From contig CAWEQC010000004.1 in assembly GCA_963811145.1 (NCBI GenBank), positions 527,752 to 591,751 on the forward strand: a stretch of DNA of 64,000 bases, given 5' to 3'. Made by a program: the position numbers and the translations under genes. Under the pieces are notes generated by a model. It was not told the DNA's origin, ran no database searches, and saw nothing but the letters and a program-made list of their open reading frames with translations. Origin of the DNA: an uncultured Chloroflexia bacterium. GTDB lineage: Bacteria > Chloroflexota > Limnocylindria > QHBO01. Below, piece after piece: positions 1-64,000 of this stretch (position 1 is its first letter; every line of letters begins with the position of its first letter).

Positions 1-113
1 CCGACGTGCCAACCGCACTCCAGCCGGCCAAGAAGCACGTTCGAGCCTCCGACGAGGCCGCGCGGCTGCCTCGGGCCCAGGTCTACGGCCTCAAGAAGGG
101 CAGCGCGCGCTAG
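1..113 (+). CDS. C-terminal fragment of an unidentified protein (gene starts left of the window)
   Basis: Open phase with high third-position G+C ends at TAG 111-113 (...PAKKHVRASDEAARLPRAQVYGLKKGSAR*). Its stop shares a CTAG with the convergent ABC ATPase stop. No domain recognised. Confidence 0.3.
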   Translation, partial: DVPTALQPAKKHVRASDEAARLPRAQVYGLKKGSAR

Positions 114-964
114 CGGTCGAGGAACCGGCGCAGGAAGTGGGTCGTCTCCTCGTGACGTGGGTCGTTGAGGACCTGCTCGGGCGGACCCTGCTCGATGATC
201 CTCCCGTCCTCCATGAACACGACCCGATCGGCGGCCTCCTGGGCGAAGTGCATCTCGTGCGTCACCACGATCATCGTGGTTCCGCTGTGGGCGAGGTCCT
301 CCATGACCCGCAGCACCTCGCCGATCAGCTCTGGATCCAGGGCGGATGTGGGTTCGTCGAACAGCAGCACCTTGGGCTCCATGCACAGCGCACGGGCGAT
401 GGCGACTCGCTGCTTCTGTCCGCCAGACAGGCGCGCGGGGTACTCGCTCCGTTTCTCGGCCAGTCCCACGACCTCGAGGTAGTAGTCCGCGCGCTGCGTT
501 GCCTCTGCGCGTGGCGTCGCCCTCACGCGCATCGGTGCCTCGATGCAGTTCTCGAGGACGCTCATGTGCGGGAACAGGTTGAACTCCTGGAAGAGCATGC
601 CGGCCCGAAGGCGCATCTGGCGGATCTGCTCCTGGTGCCTGCGGCTGCGGGCACGCAGCGGTTCGGCCTCGAGCTTGAGCCCATCGATCTCGACCGAACC
701 CACCGTCGGCTCCTCGAGAAAGTTGATGCAGCGGAGGAGCGTCGTCTTGCCGGAGCCTGAGCGGCCGATGATCATCACCGCCTCACGCTGCCGGATCTCG
801 AGGTCGACCCCGCGCAGGACGTGGTTGTCGCCGAAGTACTTCTCCAGCGCCTTGACCTTGACGATCGGCTCGCCGACGTGGGTGGGCAGGGCGGAGCCCT
901 CGTCGTACCCGCTCGTGCTCGATGCCGGCCGATCGCTGACATCGGGAAGCGGCTGGTCCGTCAT
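110..964 (-). CDS. polar amino-acid ABC transporter ATP-binding protein
   Basis: Walker A GRSGSGKTT, signature LSGGQKQRVAIARAL, Walker B LLFDEPTSALD, H-loop VVTHEM. ATGA start/stop overlap with the upstream permease. Confidence 0.92.
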   Translation of the reverse strand: MTDQPLPDVSDRPASSTSGYDEGSALPTHVGEPIVKVKALEKYFGDNHVLRGVDLEIRQREAVMIIGRSGSGKTTLLRCINFLEEPTVGSVEIDGLKLEAEPLRARSRRHQEQIRQMRLRAGMLFQEFNLFPHMSVLENCIEAPMRVRATPRAEATQRADYYLEVVGLAEKRSEYPARLSGGQKQRVAIARALCMEPKVLLFDEPTSALDPELIGEVLRVMEDLAHSGTTMIVVTHEMHFAQEAADRVVFMEDGRIIEQGPPEQVLNDPRHEETTHFLRRFLDR

Positions 965-1839
965 CGGTCACCGCGCGCCATGCGCCGCTCGAGCCGCGTC
1001 TGGAAGAAGCTGAACACGATCGTCAGACCCCAGTACACGAGCGCCGCGATGATGAAGGCCTCGAGGGTGTGAAGCGTCGGCCGACCGGCAGTCTCCGCTC
1101 GCCACAGGACCTCCTGGACACCGATGAGCGAAACGAGAGCGCTGTCCTTGATCATGGCGATGAACTCGTTGCCAATCGCCGGGGTCACGATCCGGACCGC
1201 CTGGGGTAGGACGATGCGGCGAAAGATGTGTCGCTCGGTCATGCCGAGTGCGGCCGCGGCCTCCGCCTGCCCACGCGGGACGGCCTGGATGCCTGCGCGG
1301 AAGATCTCGGTCATGTACGCGCCGTAGTTGAAACCGAGCGCGATCACCCCCGCCGCGATCGCCGGGAAGATGAGCGCCTTCGAGATCTGCGGCAGCGAGA
1401 AGAAGATGATGTAGATCTGGACGATCAGTGGTGTGCCCCGCACCAGCGACACGTAGAACGAAGCGATCGCATGCAAGAACGCGTTCGATGAGAGCCGCCC
1501 GAGGGCCCCAACGAGGGCCAGGAACGTCGCCAGGATGATCGACAGAACGCAGACGAGGATCGTGATCCCCGCGCCACCGAGGATGTACGGCGCCCAGGTC
1601 CCGATCCAGTCGGAGTCGATGTTGTCCGTCGCCGCAAAGGCGATGACGAGTCCGACCAGGATGGAGATCCAGACGAATGCGAACGTCGTCCGGAACCCGA
1701 ACCTGGCGCGACGCTTGGCGGCCTCGATTTCATCGAGGATCGGGGCCCTGGCCTTCCGTTCCACGATCTCGGCAGACAACGGACTGGTTCCCTCCAGGCG
1801 GTCGCGGAGAGACGAAGGACGGGAGGCGCCTCTCGGCAC
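961..1839 (-). CDS. polar amino-acid ABC transporter permease (HisM/GlnP type)
   Basis: Multi-TM protein with the family-typical cytoplasmic loop ALGMTERHIFRRIVLPQAVRIVTPAIGNEFIAMIKDSALVS. GTG 1839 sits behind GGGAG; the start could lie further in. Confidence 0.85.
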   Translation of the reverse strand: MPRGASRPSSLRDRLEGTSPLSAEIVERKARAPILDEIEAAKRRARFGFRTTFAFVWISILVGLVIAFAATDNIDSDWIGTWAPYILGGAGITILVCVLSIILATFLALVGALGRLSSNAFLHAIASFYVSLVRGTPLIVQIYIIFFSLPQISKALIFPAIAAGVIALGFNYGAYMTEIFRAGIQAVPRGQAEAAAALGMTERHIFRRIVLPQAVRIVTPAIGNEFIAMIKDSALVSLIGVQEVLWRAETAGRPTLHTLEAFIIAALVYWGLTIVFSFFQTRLERRMARGDR

Positions 1840-1873
1840 CTCCCGTCATTGTCGTCGCGCGACGGTCAGGCGG

Positions 1874-2764
1874 CTACTCCGTAACCGAGTAGTCCACGCC
1901 TTCGAACCACTGCTCACTCAGGGACGTCAGCGAGCCATCCGAGTGCATCTCCTCGATGATGCGATCCAGCTCGTCCTGGAGGGCTGAGTGCTCGGGTGCC
2001 GACTTGTCGGTCGCCACGGCCAGAGGCTCGAAGAAGACCGGATCGCCGACCTCGACGAATTCTGCTCCAGCGGCAATCGCCGCCTGGGCGGTCGTGATCG
2101 AGGTGAGCCAGCCTGTGAAGTCGGTCCGGCCGGACGCGATCGCATCGGCACACTCGGTGTCCGTTGAGAAGGTCGTGACAGTCGCACCCTCCGGCGGTGG
2201 AGTCGGGTCGGGAGCTCCGATGAGCGTCAGCGTTCCTTCGATCCAGGATTGGTACGTCGTCGCCTCACCAGTGCAGATCACCTCGCCGGCGAGGTCGTCG
2301 AGCGATGTGATGCCGGACGCGATGGTCGCGGTCATCTGGGCGGGCGTGTAGTAGTAGGGGACCGTGAAGTCGAGGACGCCGTCCCGCTCCTCGGTGATCG
2401 TCACCGAGCCGACGCTGATGTCGAATCGCTCGGCCCAGCCCCCGGCGACGACCTCTGCGAAGTCGGGCGTGGCAAATTCGACCTCGACGCCGAGCTCTTC
2501 GCCGATGCGCAGCGCCACGTCGATATCGAATCCTTCGAATGTCCCGTCCGGCAGAAGCTCGGACTGTGGCGGATATGCCGGATCGGTTGCAACGCGGATC
2601 ACGCCCGCATCGCAGATCGTCGCCAGCATGTCGCCGTCCGGGGCGGTCGCACAGGCGCCCTCAGCCCCTCCGACGCTCGCCGATTCGCCGGTACCGGCCG
2701 GCTGGCACGCGGCCAGCACGAGCATCGCGATCGGTATGAGCGCGATGCGTCGCATCTTGTCCAT
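1874..2764 (-). CDS. amino-acid ABC transporter substrate-binding lipoprotein
   Basis: Start moved from the ORF-track 2908 to ATG 2764, directly behind GGAGGAGAG. Signal peptide with lipobox LVLAAC. Family-3 solute-binding-like body (IRVATDPAYPP, FEGFDIDV). Confidence 0.8.
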   Translation of the reverse strand: MDKMRRIALIPIAMLVLAACQPAGTGESASVGGAEGACATAPDGDMLATICDAGVIRVATDPAYPPQSELLPDGTFEGFDIDVALRIGEELGVEVEFATPDFAEVVAGGWAERFDISVGSVTITEERDGVLDFTVPYYYTPAQMTATIASGITSLDDLAGEVICTGEATTYQSWIEGTLTLIGAPDPTPPPEGATVTTFSTDTECADAIASGRTDFTGWLTSITTAQAAIAAGAEFVEVGDPVFFEPLAVATDKSAPEHSALQDELDRIIEEMHSDGSLTSLSEQWFEGVDYSVTE

Positions 2765-2889
2765 CTCTCCTCCAATGCGGGCACGCCGATGCCTTGCCGG
2801 CGTCCATCGGTGCAACTCGGATCGGCACGTTGTAGCACTTCGCCACCTCTTGCGGCAAGGAAACGCGCCTTCGTCGGTACACTCTGCGC

Positions 2890-3990
2890 ATGACGAGCAC
2901 CCTCCCAACCACGCCCCTCAGCCGCGCGGCGACGCTGCCGTCGCGTTACTACGTGGATGCCGCGATCCTCGCGGCCGAGAAGGACCGCATCTTCGGGCGA
3001 ACCTGGCAGCTGGTCGCACGGACCGATGAGCTCCAGCGAGTGGGCGACTTCGTTCCCGTCACCGTCCTCGACGAGCCGGTCGTCATCACCCACGGCCTGG
3101 ATGGTCAGCTGAACGCCTTCTACAACGTCTGCCGTCACCGGGCCGGGCAGGTCGCGCTGACCCGCGGCAACCGGAAGTCGCTCCAATGCCGGTATCACGG
3201 CTGGACGTATGGGCTGGACGGCACCCTCCGCGCGTGCCCGGAGATGGAGGAGACCGAGGACTTCGACAAGGCCGATTTCGGCCTGGTGCCGGTCCGGGTC
3301 GAGACCTGGGGGCCGTTCGTGTTCGTCAACCTGGACGCATCGGCGCCTTCGTTGCTGGAGGTGATGGGCGCCATTCCTGGCGAAGTCGCCCGGTCCGGCT
3401 ATGACGTCGACCACATGCGCCTGGTGGAGCGGCGCGAGTACGTCGTCGAGTGCAACTGGAAGGTCTACGTCGACAACTACCTCGAGGGCTACCACCTGCC
3501 GATCGCGCACCCGCAGCTGTTCAAGGAGCTCGATTACGACAGCTATCGCGTGGAGGAGTTCCGCTACTACTCCAAGCAGCACGCGCCCATCCGGGAGCTG
3601 AAGCCGGGTGAGGAGCTTGGTGTTGACCGTCGCTACATGCGTCAGCCCGGCGCCGAGGACTCAGCGCTCTACTACTGGCTGTTCCCGAACACGATGTTCA
3701 ACGTCTACCAGGACAACATGTCGTCGAACGTGATCCTGCCGCTTGGGCCGGATCGGACGCTGACCATCTTCGAGTGGTTCTTCGCCGATCCGGGAACGGC
3801 CGAGGGCTGGGAGTCGATGCAGCAGGCGATCGCCTTCTCCGATGAGATCCAGCAGGAGGACATCGTCATCTGTGAGCAGGTGCAGCGCGGCCTCCGCTCG
3901 CGCGCCTACGACTCCGGCCGGTTCAGCGCCAAGCGCGAGAACGGCGTCTACCACTTCCAGAACCTCGTCCGCGAGTTCCTCGGGGAGTAG
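2890..3990 (+). CDS. Rieske [2Fe-2S] non-haem-iron oxygenase, alpha-subunit type
   Basis: Rieske motif CRHRAG-x16-CRYHGW and mononuclear-iron motif NYLEGYHLPIAHP. Divergent from the ABC operon. Confidence 0.87.
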   Translation: MTSTLPTTPLSRAATLPSRYYVDAAILAAEKDRIFGRTWQLVARTDELQRVGDFVPVTVLDEPVVITHGLDGQLNAFYNVCRHRAGQVALTRGNRKSLQCRYHGWTYGLDGTLRACPEMEETEDFDKADFGLVPVRVETWGPFVFVNLDASAPSLLEVMGAIPGEVARSGYDVDHMRLVERREYVVECNWKVYVDNYLEGYHLPIAHPQLFKELDYDSYRVEEFRYYSKQHAPIRELKPGEELGVDRRYMRQPGAEDSALYYWLFPNTMFNVYQDNMSSNVILPLGPDRTLTIFEWFFADPGTAEGWESMQQAIAFSDEIQQEDIVICEQVQRGLRSRAYDSGRFSAKRENGVYHFQNLVREFLGE

Positions 3991-3997
3991 GTTCCTC

Positions 3998-4264
3998 GTG
4001 ACGTGGGAGGAGGTCCTCGCGCTCGCTCGCCGTTTCGAGGGCCAGAGGCTCGAGACGGTCACCGGCAAGGGCTTCACGGTAGGGATCTACCTGGACTGCC
4101 CATTCTTCACGCCCGAGTCGAGCGGGTACGGCCAGAGCGACGGCCGCAAGGCCGGCGAGCGATTTCTTACGCGATACAACGAGATCGGCAGCCTCCGTCC
4201 CGGCGACTACGCCGACCTCACCCGCAACGCCTCCTATTACGTGGCGCTCGTCGCCCGCGCGTAA
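3998..4264 (+). CDS. hypothetical protein (88 aa)
   Basis: GTG 3998 lies 8 nt after the Rieske stop. Coding-like composition (VTWEEVLALARRFEGQRLETVTGKGF...). No domain recognised. Confidence 0.45.
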   Translation: MTWEEVLALARRFEGQRLETVTGKGFTVGIYLDCPFFTPESSGYGQSDGRKAGERFLTRYNEIGSLRPGDYADLTRNASYYVALVARA

Positions 4265-4277
4265 CCGCCACCCCGAC

Positions 4278-4493
4278 GAACAGTCCAGATTCACATGAGG
4301 CGTGCGTCGTGCCGGCAATGGGCCTCCAGGAGAGGCCGGACTCACGCGTGGTGTGAATCTGGACGCTTTGGAGCCCGCTGGCCGCGCCTGATACGTGCCG
4401 TTGAACGGTCCCATTCACGCCCCGGGTGAATCTGAACCGTCCTGACCCAACCGGGCGCCGTTGTTGGTCACCTGATGTGAATCCGGACGGTTC
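4278..4493. repeat. cluster of six 17-nt GTGAAT boxes (two partial copies of a palindromic intergenic element)
   Basis: Boxes sit at 4278-4294(-), 4329-4345(-, degenerate), 4353-4369(+), 4402-4418(-), 4426-4442(+) and 4477-4493(+). Two box(-)-7nt-box(+) centres are present, including the perfect ATTCAC-N7-GTGAAT at 4413-4431. Confidence 0.85.
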
Positions 4494-4512
4494 GCTGCGA
4501 TACCCTCCACCC

Positions 4513-5367
4513 ATGACCGATGCGCCACCAACCCGCGGCGATGGAAAGCTGACCGTCGCCCTCATCTCCGAGGTGTACTGGGAGCCCGATGGCGCCCAGC
4601 GCCTGAGGGAACGCCTCGCCGAGGCCGCGGATCGAGGGGCGGACCTCGCCGTGCTGCCGGAGCTTCCGCTGAACCGGTGGAGCCCATCGACGAAGGAGCC
4701 ACGGGACGAGGACGCCGAGGGAATGGACGGCGAGCGGACACGGGTGCAGGCCGAGGCGGCGGCCGAGGCGGGCATCGGTCTGGTGGGGGGCATCATCCAC
4801 CGGGAATCCGGCAAGGGACGAAGAACGAGCCGCGCGCTGGTGTTCGATCGGGCGGGCAACCTGAAAGCCACGTACGAGAAGCTGCACCTCCCCGAGGAGG
4901 AGGGCTTCTGGGAGACGAGCCACTACGAGCCGGGCACCGAGGCGCCGAAGCGGATCGACGCGTTCGGCGTGCCGATCGGCGTGCAGCTGTGCTCGGACAA
5001 CAACCGTCCCGAAGGCACGCATCTGCTCGGCGCGCAGGGCGTGGTCGCCATGATCAACCCCCGCGCCAGCGAGGAGCGCGAATACCAGCGATGGAAGATC
5101 GTCTGGCGCGCCAACGCGCTGACGAGCTGCTGCTACATCCTGAGCGTCAACCGGCCGCACCCCGAGAACGGCGTGCTGATCGGCGGGCCGAGCGTCGCCA
5201 TCGATCCGAACGGCAACACGGTGGTCGAGACGACCGACACGCTGGCGCTCGTCACCCTGGACGAGCAGGTCGTCGCCGATGCGCGACGTGACTACCCCGG
5301 CTACCTGCCGGTGCGGGCGCGCCTGTACGCCGATGCGTGGGCGGAGATCGCCGGCCGGGACGGGTAG
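4513..5367 (+). CDS. carbon-nitrogen hydrolase (nitrilase superfamily)
   Basis: Start moved to ATG 4513. Catalytic E-K-C context is present: LPELPL, YEKLHLP, GVQLCSDN. Confidence 0.85.
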   Translation: MTDAPPTRGDGKLTVALISEVYWEPDGAQRLRERLAEAADRGADLAVLPELPLNRWSPSTKEPRDEDAEGMDGERTRVQAEAAAEAGIGLVGGIIHRESGKGRRTSRALVFDRAGNLKATYEKLHLPEEEGFWETSHYEPGTEAPKRIDAFGVPIGVQLCSDNNRPEGTHLLGAQGVVAMINPRASEEREYQRWKIVWRANALTSCCYILSVNRPHPENGVLIGGPSVAIDPNGNTVVETTDTLALVTLDEQVVADARRDYPGYLPVRARLYADAWAEIAGRDG

Positions 5368-5379
5368 GGAGCGAGCGGC

Positions 5380-6109
5380 TCAGCCCTCGGCGAGGCGGAA
5401 CTGGCCCTTGGCGAGCAGGACGTCGCCGGTGTAGATCCGCATCTCGTACAGCCCCGGGCCCCAGTCCCTGACGAAGCTCCCCGCGTCGCCGGCCACGAAT
5501 CCGGCCAGCGACGACGCCGGGTCGACCCTCAGCTGGTTGCCGGCGGCCCCCACGATCTCATCGCCGTCGGTTCCGTCGTCGTTGATGCGGATGACCTGCT
5601 CGCCGATGGTCGCCACGCCGAACGGGGTCGGTGGAGGCGATGGAGTGGGCGAAGACCATGCCGGGCGTGAACGTCTCGACCGGCTCGATGACCTGGTTGT
5701 TCGCGTCGAGCCGCTCGCCGAACACGACGGTGGCGGGAAGCGGCGGCGGCGGAGTCGGAGTGACCGCCACCGAGGCCGTTGCCGATGGCGCCTCGGAGGG
5801 AGCCTCCGTCGGCGAGGGAGTCGGCGTCGGGGTGGGAGCCGCGCCGATGGTCGGGTCGGTGGGGTTCAGGCTCGAGACGAAGAGGCCGAGCAGCAGTGCG
5901 CCGATGATGGTGCCGATGACGGCGGCGAGCGAGATGAGCGAATCACGGTCGGTGGGATAGCGTCCGGTCGGTGCGATGCGCGCCTCGCCATGCCGGAGAA
6001 CGACGCCGCAGGAGCGGCAGACCTGTGCCCATGCCGGATTCGCGCGGCCGCAATTGAAGCAGTCGACGGTCTCGTCGGTCATCGGGGTCGCACAGTCCTC
6101 CTCAGGCAT
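5380..6109 (-). pseudogene. zinc-ribbon / single-TM / PT-linker protein, frameshifted (one extra base near 5624-5627)
   Basis: The 5' part (6109-5558) encodes CFNCG...CRSCG, a TM helix and a PTPTPSPTE linker. The reading continues in the 5616-5380 frame (FGVATIGEQVIRINDDG...). Total length is 3n+1, and the junction is at a C4 run on the coding strand. Confidence 0.6.
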
Positions 6110-6306
6110 CGGCCGCTGGCGGCGCGAAGCCTAGCATGCAGGTGGCCGCCGGCGGTGAGAACGCCGACGGCCGGGTGGACGACCCCGCAACGGGTCGGCC
6201 GCCGCAGAGTCTACCCGCCCGGGCGTGGCCCGTTCGTTGGCCCGTCTCATGCATCGGCAGGGAATATGCGAGCTGGCCCGATCGCGCAGTGCTACCGTAG
6301 CGCGCC

Positions 6307-8355
6307 GTGACGCGATCTCGGCAACCACCACCCGACGACAGTCGGGTCGACCCCCTCCTCGAAGTCCGCGAGAAGCGACGCGGCAAACGCCCAGGCGATG
6401 CCTATGTCCGCATCGTGCGGCCGTTCGAGGACGCCTTCCAGAAGGGCGGCGATGAGGGCGAGCTGATCGCCACCGAGCGCACCGTGCTCGAGCGCCCCGG
6501 GTGGACCCGCCTGATCCGGCGCATCCGAACGATCCTGATCGGCCGGCCGATTCATAGCGAGCGGGAGGAGCACGAGCGCCTCACGAAGCTCAAGGGACTG
6601 GCGATCTTCTCGAGCGACAACATCAGCTCGTCGGCCTACGGACCCGAGGAGATCATGCGCGTGCTGGCCCTGGCCGGGACCGGCGCGCTGAGCCTCACCC
6701 TCCCGCTCGCCGGCCTCATCACCGTCATGCTGGCGATCGTCACCGTGTCGTATCGGCAGACGATCAAGGCCTATCCGAAGGGCGCGAGCAGCTACATCGT
6801 CGCCAGCGACAACCTCGGCAGCACGATGGGCGTGCTCGCAGCGGCCGCCCTCCTCATCGGCTACGTGGTGACCGTCGCCGTGTCGGTGTCCGCCGGCGTG
6901 GCGGCGATGACCTCGATCCTTCCGCAGATCCACGACGGTCGCGTCTGGATCAGCGTGGCGCTGGTGCTCCTGATCATGCTCGGGAACCTTCGTGGCATTC
7001 GCGAGTCGGGGACGATCTTCATGGTCCCGACGTACGCGTACATCGTCGTCATGCTCGGGATCATCGGCTACGGGGTCGCCCGGGTGACATTCGGCGAGGT
7101 TCCCGCGTTCGCGCCGCCGGCCGGTTGGGAGCCGGTCGAGCAGGGGGCCCAGGCTCTTGGGCTGTTCCTGATCCTGCGGGCGTTCAGCCAAGGGGCCGTG
7201 GCGCTGACCGGCGTCGAGGCGATCAGCGACGGCGTGCCCGCCTTCAAGCCGCCTGAGTGGAAGAACGCCCGGACGACGCTGACCTGGGCCGCAATCGTGT
7301 TCGCCATCCTGTTCGTCGGAATCGCCTACCTGCTCAGCCGGCTCGGGATCCAGCCCGATGGGAGCGAGCAGTACACGGTGCTGAGCCTCCTGGTCCGGAC
7401 CCTGACCGGCGAAGGCCCGATCCTGGTGTTGGCCCAGGTGGCCACCGCGCTCATCCTCGTGCTCGCCGCCAACACGTCGTTCGCCGACTTCCCGCGCCTC
7501 TCCTCGTTCCTGGCGCGCGACGGGTTCCTGCCGCGCCAGTTCGCGTTCCGCGGCGAGCGCCTCGCGTTCACGACCGGGATCGTGGCGCTCTCGCTCATGG
7601 CGATCGGCCTTCTCGTTGGATTCAACGCAAGCGTCAGCGGCCTCATCCCGCTCTACACGCTCGGCGTGTTCATCGCCTTCACCCTGTCCCAGGCCGGCAT
7701 GCTCGTGCGCTGGTGGCGCCGGCACGAGCCCGGCTGGCGCCGCGGCCTGGCGATCAACGGGCTCGGCGCGCTGACGACCGCCGTGGTTGCGCTCGTCGTC
7801 GGCAGCAGCAACTTCTTCCAGGGCTCGTGGCTGGTCATCGTCCTGGTGCCGCTGCTGATGATGCTGCTGCTCGGTATCAACCGGCACTACCGCGACATGG
7901 ACAGGGCGCTCGCCCTCGACCGCATCCCGGATCGGCAGGAGGTTGCGCCGCGACCGATCGTGATCGTGCCGATCTCGAGGCTCGATCGCCCTGCGCGCCA
8001 GGCCATCGCCTTCGCGAACTCGATCAGCCAGGACGCGGTGGCGGTGCACGTCACCAACGACCCGGATGCGGCCGATGCGATGCGCGAGCGCTGGCCGGAG
8101 TGGGCCGGATCCACGGAGCTGGTGGTGGTCGAGTCGCCGTATCGGGCCCTCATCGGTCCGTTGCTGGCCTACATGGACGCGCTCCAGCGACAGGCTCCGG
8201 ATCGGCCAATCCTGGTGGTGCTCGCCGAGTTCGTGCCGAAGCACTGGTGGGAGAACCTGCTGCACAACCAGACCGCCCTCCGGCTCAAGCTGCGGCTCTT
8301 CTCCCGCCGCAACACGATCGTGGCGGACGTTCCCTACCACCCGAACGTCGACTGA
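6307..8355 (+). CDS. kimA: KimA-type K+/H+ symporter (APC superfamily) with C-terminal cytoplasmic domain
   Basis: Full-length resemblance to B. subtilis KimA as I recall it: LIGRPIHSEREEHERLTKLKGLAIFSSDNISSSAYGPEE, ALTGVEAISDGVPAFKPPE, LAANTSFADFPRLSSFLARDGFLPRQF, IPLYTLGVFIAFTLSQ. The C-terminal strings also match: VIVPISRLD..., ESPYRALIGPLLAY, HWWENLLHNQTALRLKLRLF. Confidence 0.85.
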   Translation: MTRSRQPPPDDSRVDPLLEVREKRRGKRPGDAYVRIVRPFEDAFQKGGDEGELIATERTVLERPGWTRLIRRIRTILIGRPIHSEREEHERLTKLKGLAIFSSDNISSSAYGPEEIMRVLALAGTGALSLTLPLAGLITVMLAIVTVSYRQTIKAYPKGASSYIVASDNLGSTMGVLAAAALLIGYVVTVAVSVSAGVAAMTSILPQIHDGRVWISVALVLLIMLGNLRGIRESGTIFMVPTYAYIVVMLGIIGYGVARVTFGEVPAFAPPAGWEPVEQGAQALGLFLILRAFSQGAVALTGVEAISDGVPAFKPPEWKNARTTLTWAAIVFAILFVGIAYLLSRLGIQPDGSEQYTVLSLLVRTLTGEGPILVLAQVATALILVLAANTSFADFPRLSSFLARDGFLPRQFAFRGERLAFTTGIVALSLMAIGLLVGFNASVSGLIPLYTLGVFIAFTLSQAGMLVRWWRRHEPGWRRGLAINGLGALTTAVVALVVGSSNFFQGSWLVIVLVPLLMMLLLGINRHYRDMDRALALDRIPDRQEVAPRPIVIVPISRLDRPARQAIAFANSISQDAVAVHVTNDPDAADAMRERWPEWAGSTELVVVESPYRALIGPLLAYMDALQRQAPDRPILVVLAEFVPKHWWENLLHNQTALRLKLRLFSRRNTIVADVPYHPNVD

Positions 8356-8398
8356 CCACGCGCCGCGGCCCGGCTCGTACCATGCGAGCGTGGAAGAC

Positions 8399-9940
8399 AT
8401 GAACAGCGGCTGGCGGCGGACAGTAGCCCGGGTCGTGGCCGTGCTCGTGGGGCTTGGGCTGACGACGGCGATCATCTCCGCGCTCGAGGCGGGCCTCAGG
8501 CTCGACAACGCTTCGTCCCTCTACCTGGTCGTGGTGGTCAGCGTTGCCAGCCGATGGGGGACCTGGCCGGCGATCGCCACGGCACTGGCCGGATCGCTCG
8601 TCTACAACCTCCTGTTCGTGGAGCCGCGCTTCACGCTTGCGGTCGATCGTTCCGAGGAGCTGCTGACCCTGCTGCTGCTCCTCTTCGTGGGCGTCGTGAT
8701 CGGACGGCTGGCGGGGGACCAGCGGTCGCGTGAACGGCTCGCCCGGCGAGGGGAACGCGAAGCTCGGGCGCAGTTCGCTATCACCCGCGAGCTGACCTCT
8801 GCGCACCGTCTCCCACAGGCGATGCAGGCGGTCGTCGAACGGATCGGCATCGAGGCCGGGATGAAGCGCACCTGGATCGGGCTTGGCGCGACGATCCCGC
8901 AGGAGCGCGTGGCGGCGGACACGTCTCCGGGCGACCCGCTGCCGCCGATCGGCACGCACTCGGTGCTGACGAGGGACAGCGAGGAGGACGCCGCGACGTG
9001 GATCCGCATCCGCCCGCCGTCGCGGGCTCCGAGTGCCGCGCATGGGCTCCATCGGATCGAGCTGCGGGCCGGCGGCGATACCTACGGGTCACTCTGGGCG
9101 CAGCGTACCGACGGCGGCGGTGTCCCCGAGCTGGAGGAGACGCGACTCATGGCGGCGGCCGCGGATCAACTGGCGCAGGCGGTGCGGCGAGACCGCATCG
9201 CTGCCCGCGCGGCGGAGATGGAGATCGAGCGGCGCAGCGACCAGTTCCGCAGTGCGCTCCTCGATTCGGTGTCGCACGACCTCCGCACCCCGCTCGCGAG
9301 CATCCGGGCGGCCGCCGGCGGCCTGGCCGATCCGGCCGTCGAGGCGGACATCGAACAGGTGAGGTCCACCGCCCAGTCGATCGACGAAGAGGCCCAGCGC
9401 CTCAACCGGCTGGTCGGGGCGCTGCTCGACATGAGCCGCATCCAGGCCGGCGCGCTGACCGCGGAGATCGACGTCATCCCGCTCAGCGAGCTGATCGAGC
9501 CGGCGGTCGCGCGCATGCGCCCGCTGCTGGACGGCCATCCGTTGAGCGTCGACCTGCCCGTCGACCTGCCCAGCGTCCGCGTCGATGACGTGCTGATGAT
9601 CCAGGCGCTGACGAACCTGCTCGAGAACGCCGCCCGCCACACGGCCGCCGGTGCGCCGATCTCCGTTCGCGCCTCGGCCGGACCGGACGGTTCGCGCGTG
9701 GAGCTCGTGATCGAGGACGGCGGTCCCGGCGTCCCGAGCGAGGCGATGCCGCATCTGTTCGAGCGGTTCTACCGCGGCCCGCTGACGGCGGACGGTGGCC
9801 GGCGTCGCGGCATCGGCCTTGGGCTGGCGGTGGTGCACGGTCTCGTCGACGCGATGGGGGGAACGGTGAGCGCCGGCAGGAGTCCGCTCGGCGGCCTGGC
9901 CATCACGCTGATGCTGCCCACGGAGGGCGCATCGTCGTGA
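8399..9940 (+). CDS. kdpD: KdpD-family sensor histidine kinase lacking the N-terminal KdpD/Usp module
   Basis: Start moved to ATG 8399. The protein has a DUF4118-like TM block (LYLVVVVSVASRWGTWPAIATALAGSLVYNLLFVEPRFTL) and an H-box SVSHDLRTPL. N/G boxes are LLENAARHT and DGGPGVP...GIGLGLAVV. At 513 aa it is much shorter than the roughly 850-900 aa of canonical KdpD. Confidence 0.85.
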   Translation: MNSGWRRTVARVVAVLVGLGLTTAIISALEAGLRLDNASSLYLVVVVSVASRWGTWPAIATALAGSLVYNLLFVEPRFTLAVDRSEELLTLLLLLFVGVVIGRLAGDQRSRERLARRGEREARAQFAITRELTSAHRLPQAMQAVVERIGIEAGMKRTWIGLGATIPQERVAADTSPGDPLPPIGTHSVLTRDSEEDAATWIRIRPPSRAPSAAHGLHRIELRAGGDTYGSLWAQRTDGGGVPELEETRLMAAAADQLAQAVRRDRIAARAAEMEIERRSDQFRSALLDSVSHDLRTPLASIRAAAGGLADPAVEADIEQVRSTAQSIDEEAQRLNRLVGALLDMSRIQAGALTAEIDVIPLSELIEPAVARMRPLLDGHPLSVDLPVDLPSVRVDDVLMIQALTNLLENAARHTAAGAPISVRASAGPDGSRVELVIEDGGPGVPSEAMPHLFERFYRGPLTADGGRRRGIGLGLAVVHGLVDAMGGTVSAGRSPLGGLAITLMLPTEGASS

Positions 9941-10677
9941 CCAGTCACCCTGTCGGGGCGAGGCTGCTCTTGGTGGAGGATGACGAGCCGACCCGGCACG
10001 CCGTCGCCGCCAACCTGGCCGCCCACGGCTACGAGGTCCGACAGGCGGCCGATGGAGAGGAGGCACTCCGGCTGTGGGAGGAGGGTCGCCCCGACCTCGT
10101 CCTGCTCGATCTCGGGCTGCCGGGGATCGACGGCCTGGCCGTCGTGCGTCGCGTGAGGCGGGAAGCCACCACTCCCATCATCATCCTGTCCGCCCTCGAC
10201 CAGGAGCGCGACAAGGTGGCGGCCCTCGATGCCGGTGCCGACGACTACCTGACCAAGCCCTTCGGGATGGATGAGCTGCAGGCACGCGTTCGGGCGGCGA
10301 TGCGCCGCGCCCTCGGACCCGCGGCCGATGCGGCCGGCCAGGTTCGCATCGGCCCACTCGAGCTGGATCCCGTCCGGCGCAGGGTCACGATCGGCGGTGA
10401 GGAGCTGCACCTGACGCCGCGCGAGTACGAGCTGCTCAAGGCGCTCGTGGCCAACGCCGGCCGCGTCGTGAGCCGCGGACGGCTCCTGCGCGCCGTGTGG
10501 GGCCTCGAATACGCGAACGAGGGCCACTACCTCCACGTCCACGTGGCCGGCATCCGTCGCCGGATCGCGAGTGCGGACCCCACCGGCTACCTGGCTCACC
10601 TCATCGTCGCCGAGCCGGGCGTCGGCTACAGGGTCCGCGACGCGGAGGAGCTCGCGGCGGAAAACGAGGGATCTTGA
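9937..10677 (+). CDS. kdpE: OmpR-family response regulator, KdpE-like
   Basis: GTGA overlap with the kinase. Receiver motifs LLVEDDE, LVLLDLGLPG and LTKPF, a winged helix, and the KdpE-typical HYLHVHVAGIRRRI...GVGYRV. Confidence 0.88.
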   Translation: MTSHPVGARLLLVEDDEPTRHAVAANLAAHGYEVRQAADGEEALRLWEEGRPDLVLLDLGLPGIDGLAVVRRVRREATTPIIILSALDQERDKVAALDAGADDYLTKPFGMDELQARVRAAMRRALGPAADAAGQVRIGPLELDPVRRRVTIGGEELHLTPREYELLKALVANAGRVVSRGRLLRAVWGLEYANEGHYLHVHVAGIRRRIASADPTGYLAHLIVAEPGVGYRVRDAEELAAENEGS

Positions 10678-10692
10678 GCGCTTCTTGAGCGC
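10672..10692 (+). promoter_or_regulatory. tandem direct repeat TCTTGAGCGC-T-TCTTGAGCGC (11-bp period), candidate response-regulator site
   Basis: Two perfect 10-mers at 10672-10681 and 10683-10692 span the kdpE stop codon, 54 nt upstream of the next ORF. The function is inferred only. Confidence 0.35.
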
Positions 10693-10745
10693 CTAGGCCC
10701 GGCCAGCGGCCGTTTCCTCTTGGAGCTCGGTGGGACGCTCGAGGC

Positions 10746-10991
10746 ATGACCCGCGTGGATGGCGGCGAGACGCCTCATATCGACAGCTCGCTCGATCCGA
10801 TTCGAGCGGCGATCGAGATGGTCGCCGATGGATCGGCGATCCGGGTGACGGTGTCCACGCGTGCTCCCGCCCAGCTGCTGCCCGCCGCACGCGCCCTGGC
10901 GCGGGCTGCCGGCGTCGCGGTCGAGTCTCCCGAGGAGACGGACGGCGGCTCCGACCTCGTGGTGGAATCCGCACCGTCACGCATCGCCTGA
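10746..10991 (+). CDS. hypothetical small protein (81 aa), translationally coupled to the second kimA
   Basis: A/V/D/E-rich with high GC3, whereas the overlapping 10730 frame is R/G-rich junk. The TGA at 10989-10991 is followed 2 nt later by GTG 10994 of kimA-2. Confidence 0.5.
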   Translation: MTRVDGGETPHIDSSLDPIRAAIEMVADGSAIRVTVSTRAPAQLLPAARALARAAGVAVESPEETDGGSDLVVESAPSRIA

Positions 10992-10993
10992 GC

Positions 10994-13015
10994 GTGGCCG
11001 ATCGGCGGATCGATCCGCATCTCGAAGTCCGCGAGGCCAGGCGCGGCAAACGCCCCGGCGACGCCTACATCAAGATCGTCCGCCCGTACGAGGAGATCTT
11101 CGAGCGCGGGGACGACGGCGAGCTGATCGCGACCGAGCGAACCGTGCTCGATCGCCCCGGCTGGACGCGCGCGTTGCGCAAGCTGCGGACGGTCCTCATC
11201 GGCCGGCCGATCCACAGCGAGCGGGAGGAGCACGAGCGCCTGTCGAAGACGAAGGCGCTCGCCATCTTCAGCAGCGACAACATCAGCTCATCGGCGTACG
11301 CCACCGAGGAGATGATGCGGATCCTGGTCATGGCCGGGATCGGCGCCATCTCGTTCACCATGCCGTTGACGATCACCATCTGCGTCGTGCTGGCCATCGT
11401 GGCCACCAGCTACTGGCAGACGATCCGCGCCTATCCGAACGGAGCCAGCAGCTACCTCGTCAGCAGTGACAACCTTGGCAGCACGGCGGGCCTGGTGGCG
11501 GGGGCCTCGCTCCTCATCGACTACACGCTCACGGTGGCGGTATCGGTGTCGGCGGCCGTGGCCGCCATCACATCGGTCATCCCGGAGCTGTTCGCCGAGC
11601 GTGTCCTGCTGGCGGTGGCGATCGTCGTCGTCCTCATGCTCGGCAACCTGCGTGGCGTGCGCGAGTCCGGGACGATCTTCATGGCACCCACCTATCTCTA
11701 CATCGTCGCCATCCTCGGGATGGTCGGCATCGGCCTCGTCCGGCTGGCGACAGGAACGTTGCCCGACTACACGCCCCCCGCCGGGTGGCTGACCGCTGAC
11801 GCCGGCGGGGAGGCCCTCGGGATCCTGCTCATCCTGCGTGCGTTCAGCTCGGGAGCCGCGGCGCTGACCGGTGTCGAAGCGATCTCGGACGGCGTGCCGG
11901 CGTTCAAGCCCCCCGAGTGGCGGAACGCGCGGGTCACGCTGCTGTGGGCGGCGGGCATCTTCGCCGTCCTTTTCCTCGGCATCAGCTTCATGGCCAGCAC
12001 GATCGGCATCATCCCGGATCCGACGGAGGAGCAGACCGTCCTCTCGCAGATCGCGCGGCAGGTCGTCGGGGATGGCGCATTCTTCGTGGTGATCCAGGTC
12101 GCGACAATGCTCGTCCTGGCCCTGGCGGCCAACACCGCGTTCGCCGACTTCCCGCGCCTCAGCTCGTTCCTTGCGCGTGACAGCTTCATGCCTCGCCAGT
12201 TCGCATTCCGCGGCGAGCGGCTGGCGTTCACGACCGGGATCGTTGCGCTCTCCGGGCTGGCCGCCATGCTGCTGGTGGTCTTCGATGCCAGCGTCACGGC
12301 GCTCATCCCGCTCTACACACTGGGCGTCTTCATCGCCTTCACGCTGTCGCAGTCGAGCATGGTCGTGCGATGGTGGCGTCGACGCGAGGTCGGCTGGCGA
12401 CGCGGCCTGATCATCAACGGCATCGGCGCCATCACGACCGGGGTGATCGCCCTCATCGTCGTGGAGAGCAAGTTCCTGTCGGGTGCCTGGATGGTGGTGG
12501 TGGCCATCCCGCTGCTGGTGCTCCTCATGCGCGCAATCCGAGGCCACTACCGCTCGGTGGAGCGAGGGCTTGCGCTGGCGCGCATTCCGGCCGGCGGCCG
12601 CGAAGCTGCACGCCCCATCGTCATCGTGCCGATTGCCCGGCTCGACGAGCCGGCGCGGCAGGCGATCGCCTTCGCGAACTCGATCTCGGACGAGGCGACG
12701 GCGGTGCACGTCACGAACGATGGCGATGCCGGCGACGAGCTCCGCGGCCAGTGGCCGGAATGGTCGGGCGGAGCCGAGCTCGTGATCATCGAGTCGCCGT
12801 ATCGGGCGCTCGTCGGTCCGCTGCTCGCCTATCTCGACGTGCTCCAGCGCCAGGATCCGACGCGCCCAGTCCTCGTCGTGCTCTCGGAGTTCGTGCCTCG
12901 CCACTGGTGGGAGAACCTCCTCCACAACCAGACGGCGCTCCGTCTGAAGCTCCGGCTCTTCTCGCGGCCGAACACGATCGTGGCGGACGTTCCGTATCAC
13001 CTGCGCGGAAGGTGA
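10994..13015 (+). CDS. kimA: KimA-type K+/H+ symporter, second paralogue
   Basis: Collinear with 6307-8355 from RIDPHLEVREARRGKRPGDAY to the C-terminus. Start set at GTG 10994, where similarity to paralogue 1 begins. The ORF-track start 10730 is rejected. Confidence 0.82.
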   Translation: MADRRIDPHLEVREARRGKRPGDAYIKIVRPYEEIFERGDDGELIATERTVLDRPGWTRALRKLRTVLIGRPIHSEREEHERLSKTKALAIFSSDNISSSAYATEEMMRILVMAGIGAISFTMPLTITICVVLAIVATSYWQTIRAYPNGASSYLVSSDNLGSTAGLVAGASLLIDYTLTVAVSVSAAVAAITSVIPELFAERVLLAVAIVVVLMLGNLRGVRESGTIFMAPTYLYIVAILGMVGIGLVRLATGTLPDYTPPAGWLTADAGGEALGILLILRAFSSGAAALTGVEAISDGVPAFKPPEWRNARVTLLWAAGIFAVLFLGISFMASTIGIIPDPTEEQTVLSQIARQVVGDGAFFVVIQVATMLVLALAANTAFADFPRLSSFLARDSFMPRQFAFRGERLAFTTGIVALSGLAAMLLVVFDASVTALIPLYTLGVFIAFTLSQSSMVVRWWRRREVGWRRGLIINGIGAITTGVIALIVVESKFLSGAWMVVVAIPLLVLLMRAIRGHYRSVERGLALARIPAGGREAARPIVIVPIARLDEPARQAIAFANSISDEATAVHVTNDGDAGDELRGQWPEWSGGAELVIIESPYRALVGPLLAYLDVLQRQDPTRPVLVVLSEFVPRHWWENLLHNQTALRLKLRLFSRPNTIVADVPYHLRGR

Positions 13016-13059
13016 CGGCTCACCAAGAACGTTTTCAGGACTAGTACGTTAGTACTGGT

Positions 13060-13518
13060 ATGGGGATGTATGCGCCTGCCCGCTCCGTCGTCGAGCACCT
13101 GATCGAGCGAGCTGGCCACCTGACAATCGATGAGGCCGCCGACGTCTACCAGGCCCACGCCGCGCGCATCCTGATCCAGGGAACCGCGGCAGAACGCCAG
13201 GCGCTGCTGAAGGCCCGGCGAGCCGCCGTCAAGGCGGGGCGCTTGGCTGAGTACGAGCAGGCGCGGCACGCAGCGGCCAGCGCCTGGCGGCACGCGCTGC
13301 CTGAGACGCAGGGGCCATGGCTGGCGGTCGGCGCGGCGATTGCCAACGCTGCAGGTGTGCTCGTCGTCGAGGACATCCTCGATGACAAGCTGTTCAACCT
13401 GCTGGTCGGGCCATGGCACCAGGCGATCGGCGAGCTGATGCCGGTCGGCCCGGGGATGCTCACGCCGATGGGGCCGGGTGCGCATGCCACCGAGCGCGCG
13501 CACGGCAGGGTCCGCTAG
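13060..13518 (+). CDS. hypothetical protein (152 aa)
   Basis: Coding-like composition with no recognisable domain. An AT-rich TAGTACGTTAGTACT lies immediately upstream of the ATG. Confidence 0.5.
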   Translation: MGMYAPARSVVEHLIERAGHLTIDEAADVYQAHAARILIQGTAAERQALLKARRAAVKAGRLAEYEQARHAAASAWRHALPETQGPWLAVGAAIANAAGVLVVEDILDDKLFNLLVGPWHQAIGELMPVGPGMLTPMGPGAHATERAHGRVR

Positions 13519-13590
13519 ATCGGTCTTTTCGGCACTTCACGGAGCGGGCACGCTGCTTGCGAGGCGAGGGTCAGCCTCGCCGATTGGAGT

Positions 13591-13806
13591 GTGCCCGTGG
13601 AGAAGCGCCGGATCGCACTCCAGCTGCGCGCCATCCGAGTGATCCTCCGGGTGGAGCAGCCGCGACACAACGCGGCAACCATGCACGATGTGCGCGCGCG
13701 CGCCCGTCAGATGCTCGACGGGCTTGAGGAGGCGGTGCAGCCGTTCCCGGATCTGAAGGAGGAGCTGGCCACGCTTCGGCGTGAGGTGGAGGCAGACGGG
13801 GCCTAG
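13591..13806 (+). CDS. hypothetical small protein (71 aa)
   Basis: High GC3 and a helical, charged sequence. The stop shares a CTAG with the convergent receiver gene. Start uncertain: GTG 13591 or an internal ATG. Confidence 0.4.
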   Translation: MPVEKRRIALQLRAIRVILRVEQPRHNAATMHDVRARARQMLDGLEEAVQPFPDLKEELATLRREVEADGA

Positions 13807-14195
13807 CGCGCGGCACCCTCGGCAAGCAGTCCGTCGATCTTGCTCGTCAGGTCATCGATGCTGAACGGCTTGGTCAGCGTCGCGACGTGCCGGGTCTCAT
13901 CCAGGTCCTCCTCGAGCGTCTTGAGCGCCAGCACATCGGCGCTGCAGATGAGGATCGGGAGGCCGGCGAAGTCAGGTTCCGCGCGCACCTGCTGGGCGAT
14001 GTCCCACCCGTGCAGCCCTTCGGTTCCCATCCGGAGGTCGATCATGAGCAGGTCGGGTCGCGATGCCCGCACCTGGTCCAGCGCGTCGGGGCGGTCACCG
14101 TCGATGGTGGTCGTCTCGTAGCGATCGTCCTCGAGGATGTCCCGCACCAACGCGAGGAACTCGGCATTGTCATTGACCACCGTGACACGAGCCAT
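13803..14195 (-). CDS. stand-alone response-regulator receiver domain (CheY-like)
   Basis: Start moved to ATG 14195 behind GGAGGGA. Motifs: phospho-acceptor context DLLMIDLRMG, ILICSAD, LTKPF. No output domain. Confidence 0.85.
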   Translation of the reverse strand: MARVTVVNDNAEFLALVRDILEDDRYETTTIDGDRPDALDQVRASRPDLLMIDLRMGTEGLHGWDIAQQVRAEPDFAGLPILICSADVLALKTLEEDLDETRHVATLTKPFSIDDLTSKIDGLLAEGAAR

Positions 14196-14478
14196 TGGAA
14201 TCCCTCCGTTCGCTCGATTCTGTGCCGGCAGGGAGGATAGCACCGGCCGCAACGTTCTCAACCGATGATGTGCTGCCTAACGAGCAGGCGGCCCGGCTCG
14301 TTAGTACGTGCGTGGCCCTGGGTGGGCGCGTTGCCGGCTTCGCCGGCATGGCAGCCGCGTCCTCCCTGGGCCGTTTTTCCTTGACCGACGCACACGCGCC
14401 TCGTGTATCGTGACCGTTCAATTCGCCGTGCCCCCGCGAGAGGCGATCCCACCCCGAGATAGTGCCCGCGGAGCACGA

Positions 14479-14727
14479 GTGGATATTGACCAGCGGCAGC
14501 CCGATGACGTCATCGCCGAACGAATGTTCGGACGGGCATTGTGGCTCAAGGACAACCTTCCGATCACGCCCGACGAGTGGGGCCTCCTGTGCCTGCTCAT
14601 CTTCGGGGAGCTCCCTGAGAAACGGCCGACGCCCGGGCAGCTCGCACAGGCGCGCGCGCACCAACCATCGCTTCGGGAGCTGACCGCCGTTCCGGTTGAC
14701 GAGCCGACGGGAGTCGAGGAGAGATAG
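14479..14727 (+). CDS. hypothetical protein (start uncertain)
   Basis: GTG 14479 sits behind GGAG. ...MFGRALWLKDNLPITPDEWGLLCLLIFGELPEKRPTPGQL... No domain recognised. Confidence 0.3.
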   Translation: MDIDQRQPDDVIAERMFGRALWLKDNLPITPDEWGLLCLLIFGELPEKRPTPGQLAQARAHQPSLRELTAVPVDEPTGVEER

Positions 14728-14753
14728 CGCGGCCAGAGGCGATGTGCCCCTGG

Positions 14754-15368
14754 TCAGCTACGACACGGAACCGCGTGGGCGCGACTCTGATGCTGCGTGC
14801 GCAGCGCTGTGTCCGGGAGCAGGATCGGCGGGTTCGTGACCGTGGTGCCGGTTGAGCCGGGCGGTCCCGAGCCCGTCACCGAGGGCGGACCGGGCGGCGG
14901 GCGAATCACGAAGCATGCCGGACCGGCCTTCCGCTGGCTGGCCTGCGAGGCAGTCGGACTTCCCGTCGTCTTGACGTAGTTGCAGTACAAGCCGCCGACA
15001 GGTGCGTTCTGCGGCACGCCGAGCGTCATGCTGAGCACGAACGACTGATTGCTCGGGACGAACGAGACGATGTACTTCAGGGCAGGGACGTCGTTGATGA
15101 ACGCGCAGTCAAGGATCGTGAACTCCTTGCCGACGCTGCTTGCACTCAGCGGATAGGTGATCTCGAAGATCGCCGTACCGCCCGGATACATGGTTCCGCC
15201 GACCAGCCGCATGTCGGTATTGCCGTCGTTCGACGGCAGGACGCCCGTGCAGCCGTTCGTTCCCGGCTGCAGGACGACACTCGGCCCTTCGGCCGCGACC
15301 GGCGCGACGAGCACCGCCGCCGCCAACAGGGCGACGGTCATGGAAGTCGCCGCTCGGAGGCCCCACAT
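14754..15368 (-). CDS. secreted protein of unknown function
   Basis: Start moved to MWGLRAATSMTVALLAAAVLVAPVAAEG (signal peptide). Beta-rich body, four Cys, Pro/Gly-rich tail. Confidence 0.7.
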   Translation of the reverse strand: MWGLRAATSMTVALLAAAVLVAPVAAEGPSVVLQPGTNGCTGVLPSNDGNTDMRLVGGTMYPGGTAIFEITYPLSASSVGKEFTILDCAFINDVPALKYIVSFVPSNQSFVLSMTLGVPQNAPVGGLYCNYVKTTGSPTASQASQRKAGPACFVIRPPPGPPSVTGSGPPGSTGTTVTNPPILLPDTALRTQHQSRAHAVPCRS

Positions 15369-15588
15369 GCGAGTCACGAGGCCATCTTCTGCGGCGATGG
15401 CCGATTTCAACCCCGCCCATTTGTACCGTGGCCCCGCGTACTCTGAGGCGAGGTTCGGCGCGACATGACAACGTGGTCATGACGGCGCCGCCGGAAGGAT
15501 TCATCCTCGAGCGACGCCGGGCGGCCTCCTCCCCCAGGGACGCGCCCGGCTTTTCAGCGCCTTGCAGGGTGAAAGGGCGCTCAACCGC

Positions 15589-15792
15589 CTACGAGGCCAC
15601 GTCACGGGCGGCGACGGGCCGTCCGTCATGGGTGAGCGTGGCATCCCACTTCTCCCAGACGTGGCTTACGCCGCAGGCGAGGCAGGCATTCAAGAACTGC
15701 GGGTTATCGTCCAGCTCGTCGAGGCTGGAGATCTTCAATCCGCTGGGAACCAGATCCCCGCTCACGGGGCACATGACCAGGACGTACAGCAT
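15589..15792 (-). CDS. small Cys/His-containing protein (67 aa)
   Basis: ATG lies behind GAGGGGA. High GC3. Residues CPVSG...CLACGVSH suggest a metal-binding knuckle. Divergent from the cyclase gene. Confidence 0.55.
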   Translation of the reverse strand: MLYVLVMCPVSGDLVPSGLKISSLDELDDNPQFLNACLACGVSHVWEKWDATLTHDGRPVAARDVAS

Positions 15793-15937
15793 GGCTTCCC
15801 CTCACGCTCGACGTGAGCATGCGAGCAGGCGGCCGCTTCGGCATTACGCCATCGTCATCCCGGGACGTTTCTCTGACCCTTGGGAGTGGCGGATCGAGAC
15901 GCGAGATGAGTGCGACGGCCGCGATATCCTCACTGAG

Positions 15938-17146
15938 ATGGCTGAATACTCCCGTCGGGATGCCGCCAATCGCTCTGGGGTCGATGCCAGCTACATCGAC
16001 CGATTGGTCGAGCTGGGGATCATCGTCCCCGACGCAACTGGCCGGTTGACCAAAGGGGATGTGCGCAGGGCGCAGATGGCCCAGACCCTGGAGTCGGCAG
16101 GGATCGCGCCGGAGACCTTGGCAGCCAGCATCAGGGACGGCGGCCAGTCACTCGGCTTCATGGATGCTCCGACCTACGCGCGCTTCGCGACGCTGAGCGA
16201 CGAGACGTTCGAGGAGCTGAGCGATCGAACTGGCCTGCCATTGGACCTGCTGAAGTTGATACGGGAGGCGGCAGGGGGAGCGATGCCGAGCCCCGATGAC
16301 CGGATCCGCGAGGATGAGCTGGCGGTTGTGCCGCTCATCGAGGCCGGATTGGCGATGGGCTTTCGGCCGATCTCGATCGCTCGTCGGCTGCGGGTGCTTG
16401 GCGACAGTCTGCGTCGGGTGGCCGAGACGGAGGCGGACGCCTACCGCGCGGACCTCATGGAGCCGATGCTCGCAAGTGGCGCCACGGCCGCCGAGGTGAG
16501 CGCCACGTCCACGTCCCCGGATACGCTCCAGCTGGACCAGGCGATGGATGAGGCTGTGCTCGCAATCTGGCACGCACAGCAGGTACGGCCATGGACGGCG
16601 GACCTCATCACCATCTTCGAGATATCGATGACCGAAGCCGGCCTGCTCAAGCCGATCAGACATCCGCCGGCGATGTGCTTCCTCGATATCACTGGATATA
16701 CCCGCCTGACCCACGACCGAGGTGACGAGGCCGCGGCCGACCTCGCCGAGCGCCTTGGCGGCCTTGTGCATCGCAGCGCGACCGAGCGCGGAGGCCGCCC
16801 GGTGAAATGGCTCGGCGATGGCGTGATGATCTTCTTCCGCGACCCCGGGCCTGGTGTGATCGCCGCCCTGGAGATGGTGGATGGCATCGCGTCCGCCGGT
16901 CTTCCCCCCGCGCACGTCGGCCTGCACGCGGGGCCTATGCTTTCACAGGCGGGCGACTACTACGGGGAGACGGTGAACGTGGCGTCGCGGATCGCCGAGT
17001 ACGCGCGGGCGGGCGAGGTGCTGGTTACCCAGGAGGTCATCGATGCGTCTGTCGATGTCGATGCGGCCTTCACTGAGATCGGTCCGGTTGAGCTCAAGGG
17101 AATCCCGGGAGCCATTCCCCTCCACCGGGCTCATCGCCCCGGGTGA
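15938..17146 (+). CDS. MerR-like HTH fused to a class III adenylate/guanylate cyclase domain
   Basis: Start moved to ATG 15938. N-terminus is MAEYSRRDAANRSGVDASYIDRLVELGII (HTH-like). C-terminal cyclase motifs: FLDITGYTRL, KWLGDGVMIFF, GLHAGPM, GETVNVASRI. Confidence 0.8.
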   Translation: MAEYSRRDAANRSGVDASYIDRLVELGIIVPDATGRLTKGDVRRAQMAQTLESAGIAPETLAASIRDGGQSLGFMDAPTYARFATLSDETFEELSDRTGLPLDLLKLIREAAGGAMPSPDDRIREDELAVVPLIEAGLAMGFRPISIARRLRVLGDSLRRVAETEADAYRADLMEPMLASGATAAEVSATSTSPDTLQLDQAMDEAVLAIWHAQQVRPWTADLITIFEISMTEAGLLKPIRHPPAMCFLDITGYTRLTHDRGDEAAADLAERLGGLVHRSATERGGRPVKWLGDGVMIFFRDPGPGVIAALEMVDGIASAGLPPAHVGLHAGPMLSQAGDYYGETVNVASRIAEYARAGEVLVTQEVIDASVDVDAAFTEIGPVELKGIPGAIPLHRAHRPG

Positions 17147-17178
17147 GAATCCGGCGCGAGTATGTGCCGGACCGAGCC

Positions 17179-17742
17179 CTAACCCAGTCTGGCGATCGCC
17201 TCATCGGTCGATACGACATCGGCGAATTCGTTGTGGAGGCTCGCAAGGGCCGTGCGGTGCATGAGATCAGCCGGGAAGACCTCGCCATCCGGACCTTCTC
17301 GTTCGAATGTGGCGCACGCGTCGCCGACGAACCAGGTCTCGAATCCGAGGTTGCCCGACATCCTCGCCGTGGTTGACCCACAGTGGTCAGTTGTCAGTGC
17401 TGCGATCACGACCGTTGTGGCGCCCGCTGCACGAAGCCGCTCTTCCAGATCGGTTCCGATGAATGCGGAGTTGACTTCCTTGGTCAGTACCGGCTCATCC
17501 CCCAGCGGTATCGCTTCCGGCTTGAAGTCGAACCCGGGATCACCCTCGTGGAAGAAGTGCCACTCCGGGTCGGGGTCGGGCACGCGGTGGCGAACATGGA
17601 CGATCGGCGCCTCCGCGGCCCGCCAGGCGGCGAGCAGCCGCGCAACGTTCGCCTCGGCATCAGGGTTGTTGCGCTCGCCCCAGTAGGGGTCGTCGAATGC
17701 TTTCTGCACGTCGACGATCACGAGGGTCGGTTTCTCAGGCAT
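17179..17742 (-). CDS. isochorismatase-family cysteine hydrolase
   Basis: TLVIVDVQKAF, HVRH, and the catalytic Cys context ALTTDHCGSTTA. Confidence 0.85.
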   Translation of the reverse strand: MPEKPTLVIVDVQKAFDDPYWGERNNPDAEANVARLLAAWRAAEAPIVHVRHRVPDPDPEWHFFHEGDPGFDFKPEAIPLGDEPVLTKEVNSAFIGTDLEERLRAAGATTVVIAALTTDHCGSTTARMSGNLGFETWFVGDACATFEREGPDGEVFPADLMHRTALASLHNEFADVVSTDEAIARLG

Positions 17743-17787
17743 GTCGAGACCCTACGCGCCGAGCGCTGCCGCCGCAATGGCGACGGG

Positions 17788-17874
17788 TGGTGCCGGAGGT
17801 GAGACTTGAACTCACACGAGCTTGCGCTCATCGGTGTTTGAGACCGACGCGTCTGCCGATTCCGCCACTCCGGC
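17788..17874 (-). tRNA. tRNA-Leu(CAA), type II, CCA encoded
   Basis: Minus-strand read: GCCGGAG..GTCGGT-CTCAAAC-ACCGAT..variable arm..GTGAG-TTCAAGT-CTCAC-CTCCGGC-A-CCA. All stems are Watson-Crick. Confidence 0.93.
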
Positions 17875-17901
17875 GCGGGGAGCCGTCATTATAGGAAGCC
17901 C

Positions 17902-18513
17902 ATGGCCGATGCCCCCGAGCAGCCACCAGCGCATCGCACACAGCCACTTCCGGACGAAGTGGCTGTCATCGCGCGGGCCGCTTCCGGGGACCGGACCGCG
18001 TTCGCCCAGCTCATGGAGCACTACCAGAGCGCCTGCTATGGCCTTGCCTGGCGCCTGCTCCACGATCCGGACCAGGCGGCCGATGCAACCCAGGATGCCT
18101 TCATCCACGCCTACAAGGCCATCGGCGCCTATCGGGGAGGAATCTTTCGCTCGTGGCTGCTGCGGATCACGGCCAATGCAAGCTACGACATCCTGCGGCG
18201 CGCGCAGCGTCGCCCCTCGAGCCCGCTGCCTGACCCCGATGAAGGGGCACCCGAGCTCCCTGACCTCGGCGCCATCAACCCGCATTCCGAGGCGATGAAG
18301 AGCGAGATGTATCGGCACCTGGAGGTGGCACTGCGCCTGCTGCCGCAGGATCAGAGAACCGCGGTCGTGCTGTGCGACGTCTATGGCATGGACTACAACG
18401 AGGTGGCCGCCATGACAAGCTCGGCGCTCGGCACGGTGAAGTCGCGCATCCACCGTGGGCGCCTGCGATTGCGCGAGCTGCTGGCCGAGCATCGGGAACT
18501 GTTCACGGGATGA
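17902..18513 (+). CDS. ECF-type RNA polymerase sigma-70 factor
   Basis: Region 2 (DATQDAFIHAYKAIGAYR...SWLLRITAN) and region 4 (AVVLCDVYGMDYNEVAAMTSSALGTVKSRIHRGR). Confidence 0.9.
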   Translation: MADAPEQPPAHRTQPLPDEVAVIARAASGDRTAFAQLMEHYQSACYGLAWRLLHDPDQAADATQDAFIHAYKAIGAYRGGIFRSWLLRITANASYDILRRAQRRPSSPLPDPDEGAPELPDLGAINPHSEAMKSEMYRHLEVALRLLPQDQRTAVVLCDVYGMDYNEVAAMTSSALGTVKSRIHRGRLRLRELLAEHRELFTG

Positions 18514-18532
18514 GGGCGTCTGGACCGATGGC

Positions 18533-19258
18533 ATGCTGATTCCAAATCACCCCGACGACGAGCGCCTCTCGGCGCTGGCCTCGCGAGACTCCGATGCGAT
18601 CGCCGACGCCACGCTTACGACGCACGTCTCCTCCTGCATCCGATGCACCGAGCTCGTGAACGAGCTCGGTTCACTGCGTCTTGCGCTTGCCGACCTTCCC
18701 GACCTTCAGCCATCGCGGCCGCTCCAGCTCGTCCCGCCCGTCGAGGCGGACCACGCTGTCGATCGATTGGGAGGCTGGGCGCGTCGCTTCTTCGCCCCGG
18801 TCCTCGTGTCGGGTGCCGCGCTCGTGCTTGTCGGTGTCGTCGGCACCGCCGGGCCAGCCCTCAGCGGAATGGCCTCCAGCGCGGGGGGAGCCGCACAGTC
18901 GGCCGCCCAGCAGGAGGTGGCGGCAGCTTCCGAGCCGCCGGCGGCCGGTGAGGCTCCAGCGCCGGACAAGGCCGCGGCTTCAATCGCCGCAGCGGCTCCC
19001 GGCTACGCGGAAGGTGGCGACAGCGCAACCCGCGACAGCGCGACCGCCGAACCCTCGGAATCGATCAAGACCTTCGCCTCGAACGGCGGGCTGGCCGCGG
19101 CCGATGAGCCCGAATCCCCGACGGACGCACAGGACGACGGAGCCACCACGCTCGTCGAGCCGGTGCGCTCGCCCTGGCCGATGGTCCTCTTCGCCGGCGT
19201 GGCGCTGATCGTCGCCGCGTTGCTCATGCGCTGGATCCTCGCCCCTCGGACGAGCTGA
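18533..19258 (+). CDS. anti-sigma factor (zf-HC2-like N-terminus, single TM, Ala/Pro-rich exterior, C-terminal TM)
   Basis: Start moved to ATG 18533. H-x3-C-x2-C (HVSSCIRCTEL) and position directly after the ECF sigma gene. Confidence 0.75.
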   Translation: MLIPNHPDDERLSALASRDSDAIADATLTTHVSSCIRCTELVNELGSLRLALADLPDLQPSRPLQLVPPVEADHAVDRLGGWARRFFAPVLVSGAALVLVGVVGTAGPALSGMASSAGGAAQSAAQQEVAAASEPPAAGEAPAPDKAAASIAAAAPGYAEGGDSATRDSATAEPSESIKTFASNGGLAAADEPESPTDAQDDGATTLVEPVRSPWPMVLFAGVALIVAALLMRWILAPRTS

Positions 19259-19262
19259 GGCT

Positions 19263-19405
19263 GAACCGTCCGGATTCACACGAGGTGGGCATAACGCACC
19301 GCGAAGGGCGGTTGACCCGTCGCTATTCACACCTGGCGTGAATTCGGACCGTTCAAAGGCCGGTTGACGCGCCTAACGCACGCCTCACGTGAATTTGGAC
19401 CATTC
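19263..19405. repeat. complete ~143-nt palindromic GTGAAT-box element
   Basis: Layout is box(-) 19263-19279, 34 nt, box(-) 19314-19330, 7 nt, box(+) 19338-19354, 34 nt, box(+) 19389-19405. The centre is the perfect ATTCAC-N7-GTGAAT at 19325-19343. It lies between convergent genes. Confidence 0.85.
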
Positions 19406-19427
19406 GCGTCCGGCGCGACCGGCCTGC

Positions 19428-19946
19428 TCAGAGGCTGAGGCGGCCCACCACGATCGCGCCGACCAGCAGCCCAAGGATCAGCGCCGCCGCCAGCACCGCT
19501 GCCCAGCCCGAGTCGCGGAAGGTTGGCGGTGGCGGGGCCGGGCGGGGTGGACGGCGCGTTCGCGGGGTCGGAATCTCGCCCGGCTGACGAACGGTCCTCG
19601 GCGCGGCGCGGGTCTCGGCCGCCGTCGCCCGCCACGTTGCCCAAGTGCGCGTCGAGGACGGCGACGCCGGGTAGATCGGCGAGCGAGACGGCGCCCAGTG
19701 GCCGATCGAGGGCCCTCCCGACGCCGGGTGGGAGCGGTCGTAATCGGCGCGGCTGGCGGGATTCGCGAGGATCGCCCAGGCCTCGTTGATCGTGCGCATG
19801 CGCTCGGCCTCGTCCATGGCCCCCTCGTGGAGGTCGGGGTGGTGGCGCTTCGCGAGGTGCCGATGAGCGCGCGCAACCTGCAGCGGCGAGGCATCTCGAG
19901 CGACGCCGAGGACGGCGTAGGGATCGAGGGTGCGACGGCCGGTCAT
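19428..19946 (-). CDS. J-domain (DnaJ-like) protein with C-terminal TM anchor
   Basis: Start moved to ATG 19946. DPYAVLGV...HRHLAKRHHPDLH (HPD motif), a Pro/Arg-rich linker, and the TM segment WAAVLAAALILGLLVGAIVV. Confidence 0.8.
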   Translation of the reverse strand: MTGRRTLDPYAVLGVARDASPLQVARAHRHLAKRHHPDLHEGAMDEAERMRTINEAWAILANPASRADYDRSHPASGGPSIGHWAPSRSPIYPASPSSTRTWATWRATAAETRAAPRTVRQPGEIPTPRTRRPPRPAPPPPTFRDSGWAAVLAAALILGLLVGAIVVGRLSL

Positions 19947-20025
19947 CGAGGCGATTCTACGGTGCCCGGAGCCGGCCGGATGGCGCGGCCTGCAGGTCGC
20001 CATCGGTCTAGACTCTGAAGCGCCC

Positions 20026-22914
20026 ATGCCCGACCGACGACCTCTCCTCATGCTCATCGACGGGCCTAGCCTCGTGTACCGCGGCTACTTCGCGTTGCCG
20101 CCGTTGACGATGTCGGACGGCACCCTGGTGAACGCGGTGTTCGGATTCCTCCAGATCGTGCTGCGCGGCATGCAGGACGTGAGGCCCGACTACGCGATCG
20201 TCAGCTTCGACGTCGGCAGGCCACAGTTCCGCTTCGACGCGTTCCCCGACTACAAGAAGGGCCGGCCGTCGATGCCCGATGACCTCCGCGCCCAGTTCCC
20301 GATCGTGCGGGAGATCACGGCGATGATGGGCATGCCGGTCCGCGAGCTGGAGGGCTACGAGGCCGACGACGTGATCGGGACGCTGACCAAGAAGGCGACC
20401 GCCCAGGGCATCGACACGATGATCGTGTCGGGCGATCTCGACGGCCTCCAGCTGGTCGACGATCACGTGCGCCTGCTCACGACGCGGATGGGCGTTGCCG
20501 CAACGGTCATCTACGACGAGGCCAGGGTGATGGACCGATACGGCCTGCGGCCCGACCAGATGCTGGACTACAAGGCGCTGAAGGGCGACACGTCGGACAA
20601 CATCCCCGGGGTGCCCGGGGTCGGGGAGAAGACCGCCATCAGCCTGCTCCAGCAGTTCGGGACGCTCGACGGCATCTACGAGGGGCTCGACCAGGTGAAG
20701 GGCAAGCTCCGCGACCGCCTGGCCGAGCACCGCGAGTCCGCCTTCATGTCCCGTGAGATCGGCCGGATCGTCACCGACCTGCCGGTCGAGCTCGACGTGG
20801 AGGAGGCTCGCACTGGCCGATACGACCGCCGTGCCGTGGCGCAGCGCTTCCGCGAGCTCGAGTTCCGGTCGCTGATCGACCGGTTGCCCGCATCGAGCAT
20901 CGCGCCGACCGGCCACGACAACCCCGATCAGCAGACGGCCGGCGGCCTCCAGCTCAGCCTGGACCTGCTCGGCGGGCGGGGCGCTGCGCAACCGGCCACC
21001 GACGAGCCACCCCGCGAGCGCCCCGACCCGCTGGCCGACCCCGGCGGCGCCATCGAGCATGTCGACCCGCGTATCGCCCGGTCGGCATCCGACGTCGACG
21101 AGCTGGGTTCGTGGCTGGAGGTCCAGGGCGACGCCGTCGGCCTCGGCTGGCTGGTCGGCAGCGGCCGCCCACTCGAGCGACGCCTGTTCGGCATCGCCCT
21201 CGCGGGCGCCGACGGGAGCGCGTGGTACGTCCCGTGCGATCCCGGCAGCGCGGCCGTCGAGCGCCTGCCGGCGGAGCTGCTCCGGGACGACCGCGTGCGC
21301 ATCGGTCACGACCTGAAGCAGCTGGTGACCACGCTCTGGGCGGATCGGGAGCTCGAGCTGCGAGGCACCTTCGTCGACACGCTCGTCGCCGGCTACATGG
21401 TCAACCAGGCGCTGCGGTCCCAGACGATCGATGATCTCGCGGCGCAGCACTTCGGCACCGAGCTGCCGCCCAGGGCGGTCAACCCCGAGACCGGCGCCGA
21501 GGAGCAGCCGATCGCGCGCCGCGCCGCCGCCGAGGCGCTCACCGCGCTGCTGGCCGTCCCGATCCTGCGTCGCCAGCTCGAGGAGGGTGGGCTGGCGCGG
21601 CTGTTCGACGAGGTCGAGATGCCCCTCCTGCCGGTGCTGGCGCGGATGGAGAAGGCCGGGGTCAAGATCGACCTCGAGGCGCTCGCTGCCATGAGCGAGG
21701 AGTTCGGCGCCACGCTGGCGGGTCTCGAGGCCAGGATCTACGCCCTGGTCGGGCACGAGTTCAACATCGGCTCACCGCGCCAGCTCGAGACCGTCCTCTT
21801 CGATGAGCTCGAGCTGCCGTCCACGAAGCGAACACGGACCAGCCGCTCGACCGATGCATCGGTGCTCGAGGAGCTCCGCGACAAGCACGAGGTGATCGGC
21901 CTCATCCTGGAGCACCGCCAGGTGTCCAAGCTCAAGTCGACCTATGTCGACGCGCTGCCGACGCTGGTGGACGGCGAGGACCGCCTTCACACCACCTACC
22001 AGCAGGCGGTGGCCGCCACCGGTCGCCTGTCCAGCACCGATCCGAACCTCCAGAACATCCCGATCCGGACGGCGCTCGGTCGCCGCATCCGCCGCGCGTT
22101 CGTCGCGCCGCCGGGCCGGCTGCTGCTCGGCGCCGACTACTCGCAGCAGGAGCTGCGCATCCTCGCCCACGTCTCGCAGGACCCGGGGCTCAAGGCCGAC
22201 TTCGCGGCCCACGCCGACATCCACCTCGCCGCCGCCGCGCGGGTCCTGGGGCTGGCGCCCGACCAGGTCGGGCCGAAGGAGCGGAGCGTGGCGAAGATGA
22301 TCAACTACGGGATCGCCTATGGGCTCTCCGACTTCGGGCTGGCGCAGCGGCTGAGCATTCCGCGGGAGGAGGCGCACGTCTTCATCGAGGACTACTACCG
22401 GGCATACCCGGGGATCCGCCGTTACACCACCGAGATGAAGATCCTGGCGCGCGACCAGGGGTTCGTGACGACCTTGCTCGGCCGGCGCCGATACCTGCCG
22501 GAGCTCTCGGCACGCAACCCGTCGCTTCGATCCGCCGGGGAGCGGATGGCCATCAACATGCCGATCCAGGGCACTGCCGCCGACGGCATGAAGATCGCCA
22601 TGGTGCGGCTGGACGTCGCGATTCGCGAGCGTGGCCTGCGATCGCAGATGCTCCTCCAGGTCCACGACGAGCTCATCTTCGAGACCGATGAGGAGGAGCT
22701 GCCGGCGCTGGCCGCCCTCGCCGAGGAGCTGATGAAGGGGGCGTTGCCGCTCGACGTGCCACTGGAGGTCGATCTCAAGGTCGGCGAGAACTGGGAGCAG
22801 ATGGACCGTTACGTCGAGGACGGCGCCGGTGGCTGGCGCCGCGTGCCGAAGAGCGCCGGCGACGTGGCTCGCGAGGAGGCTGAGGAACAGGTCGCGGCCG
22901 AGCTCGTTCCGTAG
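20026..22914 (+). CDS. polA: DNA polymerase I
   Basis: Start moved to ATG 20026. 5'-nuclease N-terminus (LLMLIDGPSLVYRGYF) and polymerase motifs RSVAKMINYGIAYG and LLQVHDELIFE. Confidence 0.95.
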   Translation: MPDRRPLLMLIDGPSLVYRGYFALPPLTMSDGTLVNAVFGFLQIVLRGMQDVRPDYAIVSFDVGRPQFRFDAFPDYKKGRPSMPDDLRAQFPIVREITAMMGMPVRELEGYEADDVIGTLTKKATAQGIDTMIVSGDLDGLQLVDDHVRLLTTRMGVAATVIYDEARVMDRYGLRPDQMLDYKALKGDTSDNIPGVPGVGEKTAISLLQQFGTLDGIYEGLDQVKGKLRDRLAEHRESAFMSREIGRIVTDLPVELDVEEARTGRYDRRAVAQRFRELEFRSLIDRLPASSIAPTGHDNPDQQTAGGLQLSLDLLGGRGAAQPATDEPPRERPDPLADPGGAIEHVDPRIARSASDVDELGSWLEVQGDAVGLGWLVGSGRPLERRLFGIALAGADGSAWYVPCDPGSAAVERLPAELLRDDRVRIGHDLKQLVTTLWADRELELRGTFVDTLVAGYMVNQALRSQTIDDLAAQHFGTELPPRAVNPETGAEEQPIARRAAAEALTALLAVPILRRQLEEGGLARLFDEVEMPLLPVLARMEKAGVKIDLEALAAMSEEFGATLAGLEARIYALVGHEFNIGSPRQLETVLFDELELPSTKRTRTSRSTDASVLEELRDKHEVIGLILEHRQVSKLKSTYVDALPTLVDGEDRLHTTYQQAVAATGRLSSTDPNLQNIPIRTALGRRIRRAFVAPPGRLLLGADYSQQELRILAHVSQDPGLKADFAAHADIHLAAAARVLGLAPDQVGPKERSVAKMINYGIAYGLSDFGLAQRLSIPREEAHVFIEDYYRAYPGIRRYTTEMKILARDQGFVTTLLGRRRYLPELSARNPSLRSAGERMAINMPIQGTAADGMKIAMVRLDVAIRERGLRSQMLLQVHDELIFETDEEELPALAALAEELMKGALPLDVPLEVDLKVGENWEQMDRYVEDGAGGWRRVPKSAGDVAREEAEEQVAAELVP

Positions 22915-23143
22915 CGATTCTCACGCCGTTTGCCGTGGCCACAACTATCGGCCGTCCGGAGGTGCGTCCCAGGCCTGCTGGTGCGCCCAGCGCAACGTGC
23001 GGCCATCCAGGCCTCGATACCAGCGTCACATTGGCCGTTAATTGCCGCCGGGGCAATGCCCGACGCGCGCGTCAGATTCATGCTCGTGCCGGAATCTGAC
23101 GGGTTGCGAGCGATGTGCGTGGTGATCCGGCACACTCCTCACC

Positions 23144-24058
23144 ATGCCGGAGCTGCCCGAAGTCGAGACGGTCGCGCGCGACCTCCAGCGCTGGGTCGCT
23201 GGAGCAACGATCACCGATGCCACGGTCGCCTGGGAACGCACGATTCGCCACCCGCTGCCGCCTGAGCGATTCGCCGCCGAGATCGCCGGTGCCACGATCC
23301 GGCGCGTGAGCCGGCGCGCGAAGACGGTCCTGCTCCACCTCGAGGACGGGCGGGTGATGACCGTGGCGCTGCGCATGACCGGCGCGCTGCTGGTCACGCC
23401 CGCCGGCACACCTCCGGATCCCTACGCCCGAGTCGTGTTCGCGCTGGCGGATGGACGGGAGCTGCGCTACCGCGACGTCCGGAAGTTCGGGCGGATCGGC
23501 CTGTGGCCGGGTGGCGGACTGCGGAGCGTCGGGGGTGGACGCGGGGCGCGGTCACGAAAGGTCAAGGAGGCGGGGCGGCGCTACCGGATCGGTGAGGTCT
23601 TCAGCGGCCACGGACCGGAGCCGCTGCAGCGCGGGTTCAGCGCTGCGCGGCTGGCGGAGCGGCTTCGCGGCCGATCGGCGAAGCTGAAATCACTCCTCCT
23701 GGACCAGAGCTTCATTGCCGGCGTCGGGAACATCTACGCCGACGAGGCGCTCTGGCGGGCGCGCCTCCACCCGCTTCGAACGGCCGACAGCCTCGATGAG
23801 CGCGAGGTGCGACGGCTTCATCGGGCGGTGCGCCAGGTGCTGCGGCAGGGGATCGCCAACCGCGGGTCGAGCTTCAGCGACTATGTCGGGGCCGATGGCG
23901 AGCCCGGTGACAATGCCGAGCGGCTGGCGGTCTATCGGCGCACCGATCAGCCGTGCTACCGATGCGGCCGGCCGATCCGGCGCATCGTGGTCGGGCAGCG
24001 GAGCACCCACTTCTGCCCTCATTGCCAGCCCGAGCCGCTAGCATCCGAGCCGGCATGA
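23144..24058 (+). CDS. mutM: formamidopyrimidine-DNA glycosylase
   Basis: N-terminal MPELPEVE, an H2TH region, and the C-terminal zinc finger CYRCGRPI...HFCPHC. Confidence 0.92.
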   Translation: MPELPEVETVARDLQRWVAGATITDATVAWERTIRHPLPPERFAAEIAGATIRRVSRRAKTVLLHLEDGRVMTVALRMTGALLVTPAGTPPDPYARVVFALADGRELRYRDVRKFGRIGLWPGGGLRSVGGGRGARSRKVKEAGRRYRIGEVFSGHGPEPLQRGFSAARLAERLRGRSAKLKSLLLDQSFIAGVGNIYADEALWRARLHPLRTADSLDEREVRRLHRAVRQVLRQGIANRGSSFSDYVGADGEPGDNAERLAVYRRTDQPCYRCGRPIRRIVVGQRSTHFCPHCQPEPLASEPA

Positions 24059-24627
24059 AGGTGATCGGTCTGACCGGCAACATCGGCTGCGGCAAGAGCA
24101 CCGTGGCCGGCATGCTGCGTGAGTCCGGCGTGGCGACCATCGACGCCGACGCAGTCACCCGGGAGATTCGCAACAACGACGCCGATGCGCGCGCCGAGAT
24201 CCAGGAGCGCTTCGGGACCTACGACGCCGATGAGCTGGCGCGGATCGTCTTCAGCGATGCCGGCGCGCTGGCCGACCTCGAGCGAATCCTCCACCCGCGG
24301 GTCCGCGGCGCGGTGCGCGCCAGGCTCGCCGAGCTGGACGAGGGAGGCATCGCGGTCGCCGGGGTCGAGGCCATCAAGCTGCTCGAGTCGCCGCTGGCCG
24401 ATGCCTGCGACCAGGTCTGGGTCGTGCGCTGCGAGGAGGCCGATGCGATCCGGCGCCTGGCCGAGTCTCGCGGCATGGACGAGGAGGCGGCCAGGAACCG
24501 TCTGGCGAGCCAGTCGTCGCAGGATGAGAAGGTCGCGGCCGCCGACGTGGTGATCGACGGGTCGGCACCGATCGAGGAGACGCGCCGCCAGGTGGAGCAG
24601 GCCCTGGCGGCGCTACGCTCGGCCTAG
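24055..24627 (+). CDS. coaE: dephospho-CoA kinase
   Basis: ATGA overlap with mutM. P-loop IGLTGNIGCGKSTV. Confidence 0.9.
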   Translation: MKVIGLTGNIGCGKSTVAGMLRESGVATIDADAVTREIRNNDADARAEIQERFGTYDADELARIVFSDAGALADLERILHPRVRGAVRARLAELDEGGIAVAGVEAIKLLESPLADACDQVWVVRCEEADAIRRLAESRGMDEEAARNRLASQSSQDEKVAAADVVIDGSAPIEETRRQVEQALAALRSA

Positions 24628-25445
24628 TTCCCGGCCGCGCGCTCCTCGAGCACTGGCGGCATCGGCACCGGGAAGTCGAACTCGTTGATCAGGCTGTCGA
24701 TCGTCGACCCTTCGGTGATGGCCGCGCGGTCGTCCTCTTCGGGACGAAGCACCATGGTGAAGACGCCGCCCGCGGCTGTGAGCTCGGCGATCTTCTCCGC
24801 CGTGGCCATGTCGGCACGGAGGATGTAGATCCCGCCGGCGCGCGCGAGGATCGTCATCGCCTGCAGGGTGACCTTCGTCGACGGACCGGGGATGAATCCG
24901 GTGGTCTGCGCGTCCACTTCCTCGGCGGTCTGGCCCACCTCCGGGTTGATCGCCATCGTCACGATGAGGTCAACCCGCTGCCCAGCAACCAGGGTGCCGG
25001 CGACGGCATTGGCGTCGGCGACCGTCACGCTGATCGCGCGAAGGTCGGGTCCGGCCGGGTCGAACTCCTGGCCGGGCTCGAGGATCGAGAAGGTCTGTCC
25101 CTCGGTTGTCGACGCGAGCACGTTGCGCGTCATGAGCTGGCCCGTCGCAACGGGCACGCCAACCACGCGCCCGAGCACCTCGTCAAGCGACGCGAACGCC
25201 GTCTCGTTCGAAGGATCGGCGGGGATGGACCGCACGCTCACGTCAGCCTCTTCGATCGACTTGCGCGCGGGGATCTCGCGGGTCGCCACCACGACATTGC
25301 GCATCTCGACGGTGGCATCCTTCGTCAGACCGCTTGCCTGGAGTGCGAGAAAGACCGTCGCAGCCACCAGGAGCGCGATGATGATCCCAGCGGCGATGTA
25401 GACCTTGGATCGACGGCTGTTCTTGTCCGAGTATTCGAGTTCCAC
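24624..25445 (-). CDS. cpaB: Flp-pilus assembly protein CpaB-like
   Basis: Start moved to GTG 25445 behind AGGAG. One N-terminal TM, a SAF-like region (VVVATREIPARKSIEEADV) and an RcpC-like tail. Directly downstream of the tadG-like gene. Confidence 0.75.
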   Translation of the reverse strand: MELEYSDKNSRRSKVYIAAGIIIALLVAATVFLALQASGLTKDATVEMRNVVVATREIPARKSIEEADVSVRSIPADPSNETAFASLDEVLGRVVGVPVATGQLMTRNVLASTTEGQTFSILEPGQEFDPAGPDLRAISVTVADANAVAGTLVAGQRVDLIVTMAINPEVGQTAEEVDAQTTGFIPGPSTKVTLQAMTILARAGGIYILRADMATAEKIAELTAAGGVFTMVLRPEEDDRAAITEGSTIDSLINEFDFPVPMPPVLEERAAGN

Positions 25446-25479
25446 GAGAAATGGCGCTCCTAGCGACTTGGGGTGTGGG

Positions 25480-27450
25480 TCAGGTCCAGGGCACGAGGCG
25501 CGCGCGCTGCGCCCGCCGGAGTGCCTGGCTGTTCGGGTCGGCATCTACGCCGGTGATGGCGTGGCCCAGGATGTCGTTGGACGTGATGTCGTCGATCTGG
25601 AAGACGGTGAAGCCGATGATGTCCACGTACTGTCCACTGCTTGTCGTGGTCGCGACCGTGAAGCGGACCAACTGAAGATGCGTGACTGGCTGGCCGTCGC
25701 CGTTCGTGCCGTTGGCACGCAGGGTGAACATGTAGCAGCCCTGCGCCAGCCCGCTCGTGTTGATCGTCAGCGTCGAGAGAGCGCCCGTGCCGGTGGTTGG
25801 GGTCACCGAGGCGGCGCTGAAGCCGATAGAGGCGGATCCAAGCGGCGTGGGGCTCAAGGAGCAATTGGTGAGGGAGCCGGTGTCCCAGCTGAGCGACACC
25901 GCCCCGCCGCTCCACCGCGTGGAGCTCGCGCTCGTCGTGCTCACGTAGATGGGCATCGAGATCGACGCGCCCAGCGTCGGCGTCGAGCCGTCGAGCACCG
26001 AGTTGAGCAGGCTGAAGTCGCGGGTGACCTTCACGTCCCCCGCGTCGTTGTAGTCGCCGTCGCCGTTGGCGTCGCTCTGGATCCGGACCGGCACGGGAAC
26101 GCGGCGACGCTGGTAGTACGGATTGCCTGACTCGCCCTCGATCCAGACCGTGTAGATGCCCGGCGGTACGGTATTGGTCTGAAAGTCGTTCATCGCAACG
26201 TCCGTACCGTTTACCGCAGGGACGAAGACGTTCTGGGACCAGATCGGATCGGTGATGTTCCCGGGGGCGGGTGGGGTGACCGGTGGTGCCGGGATGAGGT
26301 TCGACGACGCGGGCTGGCCGGCCGCCACGGCATCGGCGTCTCCGGCGAGGCTCAGCGTGACGGTGCTGAGGAACTCCCTGTTGCGCGAGACCTTGACACT
26401 CGGGCCGTCGTAGGGCGTCGTCGTCGTTGCCGGCAACCCGATCTCGACCGGTGGCGAGAGCGCGAAGTCGGGAATCTCCATCACGGTCCCGTCGTACACG
26501 CCGAGCAGGACGCGGTCGCCGATCTTGAACTTGTCGTCGAACTGGTGGACGACGAACGAGGTGCTGTTGCCGGAGAGCACGGCGACCTGGGTGCTTCCGT
26601 TCGGCGGGGAGCTGACCGGGGGGAAGGCGGGGCCCTTGTAGCCGTTCACGAGGTATGCGCCCTCGATGTCCTTCAGCGTGGTGGGGCTCGTTCCGACGGT
26701 GACGCCGTTGTAGTAGACCCGCGTCGCGAGGCCCTCGAAGTTTCGGACGTCGAGCGCGACGAACCCGCGGAAGCTCGAGTCATTGCTCGCCTTGCTCTCG
26801 TTGCCGTAGATGGAGAACTGCGGGCCGGGCGCCGCCTCGCTGGCCGGGATGCGGCCGTCGTAGCCACGCGGGTCGACGTTGTCCACCTGGCCGGAGCCGC
26901 TGGTCGCGGCGGTCGCGACGTGGTCGACGAACCCGTTGCCCGGTCCCGCCGGATTCGAGTAACGCCGTGCCACGACCGGGATGGCCGGCCCGCCCTGGAG
27001 GTTGCATCGGGCGCGCGCGCCGGTATCGAGCGAGGTAACGCCGACGATGCGCGCCAGCGTGGTCTGGAGCGTCGAGGAGATGGCGACCCGGATGCTCGTG
27101 CCGGCCACGACGATGCCGCTGGTCAGTTCATCGGCATCGATCGAGCCGTTGCCGTCTTGATCCTCGTAGGTCGGCGGGCTGTCGATCGTTGCAGTCGCGG
27201 CGGCGGGCGAGCCCTGCAGATTCACGAGCGCGACCTCGGATGCAGCCTGGGCGGCGGCCGCATCGGTCTCGCCGGCGATGAGCGCGCGACATGCGGCCAG
27301 GGCCCCAGCATCGGCCGCCGTCTGGACGTGCCGGCGTTCGGCAACCTGCCGGCCGATGTCGACCGTGATGGCGGCGAATGCAAGAAGAATGGTGATGAGG
27401 AGGGCGAACAGGACGAGAACCTGCCCGCGCTGGTCGTTCAGCGCGCGCAT
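25480..27450 (-). CDS. TadG-like pseudopilin with large (about 600 aa) beta-rich C-terminal region
   Basis: ATG 27450 overlaps the tadE-frame stop (TGATG). N-terminus RGQVLVLFALLITILLAFAAITVDIGR is typical of TadG/TadE-like proteins. An EF-hand-type loop DQDGNGSIDADEL and DANGDGDYNDAGD are present. Confidence 0.75.
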   Translation of the reverse strand: MRALNDQRGQVLVLFALLITILLAFAAITVDIGRQVAERRHVQTAADAGALAACRALIAGETDAAAAQAASEVALVNLQGSPAAATATIDSPPTYEDQDGNGSIDADELTSGIVVAGTSIRVAISSTLQTTLARIVGVTSLDTGARARCNLQGGPAIPVVARRYSNPAGPGNGFVDHVATAATSGSGQVDNVDPRGYDGRIPASEAAPGPQFSIYGNESKASNDSSFRGFVALDVRNFEGLATRVYYNGVTVGTSPTTLKDIEGAYLVNGYKGPAFPPVSSPPNGSTQVAVLSGNSTSFVVHQFDDKFKIGDRVLLGVYDGTVMEIPDFALSPPVEIGLPATTTTPYDGPSVKVSRNREFLSTVTLSLAGDADAVAAGQPASSNLIPAPPVTPPAPGNITDPIWSQNVFVPAVNGTDVAMNDFQTNTVPPGIYTVWIEGESGNPYYQRRRVPVPVRIQSDANGDGDYNDAGDVKVTRDFSLLNSVLDGSTPTLGASISMPIYVSTTSASSTRWSGGAVSLSWDTGSLTNCSLSPTPLGSASIGFSAASVTPTTGTGALSTLTINTSGLAQGCYMFTLRANGTNGDGQPVTHLQLVRFTVATTTSSGQYVDIIGFTVFQIDDITSNDILGHAITGVDADPNSQALRRAQRARLVPWT

Positions 27451-28044
27451 CAGTTGATGACCATCGTTGCGGTCGCCGACTGCAGGAAGCGACCGCCGGC
27501 GTCCTTCGCGAGGACGTTGCCGATGAGCGGGACGATGATGTCGGAGCGATAGGTGAGGCGCACCTGCACGAGGCATTCGGCCGGATCGGTCGTGGTGCAG
27601 TAGGTCCCGGTCGTCGGGCACGGGGCGGTCGGCGTCGCCACCGACGAGCAGATCGTCATCGTCAAAGTCGCCGGTGACCCACTGGTCGTGGAGCCCATCG
27701 CCGTTGAGATCCGAAGCCGAGCCGGCGGGGCATGGCGACGAGGCGGTGAAGTTCGGGGCGGCCGCGTTCATGATCCCGAAGGACTGGCGCGCGGCGTCGA
27801 GCGCCGCTGTGCAGCGGGCGAGATCATTTGCTGGACGCGTGAGGTTCAGGTCGACCGGCTCGATCGATGCAGCCCGGGTCGCCTCGCGCGCCGCATTCGT
27901 GAGCGTAACGTTCGCGCCGAAGATGAGCCCGAACTGGACGATGCCGACCACGACGAACAGGAGGGGAAGGAGGACCGCCGCGAACTCGACCATCGCCTGC
28001 CCGCGCTGCGACGAGCACGGGGCACCGGCCGGCGACGCCGGCAT
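27450..28044 (-). pseudogene. TadE-like pseudopilin, frameshifted (one extra base somewhere in 27600-27700)
   Basis: The N-terminus RGQAMVEFAAVLLPLLFVVVGIVQFGLIF is in the 28176 frame. The TadE-like C-terminus VRLTYRSDIIVPLIGNVL...ATATMVIN* is in the 27698 frame. Length is 3n+1. Start (ATG 28044) uncertain. Confidence 0.65.
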
Positions 28045-28195
28045 CGGCGCAGGGCGTGGCCTGAACTCAAGCATCATCAAGGGACGTGGCACTCGTATCG
28101 GGTTCGCGACGGGATCCAAGGCGATCGTATGGAGGGGCAACTGGTACCGATATAGGCCGTTGGGGGTGGTTCGCATGGGACCGATGGGCGCCCGC

Positions 28196-28201
28196 TAGAA
28201 T
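28196..28201 (+). promoter_or_regulatory. -10-like TAGAAT upstream of uvrB
   Basis: CCCGCTAGAAT lies 9 nt before ATG 28211. The same CCGC(C)TAGAAT context occurs at 35470 and 44997. Confidence 0.4.
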
Positions 28202-28210
28202 CGGGGACCC

Positions 28211-30352
28211 ATGCCCGACCTCAAGGTCAACGCCCCATTCGAGCCGACCGGCGATCAGCCGACTGCGATCGCCGCGCTGGTCGATGGCATCGAGGCCGGG
28301 CTGAAGCACCAGGTGCTCCTTGGCGCGACGGGCACCGGCAAGACCTTCACCGCGGCCAAGCTGATCGAGGCGGTCCAGAAGCCGACGCTCGTCATGGCCC
28401 ACAACAAGACGCTGGCGGCGCAGCTCTACCAGGAGTTCAAGGAGTTCTTCCCCGACAACGCGGTCGAGTACTTCGTGAGCTACTACGACTACTTCCAGCC
28501 GGAGGCCTACCTGCCGCGGACCGACACGTACATCGAGAAGGACTCGTCACGGAACGACGAGATCGACCGGCTGCGGCACAACGCCACGCGCGCGCTGTTC
28601 GAGCGGCGCGACGTGATCATCGTCGCGTCGGTATCGGCCATCTATGGCCTGGGGGCACCGGTCGATTACGGGGCCACCGTGATCAACCTGAAGCGTGGCG
28701 GCCACTACCGTCGCGACGGAATCCTTCGTCACCTCGTCGACCTCCAGTACCAGCGCAACGACGCCGCGCTCGGCCGCGCCAAGTTCCGGGTGCGCGGTGA
28801 CGTCCTCGAGGTTCAGCCGCCGCACGGGGAGTACGTGGTCCGCATCGACTTCTTCGGGGACGAGGTCGAGCGGATCGTCGAGATCGACGACCTGACCGGC
28901 GAGGTGCTGGCCGAGCGGACGGAGGTGAACCTGTATCCGGCCTCGCACTACGTGACGCCGCGCGAGAAGCTGCTGGTGGCCATCGAGAAGATCGACGCGG
29001 AGATGGAGGAGCGCGTCCGCTGGCTCAACGACCAGGGACGCGACCTGGAGGCAGCGCGGCTCAAGCAGCGGACCCAGTTCGACCTCGAGATGATGCGCGA
29101 GGTCGGCTACTGCTCCGGCATCGAGAACTACTCGCGCCACCTCGCCGGGCGAGAGGCGGGATCGCGTCCGTGGACGCTGATCGACTACTTCCCGACCGAC
29201 TTCCTGCTGATCATGGACGAGAGCCACATCAGCATCCCGCAGGTCCACGGCATGTACAAGAACGACCGCACCCGCAAGGAGATCCTGGTCGACTTCGGCT
29301 TCCGGCTTCCGTCGGCGCTCGACAACCGGCCACTCACCTTCGAGGAGTTCGAGGACCACTTCAGCCAGGTGGTGTACATGTCGGCCACGCCCGGGCCGTA
29401 CGAGACAGAACGGGCCGATCGGGTGGCCGAGCAGTTCATCCGGCCGACCGGCGTCGTGGATCCCACGATCACGGTGCGACCGACCGCCGGGCAGATCGAC
29501 GACCTGCTGGCCGAGATCCGCGCCACCGTCGAGCGCGGCGAGCGTGCGCTGGTCACGACCCTCACCAAGAAGATGGCCGAGGACCTCGCCGACTACCTCG
29601 CCGAGCTCGGCGTCAAGGTGCAGTGGCTGCATTCCGAGGTCGACACCCTGGAGCGCATCGAGATCCTGCGCGACCTCCGGCTCGGCGTCTACGACGTGCT
29701 GGTGGGGATCAACCTGCTGCGGGAGGGCCTCGACCTGCCGGAGGTGACGCTGGTCGCCATCCTCGACGCGGACAAGGAGGGGTTCCTGCGCTCGGGCGGC
29801 TCGCTCATCCAGGTGATCGGGCGCGCCGCGCGCAACATCGGCGGCCGGGTGCTGATGTATGCCGATCGCGTCACCGATTCGATGAAGGCGGCCATCGACG
29901 AGACCGATCGGCGCCGCGAGAAGCAGGTCGCCTACAACATCGAGCGAGGCATCACGCCCGAGACGATCATCAAGGAGATCCGCAGCATCCACGAGAGCCT
30001 GCGCCGCGTGGCGGAGGAGCGCGCCGAGCTGCAGGTGGCCGGCAAGGAGCCGGCGGAGCTGGCGGAGATGACGGGGCGGCTCGAGGCGCAGATGAAGGAG
30101 GCCGCTCGCAACCTGGAGTTCGAGCGAGCGGCCGCGCTGCGCGACGAGATCCTGCAGCTGCGCCGCCTGCGCGAGGAGCTGGCGGCGGCACCCGGCAGCA
30201 TTCCCGCCGAGGTGTACGCGGCGGCTGCCGAGGAGCAGGCCGGCGACGGACGCCGCGGCCGCGAGAGCGACCAGGTCTTCAGCGTCCAGACGCGCCCGAA
30301 CGTGATCGCCGCCGGCTCGCGGCGTCGCCCTCCTCGACGGAGGCGACCGTAG
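28211..30352 (+). CDS. uvrB: excinuclease ABC subunit B
   Basis: [13 protein letters not shown] box ([11 protein letters not shown]) and the UVR motif [18 protein letters not shown]. The basic C-terminal tail is longer than usual. Confidence 0.96.
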
Positions 30353-30365
30353 GTTGGCCGGCACC

Positions 30366-30965
30366 ATGCCGCACGCGATCTTCGTGGAGACCGATGTCGA
30401 CGGTCGCGGACTGGTCGGCGCCTACGCCGCCGAGCTGCCGGGCTGCGCGGTGTTCGCGGCGACCGACCAGGAGGCGACGACGGCCATGCCGCGCCGCGTG
30501 AGCGGATTCACCGAGTGGCTGCGCGCCAACGGGGAGCAGCAGGCCAACTTCGTGGGCGACAACTGGTACGAGGTCGAACGAGCCGCGGCCACCGACGGCG
30601 GCCACCGCCGCGCGGCGTTCACCCTCGACGAGCTGCCGCCGAGCGACGCCGAGTTCTCAGCCTGGATGCGCTGGCTCGAGCTGGCGCGCGAGGACCTGGC
30701 GGAGGCGCTCGACGCCGGGGATCCGTCCTCGGCGGCCGAGCTGCTCGACGCCATCGAGCGCCAGGACGTGACGTTCGTGCGTGACCTCGGTGGTGGCGCG
30801 CCGGAGCTCTCGGCCGACCCGATCGATCGTCTCTACGCGGCGCGCGACGCGCTCACCGAGGCGCTCATGGCTGCCGGCCCATCGCACGACGGCGTGCGGC
30901 GCATGCTGCGGCTCTCGATCGCCGACGACCTCCGGGCGGCCGAGGCGCTCCGCCCCCCGGCGTGA
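30366..30965 (+). CDS. hypothetical protein with HicB/UPF0150-like N-terminal fold
   Basis: Start set at ATG 30366. HAIFVETDVDGRGLVGAYAAELPGCAVFAATDQEATTAM resembles HicB-type domains. The helical C-terminus is unassigned. Confidence 0.65.
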   Translation: MPHAIFVETDVDGRGLVGAYAAELPGCAVFAATDQEATTAMPRRVSGFTEWLRANGEQQANFVGDNWYEVERAAATDGGHRRAAFTLDELPPSDAEFSAWMRWLELAREDLAEALDAGDPSSAAELLDAIERQDVTFVRDLGGGAPELSADPIDRLYAARDALTEALMAAGPSHDGVRRMLRLSIADDLRAAEALRPPA

Positions 30966-31630
30966 TCGACCTGGCGACCGCCGCGCCGAAACGGCTCCGC
31001 CACGCCGGCGAGTGGCCGGTCCCCGCCCCGCGGCGGGCGGCTCCCGGCACCGAGCTGCGCGCATTGCAGGACGTCATGCCGTTGTGCGAGGGCGGTGCCG
31101 CGGCGGTGCTGTCGGGTGACGGCCGGGAACGAGCGATGCTGATCGGCCAGGCGCCAGGCTGGCGTGAGATCGAGACCGGCCTGCCCTTCGCCTGGGACGC
31201 CGGGAAGCGCCTCGGCGGCTGGCTCGCCGCGGCCGGCATCTCGATCGCCGACTTCCGCGAGCGCTGGTACGTGACCAGCATCGGCAAGTGCTATCCCGGG
31301 CGTAGCGCCGGCTCGTCCGTCGACCGCCCGCCATCGCGCAACGAGATCGTGCGCTGGACGCCGTTCCTCCTCGAGGAGCTGCGGCTCGTCGATCCCGCGC
31401 TCGTGCTGCTGGTGGGCGGCCTGGCCCATCGGTTCGCGTTCGGCGCGGGCGTGAAGCTCGACGAGCTGGTGGGGAGGGAGCTCGGCTGGGAGGCCGCGCC
31501 CGCTGCATCGGTCCTGTGCCTTCCGCACCCGTCGGGTGCATCGACCTGGCTGAACGATCCGGCGCACGTCGAGCTGTGGCGGCAGGGAATCGGCCTCCTG
31601 CGCGACCGGTGGCAGGCGCTCGGGACGTGA
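30962..31630 (+). CDS. uracil-DNA glycosylase superfamily protein
   Basis: GTGA overlap with the preceding gene. Motif A-like LIGQAPGWRE and motif B-like LCLPHPSGASTWLN. Confidence 0.8.
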   Translation: MIDLATAAPKRLRHAGEWPVPAPRRAAPGTELRALQDVMPLCEGGAAAVLSGDGRERAMLIGQAPGWREIETGLPFAWDAGKRLGGWLAAAGISIADFRERWYVTSIGKCYPGRSAGSSVDRPPSRNEIVRWTPFLLEELRLVDPALVLLVGGLAHRFAFGAGVKLDELVGRELGWEAAPAASVLCLPHPSGASTWLNDPAHVELWRQGIGLLRDRWQALGT

Positions 31631-32154
31631 CCCGCGAGGTCCGGATCGGGGTGGCCATCGTTGCGGCGCTCGGCGCGGTGGTCTTTGCGTTCCTCGTGTT
31701 CGGCTCGCTGGGCAGCGTGCGTCCCGAGGTCGATCCGCTCAGCGTCGAGGAAGCGCTGGCCGATGGCAACCCGGCCGCGAGGTGGGGGAGCGACGAGCTC
31801 CACGTCTCCGGCTGGTACGCGGAGCTCGATGCCGACTGCATCGGCGACGACGGCGGCGCCGATCCCACGGTCGCCTGGCTGCAGCGGGATTGCCCGCTTC
31901 GGGTGCTCGTTCCGGAGCAGCCGGCCGGCGACGTCACCCAGGAGGAGCTACTCCGCGACGGGCTGAGGCTGGCCGCGCCGCAGGGCAGCGCGTTCCCATC
32001 TCGTGCGGAACCGACCGGGCCGAACCTCCGCGGCCAGCAGCTCGTCTTCGTTGGTCACTTCTCGGACGCCGCCGCCGCCTCGTGCGTCCCGGAGCGTGTC
32101 GAGCGCTGCGAGGCGACGCTCGTCGTATCGGACTATGACGAGCTGGTCCGCTAG
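31627..32154 (+). CDS. membrane-anchored hypothetical protein
   Basis: GTGA overlap with the UDG-family gene. One N-terminal TM (IGVAIVAALGAVVFAFLVFGSL) followed by an exported domain with four Cys. Confidence 0.6.
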   Translation: MTREVRIGVAIVAALGAVVFAFLVFGSLGSVRPEVDPLSVEEALADGNPAARWGSDELHVSGWYAELDADCIGDDGGADPTVAWLQRDCPLRVLVPEQPAGDVTQEELLRDGLRLAAPQGSAFPSRAEPTGPNLRGQQLVFVGHFSDAAAASCVPERVERCEATLVVSDYDELVR

Positions 32155-33023
32155 CTCCCGGTCACCATGTCGAGCAGGCCGGCCTGCCGCGCGCGCCTCA
32201 TGAACCAGGCGAATGCCGCCAGCCCGACCGGGACCGCGACCGCGGTCGTCAGCGCCAGGAAGAGCAGCACCTGGCCGTCCGACAAGGTGCCGATCGCGCC
32301 CGGTGAGCCATGCCCGAGCAGGCCGCGTCGTGACGCCTCCAGCCACCACGTGGTCGGCGTGGCGTAGGCGACGGGGTGCAGGAAGCTCGGCAGGATGTCG
32401 ATCGGGAAGATGGCGCCGGAGATCAGATAGATGGCGCCGGCGATGGCCTCGGGATAGTGCCAGGCCTCCTGGCGCAGCTGGAGGCACCAGCCGGCCATGA
32501 AGATGCCAAGGGCGATCACCGCCAGAACCCCGAGCACGGTGGCGGGCACCAGGTAGAGGACGTTTGGGCGCGGCTCGACGCCCAGGAATGCGACGCCGAC
32601 GAACAGGGTCAGCACCACCGCCACGAAGGAGACGATCACCCGCGCCAGCGAGCGACCGAGGAGGAACGGGAAGAGGGACGACGGCGTGACGACCACGTAT
32701 TTCAGCATCCGATAGCGCTCGCGGTCCTCGAGGATCGACTGCACCAGGCCACCCATCACGCCGAACACGACGTTCCACAGCGCGCTCCCCACGATCAGGA
32801 ACTGGAGGAACGCGGTGCCCTGTCCCTGGGTGATGACCTGGAACATCACCACCAGGATCATCGCCGCGGCGAGCGGCTTGGCGACCGTGTAGACGGCGAA
32901 CAGGAAGGGGTCAGACCAGTTGGCCTCGACCTGCCAGCCGAGGCCGACGGCGGTACGAAAGCTCCGCCACGCGTCCGCAAGCGTGATGCCGCGCACGGAT
33001 GCCGTCTTGCCGATCACTGCCAC
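32151..33023 (-). CDS. ABC-2 type transporter permease
   Basis: About six TM segments. Its start overlaps the end of the upstream permease gene (33014-33892) by 10 nt. Part of an ATPase-permease-permease operon. Confidence 0.8.
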   Translation of the reverse strand: MAVIGKTASVRGITLADAWRSFRTAVGLGWQVEANWSDPFLFAVYTVAKPLAAAMILVVMFQVITQGQGTAFLQFLIVGSALWNVVFGVMGGLVQSILEDRERYRMLKYVVVTPSSLFPFLLGRSLARVIVSFVAVVLTLFVGVAFLGVEPRPNVLYLVPATVLGVLAVIALGIFMAGWCLQLRQEAWHYPEAIAGAIYLISGAIFPIDILPSFLHPVAYATPTTWWLEASRRGLLGHGSPGAIGTLSDGQVLLFLALTTAVAVPVGLAAFAWFMRRARQAGLLDMVTGS

Positions 33024-33892
33024 TTCAGGGTCAGGCGCCCTTCTCGCCTGGCGAGATGCTCGAGGTAGCGAAGGGCCAGGCGAGCGCCGACCAGGAAGAT
33101 CACCCCCATGCCGGCCAGGATCGCCACCTCCACGCCGACCGGCAGCACGCCCTCGACGCCGCTGTCGGCGAACGCCAGCTGCCGCATGGCGTCCAGGCCG
33201 ACCCCCAGCGGGAGCGTCGCCATCACCAGCCCGACCACCGCGCCGGGCAGGGCTCCCAGCGGGAAGTTGACCCCTCCCAGGAAGTAGATCGGCTCCTGCA
33301 GCAGCTCGGCAAGGTGGTAGGCCTCACGCCCCCAGAGCAGGAAGAGGCTGGCGAAGAGCATGCCCATGCCGTAGAGCGGGATCATGGTCAGCCCGAACAC
33401 CCCCGCCAGCAGGAACGGCTGCTGGATGTCGTAGGTCACGCCGTACAGCAGTGAGCCGATGCCGATGACGGCCAGCGCCCGCGAGCTCGTCATGACCAGC
33501 CCACCGATCGCCATCCCGGCCAGGATGCTCATGAGGTGCATCGGCGCGGTGAAGTAGAGCTCCAGGTTGCCCTGGTCCTTCTCCCAGTAGAACTGGGCCG
33601 CCATCATCCACACGACGTTGAGCCAGAAGGACGTCATGGCCCCGCCGAGAACCACGAAGCCGATGAACTCCTCCGGCGCGTCGAGCGCGCGGTACACGAA
33701 GACGAAGGCGCTCACGGCCAGGAAGGGGAGCGCGATCTCGAAGAAGATCCACGACGGCTCCCGCGTCAGCCCGATGACGCGCGGATAGGCGCGGCCGACG
33801 ACCGCGCGCAGGTTCGAGCGGATCACGCGGCCGGTCGACCACTCCGCGGCCTCGCGGGCGTTCGTCGCCGGCGTGCCGCGGTAGCCGCTCAC
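33014..33892 (-). CDS. ABC-2 type transporter permease
   Basis: About six TM segments. GTGA overlap with the ATPase stop. Confidence 0.8.
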   Translation of the reverse strand: MSGYRGTPATNAREAAEWSTGRVIRSNLRAVVGRAYPRVIGLTREPSWIFFEIALPFLAVSAFVFVYRALDAPEEFIGFVVLGGAMTSFWLNVVWMMAAQFYWEKDQGNLELYFTAPMHLMSILAGMAIGGLVMTSSRALAVIGIGSLLYGVTYDIQQPFLLAGVFGLTMIPLYGMGMLFASLFLLWGREAYHLAELLQEPIYFLGGVNFPLGALPGAVVGLVMATLPLGVGLDAMRQLAFADSGVEGVLPVGVEVAILAGMGVIFLVGARLALRYLEHLARREGRLTLKWQ

Positions 33893-34917
33893 GAGGCCGC
33901 CGCCCCGTCGTCGCCGCGCTCGTCACTGAAGCCGCGGCCCACCAGCTCGACGAAGACGTCCTCGAGGCTCGGCTCCGACTTCGCGAGGCCGACCAGGTGC
34001 GAGCCGCGCTGGGCGACGGCCGTGACGACGCTCGTCAGCGCAGAATCGTCGGCCAGCGCCACCTTGAGCGCGACGCGGTCCGATGCCGCCCCGTCGCCCG
34101 CGCCCTCGTCGGCGAGGATCGCGGAGAGCACGCCCGGGAGGGCGGCGATCCCGGCGATGCCACCGTTCTGGGGCATCCTGTCCAGCTCGAGCCTGAAGAT
34201 CGACTCGGCCTGGACGCGCCGGCGCAGCTCGTCGGGCGAGCCGAGCGCCAGGATCTTGCCCCGGTCGACGATCGCGATGCGGTCGCACAGCTGCTCCGCC
34301 TCGACCATGTAGTGGGTCGTCAGAAGGACCGTTCGGCCGGGGGCCGCCGCCTTCCACGACAGGGTGTGCTCGCGCAGGTCGCGAGCCGCGGCGACGTCGA
34401 GCCCGAGCGTCGGCTCGTCGAGGAACAGGACCCACGGGTCGTTCAACAGGCCGCGCGCGAAGTTGAGCTTCTGGCGCTGGCCGGTCGAGAGCGAGCGGAT
34501 CTTCTGCTGGCGCTGCTCGGTCAGGCCGGTGATCTCGATCAGCTCATCGGTTCGGCGCCAGCCCTCGCGCGTCGGCAGCCCGTAGAACTGGCTGAACATC
34601 CAGAGCTGCTCACGCACGGTGAGCAGGCCGTAGCCCGACTGCTCGCCGCCGCTCACCATGTTGATGACGCGACGGATCTTCGCCGTCTCGTTGACGACGT
34701 CGAAGCCCGCCACCTTCGCGGTGCCGCTGGTCGGCAGGAGGAGCGTCGTCAGGATCTTGATCAGCGTCGTCTTGCCGGCGCCGTTCGGCCCGAGCAGCCC
34801 GAAGTACTCGCCGGGCTGGACGTCGAGGTCGACGCCGCCCAGCGCGGTGACCGATTCGGGCTTGGCCTTGTAGACGCGGGTCAGTCCGCGGGCATGGATG
34901 GCGAGATCGTCAGGCAT
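33889..34917 (-). CDS. ABC transporter ATP-binding protein (ABC-2/DrrA-like) with C-terminal extension
   Basis: Start moved to ATG 34917. GLLGPNGAGKTT, LSTGQRQKLNFARGLL, LFLDEPTLGLD. Confidence 0.9.
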   Translation of the reverse strand: MPDDLAIHARGLTRVYKAKPESVTALGGVDLDVQPGEYFGLLGPNGAGKTTLIKILTTLLLPTSGTAKVAGFDVVNETAKIRRVINMVSGGEQSGYGLLTVREQLWMFSQFYGLPTREGWRRTDELIEITGLTEQRQQKIRSLSTGQRQKLNFARGLLNDPWVLFLDEPTLGLDVAAARDLREHTLSWKAAAPGRTVLLTTHYMVEAEQLCDRIAIVDRGKILALGSPDELRRRVQAESIFRLELDRMPQNGGIAGIAALPGVLSAILADEGAGDGAASDRVALKVALADDSALTSVVTAVAQRGSHLVGLAKSEPSLEDVFVELVGRGFSDERGDDGAAAS

Positions 34918-34992
34918 GGGAGGGCAGCACCGGGGTGCGGATGGAGGGGCGGGCCGCGATGGTAGCACTGCCCGGAATCGCCAGGAATACGA

Positions 34993-35033
34993 CATCCGTC
35001 GCGTGCTCGGCCGGGCGTGAATCGGGACGGGTC
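34993..35033. repeat. single GTGAAT-box centre (degenerate box, 7-nt spacer, box)
   Basis: GTGAATCGGGACGGGTC at 35017-35033 is preceded by the 7-nt spacer GCCGGGC. Before that is ATCCGTCGCGTGCTCG, which resembles the (-) box GACCCGTCGCTATTCAC of locus 19314-19330. Confidence 0.55.
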
Positions 35034-35040
35034 GCCGCGA

Positions 35041-35295
35041 TCAGGTGCGGCTCTGTTCTCCGTCGCACTCCCCCGGGCCGTGCTCACAGTCGGCCGACAG
35101 CAGCCCGGCTCCGGAGAGCGAGAGCAGCGCCTCGCGCACGTCGGTCTCGGTTCCGAGGGTCGGCACGCTCTCGAGTGCGTTCTCGACGCGGGCCGTCAGC
35201 GTCGCGCTCAACGACTCGGTGGCGCCGAACGTGCGCCACTCCCCGTCACCATCCCAGATGACGATGCCGTATCCCTTGACTGCCACCGAAAACAT
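35041..35295 (-). CDS. hypothetical small protein (84 aa)
   Basis: Start moved to ATG 35295 (MFSVAVKGYGIVIWDGDGEWRTFG...). Coding-like composition, no domain. Confidence 0.45.
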   Translation of the reverse strand: MFSVAVKGYGIVIWDGDGEWRTFGATESLSATLTARVENALESVPTLGTETDVREALLSLSGAGLLSADCEHGPGECDGEQSRT

Positions 35296-35442
35296 TGCTT
35301 CCGCCCCAAAAGTACTGCTCGGGTACCGGTGTCCAGCATCGCGCCGGGGGGACCGATTGCCAACTGCGCAGGTCCCACCTGAAGGGCACTCAACCAACCA
35401 ATCTGCGGGAACACTTGCCCCAGGTGATCGAGCCGCGGTGCG

Positions 35443-35456
35443 TGAGAGCGCTCTCT
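35443..35456 (+). promoter_or_regulatory. LacI-family operator, half-degenerate (TGAGAGCGCTCTCT)
   Basis: Matches 13 of 14 positions of the perfect palindrome 46 nt downstream. It lies just upstream of TAGAAT 35470-35475. Confidence 0.6.
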
Positions 35457-35469
35457 TGACGCAGCCGCC

Positions 35470-35475
35470 TAGAAT
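35470..35475 (+). promoter_or_regulatory. -10-like TAGAAT of the lacI-family/GH1 unit
   Basis: GCCGCCTAGAAT lies between the two operators. Confidence 0.4.
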
Positions 35476-35488
35476 GCTCCCATGATCG

Positions 35489-35502
35489 TGAGAGCGCTCT
35501 CA
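35489..35502 (+). promoter_or_regulatory. LacI-family operator, perfect 14-bp palindrome TGAGAGCGCTCTCA
   Basis: Same architecture as the CebR-type box TGGGAGCGCTCCCA. It ends 5 nt before GTG 35508. Confidence 0.7.
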
Positions 35503-35507
35503 CAACC

Positions 35508-36563
35508 GTGAAACGTCGCGGAAGTGCCGGCGGAGTCACCCTCGAGCAGGTCGCGAGCATCGCGCGCGTTTCGCGAGCGACCGCGTCGCGAGTCGTAAAC
35601 GGGGACGAGCGAGTTGGGCAGGACTCACGCGCGGCGGTCGAAGCGGTCGTGCGAGAGCTCGGGTACGTGCCGAACCGCGCGGCCCGAAGCCTCGTAACCA
35701 ATCGCAGCGACTCCATTGCCGTCGTGATCCCGGAGCCCACCGCACAGGTCTTCGGGGACCCGTTCTTTCCGCGCATCCTTCGCGGCATCAGCGAGGCGAT
35801 CGCCGCCGAGTCGATGCAGCTCGTCCTGCTCATGCCCCAGGCGCGCCGAGACGAGGAGCGCGTGGAGCGATACCTGGCTGCCGGACATGCCGATGGCGTC
35901 CTCCTCATCTCGCTGCACGGGTCGGACCCGCTCCCGGAAAGCCTCGCGCGCCGCGGGGTACCGTTCGCGGTTGGCGGACGACCGCAGGGCTCCGGGAGCG
36001 CGTACGTCGACGTCGACAACCGGACCGGCGCCGGGGTCGCAGTCCAGCATCTGCTCGATGGCGGTCGACGGAAGGTGGCCACAATCGCCGGTCCGCAGGA
36101 CATGGCCGCCGGTGCCGATCGTCTCGCGGGCTATCGCGACCGGATCGGGGCTGGCGGGCGTCGAGCGGGCGTCGAGGCCGTCGAGATCGCCGACTTCACG
36201 CTCGACGGCGGGCGCGTGGCCATGGAGCGCCTGCTGCGGCGTGAGCCAACCATCGATGCAGTCTTCGTCGCATCCGATCTCATGGCGATTGGCGCGCTCG
36301 CCGCGCTGCGGGCCGCAGGGCGCACGACGCCCGGCGACGTGGCCGTCGTCGGCTTCGACGACTCCCCGCTGGCGAGCACGACCCAACCCACGCTGTCGAG
36401 CGTCCGGCAGCCGATCGAGGAGATGGGCCGCGAGATGACGCGGTTGCTCATGCAGGAGATTCGGTCTCCGGGTGGCCCGCCCCGGCGCGTGATCCTCGAG
36501 ACGCAGCTGGTGGTTCGCGAGTCGAGCGCGCCGGCTGATGGAGGTGGAGCCGCACGCAGCTAG
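35508..36563 (+). CDS. LacI-family transcriptional regulator
   Basis: HTH VTLEQVASIARVSRATASRVVNG plus a periplasmic-binding-protein-like core. Confidence 0.92.
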   Translation: MKRRGSAGGVTLEQVASIARVSRATASRVVNGDERVGQDSRAAVEAVVRELGYVPNRAARSLVTNRSDSIAVVIPEPTAQVFGDPFFPRILRGISEAIAAESMQLVLLMPQARRDEERVERYLAAGHADGVLLISLHGSDPLPESLARRGVPFAVGGRPQGSGSAYVDVDNRTGAGVAVQHLLDGGRRKVATIAGPQDMAAGADRLAGYRDRIGAGGRRAGVEAVEIADFTLDGGRVAMERLLRREPTIDAVFVASDLMAIGALAALRAAGRTTPGDVAVVGFDDSPLASTTQPTLSSVRQPIEEMGREMTRLLMQEIRSPGGPPRRVILETQLVVRESSAPADGGGAARS

Positions 36564-36609
36564 GCCACCGTCGGCACGAGCAGTGAGTCACGATCGGAAG
36601 AGGAGAGGC

Positions 36610-38277
36610 ATGCATCGACCGAATCTCATCCTTCGCAGGCACGGCGCAATGACCTTCGGGCTCGGGTACTTCCAGGACGGTGTCTGGATCGACCACCTGG
36701 AGGCCGGTGACGCCGGCAGCCCAGAGTCGGCCGGCCACCTGGCGGCCGACGACGTCACGGCGATCGACGCGATCCACCAGCTGCTCTCCTGCTGCGCCGA
36801 CGCGGTGGACGTTCGGCTGCCCGTCGTGGAGCGCGACGATGCCGTTCCGGCGGGCGGCGTGATCCTCCCGGCAGTGGCTCGGCACCGCTCAGGGGTGAGC
36901 CCTTCCACAGGGGATTCCGCCCGGGAGCTGCTGGCACTGGCTGAAGGCTTCCCCCCGGGGTTTGCGTGGGGAGCGGCGACCGCCGCCTACCAGGTCGAGG
37001 GTGCGACGACCGTCGATGGGCGGACCGCGAGCATCTGGGACACGTTCAGCCACGCCGCGGGCCGCATCCACAACGGCGAGACGGGCGACGTGGCCTGCGA
37101 TCACTACGTTCGGTGGCGCGACGACCTCGACCTCATGGCCGACATGGGGCTGCGTGCCTACCGCTTCAGCATCTCGTGGCCGCGGGTCCAGCCGGACGGC
37201 GCTGGTGGAGGAAACCCGGCCGGGCTGGACTTCTACGATCGCCTCATTGATGGGCTGCTGGAGCGGGGGATCGAGCCATGGGTCACGCTCTACCACTGGG
37301 ATCTGCCACAGGCACTCGAGGACCGTGGCGGCTGGCTCGAGCCAGATGTCGCCGATCGAATGGCCGAATACGCGGGCCTGGTGGCTGAACGCCTCGGAGA
37401 TCGGGTTGCCGCCTGGATCACCCTCAACGAACCGCGCACCTTCACGCAGATGGGGTACGGCACCGGCGAACACGCTCCAGGACGAAATGGATGGGCCGGC
37501 GCTCTGCGCGCCGCGCATCACGCCCACCTGGCGCACGCCGCCGCAACCTTGGCGATTCGGGGCTCGGTACCGAACGCCCGTATCGGCATCGCCCACGACA
37601 TCGCGCATCTCGAACCGGGCGGGCGCGGCGCAGCCGATCTCGAGGCGCTCGTCCGCTATGACGGCGCGATGCACCGCTGGTTCCTGGATCCGACGTTCGG
37701 TCGCGGGTATCCCGCCGACATGGTCGCCTGGTATGACGGGCTCGGGATGCTGGAAGGACTCGACCTGGCGGCCGTCGCGAACCCGCCGCCGCTCGACTTC
37801 CTGGCCGTGAACTACTACCGGAGGGAGCGGATCGTCGCCGCGCCGCCGGAACCCGACTGGGGGATCGGCGCGACGGTCCTCGATGCGGCCGGCGACCGCA
37901 CCGCGATGGGGTGGGAGATCCACGCGGACGGGCTTCGGGCGACACTTGCGCGGGTCGCGCGCGAGTACTCGCCGCCGGCCGTCGCCGTCACCGAGAACGG
38001 AGCGGCATTCCACGACGCGGTTGGCGCCGATGGGTCGGTGGACGATCCCGATCGGCTGCGCTATCTCGCCATCCACCTCGCGGCGTCGTCCGCCGCGATC
38101 GCCGATGGGGTCCCGCTGATCGGGTACTTCGCCTGGTCGCTGCTCGACAACTTCGAATGGGCGCTGGGGTACGGCACCCGGTTCGGCATCGTGCATGTCG
38201 ACTTCGCGACCCAGCGCCGCACCATGAAAGCAAGCGGCCGCTGGTATCGCGCCCTCATTGCCGCTGCGCCAATCTGA
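36610..38277 (+). CDS. GH1 beta-glucosidase with about 95-aa N-terminal extension
   Basis: ATG 36610 sits behind GGAAGAGGAGAGG. GH1 motifs [20 protein letters not shown] (acid/base) and VTENG (nucleophile). The alternative start GTG 36895 would remove the extension. Confidence 0.88.
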
Positions 38278-38375
38278 ACGGGCGGCGAGACGTCAAGGGC
38301 TGATTCATGCCGCCGCCTGTCATGATCGGCGCCGATCATGGAGGCCAATGACGTCGGAGTGGATCTCGGATAAAC

Positions 38376-38389
38376 CGAACAGGCGTTCG
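38376..38389 (+). promoter_or_regulatory. Cheo-type LexA (SOS) box CGAACAGGCGTTCG
   Basis: Perfect CGAAC-N4-GTTCG palindrome, 34 nt upstream of the uvrA ATG and 18 nt upstream of TACGAT (38408-38413). Confidence 0.65.
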
Positions 38390-38422
38390 CATCGGTTCGA
38401 TTCCTGCTACGATGACGCTCCG

Positions 38423-41371
<2,949 letters not shown>

Positions 41372-41388
41372 TCGGAGCAGGAAGTGAA

Positions 41389-41426
41389 GAACGCCCCCGA
41401 AGCTGATCGGGGGCGTTCCTATTTTC
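41389..41426 (+). terminator. rho-independent terminator after uvrA
   Basis: Perfect 10-bp stem GAACGCCCCC/GGGGGCGTTC with a 10-nt loop, followed by CTATTTTC. Confidence 0.75.
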
Positions 41427-41555
41427 ATCGGGCGTCAGTCGCCGTTGGCGCCTTCCCCGCGAGCCCCACGTTGGTGCCTAACACCGCGTCGAGCAGCGGG
41501 ACAGGCGTGATGCCTGGAGTCTTCGCCACGATCGCGCTCCTCAGCCTCCTCGGCC

Positions 41556-43205
41556 TCATGTTGGTGTGGCGAGCCGGAGTCCCATCTCGGCGAGGAACGG
41601 CGACGGGCGGCTCGGCTCGAACGCGAGGATGAGGTGCCTCGTTGCGCGCGTGAGCGCCACGTAGGCGAGGCGGCGCTCCTCCTCGAGCGCGCGGTCGGCA
41701 TCATCAGCATCGAGGAGCGAGCGACGGTTCGGGATCCGGTCCTCCTCGAACCCGAGCAGCACGACCGTCTGCCACTCTCGTCCCTTCGATGCGTGGACGG
41801 TGGCGAGCTCCACCGGAGCATCCGGATCGCGAAGCATCCCAATTCTTTCCCGTACGGCGTCGTAGGCGGTCACGAAGGCAGCAGTGCGCGCGAAGCCCGT
41901 TGTCCAGCCGAGCAACGCATCGAGAGCCGCGTGATCCTCGTCTCCCAGGACGTCGGACGCCGGGTTGTCCCTGCTCCAGCCGCGGCCACTTCGGAGGCGA
42001 CGAAGGACGTGGAACGGATGCTCGGGCTCGTCGAGGGACCGTGCGGCGTCGACCAGGGCGACCACGCGCTCGTTCTCGACAAGCGGCGCAATGGCCGTCG
42101 CATGGCGAACGCCCGCATGCACCAGCGCGAGGAGGATCGGCGTGAGCTCGCCGCGGGTTCGAGCCAGGAAGCAGAGGGACCGGCCTGCCGCATCCTCGCG
42201 GGCTGCAAGGCGTGCGAGCGCCTCCACGGACGTTGGCGTGGCGGTGTTCCAGGCAGCGATAGCCGGCCCCGTGTCGAGGGCGTCGGCCGGCGCCCGGATC
42301 GGCTTGCTGAAGCGTTCGCGGTTGACTTCGACCATCCGCGCCGAAGCCGCGACCACCGCGGGCGGGCAGCGATAGTTCGTCGCGAGCATCACGCGGCGCG
42401 CCGTCGGGTAATCATTCGAGAAGCGAAGGATTCGTCGGACGTCGGCAAGCCTCCATGCGTAGATCGTCTGGTCATCGTCCCCGACGACGAACAGGTTGTC
42501 CTCCGGCGCGGCAAGGAGACGGACCAGCCGGAGCTGGGCCGCATCCACGTCCTGGAACTCGTCGACGCAGACGTGGGTGAAGCGCGACTGCCAACGCAGT
42601 CTGAGACGCGCATCGGTGCCGAGGAGATCGCAGGCGCGGACGACGAGGTCGTCGAAGTCGAGGGCGCCACGGACGCTCAGCAGGTCCGCATAGGCCTCGA
42701 GCGCCGGACGCGCCTCGTCCGGTGGAGTCCGCCGTTCGATCTTCCATGCCGAGAGCAGCGTGTCCAGCTGTGCCGCATCCGGCAGGTTCCCCGAGGGAGC
42801 CGCCGCGAGGATTCGGCGCCGGGCGGCGCGGAGCAACGGCAGGCGGTCGGCGACGATCGTTCCCCCTTCTCCCACGTCGAGCAGCACCTGCCGAGCGAGT
42901 GCGTGGAGGGTCCGGACCTCGATCGAGGTGGCCGCCGGCGCTGACGCCGCGAGCCGCCGCTCGACGCGAGCGGCGAGGTCCGCCGCCGCGTCCCGGTTGA
43001 AGGTCACCACGCAGATCCGCTCGGGCGCCACACCGCGCGACAGCAGCACCGCGAGCCGCGCGACCATGGTGGTCGTCTTGCCGCTTCCCGCCGGCGCGAT
43101 GATCTGGGCCGGTCCATTCGGGAGGGTGGCGGCGGCGCGCTGCTCCACATCGAGCGCGGCGAGGATCGGGTCGACCGCGATCGGTTCGACGACCTTGAGA
43201 GCCAT
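41556..43205 (-). CDS. UvrD/Rep-family ATP-dependent DNA helicase (short, 549 aa)
   Basis: Walker A APAGSGKTTTM, CVDEFQDVD, and C-terminal VHASKGREW...YVALTRA. Confidence 0.88.
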   Translation of the reverse strand: MALKVVEPIAVDPILAALDVEQRAAATLPNGPAQIIAPAGSGKTTTMVARLAVLLSRGVAPERICVVTFNRDAAADLAARVERRLAASAPAATSIEVRTLHALARQVLLDVGEGGTIVADRLPLLRAARRRILAAAPSGNLPDAAQLDTLLSAWKIERRTPPDEARPALEAYADLLSVRGALDFDDLVVRACDLLGTDARLRLRWQSRFTHVCVDEFQDVDAAQLRLVRLLAAPEDNLFVVGDDDQTIYAWRLADVRRILRFSNDYPTARRVMLATNYRCPPAVVAASARMVEVNRERFSKPIRAPADALDTGPAIAAWNTATPTSVEALARLAAREDAAGRSLCFLARTRGELTPILLALVHAGVRHATAIAPLVENERVVALVDAARSLDEPEHPFHVLRRLRSGRGWSRDNPASDVLGDEDHAALDALLGWTTGFARTAAFVTAYDAVRERIGMLRDPDAPVELATVHASKGREWQTVVLLGFEEDRIPNRRSLLDADDADRALEEERRLAYVALTRATRHLILAFEPSRPSPFLAEMGLRLATPT

Positions 43206-43325
43206 CGCCCGATGATCACCATCGCGCCTTACCAGCCGCTCACTGCCGGCTTACCGGCCGACACCGTATCCTGTCCGGCACCGCCCAGGTGACCACAAGG
43301 ACCAGAGCAACCCGATGATGCACCT

Positions 43326-44513
43326 GTGACCCGCGAGGCGAGATACGCCCGCAACGACGACACCCTGCCCTACGATCGCGAGGCCATCCGGTCCGGTGCA
43401 GCATCCCGACGCCCGGATCGCCGACGCCAGGCCCGATTCGAGCCGCCCGCCCGTCAGCGAGCCCCGAGGCCCCGCCGCAAGGGCTGGCTCGGACGCTTCC
43501 TGCGGACCGTCCTGTTCCTGATCGTCGTCGCCGCCATCGTGGGCGCAGGGCTCCTGTTCATGCGCGCCGCGGCGTTCAACACGTCGGTCTCCACTGCCGG
43601 GTTCCCGTCCACCGCACTCTTCGGCCCCCTGAACGGGAGCGAGCGGGTGAACGTCCTGATGGTCGGCTACGGCGGGGCCGAGCACGAGGGCGCCTACCTC
43701 GCCGACTCCATCCAGATCCTCTCCATCGATCCGGCGACGGACACGACGACCACCATTCCGATTCCCCGCGACCTGTGGATCGAGGGTGTCGCCGCCTTCG
43801 CCCAGAACGGGAAAGTGAACGAGGTATTCGCCGACGGACACGCCGCGGAGGCCGCCGATGAGACAGCGCGCCTCACACACGCGGGCGAGCTGCTGTCGAC
43901 GGTGATCTCGAACGTGACCGGACTCGACATTCACCACTGGTTGACGATCGACTTCGACGGGTTCCGCGACATGGTCGACGCGGTGGGCGGCGTCACCATC
44001 GATAACCCCGTCGAGTTCATGTACACGGGGGTGGAGGCGAATCACCTCGCCGGCTACTGGGACGAAGGCCCGTATGCGGCCGGGCAGATCCACCTGAACG
44101 GCGAGGAGGCGCTCTGGTATGCCCGCGCCAGGTACACGAGCGTGGTGTCCGAATCGAACGACTTTGCCCGATCGGTGCGCCAGGCGCGGATCCTGGCCGC
44201 CCTGCGCTCGAAGCTCGGCGACGGAGGGATCGGCTCCATCGGGCCGGGATTGGGGCTGATGGATGCGATGGAGGGCCGGGTCCGGACCGACCTGTCCGCG
44301 CTCGACCTGTTCCTCCTCTCGTCGCACCTGGCGAGCGACCGGCGCATCGAGCTCAGCGAGGGACCCGTCCTGACGGCAACGACAAACACCCTCGGCCAGT
44401 ACATCCTCATTCCCGTCGGCTGGTCCGGACCGGGGGACTACGACGGGCTGAGGGCGTACCTGTCCGGTGAGCTGTCGAGCCCGATCGGATCAGCAGCCAC
44501 CGATGCGCCGTAG
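43326..44513 (+). CDS. LytR-CpsA-Psr (LCP) family cell-envelope phosphotransferase
   Basis: N-terminal TM and an LCP core NVLMVGYGGAEHEGAYLADSIQILSIDP...IPIPRDLWI. Confidence 0.85.
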   Translation: MTREARYARNDDTLPYDREAIRSGAASRRPDRRRQARFEPPARQRAPRPRRKGWLGRFLRTVLFLIVVAAIVGAGLLFMRAAAFNTSVSTAGFPSTALFGPLNGSERVNVLMVGYGGAEHEGAYLADSIQILSIDPATDTTTTIPIPRDLWIEGVAAFAQNGKVNEVFADGHAAEAADETARLTHAGELLSTVISNVTGLDIHHWLTIDFDGFRDMVDAVGGVTIDNPVEFMYTGVEANHLAGYWDEGPYAAGQIHLNGEEALWYARARYTSVVSESNDFARSVRQARILAALRSKLGDGGIGSIGPGLGLMDAMEGRVRTDLSALDLFLLSSHLASDRRIELSEGPVLTATTNTLGQYILIPVGWSGPGDYDGLRAYLSGELSSPIGSAATDAP

Positions 44514-44988
44514 CCGGAAGATCCGGGCGGCGGATCTGCCGAGGCTGGCGGTGCGCGGCATCGTCCAGCTCGCGAGCCTGTTCGGCGGTCGCTATCGCCG
44601 GATCGAGGGCGCCCACTGCCTGGTGACCGACGATCTCGGCCGCATCCTCGCCGTCCGCACCACGTACCTCGGGCCGGGCTGGATGCTTCCCGGCGGCCGC
44701 GTCGAGCGCGGCGAGACTCCGCACGCAGCAGCGGCGCGGGAGACGCGGGAGGAGACGGGCCTCGATGTCCGGATCGAGCGCCTCGTGCTGGTCGACGCGC
44801 ATCGCTCGAAGGACACCGGGTTCGTGTACAGCGCGATGGTGGTCGGCGGGGAGCTAGAGCCTGAGCTCGGCGAGATCGCGGAGGTCGGCTGGATCGATCG
44901 GGCGGAGATCGCGGCAACCTCGCCGCGGCTCAATCGGCTCATGGCGATTCTCGACAGGGTCGGAGAGCCTGTCGCGTACTGGCAGTGA
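44503..44988 (+). CDS. Nudix hydrolase
   Basis: Start moved to ATG 44503, overlapping the LCP gene end. Nudix box GGRVERGETPHAAAARETREETG. Confidence 0.85.
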   Translation: MRRSRKIRAADLPRLAVRGIVQLASLFGGRYRRIEGAHCLVTDDLGRILAVRTTYLGPGWMLPGGRVERGETPHAAAARETREETGLDVRIERLVLVDAHRSKDTGFVYSAMVVGGELEPELGEIAEVGWIDRAEIAATSPRLNRLMAILDRVGEPVAYWQ

Positions 44989-44996
44989 ACCCCGCC

Positions 44997-45002
44997 TAGA
45001 AT
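44997..45002 (+). promoter_or_regulatory. -10-like TAGAAT 7 nt upstream of the uvrC GTG (leaderless-type geometry)
   Basis: CCCGCCTAGAAT-TCTCGGC-GTG. There is no room for a Shine-Dalgarno sequence. Confidence 0.4.
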
Positions 45003-45009
45003 TCTCGGC

Positions 45010-46959
45010 GTGAGCCCCCAGGCTGCCCTCTCCGATCAGCTGCGTGCCGTGCTGCGACGCCTGCCGACGACGCCCGGCGTGTACCTGATGAAGAACGCCT
45101 CGGGTCGGGTCCTCTATGTCGGCAAGGCGGACTCGCTGCGCGGCCGCGTCGCGTCGTACTTCGGCGCGCGAGGTCCGGAGGACGCGAGGATCGCCCGCAT
45201 GGTGACCGAGGTCGCCGACGTCGAGTACATCGTGACCGACACGGTCAGCGAGGCGTATCTCCTGGAGAGCAACCTCATCAAGGAGCACCGGCCGCGCTTC
45301 AACATCCGGCTCCGTGACGACAAGAGCTACCCGTTCGTGAAGATCACGCTGGGCGAGGACTTTCCGCGAATCGTGCGAACCCGCCGCCTCGTCCGCGACG
45401 GGAGCCGCTACTTCGGTCCATACGCATCGGCCTCCAGCGTCGACGAGACGCTCAAGCTGCTGCGCAAGATCTTTCCCTTCCGCTCCTGCAACCTCGACAT
45501 CCCCGAGGGGAAGCGGGTGCTCGAGCGGCCCTGCCTGCTCTACTACATCAACCGATGCCAGGGCCCGTGCATCGAGGCGATCCCGAAGCCGGAGTACCGC
45601 GACACGATCGGGCAGATCGTCGACTTCCTGGACGGCAGGCAGGAGCCGATCGCGGCGCAGCTGCGCAGCGACATGGCGCAGCACAGCGACGCCCTCCGCT
45701 ACGAGCAGGCGGCGGTCACGCGCGACAAGCTGCGCGCCGTCGAGCGGACCATGGAGCAGCAGAAGATGGCCGCGTTCAGCCGCGCCGAGCACGATGTCAT
45801 CGGCATGGCGCGCGAGGAGGACGATGCCTGCATCCAGGTCATGCAGGTTCGCAATGGCAAGCTCATCGGCCGCGAGCACTTCATCGTGGAAGGCGCCCGC
45901 GACGTCACCGATGCCGAGGTGCTCGGCTCCTTCCTGCAGCAGTACTACGCCAGCACCGATGCCGTCCCGCGCGCGCTGCTGACGCCGCTCATGCCCGCGG
46001 AGGCCGACGACCTCGCCGCCTACCTCGCCGAACGGCGTGGCGTGCGCGTCACCATCTCGGTGCCGGAGCGCGGCGAGAAGCGCCGGCTCGTTGGCCTGGC
46101 CACGGAGAACGCGGTCGAGGCGCTGGCACGCGAACGCGCCGAATGGATGGCCGATACCGCCAAGCGCGACGAGGCACTCACCGAGCTGACGTCCGCGCTC
46201 GGGCTGCCGCGCGTCCCGGAGCGGATCGAGTGCTACGACATGAGCAACATCCAGGGCACCAGCGCCGTGGGCAGCATGGTCGTGTTCATCGATGGCCGGC
46301 CGGAGCCGAAGGAATATCGGCGGTTCAGGATCCGATCCGGCGACACGCCCGACGACTTCCGGATGATGGCCGAGGTGCTGCGGCGCCGATTCGGCCGCGT
46401 CGCGAAGCTGCGGTCGGAGACCGGTGCCCTGTCGCTGGCCGCGGTGGGCGCCGACGAGTCGCCGGAGGAGACCGAGACGGAAGACGGGGAGCGGCCGCGG
46501 GACCAGGGCTGGGCGATGCCGGACCTCGTCATCGTGGACGGGGGGAAGGGTCAGCTGTCGGCGGCGGTTGGCGTGATGGACCAGCTTGCCATCACCGACG
46601 TGCCGCTGACCGGCCTCGCGAAGCGGTTCGAGGAGCTCTACCTGCCGGGCCGATCGGCCCCCGTCGTCCTGCCCCGTCGGTCACAGGCGCTCTACCTCGT
46701 GCAGCGGATTCGCGACGAGGCACATCGCTTCGCGATCACCTACCACCGCGACGTTCGCGGCAAGCGCGCGCTGCGCAGCGAGCTCGACGACATCGCGGGC
46801 ATCGGCCCCGGCCGAAAGAAGGCGCTCCTCAAGCGCTTCGGCTCGGTCCGCCGAATCCGGGAGGCATCGGTGGACGAGGTTGCCGCCACGCCCGGGATCA
46901 GCCGCGACCTCGCCGAGCGGCTCAAGGGTCACCTGGCGCGCGAGGGGATGCTCGCCTGA
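45010..46959 (+). CDS. uvrC: excinuclease ABC subunit C
   Basis: GIY-YIG N-terminus (GVYLMKNASGRVLYVGKA), a UVR motif, an Endo V-like domain and a C-terminal (HhH)2. Confidence 0.95.
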   Translation: MSPQAALSDQLRAVLRRLPTTPGVYLMKNASGRVLYVGKADSLRGRVASYFGARGPEDARIARMVTEVADVEYIVTDTVSEAYLLESNLIKEHRPRFNIRLRDDKSYPFVKITLGEDFPRIVRTRRLVRDGSRYFGPYASASSVDETLKLLRKIFPFRSCNLDIPEGKRVLERPCLLYYINRCQGPCIEAIPKPEYRDTIGQIVDFLDGRQEPIAAQLRSDMAQHSDALRYEQAAVTRDKLRAVERTMEQQKMAAFSRAEHDVIGMAREEDDACIQVMQVRNGKLIGREHFIVEGARDVTDAEVLGSFLQQYYASTDAVPRALLTPLMPAEADDLAAYLAERRGVRVTISVPERGEKRRLVGLATENAVEALARERAEWMADTAKRDEALTELTSALGLPRVPERIECYDMSNIQGTSAVGSMVVFIDGRPEPKEYRRFRIRSGDTPDDFRMMAEVLRRRFGRVAKLRSETGALSLAAVGADESPEETETEDGERPRDQGWAMPDLVIVDGGKGQLSAAVGVMDQLAITDVPLTGLAKRFEELYLPGRSAPVVLPRRSQALYLVQRIRDEAHRFAITYHRDVRGKRALRSELDDIAGIGPGRKKALLKRFGSVRRIREASVDEVAATPGISRDLAERLKGHLAREGMLA

Positions 46960-47084
46960 TCGGCACGTCGAACCGACTTCGGTATACTGGCGCCGCCCGC
47001 CGCTGAGGAAGCGGCGCGTTTCGTGTCCACGGCACTTCCAGGCCGGCACGAGCTTTTCATCATCGAGGACCGTACGACCGAGAC

Positions 47085-48419
47085 ATGACCTGGCGTCGCA
47101 TCGCCCCGTGGCTCATCGGGGTGATCGCCCTCCTGGCGATCTTCATCGACCTCCCTCGCTCGGTGCCCGCCTTCTCCTGGCTCCCCGGCGAGGTCGGCGG
47201 TGTCCAGTTCCGGACCGTGCTCGGCCTCGACCTCCAGGGCGGACTTCGCGTCACGCTCGAGGTGGAGCCGCAGGAGGGGCAGGAGGTCACGCCCGAGGAC
47301 GTGGCGCTGGCGCGGGACACGATCGAGCGCCGCGTTGCCGGCATCGGTGTGAGCGAGCCGCAGGTGCGGACCGAGACGGCCGGCGACGGGTCCCAGCGAA
47401 TCGTCGTCGAGGTGCCGGGCGTCAGCAACCCGGACCAGGTGCGCCAGCTCGTCGGCTCGACCGGCCAGCTCCAGTTCATCGACCCGATGGGCCAGCAGCT
47501 GACGAAGGACCAGGATATCAGCGCACTCCTCGACCAGGGTGCGGTCAGGGAGCTCTTCAACGGCCGCGAGATCGTGCCGGGGAGCGTTGCGCCCGACGTC
47601 GGCAACGGGAACCTGATCGGCGTGTCGTTCAGCCTGAGCGATGCCGGCAGCCGGGCGTGGTGCGACTTCACGACGGCGAACGTCGGCCAGCCCGGGCCGA
47701 TCGCGCTCGATGAGGTCGTGATCACGACGCCGCGCATCGACTCGGCGATCTGCGCCGGTCAGACGATCATCACCGTCGGCACCGCCACGCCGGAGAACGA
47801 GCTGGAGCGAACGAACCTCTACAACACGCTGCGCTTCGGCGCGCTGCCAGTCGCGCTCACCGAGATCGGCTTCGATCAGGTGGACCCGACCCTCGGCGCA
47901 GGCTTCCTCGTCCAGGCGCTCGTCGCCGGCGGCATCGGCCTGCTCCTCGTCCTGCTCTTCATGATCGCGTACTACCGGCTGCCGGGCGTCCTCGCGGCGC
48001 TGGCGCTCGTCTTCTACACCCTGGTGGTCTACGCGATCTTCCGCGTCATCGGCGTGACCCTTACGCTTGCCGGCGTCGCAGCCTTCATCCTGAGCATCGG
48101 CATGGCCGTCGACGCCAACATCCTCATCTTCGAGCGCATGAAGGAGGAGATCAGGGCCGGCAAGACGCTCGGCCCGGCGATCGAGGCTGGGTTCAATCGC
48201 GCCTGGTCGAGCATCCTCGACTCGAACGTCGCCTCACTGCTGGTTGCCGGCTGGCTCTACTGGCAGGGCACGACGGTCGTCCGTGGCTTCGCGCTGGTGC
48301 TGATCATCGGCGTGCTGGTCAGCATGTTCAGCGCGGTGACGGTCACCCGCACGATGCTGCGCTACGTCACCCGCACGAGCTGGGGCCGCCGGCTCGAGCT
48401 CTACCACGTGGAGCGCTAG
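47085..48419 (+). CDS. secD: protein translocase subunit SecD
   Basis: N-terminal TM, a periplasmic domain (LGLDLQGGL) and a C-terminal 5-TM block typical of SecD. Confidence 0.92.
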   Translation: MTWRRIAPWLIGVIALLAIFIDLPRSVPAFSWLPGEVGGVQFRTVLGLDLQGGLRVTLEVEPQEGQEVTPEDVALARDTIERRVAGIGVSEPQVRTETAGDGSQRIVVEVPGVSNPDQVRQLVGSTGQLQFIDPMGQQLTKDQDISALLDQGAVRELFNGREIVPGSVAPDVGNGNLIGVSFSLSDAGSRAWCDFTTANVGQPGPIALDEVVITTPRIDSAICAGQTIITVGTATPENELERTNLYNTLRFGALPVALTEIGFDQVDPTLGAGFLVQALVAGGIGLLLVLLFMIAYYRLPGVLAALALVFYTLVVYAIFRVIGVTLTLAGVAAFILSIGMAVDANILIFERMKEEIRAGKTLGPAIEAGFNRAWSSILDSNVASLLVAGWLYWQGTTVVRGFALVLIIGVLVSMFSAVTVTRTMLRYVTRTSWGRRLELYHVER

Positions 48420-48423
48420 TCGC

Positions 48424-49588
48424 ATGTATGACATCGTCGGCAAGCGCAACCTGTGGTTCGCGATCAGCGCGCTCCTGACCATCCCCGGCCTCATCTTCAT
48501 CTTCCTCGGCGGGCTGAAGCCGTCGATCGACTTCACGGGCGGCACCGAGTGGGAGGTCCGCTACGCGGAGGAGCCGACCGCCGCCGAGATGACCGACGTG
48601 CTCTCCGAGCTCGGCTACCCGGACGCTCTCGTCACGCAGCTCCCCGAGGGGTTCCTCCGGATCCGCACCGAGCCGATCGACCTCATCCCGGCCCAGACGC
48701 CAGGGGCATCGCCGTCGGCCTCAGGGTCCGCATCGGCTTCGCCATCAGCATCCGCGTCCGAGTCGGCTGAGCCATCCGGACCGGCATCGGCCGAGCCGTC
48801 CGGCAGCGCCGAGCCATCGCCTTCGTGCCTCTGCCTCTGCCGAGCCGTCGACGTCGGCGAGCCCGTCCGCGGCTGTGTCACCGTCCGAATCCGCCAACCC
48901 ATCGGCCGAGCCGTCACCGGCGCCGATCGCCGAAGGCACCGAGTTCGCGGGGCTCGAGGCGCAGCTCGAGGACCGCTTCGGGCCAGGCGACCCACGCCTC
49001 CTGCGGACGGTGGGACCGCTCATCGGCGCCGACCTGATCCGCAGCTCGGCGATCCTCATCGTCATCGGCGAGCTGTTCATCCTCGCCTACCTGTGGCTGC
49101 GGTTCGGCTTCCGCTTCGGCACGGCGGCGATCGTGGCGCTGCTGCACGACGTCATCCTGGTGGTGGGGACGTTCGCAATCCTGGGATTCTTCTTCGGTCT
49201 CGAGTTCGACGCGCTGTTCGTGACCGCCCTGCTGACGATCATCGGCTTCAGCGTCCACGACACGATCGTGGTGTTCGACCGCATCCGCGAGAACCGCATC
49301 CGTCACGCCGGCGAGTCGTTCGGCCACATCGTCAACCACTCGATCCTTCAGACGGTCGCTCGCTCGATCATCACCTCGCTGACCGTGGTCGTGACGCTCG
49401 GCGCGCTGCTGCTGCTCGGTCCGCCGACCATCCGGACGTTCACGCTTGCCCTTCTGCTCGGGGTGGTCAGCGGCACCTACTCCTCGATCTTCAACGCGAG
49501 CCAGATCCTGGTCGCATGGAACGAGTGGGACACCCGTCGCAAGTCGCGCGACGGCGCCGCGCGACCGGCGCGGAGCGCATCGCGCTGA
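48424..49588 (+). pseudogene. secF: protein translocase subunit SecF, frameshifted (extra base at about 48826) inside a P/S/A/E-rich insertion
   Basis: The N-terminus MYDIVGKRNLWFAISALLTIPGLIF...IDFTGGTEW is in frame 1. The TM block LIGADLIRSS...FSVHDTIVVFDRIREN is in frame 2. At CCT TCG t GCC TCT, removing one base restores ...PSASASAEPS.... Length is 3n+1. Confidence 0.85.
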
Positions 49589-49614
49589 GGCGGTAACGGA
49601 ACGGTAAGCGGCCG

Positions 49615-51390
49615 GTGATCGGCCGCGACTACCATGGCGAGGTGATCGCACCGCGCCTCGAGTGGCTGCTCCCGGAGCCCGTCGTCGAGCCTCCTGCGTT
49701 CACCGGGTTCGGCCTTCCCGTCTCAACCCTGCTGGCGCGCCGCGGCTTCCGCGACGACGCCACCCTCCAGGCATTCCTCCAGGCGGGCGCCGGCGCCCTT
49801 CACGACCTGTCGCGCATGGCCGATGCGGACCGTGCGCTCGATCGCATCGACGAGGCGCTCCAGGCGGGCGAGCGGATCGCGATCTGGGGCGACTACGACG
49901 CGGACGGCATGACGGCCATCGTGGTGTGGGTGGAGGCGCTGCGGCGCCTCGGCGCGGACCCGCAGCGGTACGTCCCGTCGCGGCTGTCGGAAGGCTACGG
50001 CCTTTCGGAGCCCGGACTGCGCGCCCTGGCCGCCGGTGGCGTCCGGCTCGTGATCACCTGCGACTGCGGCGTCAGCAACGCCGCCGAGGTGGAGATCGCA
50101 CGGACGCTCGGCCTGGACGTGGTCATCACCGATCACCACCTGCCGCCGGCGATCCTGCCGCGGGCCGTGGCGGTCGTCGACCCGCATCGGCCGGACTGCG
50201 CCTATCCGGACCCCGACCTCACCGGTGCCGGCCTGTCCTACAAGCTCGCCGCGGCGCTCCTCGCGCGGCACGCGCTCCCGACCGACGGACTCGCGGCGGT
50301 GGCGGCGATCGGAACCGTTGCCGACATGGCGCCGATGACCGGCGAGAGCCGCGCCATCGTCAGGCTGGGGCTGGACGAGCTGGCGCGGACCGCGCATGCC
50401 GGCCTGCGTGCCCTGCTGGCGCGATCGTGCGAGGCGCCGGGACAGCCGACCGCCCGTGACCTGGCGTTCGGCGTCGTGCCGCGCATCAACGCCGCCGGCA
50501 GGATCGCCGATGCGGAGCTCGCGATGTCGCTGCTGCTCGAGACCGACCCGGTACGAGCCGAGGCGCTGGCCGACGAGCTCGAGCTGGTGCACGAGCGGCG
50601 GCGCGAGATGACCAAGGTGGCGATCGAAGCGGCGCGGCTGCTCGTCGAGGGCGTCCCCGGAGATGGGCCGCTGGTCATCCGGGACGACGAGTGGGTGCCC
50701 GGGCTGCTCGGGCTCATCGCCGGCCGGCTCGCGGACGACCTCGCCCGCCCCGTGGCTGCCGTCGCGCTGGTCGGCGACGAGGTCCGCGGCTCGGTGCGTG
50801 CGCCGGTCGACTTCCACGTTGCGGCGGCGCTCGACGCCTGCGCGGCTCATCTCACGAAGCGTGGCGGCCATGCCGCCGCCGGCGGGTTCAGCCTGCTGCC
50901 GTCAGCGTGGGAGCCGTTCGTGGCCGCCTTCAGTGCGCTGGTCCGGCCGCTCGGTGCCGGGCCGGATGTCGAGGTCCAGCATCCCGGCCGACAGGTTGTC
51001 GACCTCGTGCTGCCCGCGCGCTACCTCGACTGGCAGCTGGCGGACGAGCTCGGGCGCCTCGCTCCATACGGTCCCGGCCACCTGCAGCCGGTCCTCGCCG
51101 TCACCGGACTGCGTGTCGGCGAGGTGCGCCGCGTCGGCGCCCGGGAGACGCATCTCTCATTCCGCATGCTGCGTGGGATCGAGACGGTCGACGCGATCGG
51201 GTTCGGGATGGACGCCGACCGATCCATCCCCGAGGAGGGCTCGCTGGTGGATCTCGTCGGCACGCTCGAGCGCGACACGTTCGGTGGCATGGCGCGGCTT
51301 CGTCTCCGGGTGCTCGACTACGCCCATGCCGCGGCGAGCCCGCTGCTCGGGCGCCGGCGGCCTCCGATCGAGCTGGCGCGCGCAGGATGA
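49615..51390 (+). CDS. recJ: single-stranded-DNA-specific exonuclease RecJ
   Basis: DHH motifs IAIWGDYDADGMT, VITCDCG and VITDHH, plus a DHHA1 region. Confidence 0.9.
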   Translation: MIGRDYHGEVIAPRLEWLLPEPVVEPPAFTGFGLPVSTLLARRGFRDDATLQAFLQAGAGALHDLSRMADADRALDRIDEALQAGERIAIWGDYDADGMTAIVVWVEALRRLGADPQRYVPSRLSEGYGLSEPGLRALAAGGVRLVITCDCGVSNAAEVEIARTLGLDVVITDHHLPPAILPRAVAVVDPHRPDCAYPDPDLTGAGLSYKLAAALLARHALPTDGLAAVAAIGTVADMAPMTGESRAIVRLGLDELARTAHAGLRALLARSCEAPGQPTARDLAFGVVPRINAAGRIADAELAMSLLLETDPVRAEALADELELVHERRREMTKVAIEAARLLVEGVPGDGPLVIRDDEWVPGLLGLIAGRLADDLARPVAAVALVGDEVRGSVRAPVDFHVAAALDACAAHLTKRGGHAAAGGFSLLPSAWEPFVAAFSALVRPLGAGPDVEVQHPGRQVVDLVLPARYLDWQLADELGRLAPYGPGHLQPVLAVTGLRVGEVRRVGARETHLSFRMLRGIETVDAIGFGMDADRSIPEEGSLVDLVGTLERDTFGGMARLRLRVLDYAHAAASPLLGRRRPPIELARAG

Positions 51391-52244
51391 CCGCACCGCT
51401 CGAGCGACTCCGCGCTCGACGCGAGGCGCTGGGGGCACCGCTCTGCCTGGGCGTCGATCCACACCCCGACCATCTGCCGGACAACCTGCCGCCCACCGTT
51501 GCCGGGGTGGAGACCTTCGCCCGTGGCCTGATCGAGGCTGCCGCCGACCACGCGGTGGCGGTGAAGATCAATGTCGCTTTCTTTGAGGCGTTCGGTGCCA
51601 ATGGGTGGTCGGCGCTCGAGCGCGTGCGTCGCGACGTGCCTGCCGAGGCGCTCTGCATCCTCGACGCCAAACGCGGGGACATCGGCCCGACCGCGGAGCG
51701 ATACGCTGCAGGCCTCTTTGGACACCTCGGGGCGGACGCGGTCACGCTGTCGGCGTACCTTGGGGAGGACGCCGTGACACCCTTCCTCGACCATGCGGAT
51801 CGCCTCGTCTACCTGCTCGTACGGACGAGCAATCCGTCGGCCGCGCGGATCCAGGACCTGACCGTCGCTGGCGAGCCACTCCACGTCAGCGTTGCCCGCT
51901 GGGCGGCGGCCACCTGGGTTGATGGTCGGGTTGGGCTCGTCGTGGGAGCCACAGTGCCCGAGGAGCTGGGCGAGATCAGGCGCCAGGTGCCGGGACCGGC
52001 CTTCCTCGTGCCTGGGGTCGGAGCGCAGGGTGGCGACCTGGTGGCGTCTGCCCGCGCGTGCGACGGCGCATGGGCACCGGGGATCGTATCCGTGTCGCGC
52101 GGAATCGCCGGCGCTTCACTCGGCGAGGACTGGCGGGAGGCGGCGGCTCGAGCGGCCGGGGAGCTCCGCGGCCGCATGGCGGATGCGGTGCTACACTCCG
52201 GTGCCACCACTGCTCAGCGGCCCACAACGGAGGTTCGCGACTAG
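51387..52244 (+). CDS. pyrF: orotidine-5'-phosphate decarboxylase (type 2)
   Basis: ATGA overlap with recJ. Motifs VKINVAFFE and ILDAKRGDIG. Confidence 0.9.
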   Translation: MTAPLERLRARREALGAPLCLGVDPHPDHLPDNLPPTVAGVETFARGLIEAAADHAVAVKINVAFFEAFGANGWSALERVRRDVPAEALCILDAKRGDIGPTAERYAAGLFGHLGADAVTLSAYLGEDAVTPFLDHADRLVYLLVRTSNPSAARIQDLTVAGEPLHVSVARWAAATWVDGRVGLVVGATVPEELGEIRRQVPGPAFLVPGVGAQGGDLVASARACDGAWAPGIVSVSRGIAGASLGEDWREAAARAAGELRGRMADAVLHSGATTAQRPTTEVRD

Positions 52245-52457
52245 ATGCCGATTCCCGGTCCGATGGAGCTCATCCTGCTGCTGGTGATCGTGCTGATCAT
52301 CTTCGGCCCCGGCAAGCTGCCCGATATTGGCAACGCCGTCGGGAAGGGGATTCGTGAGTTCCGCAAGGCGTCGAACGAGCTGGAGGAGTCCGTCCGCGGC
52401 GAGCCGAAGCAGACGTCTGCCGAGGAGCGCCCGGCCAGCGAGACCCCCAAGCACTGA
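52245..52457 (+). CDS. tatA: twin-arginine translocase subunit TatA/E
   Basis: [35 protein letters not shown]. Confidence 0.92.
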
Positions 52458-52493
52458 GGTCGCCCAACTCCCGCGCTGCTCGGCGCGCCGAAT

Positions 52494-53223
52494 ATGACGC
52501 TTGAGGCGCCTCGCGCGACCGACGACGCGACGATGAGCCTCATCGAGCACCTCGAGGAGCTCCGCAGCCGCATCATCGTGATCGCCATCACGATCGTGCT
52601 GGCCGGCATCTTCGGCTTCTTCCTGTCCGAGCCGATCATCGGGATCCTGCGCGCGGCACTGCCCGAGGGAAAGCAGACACTGATCCAGATCAGCGTCGGC
52701 GAGTCGCTGGCCGTGCGGCTTGCGCGTCGCACTGTACGTCGGCATCGCCATCTCGGTGCCGGTCATCCTGTACCAGCTCTGGCGCTTCGTGACACCCGGC
52801 CTGACCCGCAGCGAGCGACGCCTGGTGTGGCCGATGCTGATCGTCGCCGTGCTGCTGTTCGCGCTCGGCATCGGGCTCGGCTACTTCACCATTCCGTACG
52901 CGCTCAACTTCCTGCTGAGCCTGACGCTGCCAGGCGTCGAGACCCAGCTGCGCCTCAGCGAGTACGTCAGCTTCGTGTCGACCGTGATGCTCGCCTTCGG
53001 GCTCGCCTTCCAGTTCCCCGTGCTGCTTCTCCTGCTGGCGCGGGTCGGGATCCTCAACTACCGATTCCTGTCGGCCCGCCGCCGCTGGGCGATCCTGGCG
53101 ATCGTCCTGTTCGCGATCATCGCCACCCCCGGCGGCGACCCCCTGAGCTCGGCGGTCCTCTCGCTGGTCATGTACGCGCTGTTCGAAGGAACGCTCCAGC
53201 TGATCCGCAAGCTCCGGCCGTGA
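52494..53223 (+). pseudogene. tatC: twin-arginine translocase subunit TatC, frameshifted (extra base at about 52720)
   Basis: SLIEHLEELRSRII...QISVGESLAVRL is in frame 0, and RVALYVGIAISVPVILYQLWRFVTPGL... is in frame 1. Joined, they align residue for residue with the E. coli TatC segment ...[24 protein letters not shown]. Length is 3n+1. Confidence 0.85.
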
Positions 53224-54174
53224 GCGTCTGGCTCCTGACCGATGCGGCCATGGACGCCCACGCCGCGCCGGGACACCCGGAACGACCGGAGCGACGCATG
53301 GCCGCCGCCGAGGGCGTTCGCGACGCGGCGGGAAGCGCGCTCGAGGAACCGGCGATCGAGCCGATCGACCGACGGACGCTCGAGGCAGTCCATGACCCGG
53401 AGTACCTCGGGCTGCTCGAGGAGGCGGAGCGGGCGGGCGGTGGCTGGCTCGATCCGGACACGTACCTTGCGCCCGGCTCCGTTCGCGCGGCCCTTCTCGC
53501 GGCGGGCGGAACCCTGCAGGCCGCGCTGGCCGTGGGCACAGGGTCCGCGGAGGTCGCGTTCGCGGTGGTCCGGCCGCCCGGGCACCACGCGTCGCACGCC
53601 CGGGCCAGCGGTTTCTGCCTGCTGAACAACGTTGCGATCGCGGTCGCGGGTCTACGAGCCCGCGGCCTTGCGGAGCGCATCGCCATCGTCGACTGGGACG
53701 TCCACCACGGCGACGGCACGCAGGCCATCTTCGATGCCGACCCCGCCGTCTGCTACGCCTCGACGCACCAGTCGCCGCTCTATCCGGGGACCGGCGCGCT
53801 GGCCGAGTCCGGTCGCGGACCCGCAACGGGCACGAAGCACAACCGGCCGTTGCCGCCGGGCAGCGGCGACGCGAGCCTTCACCGCCGCCTGGCGCGACGA
53901 GCTGCTGCCCGCCATCGAGGCCTTCGGTCCCGAGGCGATCCTCGTCTCCGCCGGCTATGACGGGCACGTCGATGACCCACTCGCGCAGCTCGGGGTGACG
54001 GAGGCGGGCTTCAGGGAGGTCGCCCGACTGGTGGGGGCGCTCAGCGCTCGGCTCGGGCTGGGCGGCGTGGCGCTGACCCTCGAGGGTGGCTACGACCTCC
54101 CCGCCCTGCGCGCCTCGTCGGCGGCCACCGTGGAAGGCATCCTGGAGGGCCGCCGCCACCCGGAACGCGCCTGA
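53220..54174 (+). pseudogene. histone-deacetylase-family amidohydrolase, frameshifted (extra base at about 53874)
   Basis: GTGA overlap with tatC. RPPGHHA and DWDVHHGDGTQ are in frame 0. AFTAAWRDELLPAIEAFGPEAILVSAGYDGH...LEGGYD are in frame 1. Length is 3n+1. Confidence 0.8.
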
Positions 54175-54189
54175 GCTCGGGCTATACTC

Positions 54190-55155
54190 GTGCACGGTTT
54201 GAGCACGGATGGGACAGTGACGCGGAGCGCAGCGGTCGAGGGCGAATCGGTCGATGAGGACGTCGCGCGCGCTCCTGACAGCGGCCTCGCCCTCGACCAC
54301 CTGCTCGTCATCAGCGGGCTCTCGGGCGCGGGCAAGAGCCAGGCAAGCAAGCTGTTCGAGGATCTCGGCTATTCCTGCGTCGACAACCTGCCGCCCGCAC
54401 TGCTCAGCGACTTCCTCGCGCTGCGACGCGCGGAGCCGGAGCGCTACGCCCGGGCCGCGCTGGTCCTCGACATCCGGGCCGGCGACCCTGCCCCGGCCAT
54501 CGAGCGAGCGGCCGAGGAGCTCGCGTCGCAGGGCTCGACGCTCGAGCTCATCTACCTCGAGGCGAGCGACGCAAGCCTGGTCAGCCGTTTCAGCGAGACT
54601 CGCCATCGACACCCGCTCCAGGCCACGCGCAGCGGCGTGCAGGCGAGCATCGCCGAGGAGCGGCGCCGCCTGGCGCGGACGCGCGAGCTCGCACACCACG
54701 TCATCGACACGACCGGCCTCTCGATCGGCCAGCTCAAGGACCGGCTCTTCGCGGTCGTGCCGCGCGGTGCGGCATCCGACGAGCTGCGCATCGACATCGT
54801 GACCTTCGGCTTCAAGTACGGCATCCCGCTCGAGGCCGATCTCGTGTTCGACGTGCGCTTCCTCACCAATCCCTACTGGGACCCGCAGCTCAAGCCACTC
54901 TCCGGGCTGGAGGAACCGGTTCGCGAGTTCGTCCTGGGCCAGCCCGCGGCCGTGCGCTTCCTCGAGCTGGTCACCGAGCTCCTCGAGCTGACCGTTCCCG
55001 CCTACCGCGCCGAGGGCAAGGAGCAGCTGCGCGTCGCGCTCGGCTGCACCGGTGGCTATCACCGGTCGATCGCGTTGGCGGAGGAGCTGCGCAGCAGGCT
55101 CGCCAAGCTGCCGGGCGCATCGGTCGCCGTCTTCCACCGGGAGCTCGAACGATGA
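54190..55155 (+). CDS. rapZ: RNase adapter / nucleotide-binding protein RapZ
   Basis: VISGLSGAGKSQASKLFEDLGYSCVDNLPP and C-terminal GCTGGYHRS. TATACT at 54183-54188 lies 1 nt before GTG 54190, so the true start may be the in-frame TTG 54199 or GTG 54217. Confidence 0.88.
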   Translation: MHGLSTDGTVTRSAAVEGESVDEDVARAPDSGLALDHLLVISGLSGAGKSQASKLFEDLGYSCVDNLPPALLSDFLALRRAEPERYARAALVLDIRAGDPAPAIERAAEELASQGSTLELIYLEASDASLVSRFSETRHRHPLQATRSGVQASIAEERRRLARTRELAHHVIDTTGLSIGQLKDRLFAVVPRGAASDELRIDIVTFGFKYGIPLEADLVFDVRFLTNPYWDPQLKPLSGLEEPVREFVLGQPAAVRFLELVTELLELTVPAYRAEGKEQLRVALGCTGGYHRSIALAEELRSRLAKLPGASVAVFHRELER

Positions 55156-56474
55156 AGGGACCGAGGATCCCGCGCTGGCTCTATCCGGGCATGCACCTGA
55201 AGCGCTGGCTCGTCCTGCTGCTGGCGGGCATCGCGATCCTCGGGCTGGGGGCCGCGATCTTCATCCGCGACCTGTATCGGCAGAACGCGGCGGACGAGAT
55301 CGCGATCGTGTACTGGGTCACCGGCGCCTGGCTCGAGCCGGAGATCCGGGCCGCGCTGGTCGCGCTGCTCGGCCTGGTGCTGACCGGCATCGGCTTCTGG
55401 GGCCTCATGCGCTCGGTCGTCTCGCCGTTCGTGGCGCGTGGCGACAGCGTGATGGAAGTGCTCTACACCAAACGCTACCTGGCCCGCGGGCCACGCATCG
55501 TGGCGCTGGGGGGCGGCACCGGCCTCTCGACGCTCCTCCGCGGCCTCAAGGGCTACAGCGCCAACATCACGGCGGTGGTCGCCGTGGCCGATGACGGCGG
55601 CAGCTCGGGACGCCTGCGCCAGCAGCTCGGCATTGTCCCGCCCGGTGACATCCGCAACTGCATTGCCGCCCTCGCCGATGCGGAGCCGCTCATGACGCAG
55701 CTGATGCAGTACCGATTCCCCCAGGGATCGGGGCTCGACGACCACGCCTTCGGGAACCTGTTCATCGCAGCAATGACCGCGGTCACCGGCGACTTCGAGG
55801 AGGCAGTGCGCGAGTCGAACCGGGTCCTCGCGGTTCGCGGCCAGGTGCTGCCCGCGACGAGCGTGCCGCTCAACCTGTCCGCCCGTCTCGTCTCCGGCAG
55901 GCATCTCTACGGGCAGGTCGGCATCAGCCGGGCCGACGAGCCGATCGAGCGCGTCTACATCGAGCCGGACGACGTGCGGGCCACCTCGGAGGCCCTCGAG
56001 CGAATCCTCGAGGCGGACATGATCGTGATCGGCCCGGGGAGCCTCTTCAGCAGCGTGCTGCCCAACCTGTTGATCCGGGACGTGCGCGACGCCCTGGCTG
56101 CCGCCCCCGGGGTGAAGGTGTACGTCTGCAACGTCGCGACCCAGCCGGGGGAGACGGACAACCTGACGGCGAGCGACCACCTGCGCGCGCTCTTCGCGCA
56201 CATCGGCGACGACCTGATCGATTACGTCATCCTCAACCGAAACACCGACGCGCGACGACCGGCCGGCTGGCTCGCCAAGCCGGTGGAGGTCGACATCCGG
56301 CGGCTCGAGGAGCTTCCGGTCGTGATCGTGGAGGAAGACGTGATCGATCCCGGCAACGCCCATCGCCACGATCCGGCGAAGCTGGCCGCCGCCATCATGC
56401 GGCTCCAGCAGGAAGACCGAATGGAGCGCCCGAAGCAGCGCCGGATCCGCCGCCCGGCGGCGCACGCCTCCTGA
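55152..56474 (+). CDS. yvcK: YvcK/CofD-family gluconeogenesis-morphology factor
   Basis: ATGA overlap with rapZ. IVALGGGTGLSTLLRGLK, with N-terminal TM segments. Confidence 0.88.
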   Translation: MKGPRIPRWLYPGMHLKRWLVLLLAGIAILGLGAAIFIRDLYRQNAADEIAIVYWVTGAWLEPEIRAALVALLGLVLTGIGFWGLMRSVVSPFVARGDSVMEVLYTKRYLARGPRIVALGGGTGLSTLLRGLKGYSANITAVVAVADDGGSSGRLRQQLGIVPPGDIRNCIAALADAEPLMTQLMQYRFPQGSGLDDHAFGNLFIAAMTAVTGDFEEAVRESNRVLAVRGQVLPATSVPLNLSARLVSGRHLYGQVGISRADEPIERVYIEPDDVRATSEALERILEADMIVIGPGSLFSSVLPNLLIRDVRDALAAAPGVKVYVCNVATQPGETDNLTASDHLRALFAHIGDDLIDYVILNRNTDARRPAGWLAKPVEVDIRRLEELPVVIVEEDVIDPGNAHRHDPAKLAAAIMRLQQEDRMERPKQRRIRRPAAHAS

Positions 56475-56482
56475 CCGCATCG

Positions 56483-57337
56483 GTGCTCCTCGCCGGCGAG
56501 GTGAAGGGCGAGCTGGCCCGCATCCAGCCGGCGCGGGGATGCTGCCGCCGCGCCGAGCTGCTCGGCCTGCTTCATGGCAGCGGCGGCGGCCGGCTGCGCA
56601 CGCTCGACCACGCCACCGCGCGGACCGCCGTGCTGCTCGCCGGGTCGCTCGGCATCGGCGTCGAGGCGCCGCCCCGGCCATCGCCCAGCGGCAAGAGCAG
56701 GGCTCCCGGCGCACGACATCACCTGGTGGTCGAGATCCGACGCGAACAGCTCGGCACCTGGCAGTGGGTCGACGCCCCTGCCCATGATCGCCGATCCTTC
56801 CTGCGCGGCGTCCTCCTCGGGTCCGGCTCGATCTCCTTCGGCCGGTCGGGCCCGCACGTCGAGTTCGTGCTTCGTAACGCCGACGCGTCGGCACGGCTCC
56901 AGGGGCTGCTCGCCGCGATGGGCGTGCGAGCCCTTCGCACGGCGCGACGCGGCCACCACGTGGTCTACCTCAAGGGTCTGGACGAGATCGTCGGGTTGCT
57001 CGGGCTCGTCGGCGCGAACCGCGGGGTGCTCGAGCTCGAGACACAACGCGTGGGCCGCGACGTCCGGGCGCGCGTCAACCGCCTCCTCAACGCGGAGGGG
57101 GCGAACCTGGCGCGCACGGTGCGCGCCGCGGACCGCCAGCTCCACGCGATCGATCGCCTCGAAAGCGACGGGAGCTTGCCGCGCCTCGCCCCGTCCCTGC
57201 GAGAGACGGCCGCTCAGCGCCGGCGGATGCCCGACGCCGACCTCGACACCCTCGCCACCGCGCTCGGCGTCAGCCGCTCCGCCGTGAACCATCGGCTGCG
57301 ACGGCTGGTGGAGCTCGCCGGCGACGAGGAGGCCTGA
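56483..57337 (+). CDS. whiA: sporulation/cell-division regulator WhiA
   Basis: VKGELARIQPARGCCRRAELLG, a LAGLIDADG-like core and a C-terminal HTH (LATALGVSRSAVNHRLRRL). Confidence 0.9.
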   Translation: MLLAGEVKGELARIQPARGCCRRAELLGLLHGSGGGRLRTLDHATARTAVLLAGSLGIGVEAPPRPSPSGKSRAPGARHHLVVEIRREQLGTWQWVDAPAHDRRSFLRGVLLGSGSISFGRSGPHVEFVLRNADASARLQGLLAAMGVRALRTARRGHHVVYLKGLDEIVGLLGLVGANRGVLELETQRVGRDVRARVNRLLNAEGANLARTVRAADRQLHAIDRLESDGSLPRLAPSLRETAAQRRRMPDADLDTLATALGVSRSAVNHRLRRLVELAGDEEA

Positions 57338-58101
57338 TGCGCGAGACGGTCATCGCCGGAAACTGGAAGATGAACCCGGCGACCCTCGAGGAGGCAGTCG
57401 CACTCGCTCGAGCGGTCGAGGCCGCGGCGCAGGCCGTTCCCGGCATCACGACCGTCATCTGTCCGCCGACCATCTGGCTTGCCGACCTGCGGCGAAGCGT
57501 GGGAACCGACGCCATCTCGATCGGGGCGCAGACGATGCATGACGAGGAGCGCGGGGCGTTCACCGGCGAGACGAGCCCGCTCATGCTGGCCGGCATCGCG
57601 ACGTTCGTCATCCTGGGGCACTCCGAGCGCCGCCAGTACGACGGTGAGACCGACGAGCGCGTCGGACGCAAGGTTGCCAGTGCGGTGGCGCACGGCCTGC
57701 GACCCATCGCGGCGATCGGGGAGCGGGCGGACGAACGCAGGTCCGGCGCCACCGCGGCCGTCATCGATCGGCAGCTGCGCGCCGCCATCGGCGACCTCGA
57801 CCAGCTGGCCGGGACAGGGCTCGTGATCGCCTACGAGCCGGTCTGGGCCATCGGGACCGGCGACGCGGCATCGGCCCAGGACGCGCAGGAGGTGTGCGCG
57901 CAGATCCGGCAGATTCTGCGGGAGACCGATGCCGACGCCGCCGACCAGGTCCCGATCCAGTACGGGGGCAGCGTGACGGCCGACAACGCCGCAGAGCTGT
58001 TCGCCCAGCCGGACATCGACGGCGCCCTCGTCGGCGGTGCCTCCCTCAAGGCGGACCAGTTCGCGGCCATCCTGCGGGCAGCCGCGGCCGAAGCCGGGTG
58101 A
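57337..58101 (+). CDS. tpiA: triose-phosphate isomerase
   Basis: IAGNWKMN, GHSERR, YEPVWAIGTG. Confidence 0.95.
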   Translation: MRETVIAGNWKMNPATLEEAVALARAVEAAAQAVPGITTVICPPTIWLADLRRSVGTDAISIGAQTMHDEERGAFTGETSPLMLAGIATFVILGHSERRQYDGETDERVGRKVASAVAHGLRPIAAIGERADERRSGATAAVIDRQLRAAIGDLDQLAGTGLVIAYEPVWAIGTGDAASAQDAQEVCAQIRQILRETDADAADQVPIQYGGSVTADNAAELFAQPDIDGALVGGASLKADQFAAILRAAAAEAG

Positions 58102-59615
58102 CCCTCACGCTGGTGATCCTCGACGGCTTCGGGATCGGCGAGGATCCGGCCCGCAATGCGCTGCTCGCCGCCCGGATGCCCGTGTGGGAGCGCCTGATTC
58201 ACGACTGGCCCAACGCGCGGCTCGATGCGTCGGGCGAGGCGGTGGGGCTGCCGCCCGGCCAGATGGGGAACAGCGAGGTCGGACACTTGAACCTCGGCGC
58301 CGGCTTTCGCGTCCTCCAGGATCTGCCGCGCATCAACCAGGCAATCGCGGATGGATCGTTTGGTTCGACGGCCGCCCTCGTCACCGCCTGCAGGGCGGCG
58401 CTCGAGCGGGGGAGCCGTCTCCACCTGATGGGGCTGATCGGCCCCGGCGGCATTCACGCCATCGACGAGCACATCGTGGCCATGGTGCGGCTCGCGGCGG
58501 CACAGGGGCTGACCTCCGACCGGGTGCTGCTGCACGCCTTCACCGATGGGCGCGACACGCCCCCGCGATCCGTCGACCGCTACCTCCCCGAGCTCGAAGC
58601 CCTCATCGGCCCAAGCGCGAGGCTGGCCACGGTGAGCGGCCGGTACTACGCCATGGATCGCGACGGGCGCTGGGATCGCACGCGGCTGGCGTACGAGGCG
58701 ATCGTCCACGGAGTCGGTGAGCTGGCGGCGGACAGCAGGGCCGCCATCGCCGCGGCCTACGCGCGGGGCGAGAACGACGAGTTCATCCGGCCGACCGTCA
58801 TCGGCGGCTACGCAGGCATGGCGAACGAGGACGTCGTCGTTCACCTCAACTTCCGCGCCGACCGCGCCAGGCAGCTGACGCAGGCGCTGTCATTGCCGGA
58901 CTTCGACGCATTCGACCGTGGCATCCGGCCCCGCGACCTGCTGGTGACCACGCTCACCGAGTACCAGTCAGCCGACGAGCTGCCGGTCGCCGTCGCGTTC
59001 GGTCCACTGGTGATCGACTCGCTGGCCGCACACCTCTCGCGGCTGGGGATGCGCCAGCTCCACGTCGCGGAGACCGAGAAATACGCCCACGTCACCTACT
59101 TCTTCAACGGCGGCGTCGAGCCGCCGTTTCCCGGGGAGGAGCGCATCCTGGTGCCGTCGAACCGCGAGGTGCCGACGTATGACCTCGCCCCGGAGATGCG
59201 CGCCATCCCGATCACCGATGCGCTCGTCGCCGGGATCGGCTCGGGCGACTTCGACTTCATCGTTGCCAACTACGCGAACCCCGACATGGTCGGGCACACC
59301 GGGGTATGGGACGCGGCGGTGAGCGCGGCGGAGACGATCGACGCCTGTCTGGGGCGCGTCGTCGAGGCCTCCCTGGCCGGCGGGGAGACGCTGGTGATCA
59401 CGGCCGACCACGGCAACATCGAGGAGACGCGGGATGCGGCCGGCAATCCCCAGACGAAGCACACCACCTCGCCGGTCCCGATCGTGATCGTGGCGGAGGA
59501 CGTGCGCGGACGCCACCTTCGGAACGGGGCCCTCTCGGACGTTGCCCCAACGCTGTGCGAGCTGCTCGGCATCACCGTCGGCCCCGAGATGACCGGGCGG
59601 TCCCTGCTCGCCTGA
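58098..59615 (+). CDS. gpmI: 2,3-bisphosphoglycerate-independent phosphoglycerate mutase
   Basis: GTGA overlap with tpiA. LVILDGFGIG, MGNSEVGHLNLGAG, ITADHGN. Confidence 0.93.
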   Translation: MTLTLVILDGFGIGEDPARNALLAARMPVWERLIHDWPNARLDASGEAVGLPPGQMGNSEVGHLNLGAGFRVLQDLPRINQAIADGSFGSTAALVTACRAALERGSRLHLMGLIGPGGIHAIDEHIVAMVRLAAAQGLTSDRVLLHAFTDGRDTPPRSVDRYLPELEALIGPSARLATVSGRYYAMDRDGRWDRTRLAYEAIVHGVGELAADSRAAIAAAYARGENDEFIRPTVIGGYAGMANEDVVVHLNFRADRARQLTQALSLPDFDAFDRGIRPRDLLVTTLTEYQSADELPVAVAFGPLVIDSLAAHLSRLGMRQLHVAETEKYAHVTYFFNGGVEPPFPGEERILVPSNREVPTYDLAPEMRAIPITDALVAGIGSGDFDFIVANYANPDMVGHTGVWDAAVSAAETIDACLGRVVEASLAGGETLVITADHGNIEETRDAAGNPQTKHTTSPVPIVIVAEDVRGRHLRNGALSDVAPTLCELLGITVGPEMTGRSLLA

Positions 59616-59654
59616 ACCTCCCCGCGGGAGCTTCCCTGCTAGACTTCGCCGGCC

Positions 59655-59876
59655 ATGCAGATCCCACTTCTTCTCGCCCAGATGATCCTGGCCATCGCGC
59701 TCATCGCGTCGATCCTGCTGCAGCAGCGCGGGACCGGCCTTGGCGGCGCCTTCGGCGGCGAGGTGACCGCCTATCGCAGCCGGCGCGGTATCGAGCGGAC
59801 GCTGTTCCGGATGACGATCGTCCTGGCGGTGCTGTTCGTGGCCTTCAGCCTGCTCAACCTGCTGCCCCAGACCTGA
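59655..59876 (+). CDS. secG: preprotein translocase subunit SecG
   Basis: Two TM segments with LLQQRGTGLGGAFGG between them. Confidence 0.9.
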   Translation: MQIPLLLAQMILAIALIASILLQQRGTGLGGAFGGEVTAYRSRRGIERTLFRMTIVLAVLFVAFSLLNLLPQT

Positions 59877-59945
59877 CCGGCTGGGGCTGATCAGGCCCGT
59901 GCTATCATCGGCCCTCGCAAACGGAATCGCTCCGAATGCGGCCGT

Positions 59946-60032
59946 GCCGAGGTGGCGGAATAGGCAGACGCGCTAGGTTCAGGACCTAGTGACCGCAAGG
60001 TCGTGTGGGTTCAAGTCCCTCCCTCGGTACCA
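59946..60032 (+). tRNA. tRNA-Leu(CAG), type II, CCA encoded
   Basis: Anticodon arm CTAGG-TTCAGGA-CCTAG, long variable arm, T-loop TTCAAGT. It has a G1-U72 wobble and one U-U mismatch in the T-stem (GTGGG/CCCTC). Confidence 0.8.
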
Positions 60033-60052
60033 CCCCGATCTGGTGGTTCTGG

Positions 60053-60137
60053 GCCCAGGTGGCGGAATTGGTATACGCGTACGTTTGAGGGGCGTATGAG
60101 GCAACTCATCCGGGTTCAAGTCCCGGCCTGGGCACCA
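60053..60137 (+). tRNA. tRNA-Leu(GAG), type II, CCA encoded
   Basis: Acceptor stem GCCCAGG/CCTGGGC, anticodon loop TTGAGGG, T-arm CCGGG-TTCAAGT-CCCGG. Confidence 0.92.
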
Positions 60138-60203
60138 CTTCAGTCAAGACCGATGCGCCGCTCGCCACACAATTGCGAGCGGCGTTTCGTTGCTCAGCGT
60201 GCG

Positions 60204-60337
60204 TGACCCGTGGGGCGGGTCAACGCGCGGAGGAGCGGCGCAGAACCCAGAGCTCCGACGCGATCTGACCCGTAACTGCGGGTGAAACGCCGACGAGCGC
60301 GAGCTCCTTCCACCATTGACCCGTGGGGCGGGTCAAC
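60204..60337. repeat. three hairpin repeats in the tRNA spacer (two perfect 21-mers plus one degenerate copy)
   Basis: TGACCCGTGGGGCGGGTCAAC occurs at 60204-60224 and 60317-60337. A degenerate copy TGACCCGTAACTGCGGGTGAAAC starts at about 60265. Each contains the 7-bp inverted repeat TGACCCG/CGGGTCA. Confidence 0.8.
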
Positions 60338-60362
60338 CGATGCATCGGCTAGGATGTTCGCC

Positions 60363-60439
<77 letters not shown>

Positions 60440-60490
60440 ACCTGCCTGCTAGCATCTGCCCGTCCAACCCCGAGCGCGAGGAGCATCCCA

Positions 60491-61069
60491 ATGCCAGTGT
60501 GGCTGATCATTCTGCTGATCGCGATCGCGGTCATCGTCCTCTTCCTGGTCTTCACGTACAACGGCCTGGTCCGGCTTCGGAACATGGTCGACGAGGCGTG
60601 GAACCAGATCAGCGTGCAGCTCAAGCGCCGGCACGACCTGATCCCGAACCTCGTCAACGCGGTGAAGGGCTACATGGACTTCGAGCAGGAGACCCTCACC
60701 AAGGTCATCGAAGCCCGATCCGCCGCGGTCAACGCGCAGCAGGGCGGGCCCGGCAACGCCGCACAGGCAGCCCAGGCAGAGAACTTCCTGACCGGCGCCC
60801 TCCGCCAGCTGTTCGCGCTGGTCGAGAACTACCCGGACCTGAAGGCCAACGAGAACGTCATGCAGCTCCAGGAGGAGCTGACGACGACCGAGAACCAGAT
60901 CGGCTTCAGCCGCCAGCACTACAACAGCACCGTTCGCGAGTTCAACACGAGCATCCAGACCTTCCCGAACGTGCTCATCGCCGGCATGTTCGGCTTCCGC
61001 GAACGCGACTACTTCCAGATTGCCGAGGCCGATGCCGCGGTGCCCGAGGTGAACCTGCGCTCGGCGTAG
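60491..61069 (+). CDS. lemA: LemA family membrane protein
   Basis: N-terminal TM followed by YNGLVRLRNMVDEAWNQISVQLKRRHDLIPNLV. Confidence 0.92.
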   Translation: MPVWLIILLIAIAVIVLFLVFTYNGLVRLRNMVDEAWNQISVQLKRRHDLIPNLVNAVKGYMDFEQETLTKVIEARSAAVNAQQGGPGNAAQAAQAENFLTGALRQLFALVENYPDLKANENVMQLQEELTTTENQIGFSRQHYNSTVREFNTSIQTFPNVLIAGMFGFRERDYFQIAEADAAVPEVNLRSA

Positions 61070-61073
61070 GGCC

Positions 61074-62057
61074 ATGAGCGCCGAGGCGCGCCCGGCGCCG
61101 ACCACGTTCTACCGCGAGATCGCCCGGAACCGGCGACGCAGCTGGTTCCTGGTGGTGATCGTGGTCATCGTGCTTGGCGTGCTCGGCGGCGCGATCGGAT
61201 ACGCCACCGGGCTGGGATGGGGCGGCGTCGTGCTCGCCGTGATCGTGGCGAGCGTCATGTCGGTCGGCTCCTACTACGCCGGCGACCAGCTGGTGATGGC
61301 GACGAGCGGCGCCCGCGAGATCGACCTCGGCAAGCCGCCGGAGCAGTACCAGCAGCTGATCAACATCGTCGAGGAGATGCGCCTGGCGGGCGGCCTGCCG
61401 CGGCCGCGCGTCTGGGTGATCGATGACACGGCGCCCAACGCGTTTGCCACGGGACGCGATCCGGAGCACGCCAGCGTGGCGGTGACGACCGGCCTGCTTC
61501 AGAAGCTCGATCGCGAGGAGCTCCAGGGCGTCATCGGTCACGAGCTGAGCCACGTCGGCAACCTCGACATCAGGTTCACCTTGCTGGTGGGCGTGCTCGT
61601 CGGCAGCATCGCGCTGCTGGCCGACTGGTTCCTGCGGTTCACCTTCTGGGGCGGTGGCCGCAGAAGCAGCAGCGACTCGGACCGCGGCGGGGGTGGGGGA
61701 GCGATGGCCCTCATCTTCGTCCTCGCCCTGGTCCTGGCCGTCGTGGCACCGCTCATCGGCCGGCTCGTGCAGGCCGCCGTGAGCCGCAGCCGCGAGTCAT
61801 TGGCCGATGCGACCGCCGTCGACCTCACCCGCAACCCGGTCGGACTGGCGCGCGCGCTGCGCAAGATCAGCGACGATCCGGAGGTGCTGGAGGTGGCAAA
61901 CCGAGCGACGCAGCATCTCTACATCGTCAACCCGATCAAGAGCTTCGAGGAGCGCGCGAAGTCGCTCTGGGACACCCATCCACCGATCGGCGAGCGCATC
62001 CGGGCACTGGAGGCGATCGCCGGACGGATGGGCTTCACGGGCCAGCAGCCGGGCTAG
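61074..62057 (+). CDS. htpX: M48-family zinc metalloprotease (HtpX-like)
   Basis: TM segments flank the zinc motif VIGHELSHVGNLD. Pairing with LemA is a common arrangement. Confidence 0.88.
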   Translation: MSAEARPAPTTFYREIARNRRRSWFLVVIVVIVLGVLGGAIGYATGLGWGGVVLAVIVASVMSVGSYYAGDQLVMATSGAREIDLGKPPEQYQQLINIVEEMRLAGGLPRPRVWVIDDTAPNAFATGRDPEHASVAVTTGLLQKLDREELQGVIGHELSHVGNLDIRFTLLVGVLVGSIALLADWFLRFTFWGGGRRSSSDSDRGGGGGAMALIFVLALVLAVVAPLIGRLVQAAVSRSRESLADATAVDLTRNPVGLARALRKISDDPEVLEVANRATQHLYIVNPIKSFEERAKSLWDTHPPIGERIRALEAIAGRMGFTGQQPG

Positions 62058-62067
62058 GCTCGGACCG

Positions 62068-62550
62068 ATGGAGGTCGAGATCCTGGCCGCCGATGCCGTG
62101 CCCGGACCTGATCTCGACGCGTTCCTCCGCTCCGCCTGGGGCTCCGAGGTGGTCGTTGCGCACGGCGAGCGCATCATCCTTTCCGAGCTGCCGGGCCTGG
62201 CGGCGGTGTCGGCGGGACGGATCGTCGGTCACGTCTCGTACCGGATGGTGGACGGCGCCTGCGAAGTCACGTCGATCGCCGCCGATCCGCCTCGAACCGG
62301 CATCGGGTCGCAGCTGATGGATCGCGTCATGGCCGAGGCTCGCGGGGCCGGCTGCCGCAGCGTCCGGCTCACGACGACGAACGACAACCTCGATGCCCTT
62401 CGCTTCTACCAGCGTCGTGGCTTTCGGCTGGTGGCCGTGCGACCGGGTGCCGTCGACGATGCCCGCCGGGACCTCAAGCCGGAGATCCCGAAGGTCGGGT
62501 CCTTCGGAATCCCGATGCGCGATGAGCTGGACCTCGAACTCGAGCTGTAG
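62068..62550 (+). CDS. GNAT-family N-acetyltransferase
   Basis: Start moved to ATG 62068. Acetyl-CoA motif RTGIGSQLMDRVMAEARGAG...LRFYQRRGF. Confidence 0.85.
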   Translation: MEVEILAADAVPGPDLDAFLRSAWGSEVVVAHGERIILSELPGLAAVSAGRIVGHVSYRMVDGACEVTSIAADPPRTGIGSQLMDRVMAEARGAGCRSVRLTTTNDNLDALRFYQRRGFRLVAVRPGAVDDARRDLKPEIPKVGSFGIPMRDELDLELEL

Positions 62551-62750
62551 CTCGGACTGATGCGGCTCGCGGCCGGCGTGTGCGTTCACGGACGACGCGA
62601 AGGCAGTTCGTGCCGCGATGACCTGAATTTGCCGGAAGCATCCCGACAACCTCGTGCAAAGTTGCGGCGCGGCGGGACGCATCGGTATCCTTGCGACCGC
62701 CTGATCGAGGCAGTGGGGCAGGAGCTGAGGAGGCCTCAGCGACGATCGGC

Positions 62751-62826
62751 GCCGAGGTAGCTCAGTCGGTAGAGCACCGCCCTGAAGAGGCGGGTGTCGT
62801 CAGTTCGATTCTGACCCTCGGCACCA
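62751..62826 (+). tRNA. tRNA-Phe(GAA), CCA encoded
   Basis: Acceptor stem GCCGAGG/CCTCGGC and anticodon arm CCGCC-CTGAAGA-GGCGG. Confidence 0.93.
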
Positions 62827-62856
62827 GCACCGCGGTATCATCGGGCGCACAAGCGG

Positions 62857-62932
62857 GCGGAAGTGGCTCAGTTGGTAGAGCATCACCTTGCCAAGGTGAG
62901 GGTCGCGGGTTCGAGTCCCGTCTTCCGCTCCA
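62857..62932 (+). tRNA. tRNA-Gly(GCC), CCA encoded
   Basis: Acceptor stem GCGGAAG/CTTCCGC and anticodon arm TCACC-TTGCCAA-GGTGA. Confidence 0.93.
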
Positions 62933-62988
62933 TTTTCATGTCCGGCTGGTTGCAATCGGGGTTGACCTGCTAGCGTGAGACGAGGCGT

Positions 62989-63062
62989 TGCCCCGTCGTC
63001 TAGTGGTAGGACAGCGGACTTTGGATCCGTGAACCGAGGTTCGAATCCTCGCGGGGCAGCCA
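62989..63062 (+). tRNA. tRNA-Gln(TTG), CCA encoded
   Basis: Acceptor stem TGCCCCG/CGGGGCA (U1-A72), anticodon arm GCGGA-CTTTGGA-TCCGT, 4-nt variable loop. Confidence 0.9.
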
Positions 63063-63078
63063 GCCGATCGATTCGCGT

Positions 63079-63153
63079 GGCGACGTGCCCGAGTGGTCCA
63101 GGGAGCGGTCTGCAAAACCGCGTACACGGGTTCGATTCCCGTCGTCGCCTCCA
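63079..63153 (+). tRNA. tRNA-Cys(GCA), CCA encoded
   Basis: Acceptor stem GGCGACG/CGTCGCC and anticodon arm GCGGT-CTGCAAA-ACCGC. Confidence 0.9.
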
Positions 63154-63280
63154 ACTTCTGAGCACGAAAGAGGGCCGAATCGCCCGTCCGAGCGGTCCGG
63201 CCCTTCGGTCTGACAGCCCAAGCCCTACGCGATGACGAGGTTGTCATGACTCCGGCGAGCGTCGCCCGCACATTGGTGCC

Positions 63281-63673
63281 ATGCCCAGGCTTGCCAGTGC
63301 CGACGACCAAGATGCCGCTGACGCCGACCAAGCCGCGGCCAATGCCGACCAGACCGCAGCGGATGCCGACCAGAATGCCGCCGACCGCGACGCAATCGAC
63401 GCGGACCATGATCAGTTGGTGGCCTACGGCGAACAGACGCGTGCCGAGGATCGGCTTGCCTCCGGTGGGCACGTCACAGATGCCTCTGAAGCGACGACTT
63501 CGCGCGTGATGCGCCTGGCGTCCTCAGCCAGCCGGTTAGCTACCCGCGCGATACGAGCGCTTGCGGCCACGTCCCGAGAAAGGGCGGCCACGGAGCGCGC
63601 CGCGGCGGCGAAAATGCGGGCCGCTGCCGCCGCCCGTCGCGAGAGCATGACGCGGAAGGACGACCCGTCCTAG
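63281..63673 (+). CDS. hypothetical protein with acidic heptad repeats (DAADADQ-type)
   Basis: About five 21-nt (7-aa) tandem units at about 63311-63415, followed by an Ala/Arg-rich helical tail. Moderately high GC3. The alternative frame 63246-63509 is less coding-like. Confidence 0.45.
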   Translation: MPRLASADDQDAADADQAAANADQTAADADQNAADRDAIDADHDQLVAYGEQTRAEDRLASGGHVTDASEATTSRVMRLASSASRLATRAIRALAATSRERAATERAAAAKMRAAAAARRESMTRKDDPS

Positions 63674-63780
63674 CGTGCACGATGCCCAAATGGCGCATTC
63701 TGCGTCATCCGCCCGATGACGATTCATTCGCCGGGTGGCTGCAGGTGGAGCGTAGGTGACCGCGCCGTGGAACGGCTCGT

Positions 63781-63990
63781 TCAACCCCGGTTTGGGTCAG
63801 GCGGCGGCCGGCCGGACGGGCGCGAGACGCCGAGAGCCGACATCGTGGTTTCGCCCGCGAAGGCGTACTGATCCGCCACGCACTCCGGAAACGGCGGGAC
63901 GGGGACATCGGCCGCGTCGATCGGAGCGGCTGGGGCGAGGGCGCAAGCCGCGAGCGAGACGACGAGAGCGCCAAGGCCGATGGCACGCAT
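63781..63990 (-). CDS. small putative lipoprotein (69 aa)
   Basis: Signal peptide with lipobox: MRAIGLGALVVSLAAC. Confidence 0.5.
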   Translation of the reverse strand: MRAIGLGALVVSLAACALAPAAPIDAADVPVPPFPECVADQYAFAGETTMSALGVSRPSGRPPPDPNRG

Positions 63991-64000
63991 GCTTGATGGT

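Follow-up and report, generated by a model that had tools for sequence, protein, structure and literature searches.

The 64-kb window of DNA analysed here comes from an uncultured soil Chloroflexota of the class Limnocylindria and contains what we judge, with a probability of roughly 70%, to be a potassium-uptake locus made of a split-KdpD/KdpE regulatory module. The parts of this locus are familiar and their wiring appears to be novel: a conserved promoter leads to a small protein and a KimA-type importer rather than to the Kdp pump. The sequence features described in the original prediction were all found where it had placed them (Table 1); the gene for the 81-aa protein, between the regulator gene and kimA2, was absent from its list.

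Table 1. Features of the locus, numbered from the first nucleotide of the window.
Feature	Position	Strand	Description
kimA1	6307-8355	+	KimA-type (KUP family) K+/H+ symporter paralogue, 682 aa; match to 6S3K, E=1.8e-134
kimA1 N-terminal extension	residues 1-71, 6307-6519	+	
Sensor histidine kinase	8399-9940	+	513 aa; DUF4118 four-helix membrane block, linker, HisKA + HATPase
KdpE-like OmpR-family response regulator	9937-10677	+	246 aa; start overlaps kinase stop (GTGA)
Predicted regulator binding site	10673-10691	+	direct repeat CTTGAGCG-CTT-CTTGAGCG, 11-bp period
Conserved core-promoter region	10716-10745	+	CCTCTTGG 10716-10723; TG 10731-10732; GACGCT 10734-10739
Conserved small protein	10746-10991	+	81 aa; first gene downstream of the module; separated from kimA2 by 2 nt
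kimA2	10994-13015	+	KimA-type K+/H+ symporter paralogue, 673 aa, GTG start; predicted two-component system target
kimA2 N-terminal extension	about 10994-11185	+	

The Pfam domains of the kinase are DUF4118, HisKA and HATPase_c only, and neither a KdpD-N (PF02702) nor a Usp domain was found by Pfam in its 513 residues, just as had been predicted. The protein is collinear with positions 394-884 of the 895-position KdpD model (E=6.6e-63), and its top PDB match is KdpD (6LGQ_C, 7e-33, with the runner-up at 1e-25). Its NCBIfam KdpD score of 213 bits lies under the equivalog cut-off of 1123, and it falls short of full-length KdpD equivalog status. The original prediction spoke of a truncated KdpD. 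The N-terminal module is indeed missing, but the architecture is that of a split KdpD, since in the Limnocylindria relatives KdpD-N/Usp is a separate protein of 390-400 aa, encoded directly after kdpC. This architecture has already been described in Deinococcus, Anabaena and Alicyclobacillus, in which a KdpD/Usp serine-kinase chain follows kdpC and the TM/GAF/DHpCA histidine kinase is a separate protein (Silberberg et al., 2024, PMC11018627). Judging from its homology, the window kinase is the histidine-kinase half (TM/GAF/DHpCA) of such a naturally split KdpD, and it comprises that half only. What distinguishes the window lineage from the described split systems is that the putative regulator-dependent promoter precedes the small protein gene and kimA, and that the 64-kb window holds neither kdpFABC nor KdpD-N: tblastn with Limnocylindria KdpA, KdpB, KdpC and KdpD-N queries gave no match in it at E<=1e-3, which agrees with the predicted absence of kdpFABC. 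The N-terminal KdpD domain is known to phosphorylate KdpB (PMC11018627). Because it acts on KdpB, a KimA-linked kinase would have no need of that domain.

The response regulator contains the Pfam domains Response_reg and Trans_reg_C. Its top PDB matches are E. coli KdpE (4KNY, 9.6e-48), 4KFC and the partner of KdpD in 6LGQ, and its segment EGHYLHVHVAGIRRRI aligns with HSHYLRIYMGHLRQKL of E. coli KdpE. The two proteins share the recognition helix (HYL..Y/H...LR.KL), which takes the form HYLHVHV..IRRRI in the window. This string and the GTGA overlap with the kinase gene had both been noticed in the original prediction and are present, and the recognition helix is kept in all related regulators, Kdp-linked and KimA-linked alike. 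The NCBIfam KdpE model gives 185 bits against a cut-off of 325, and the RpaB, MtrA and PhoB models score alike (about 185 bits, also below their cut-offs), so the NCBIfam models do not separate KdpE from RpaB, MtrA or PhoB for this regulator. On the strength of its OmpR-type receiver, its winged helix and its pairing with a KdpD-type kinase, the regulator can be classed as KdpE-like.

A genome scan (the best 80 of 225 hits) yielded 79 loci, all from Chloroflexota/Limnocylindria MAGs. In many of them, the homologous kinase-regulator pair stands beside KdpA, KdpB, KdpC and a separate KdpD-N/Usp gene, verified with Pfam; in many others the pair adjoins KimA, and tandem loci carry both kdp and kimA. 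Among the matches listed, all orthologous loci have kimA2 behind the kinase, regulator and small ORF genes, and at kinase identities of at least 52% the whole cassette is always present. It persists where the surrounding genes differ, in at least two genomic contexts. The exception is locus L008, in which kdp genes lie between the regulator gene and kimA2. This exception gives some substance to another history, one of operon decay and not of purposeful rewiring, in which the ancestor was arranged kinase-regulator-promoter-small ORF-kdpABC-kdpD_N-kimA2, with kimA2 always the last gene of the kdp operon, and kimA2 was left behind a KdpE-dependent promoter when the kdp genes were deleted. L008 belongs to the kinase clade of the window, is arranged regulator-receiver-kdpA-kdpB-kdpD_N-kimA2 (85% identical) and is preceded by the same Rieske, CN-hydrolase and Zn-ribbon genes, and close packing of kimA with kdp genes is common, as the tandem loci illustrate. 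However, L008 is a single nested tip, while in all the rest of the clade the small ORF is followed by kimA2 across the same 2-6 nt junction. An ancestor like L008 would need many independent and identical deletions, and a secondary insertion of kdp genes in L008 is more parsimonious. The arrangement kinase-regulator-(small ORF)-kimA, free of kdp genes, recurs in more distant clades. We therefore regard an origin by kdp deletion as unlikely.

The region between the regulator gene and the small protein gene holds the putative promoter module. A perfect site of the CTTGAGCG-CTT-CTTGAGCG type occurs only once in the window. Its core, TGAGC-N6-TGAGC, was observed 56 times in 1.59 Mb (the window plus related loci), against 4.5+/-2.5 expected, and nearly all copies either follow a regulator gene directly or precede small-ORF, kimA or kdp genes. 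As the first CTTGAGCG copy overlaps the regulator stop codon, part of the conservation of the repeat could be coding; in L044 and L071 the repeat is located away from any stop codon. The distance from repeat to start codon is constant, at 76-78 nt, in 34 distinct sequences, and the sequence of the spacer varies. Such a constant distance is what would be expected of an activator-dependent promoter. The hexamer GACGCT resembles a -10 element in fitting the pattern nAnnnT, and is followed by 6 nt and then the ATG, a promoter geometry from which we infer a start of the leaderless type. The CCTCTTGG element has no explanation in the proposed promoter model.

The gene behind this promoter has a GC3 of 0.79. 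Homologues of its 81-aa product fall into 51 clusters, all of them hypothetical or unnamed in the source records, and a Pfam search with the protein gave no match. Its AlphaFold2 model (pLDDT 70) has the order alpha-beta-alpha-beta-beta and matched nothing in the PDB below E=0.04. KimA-linked and Kdp-linked loci carry a member of the family at the same place, and the small proteins of the two kinds of loci are homologous (hhalign probability 96.6%, E=5.5e-10). The promoter module, the small-protein family and the recognition helix are also found ahead of kdpABC in other Limnocylindria, where the module precedes small ORF-(receiver)-kdpABC-kdpD_N.

These shared parts bear on a further possibility, which we consider distinctly improbable, namely that adjacency means nothing for kimA. 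On this view the two-component system controls a kdpFABC operon at another place in the genome, the repeat serves in autoregulation, as a terminator or as a roadblock, and expression of kimA1, kimA2 and the small ORF is constitutive. A kdpFABC operon may exist elsewhere in the source genome, a single terminator-like hairpin is predicted at 10700-10712, and a simple scan for sigma-70 promoters found no consensus promoter. Against this, the spacer has no conserved or significant hairpin (mean z -0.41, with only 8 of the 34 sequences below -1), the distance from repeat to start codon is fixed, and Kdp-linked loci have this element precisely in front of the kdp operon. In L029, L044, L071 and L042, the element is not next to the regulator gene and yet precedes the small ORF, kimA or kdp genes. 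A weak additional argument is that none of the MAGs of the cassette clade, which are incomplete, showed a second KdpD-type kinase locus among the best 80 of 225 hits. The original prediction had proposed that the two-component system may have been rewired onto secondary K+/H+ symporters. For kimA2 this proposal is well supported by comparison, through synteny, the promoter module and the parts shared with kdp loci.

For kimA1 it is not supported. The direct-repeat site was not found upstream of this gene, its orthologues in L001 and L002 are solitary genes in different surroundings, and it is found next to the kinase gene solely in the window and in one close relative, L003. kimA1 is a separate paralogue type that joined the upstream side of the kinase gene in this sublineage only. 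Its expression is most likely independent of the two-component system, and there may be readthrough from kimA1 into the kinase and regulator genes.

The original prediction had recognized both permeases as collinear KimA paralogues, including the C-terminal domain, and the comparison with B. subtilis KimA (YdaO; 6S3K, 8B70, 8B71) confirms it. KimA1 matches 6S3K with 452 bits, its residues 72-678 aligning to chain residues 4-604 of 607, so that both the 12-TM LeuT-fold domain and the C-terminal cytoplasmic, c-di-AMP-binding domain are covered, and KimA is the sole PDB sequence that matches it at E<=1. KimA1 and KimA2 are 69% identical over 668 residues. KimA residues D36, Y43, T121, S125, T230, E233 and Y377 correspond to KimA1 D104, Y111, T189, S193, T301, E304 and Y450, and the motifs around the K+ and proton residues are identical in KimA2 in the alignment of the two copies. 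In KimA, D36, Y43, T121, T230 and Y377 serve K+ binding and gating, and E233 serves proton coupling (PMC6994465). The c-di-AMP pocket of KimA is kept (R337, P479, V506, H579-N580-Q581), except that Thr stands in for S582, a replacement shared with S. aureus KimA; both copies also have Asp instead of N237. From these alignments, we assign both permeases as full-length homologues to the KimA subfamily of KUP K+/H+ symporters. The copies differ at the position of KimA D117, a cytoplasmic-tunnel K+ site with a proposed role in trans-inhibition that B. subtilis does not need for uptake (PMC6994465). KimA1 has Gly there (G185), as do all 109 scorable KimA1-type orthologues, while KimA2 retains Asp, as do all 17 scorable KimA2-type family members. 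Because uptake by the B. subtilis protein does not require D117, the change does not rule out KimA membership.

The conserved N-terminal cytoplasmic extension of about 70 residues that had been noticed in both copies is borne out by the alignments; it is missing from Bacillus KimA and lineage-restricted, occurring in 36 of 1.84 billion representative proteins. The window genes also differ from B. subtilis kimA in having no ydaO riboswitch upstream (neither a ydaO/c-di-AMP riboswitch nor any other Rfam family was found in 5300-13600) and in being linked to a two-component system instead. Public annotations name the permeases "amino acid transporter" or "APC family permease". One might take these names, the generic AA_permease_2 fold that is all Pfam reports (88-103 bits) and the lack of the D117 carboxylate in KimA1 to mean that the permeases are APC-superfamily carriers of another substrate, such as amino acids, and that the kinase senses a signal other than K+, but this is very improbable given a full-length KimA match that includes the KimA-specific cytoplasmic domain, the lack of any PDB amino-acid transporter at E<=1, a score of only 20.7 bits with the NCBIfam amino-acid transporter model (cut-off 556.8), the conservation of every residue on which K+ binding, gating and proton coupling have been shown to depend, the dispensability of D117 in B. 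subtilis and the class-wide linkage of the permease genes to Kdp genes.

E. coli KdpE, the best structural match of the regulator, offers a comparison for the proposed regulation of kimA2. In the predicted site, two direct repeats are spaced by one helical turn, and their centre lies about 60-70 bp ahead of the inferred transcription start; the E. coli KdpE site presumably lies at a comparable distance from its own. PMC3264566 describes direct-repeat half-sites of 6 bp. The half-site is GC-rich here (CTTGAGCG) and AT-rich in E. coli; none of the published KdpE sites, which also vary among themselves, matches the predicted repeat. The regulator genes precede the presumptive target operon here, but follow it in E. 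coli, and its first gene encodes the soluble 81-aa protein rather than kdpF. The target here would be a secondary symporter, unlike the E. coli kdpFABC pump.

We propose the following mechanism. The 513-aa protein, as the membrane/GAF/kinase half of KdpD, would phosphorylate the KdpE-like regulator; by analogy with KdpD, K+ scarcity would be the trigger, and it is assumed that K+ is also the signal sensed by a kinase that has no N-terminal half. The regulator would bind the direct repeat CTTGAGCG-N3-CTTGAGCG as a tandem dimer, and activate a promoter that has the -10-like hexamer but no -35 element. Transcription would begin at the ATG of the 81-aa gene or immediately ahead of it, giving the small protein and the presumed K+/H+ symporter KimA2. 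The same module appears to drive the kdp operon in relatives, and the output here would therefore be a secondary symporter, instead of or besides the Kdp pump. Whether kdp genes were deleted from the locus or inserted in L008, the present-day wiring would be identical.

The original prediction placed two KimA-type symporter genes on either side of a KdpD-like kinase and a KdpE-like regulator, and its description of the genes between 6307 and 13015 was borne out, with one addition: a small ORF, absent from its list, which lies between the regulator and kimA2 and codes for an 81-aa protein (orf81). All five reading frames are backed by third-position GC (0.79 for the small ORF), in a window with a GC content of about 69%. 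Close homologues of the window proteins carry the labels Candidatus Limnocylindria or Chloroflexota. No other K+ genes were found in the rest of the 64-kb window, the content of which is housekeeping (PolA, Fpg, UvrABC, SecDF, RecJ, RapZ and others) and includes eight tRNA genes detected with Rfam. Since core housekeeping genes (UvrABC, PolA, SecDF, RecJ) surround the tRNA genes, the K+ locus is placed in a core region of the chromosome, outside any obvious mobile element. A protein with adenylate/guanylate cyclase catalytic and adenylate-cyclase regulatory domains is encoded 2.4 kb downstream of kimA2.

Features of the K+ locus and its surroundings (window positions)
Feature	Position	Strand	Remark
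Zn-ribbon gene	5558-6109	-	divergent
Non-coding element	6125-6220	-	~95 nt
kimA1	6307-8355	+	682 aa
Histidine kinase	8399-9940	+	513 aa
Response regulator	9937-10677	+	246 aa; GTGA overlap with kinase stop
Repeat copy 1, CTTGAGCG	10673-10680	+	starts module
CTT	between the CTTGAGCG copies	+	repeat spacer
Repeat copy 2, CTTGAGCG	10684-10691	+	followed by ~24 variable nt
CCTCTTGG	10716-10723	+	conserved element
TG	10731-10732	+	conserved
GACGCT, -10-like	10734-10739	+	A at position 2, T at position 6; 6 nt, then ATG at 10746
Small ORF (orf81)	10746-10991	+	81 aa
kimA2	10994-13015	+	673 aa; GTG start
Cyclase-domain protein	15428-17146	+	572 aa
tRNA gene	17791-17874	-	one gene
tRNA genes	59946-60436 and 62751-63150	+	groups of three and four near the window 3' end

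The sole PDB sequence matching KimA1 at E<=1 was B. subtilis KimA (PDB 6S3K, 8B70, 8B71; E=1.8e-134), with residues 72-678 aligned to positions 4-604 of the 607 in the chain. Pfam recognized only the generic AA_permease_2 fold in the permeases (88-103 bits), and the score for the NCBIfam amino-acid transporter model was 20.7 bits, where the cut-off is 556.8. Amino-acid transporters thus do not outscore KimA, and the identity proposed for the permeases stands. When the functional residues of KimA (PMC6994465) were placed on the KimA1-KimA alignment, D36, Y43, T121, S125, T230, E233 and Y377 were all found to be kept (D104, Y111, T189, S193, T301, E304 and Y450 in KimA1). The position of D117 is occupied by Gly185 in KimA1 (6859-6861) and by Asp176 in KimA2 (11519-11521); all KimA1 orthologues scored (109) have Gly, and all KimA2-type proteins scored (17) have Asp. 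Uptake in B. subtilis does not require D117, the proposed mediator of trans-inhibition by cytoplasmic K+ (PMC6994465). Given this fixed difference in sequence, the two paralogue types may differ in their feedback control.

In the studied Firmicutes, c-di-AMP controls KimA both via a riboswitch and by direct binding. The pocket residues described for KimA (PMC10284832) are mostly retained here: R337, Y118, P479, V506 and H579-N580-Q581 are the same, while S582 is replaced by Thr and N237 by Asp. By contrast, we found no riboswitch upstream of kimA, and a two-component system adjoins the gene. Rfam at gathering thresholds detected tRNAs only, and its E-value mode over 5300-13600 gave one chance match to MicL, so a riboswitch was rejected. 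The N-terminal extension of about 70 residues, said to be shared by the two KimA copies, is present and conserved between them. The other Limnocylindria KimA clade has a second, more divergent version, and the motif G(R/K)xPGDxx(V/I)R(V/I)xRP is common to both. Among 1.84 billion representative proteins, searched exhaustively with HMMER, the extension turned up in only 36 clusters, mostly fragments, and no Pfam family matched it at E<=1-5. A structure model of KimA1 with its extension was discarded: owing to a shallow alignment, it reached a mean pLDDT of only 62, falling to about 30 over residues 1-64.

The textbook target of KdpDE is the Kdp pump. The best solved relative of the kinase is KdpD (6LGQ_C, 7e-33; next match 1e-25), and the kinase is collinear with the KdpD model from position 394 to position 884 (of 895); its Pfam domains are limited to DUF4118, HisKA and HATPase_c. 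The regulator has as its best solved relatives E. coli KdpE (4KNY, 9.6e-48) and the KdpD partner in 6LGQ, and the KdpE-typical string noted previously was recovered as EGHYLHVHVAGIRRRI, aligned with HSHYLRIYMGHLRQKL of KdpE; NCBIfam by itself does not separate KdpE from RpaB, MtrA and PhoB.

To place the pair among its relatives, a scan with the kinase alignment was carried out with one genome per species, and the best 80 of 225 matches were taken, giving 79 loci, the flanking ORFs of which were clustered and then checked with Pfam. All 79 are from Chloroflexota/Limnocylindria metagenome-assembled genomes, a few of which bear other taxon labels; the genome of the window itself is not one of them. 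Behind or convergent to many of the homologous kinase-regulator pairs we found KdpA, KdpB and KdpC, together with a separate protein of 390-400 aa that contains KdpD-N (PF02702) and Usp, indicating that KdpD is split in this class. A split of this type has already been described (PMC11018627): the serine-kinase chain stays behind the pump genes, and the TM/GAF/DHpCA histidine kinase forms a protein of its own. The kinase described as truncated, in which Pfam finds no N-terminal KdpD/Usp module, is the normal kinase half of such a split KdpD. As the absent half is a KdpB-specific serine kinase (PMC11018627), it would have no role beside KimA.

Right behind the regulator stop codon sits a module of conserved sequence and constant spacing, in which a direct repeat is followed by promoter-like elements. 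By the account in PMC3264566, regulators of the OmpR/PhoB family, such as KdpE, classically have as their site a pair of direct repeats spaced by one helical turn. In 34 distinct sequences the start codon lay 76-78 nt from the first repeat, the spacer itself being variable in sequence. In 1.59 Mb comprising the window and the loci, the core TGAGC-N6-TGAGC occurred 56 times, compared to 4.5+/-2.5 in Markov simulations, and nearly all occurrences were directly behind the regulator gene; in four loci (L029, L042, L044, L071) the repeat lies apart from the regulator, yet still precedes the small ORF, kimA or kdp genes. The module is of identical kind in Kdp-linked and KimA-linked loci, and the recognition helix of the regulator is conserved across both groups. 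The window contains exactly one such site: no regulator box was found upstream of kimA1 or the kinase, and matches with three mismatches were fewer in the window than expected by chance. A metagenome-wide scan for the exact operator showed only four true modules (three KimA-linked, one Kdp-type) among the matches listed, at least 120 in number, mostly chance occurrences in unrelated DNA; L094 and L174, considered as further regulon members, proved spurious. A scan for consensus sigma-70 promoters gave no matches. The position of the -10-like hexamer, 6 nt ahead of the start codon, suggests that the orf81 transcript is leaderless or near-leaderless. A terminator separating the regulator gene from the small ORF was rejected as a general feature, since the single hairpin predicted in the window is not conserved over the 34 sequences (mean z -0.41; z < -1 in 8 of them).

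The first gene behind the module encodes a protein of 77-104 aa in KimA-linked and Kdp-linked loci alike, and the two groups of small proteins are homologous (hhalign probability 96.6%, E=5.5e-10, 65 columns). The protein occurs in 51 database clusters under no name beyond "hypothetical protein", and no Pfam family matched it at E<=1-5, seven divergent homologues included. Its AlphaFold2 model, of moderate confidence (pLDDT 70), has the order alpha-beta-alpha-beta-beta, and Foldseek against the PDB gave nothing below E=0.04, so that it was assigned no fold. The idea that it is a relic of the KdpD-N/Usp C-terminus was dropped, as Kdp-linked loci contain this ORF alongside intact KdpD-N genes. 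Its retention with either cargo makes a function within the signalling module more plausible than one specific to KimA. On a bolder reading, which we consider rather unlikely, orf81 would be the first and possibly leaderless gene of all regulator-dependent operons in this class, with kdpABC or kimA as cargo, and its product an unrecognized feedback component of split-KdpD signalling, for example an induced modulator of the N-terminally truncated kinase or of the regulator-DNA complex; as a separate matter, and equally unlikely, the KimA extension may be a new cytoplasmic regulatory domain of a KUP transporter.

Loci with orthologues of the window kinase (at least 52% identity) have surroundings of two or more unrelated kinds, and in all but one the order is kinase-regulator-small ORF-kimA2. 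In the exception, L008, a receiver protein, kdpA, kdpB and KdpD-N lie between the regulator and kimA2. Kdp-linked and KimA-linked pairs are mixed in more distant clades. The history could have been one of duplication and re-targeting, or of kdp loss from an L008-like operon; parsimony on the kinase tree favours the L008 arrangement being derived. In tandem loci (L019, L020, L022-L025, L028, L036) the order, when full, is kinase-regulator-[box]-kimA-kinase-regulator-[box]-small ORF-(receiver)-kdpABC-kdpD_N. Here kimA begins right at the start codon of the promoter, without the small ORF, and the second kinase begins a few nt after kimA, so in these K+ islands two paralogous KdpDE-type systems may be linked in a transcriptional cascade. 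A stand-alone receiver protein (~120-170 aa, Pfam Response_reg only), absent from the window, is often found behind the small ORF and ahead of kdpA, in many Kdp-linked loci (e.g., L022, L036, L039, L052, L053, L058, L076); it lies at 12474-12983 in L008 and, ahead of kimA2, at ~5950-6310 in L009. It could serve as a phosphate sink or a second kinase output.

The situation of kimA1 is different. Its orthologues at 85-86% identity are solitary and in other genomic contexts; it adjoins the kinase in the window and L003 only, and five loci (L007, L009, L010, L011, L017) have the same upstream genes as the window without kimA1. With no terminator-like signal between kimA1 and the kinase, kimA1 transcription may read through. 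Much of 6110-6306, proposed originally for a test of KdpE binding, is filled by the non-coding element, which adjoins the start of the Zn-ribbon gene. The same element is present in L003, L007-L011, L013, L016 and L017, with an almost invariant core, GGCCGCCGGCGGTGAGAACGCCGACGGCC. TAGACT and GCTAGGCTT, both conserved, flank the element; its distance is fixed to the Zn-ribbon gene and variable to kimA1 or the kinase. It folds better on the minus strand (-42.8 vs -29.5 kcal/mol), with two hairpins, the first having compensatory changes at four pairs (reached in 0 of 500 shuffles) and G-U pairs valid on the minus strand only. No Rfam family matched it, and its probable role is that of a structured 5' leader to the Zn-ribbon gene.

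The best-supported reading of these comparisons is that the kinase and regulator control orf81-kimA2 via the predicted operator: the split-KdpD kinase and the KdpE-like regulator would activate this operon through the direct-repeat site, under K+ limitation by analogy with KdpD. In contrast, kimA1 is a paralogue with an evolution of its own, which in this sublineage came to lie ahead of the kinase. The proposed rewiring of KdpDE onto KimA symporters is thus supported for kimA2, by the conserved module and gene order, but not for kimA1, which is without a box and has solitary orthologues. We found no report of a KdpDE-kimA link in the literature. Comparative genomics points here to a natural case of a KdpD kinase half and KdpE driving a KimA symporter, with a predicted operator and promoter that are concrete and testable. 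In this system, sensing by the C-terminal KdpD half can be studied in the absence of both KdpB and the N-terminal serine-kinase domain. It also ties two uncharacterized elements, the 81-aa family and the N-terminal extension of a KUP transporter, to K+ uptake, and would improve the annotation of thousands of Limnocylindria genes now called "amino acid transporter", "KdpD" or "hypothetical".

Follow-up and report, generated by a model that had tools for sequence, protein, structure and literature searches.

What occupies the interval between two convergent genes at positions 19263 to 19405 of the window (the whole 64-kb stretch of DNA analysed here): a mobile repeat, a structured RNA, or an array of protein-binding sites? 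The location itself, as described in the first-pass annotation, is correct. The upstream gene (18455 to 19258, + strand, no Pfam match), which is in synteny in L197 and L198, has its stop codon 4 nt before the element, and the downstream gene (19428 to 19946, - strand, with a DnaJ domain) has its stop codon 22 nt past it. An ECF sigma-factor gene (17902 to 18513) precedes the upstream gene, and polA lies on the + strand beyond the DnaJ-domain gene. Relatives of PolA place the window in Candidatus Limnocylindria/Limnocylindrales, and the sequencing runs that contain the locus are exclusively soil and rhizosphere metagenomes. A tRNA gene is found immediately upstream of the ECF sigma gene (17791 to 17874, - strand), and seven + strand tRNA genes are clustered at 59946 to 63150 (59946 to 60436 and 62751 to 63150).

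The element is a complete four-box palindromic repeat of 143 bp, which scores 99.5 bits (E 1e-29, model positions 3 to 148) with R1, a family model built on sequence only. When the coordinates were re-read, the four boxes were found where they had first been placed, in the order (-)51(-)24(+)51(+), with spacers of 34, 7 and 34 nt. Box 1 (outer left, 19263 to 19279, - strand) is GTGAATCCGGACGGTTC when read on the minus strand and GAACCGTCCGGATTCAC in the element reading; it is identical in sequence to the box at 4477 to 4493, as had been noticed. The left spacer (34 nt, 19280 to 19313) starts with an extension of box 1 of about 15 nt, which is of the A type defined below and diverged here (ACGAGGTGGGCATAA). 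Box 2 (inner left, 19314 to 19330, - strand) is degenerate: it reads GTGAATAGCGACGGGTC, or GACCCGTCGCTATTCAC in the element reading, and was aligned with box 2 of 36 other copies. The 7-nt centre, ACCTGGC (19331 to 19337), forms with the adjoining hexamers an operator-like inverted repeat, TTCAC-N7-GTGAA. Box 3 (inner right, 19338 to 19354, + strand; GTGAATTCGGACCGTTC) has no mismatch to the box pattern. The right spacer (34 nt, 19355 to 19388) ends in an a-type extension, CCTAACGCACGCCTCAC, with one mismatch to the a-type consensus, and box 4 (outer right, 19389 to 19405, + strand) is GTGAATTTGGACCATTC.

Some details of the first description had to be amended. The 17-nt consensus proposed for all four boxes fits box 3 exactly, but box 2 departs from it at 5 positions and is missed when at most 3 mismatches are allowed. 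A unit of 17 nt is also too short, since the outer boxes carry a conserved inner extension of about 15 nt as well as a terminal C/G; in the family consensus, GTGAAT is directly preceded by an extension ending in either TAACGCACGCCTCAT or TAATGGTTGCCTGGT. The centre, described as a perfect palindrome, is complementary in its hexamers ATTCAC/GTGAAT and not in the ACCTGGC between them. The two spacers do match each other at 19 of 34 positions in reverse complement, and the sub-motifs TAACGCAC and GGTTGAC both occur in them, but in direct orientation in the two spacers and not inverted. Overall, 92 of the 143 positions of the element are self-complementary. The ORFs that cross it are artefacts, with 'RPDSH' in their translation. 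When up to 3 mismatches were allowed, the box pattern matched 9 times in the 64-kb window, compared to 0.45 matches expected, and none of 100 shuffles reached 9.

The search for other copies was extended beyond the window. A scan of genome contigs with a single box was unspecific, yielding 119 loci that were nearly all chance single matches; the real elements among them, with the same four-box layout, were confined to L090 (a Candidatus Limnocylindria MAG) and L053 (a Chloroflexota MAG). A stricter pattern, in which two boxes are 51 nt apart, recovered 77 loci in metagenome contigs, about 66 of which have a G+C content of 63 to 72%. The same pattern had no match in viral contigs, so nothing links the family to phages. 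Three of the loci, L158:1855-2221, L186:2113-2337 and L176:1139-1206 (low GC), turned out to be unrelated tandem repeats with periods of 50 to 52 nt or 17 nt, and do not belong to the family. Complete (-)51(-)24(+)51(+) copies numbered 45, among high-GC soil metagenome contigs, the MAG loci (L090) and the window. The possibility, left open by the first-pass annotation, that the boxes occur at the loci of this window only can thus be discarded: copies occur elsewhere, with a mobility signal (see below) and no match to a known family.

The consensus of the family consists of CGAACCGTCCRGATTCAC, a spacer opening with ATGAGGCGTGCGTTA, then GAAGCGTCCNGATTCAC, 7 nt, GTGAATCNGGACGCTYC, a spacer ending with TAACGCACGCCTSRT, and finally GTGAATCCGGACGGTTCG. 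Its recognition module has the core GTGAAT-NN-GGACSGTTC, repeated with a period of 50 to 51 bp; there are two modules per arm, about 51 bp apart, and three in a sub-family. The 15 nt adjoining the outer box exist in two forms, A (ATGAGGCGTGCGTTA) and B (ACCAGGCAACCATTA), and the two arms of a copy combine as A/a (20 copies), A/b (13) or B/a (11), with no B/b. Half copies and deleted copies also occur. In the sub-family (L144:3311-3561, L125:911-1112, L159:145-346 and L185:163-314), the arms consist of 2 to 3 modules with a 50-nt period, each of the form GGTCAC-N5-GTGAATCCGGACGGYTCG, and are about 68 nt apart instead of 7.

Single-linkage clustering of whole loci being too coarse, elements were masked and flanks only were clustered. 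The 74 sites fell into at least 36 groups with unrelated flanks, which shows that the family is dispersed. All sites are intergenic, none lying within a long ORF of high GC3, and the element usually starts 15 to 45 nt past a stop codon. At 33 sites where the orientation of the neighbours could be assigned with a rough gene caller, these were in tandem in 21 cases, convergent in 9 and divergent in 3. The observed density is about one copy per 15 to 30 kb. At two loci, L053:5745-5790 and L137:1125-1170, a strong promoter of the sigma-70 type (TTGACA...TATACT), accompanied by palindromic operator-like sequences, closely follows an element on its downstream side; the elements stand outside these promoters.

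If the element is mobile, one would expect to find relatives in which it is missing from the same place. The order of genes at the polA locus (ECF sigma, gene without Pfam match, spacer, DnaJ, polA) made this comparison possible. The element is present in the spacer in the window, in L197 (PolA 94% identical), L129, L148 and L168, and rearranged and degenerate in L198 (PolA 90%). It is absent from L199 (PolA 87%), which has a different repeat there, from L200, where the sequence is different, and from L203, a more distant relative. In L203, the spacer is only 20 nt long, TGA-CGGCC^GCGTCCGGCGAGGGG-CTA, and retains the right flank of the window (GCGTCCGGCG), where the window reads TGA-GGCT, the 143 nt, and GCGTCCGGCGCGACC. 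Comparison of the two indicates that the inserted unit is exactly the 143-bp four-box element, and reveals no evident duplication of the target. A second case was found in L123, which is syntenic with positions 2890 to 4500 of the window: an element separates a Rieske gene from a small gene, and these are 7 nt apart in the window. The element is inserted DNA. Soil-metagenome contigs aligned on the 19263 locus were fragmentary and provided no clean empty site; one of them, of 272 nt, starts inside the palindrome and carries the right half from a strain that differs at 31 positions.

These observations bear out the initial assignment to REP/MITE-like elements in its general sense, that of dispersed intergenic repeats with presence/absence polymorphism at orthologous sites. 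The absence of a described family likewise holds, as Rfam gave no match and literature searches brought up no description of repeats in Limnocylindria. We conclude that the element belongs to a previously undescribed, lineage-specific, non-coding family of dispersed four-module palindromic repeats of Candidatus Limnocylindria.

Is it then an ordinary MITE, that is, a deletion derivative of a DDE-type insertion sequence with several sub-terminal transposase-binding sites, mobilised in trans by an unseen transposase? Terminal inverted repeats (17 to 32 nt), a small size (143 bp), the lack of any ORF, polymorphic orthologous sites, and truncated and half copies are all as in MITEs, and the arms with 2 to 3 direct modules recall the multi-site ends of Tn7, Mu and IS21. 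A target-site duplication, however, was not found at any offset for lengths of 2 to 9 nt, beyond an ambiguous palindromic CG; this CG is shared by the copies and indistinguishable from an extended terminal repeat. Among 38 dereplicated copies, no direct repeat of 3 to 9 nt at the boundaries recurred in more than 4. No contig was found that has a transposase gene between such arms, nor did about 0.6 Mb of loci, where contigs are short and break at repeats, contain an autonomous, transposase-encoding element with such ends. A target motif resembling the box core (CGTCC/GGACG) was also sought in the flanks and rejected, with 12 occurrences for 9 expected. The two flanks of one copy share a direct repeat of about 20 nt (CGACTGGTC.CGGT..CCTTG; L134:383-412 and 556-585), which is absent at other copies. 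As to the different repeat in the polA spacer of L199 (L199:8940-9440), it consists of two direct copies of about 200 nt, each opening with the last 30 nt or so of the upstream gene (TGGATCCTGGAGCC.CGCGCCGG.TGA) and containing the inverted motifs CGATCTATCGG and CCGATAGATCGG; it may represent a further small mobile element by which the target was duplicated.

A second possibility is that of a bidirectional terminator or a long mRNA-stabilising hairpin at convergent 3' ends, selected at the RNA level; an RNA-level role has been proposed for ERIC and REP elements, and the first-pass annotation had mentioned a long-hairpin terminator or a structured RNA. Long hairpins are indeed predicted for both strands (-82.5 and -84.3 kcal/mol, z -4.35 and -4.13), and the position of copies, 15 to 45 nt past stop codons and rarely between divergent genes, would suit such a role. 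If pairing were selected, the two arms of a given copy should match each other better than arms taken from different copies. We examined the full palindrome (69 pairs) in 37 non-redundant copies, shuffling the 3' partners among copies. Within copies, 69.3% of cells were paired, slightly less than in the shuffled sets (70.9 +/- 0.5%; 499 of 500 shuffles were at least as high), and the covariation score was 0.151, compared to 0.171 in shuffles. There is thus no compensatory covariation: the complementarity of the arms only reflects the conservation of each towards one common consensus, and the predicted hairpins are a by-product of inverted arms. Among the alignment columns, those of the GTGAAT/ATTCAC and GGAC/GTCC blocks are invariant. 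Conservation therefore concerns sequence motifs and not pairing, a pattern suggestive of DNA sites recognised by a protein rather than of a selected RNA fold.

Other evidence points in the same direction. No T-run or Rho-independent terminator was found on either strand between 18900 and 19800, and Rfam returned nothing but tRNAs at the gathering threshold, and two sub-threshold chance matches at E<=10. Relative to incoming transcription, the hybrid A/b arms are oriented without bias (6 versus 4, counted by hand). The orthologous copies of the polA locus, in the window and L197, are 66% identical, to be compared with 72% at third codon positions in polA and 62% in dnaJ; outside the box cores, the copy drifts about neutrally. 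Finally, as seen above, the same gene pair does without the element in L199, L200 and L203. The hairpin or terminator reading, which accounts for the position of the copies, is therefore improbable, but hairpins could have incidental effects on transcripts. No promoter consensus is present at the locus; TTGAC in the spacers was considered as a promoter element and discarded, as it belongs to no consensus promoter and its positions are not conserved in the family. No RNA sequencing run was found to contain the region.

Which protein might recognise the modules? In L123, the ORF with an element on either side codes for a protein with an N-terminal XRE-type HTH and a C-terminal PD-(D/E)xK domain. 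Pfam recognises HTH_3 in this protein, with weak matches to MmcB-like, YhcG_C and HSDR_N_2. In Foldseek searches with its AlphaFold2 model (mean pLDDT 85.6), the N-terminal domain resembled HipB and the C-proteins of restriction-modification systems, and the C-terminal domain the restriction-like endonuclease of the R2 retrotransposon (top match), Can2, BstEII and EndoMS. Residues E101, D114, E129 and K131 are invariant in 50 homologues. A search with the protein ending at '...GLLWF' yielded 840 homologues (E <= 1e-5), of which the best 120 were mostly called at about 243 aa. The additional 26 C-terminal residues or so, ANRPDSH..T..RRGQRAPKRPDSH ('NRPDSH...KRPDSH'), which the query did not include, are encoded by box 1, the left spacer and box 2, and the reading frame closes at the TGA within the GTGAAT of box 3. 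This element-encoded tail is conserved in at least 90% of the 50 homologues and predicted to be disordered (AlphaFold2 pLDDT below 50); it could be genuinely coding.

The nuclease gene is present once per locus, in the syntenic order CN-hydrolase, HTH-nuclease, (small gene), Rieske. In all lineages examined (L123, L131, L143, L193, L200, L203, L205, L206, L208 and L209), the gene has an element or the remnant of one on its downstream side. An upstream element lies 49 to 58 nt before the start codon in L123, L131, L126, L179, L200 and L206, is reduced to partial copies or remnants in L203 and L209, and is absent from L143, L205 and L208. The two flanking copies have the same (B...a) orientation relative to the gene. 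Between lineages, they are 0.60 to 0.79 identical, compared to 0.41 to 0.55 for synonymous positions. Within L200, the two copies (L200:9801-9943 and L200:10654-10789) are 88% identical, which suggests homogenisation by gene conversion or recent re-copying. In lineages at 57 to 58% protein identity, the flanking copies have decayed and the catalytic motif is intact, and a homologue at 47% identity (L141) has no flanking copies. The physical association of the elements with one HTH-nuclease gene is tight and ancient. It concerns a single, vertically inherited syntenic locus, effectively one event, and could be a coincidence.

Under the MITE hypothesis, the place of the nuclease gene would simply be a hot spot of insertion. 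The Rieske/CN-hydrolase region, with up to three copies per 1.5 kb, might be such a place. However, the flanking copies of this gene are complete elements, directly oriented and fixed in position, in lineages whose synonymous sites are saturated. Taking this together with the target-site duplication and the transposase that the loci compared did not show, we regard an ordinary MITE as unlikely, to the same degree as an RNA hairpin.

The XRE-family protein might instead be a regulator or a nucleoid-organising factor, and the elements its multi-site operators, forming a regulon and not mobile DNA. This would explain why sequence is conserved and pairing is not; the TTCAC-N5-7-GTGAA cores resemble operators of HTH dimers, and a copy about 50 nt upstream of the start codon of the XRE-nuclease gene would suit autoregulation. 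On the other hand, most copies lie downstream of genes or between convergent genes, with divergent neighbours at only 3 of 33 sites; the first-pass annotation had judged a transcription-factor operator unlikely from the convergent genes around this copy. Close relatives differ by the presence of the element at the same gene pair, the copy of the window persists after loss of the gene, and invariant catalytic residues would be needless in a pure regulator. An operator array is therefore very doubtful, and the least probable of the readings considered.

The window itself has no homologue of the nuclease gene (tblastn), and the history of its copies may be read from what stands in its place. Model R1 detects in the 64 kb one full copy, two truncated copies and one fragment. 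The locus at 4278 to 4493, first reported as one box, contains six boxes, spaced by 34 and 7 nt as in the full element, which correspond to two truncated copies: the first (4277 to 4398; 62 to 64 bits, model positions 3 to 124) has boxes 1 to 3 and lacks box 4, and the second (4401 to 4495; 43 to 46 bits, model positions 53 to 147) has boxes 2 to 4 and lacks box 1 and the left spacer. The isolated fragment (35010 to 35035, + strand; box GTGAATCGGGACGGGTC) is a weak match of 10.4 bits (E 0.087, model positions 123 to 148) to the end of the right extension and box 4. Similarity among the copies of the window is no higher than their similarity to those of other genomes.

The truncated pair sits between the small gene, which ends at 4264, and a CN-hydrolase gene starting at 4513. 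This is the syntenic nuclease site: in L123, L200, L203, L205, L206 and L208, the nuclease gene is bordered by the CN-hydrolase gene on one side and by the small gene or the Rieske gene on the other. Two abutting truncated elements are the expected leftover of recombination between elements bracketing the nuclease gene, and we read positions 4277 to 4495 as the scar of the HTH-nuclease gene, which once stood between two elements and has been deleted here. The copy of the polA locus, at 19263 to 19405, is therefore most likely an immobile, slowly decaying relic; what remains in the window fits an inactive population. The small gene is itself a recurrent neighbour: its ORF of about 88 to 97 aa, without Pfam match (...GSLRPGDYAD.TRNASYY...), always adjoins the HTH-nuclease or the Rieske gene, on a side that differs among genomes (3989 to 4264 in the window, L123:1508-1780, L200:10821-11114, L205:9678-9944), and it is still found in the window despite the loss of the nuclease gene. 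The CN-hydrolase of the window had no exact match in sequence records.

Altogether, the explanation that we favour, with a probability of about 0.6, is that of a REPIN/MITE-like repeat family, probably served by the XRE-HTH + PD-(D/E)xK nuclease, of which the copy at 19263 to 19405 is most likely a relic. The RNA hairpin or terminator, the conventional MITE and the operator array each fit the data less well than a nuclease-served repeat family. The nuclease would be the protein that recognises the modules: its HTH would bind the putative operator-like TTCAC-N5-7-GTGAA cores, and its catalytic domain might nick or cut the element, leading to copying or gene conversion. The gene would be bracketed by its own substrates, one copy lying about 50 nt ahead of the start codon and the left half of another providing the last 26 codons or so, much as RAYT genes are flanked by REPINs. 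If the element affects the two convergent transcripts at their 3' ends at all, it would do so incidentally. A more ambitious version of this explanation, that the family is a second, independently evolved REPIN-like system in which a vertically inherited XRE-HTH + PD-(D/E)xK nuclease, instead of an HUH tyrosine transposase, recognises and cuts, and thereby propagates or homogenises, the four-module elements, whose populations decay after gene loss as in the window, is put forward as tentative, and we hold it somewhat less probable than not.

How does the family compare with known systems? REPIN-RAYT systems associate doublets of REPs with a REP-associated tyrosine transposase present in a single copy (Bertels & Rainey, PMC3116915, PMC3337134), the REP unit being an imperfect palindrome of 20 to 40 nt (a stem-loop) with a GTAG or CGTC head (PMC3733652). 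In both cases, short non-coding palindromic doublets are extragenic, dispersed and persist within one bacterial lineage; copies of the repeat flank a vertically inherited gene that is present once per locus; repeats persist and decay after loss of that gene; and inverted units can form a longer hairpin, which is predicted on both strands in the present element. The unit here, however, is a non-hairpin module of 17 to 30 nt: the box GTGAATYYGGACSGTTC cannot form a stem-loop, lacks GTAG and has CGTC internally. Elements have four modules, sometimes six, instead of two; the flanked gene encodes HTH_3 and PD-(D/E)xK domains and not an HUH/Y1 transposase, no Y1_Tnp domain being found in it; and the host belongs to an uncultured Chloroflexota class. 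The family is not REP, then, since its unit is not a GTAG- or CGTC-headed stem-loop and the gene that it flanks is not an HUH transposase, but by analogy the element would work most like a REPIN.

Other repeats share part of these features. BIMEs of E. coli, which are mosaics of REPs and are bound by IHF, DNA gyrase or Pol I, are likewise modular, with a short motif arrayed in the two orientations, partly conserved linkers of fixed length, a variable number of modules, and a position after genes; the order here is (-)(-)(+)(+) instead of strictly alternating, and the sequences are unrelated. ERIC/IRU and Correia (CREE) elements are MITE-like imperfect-palindrome repeats of 100 to 170 bp. They are close to the present family (about 143 bp) in size, in forming an imperfect palindrome over the whole element, in their presence/absence among strains, and in their intergenic, likely co-transcribed position. 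They differ from it in that no TA or other target duplication is found here, sub-terminal modules have a 51-bp period, and neither an RNA-level selection signal nor sequence similarity is detected (no Rfam match). Multi-site transposon ends are found in Tn7 (TnsB sites), Mu (L1-L3/R1-R3) and IS21. As there, each of the inverted arms has 2 to 3 direct modules of about 20 to 30 bp, where binding is putative in our case, and PD-(D/E)xK nucleases are known in mobile elements, namely TnsA and the R2 endonuclease, the latter being the top structural match of the candidate nuclease. The 'ends' here, in contrast, abut across 7 nt without cargo, the box has its GTGAAT end turned inwards, and there is no associated DDE transposase and no target duplication.

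So far, cases in which a dedicated, domesticated enzyme serves dispersed short palindromic repeats are known essentially from REPIN-RAYT, mainly in Proteobacteria. If the link with the nuclease is true, the same genomic lifestyle would have arisen with a wholly different enzyme chemistry, that of a restriction-endonuclease fold joined to an HTH, in an abundant, uncultured soil phylum, and it would provide a compact protein with a recognition module of about 17 to 30 bp. A new type of partner enzyme for such repeats is plausible from the sequences compared here.

Even if this link fails, the family is a lineage marker of Limnocylindria and, as read from the scar, mediates at least one gene deletion; it also breaks metagenome assemblies and creates spurious 'RPDSH' ORF extensions. 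The contigs carrying the nuclease gene (P0121-P0240) are nearly all 0.9 to 1.5 kb long, assemblies apparently breaking at the flanking palindromes. Gene callers extend the nuclease ORF by about 26 codons into the element, which results in the 'RPDSH' tail, and in L200 a 7-nt central deletion of the downstream copy removes the stop codon, so that the called protein reaches 287 aa.
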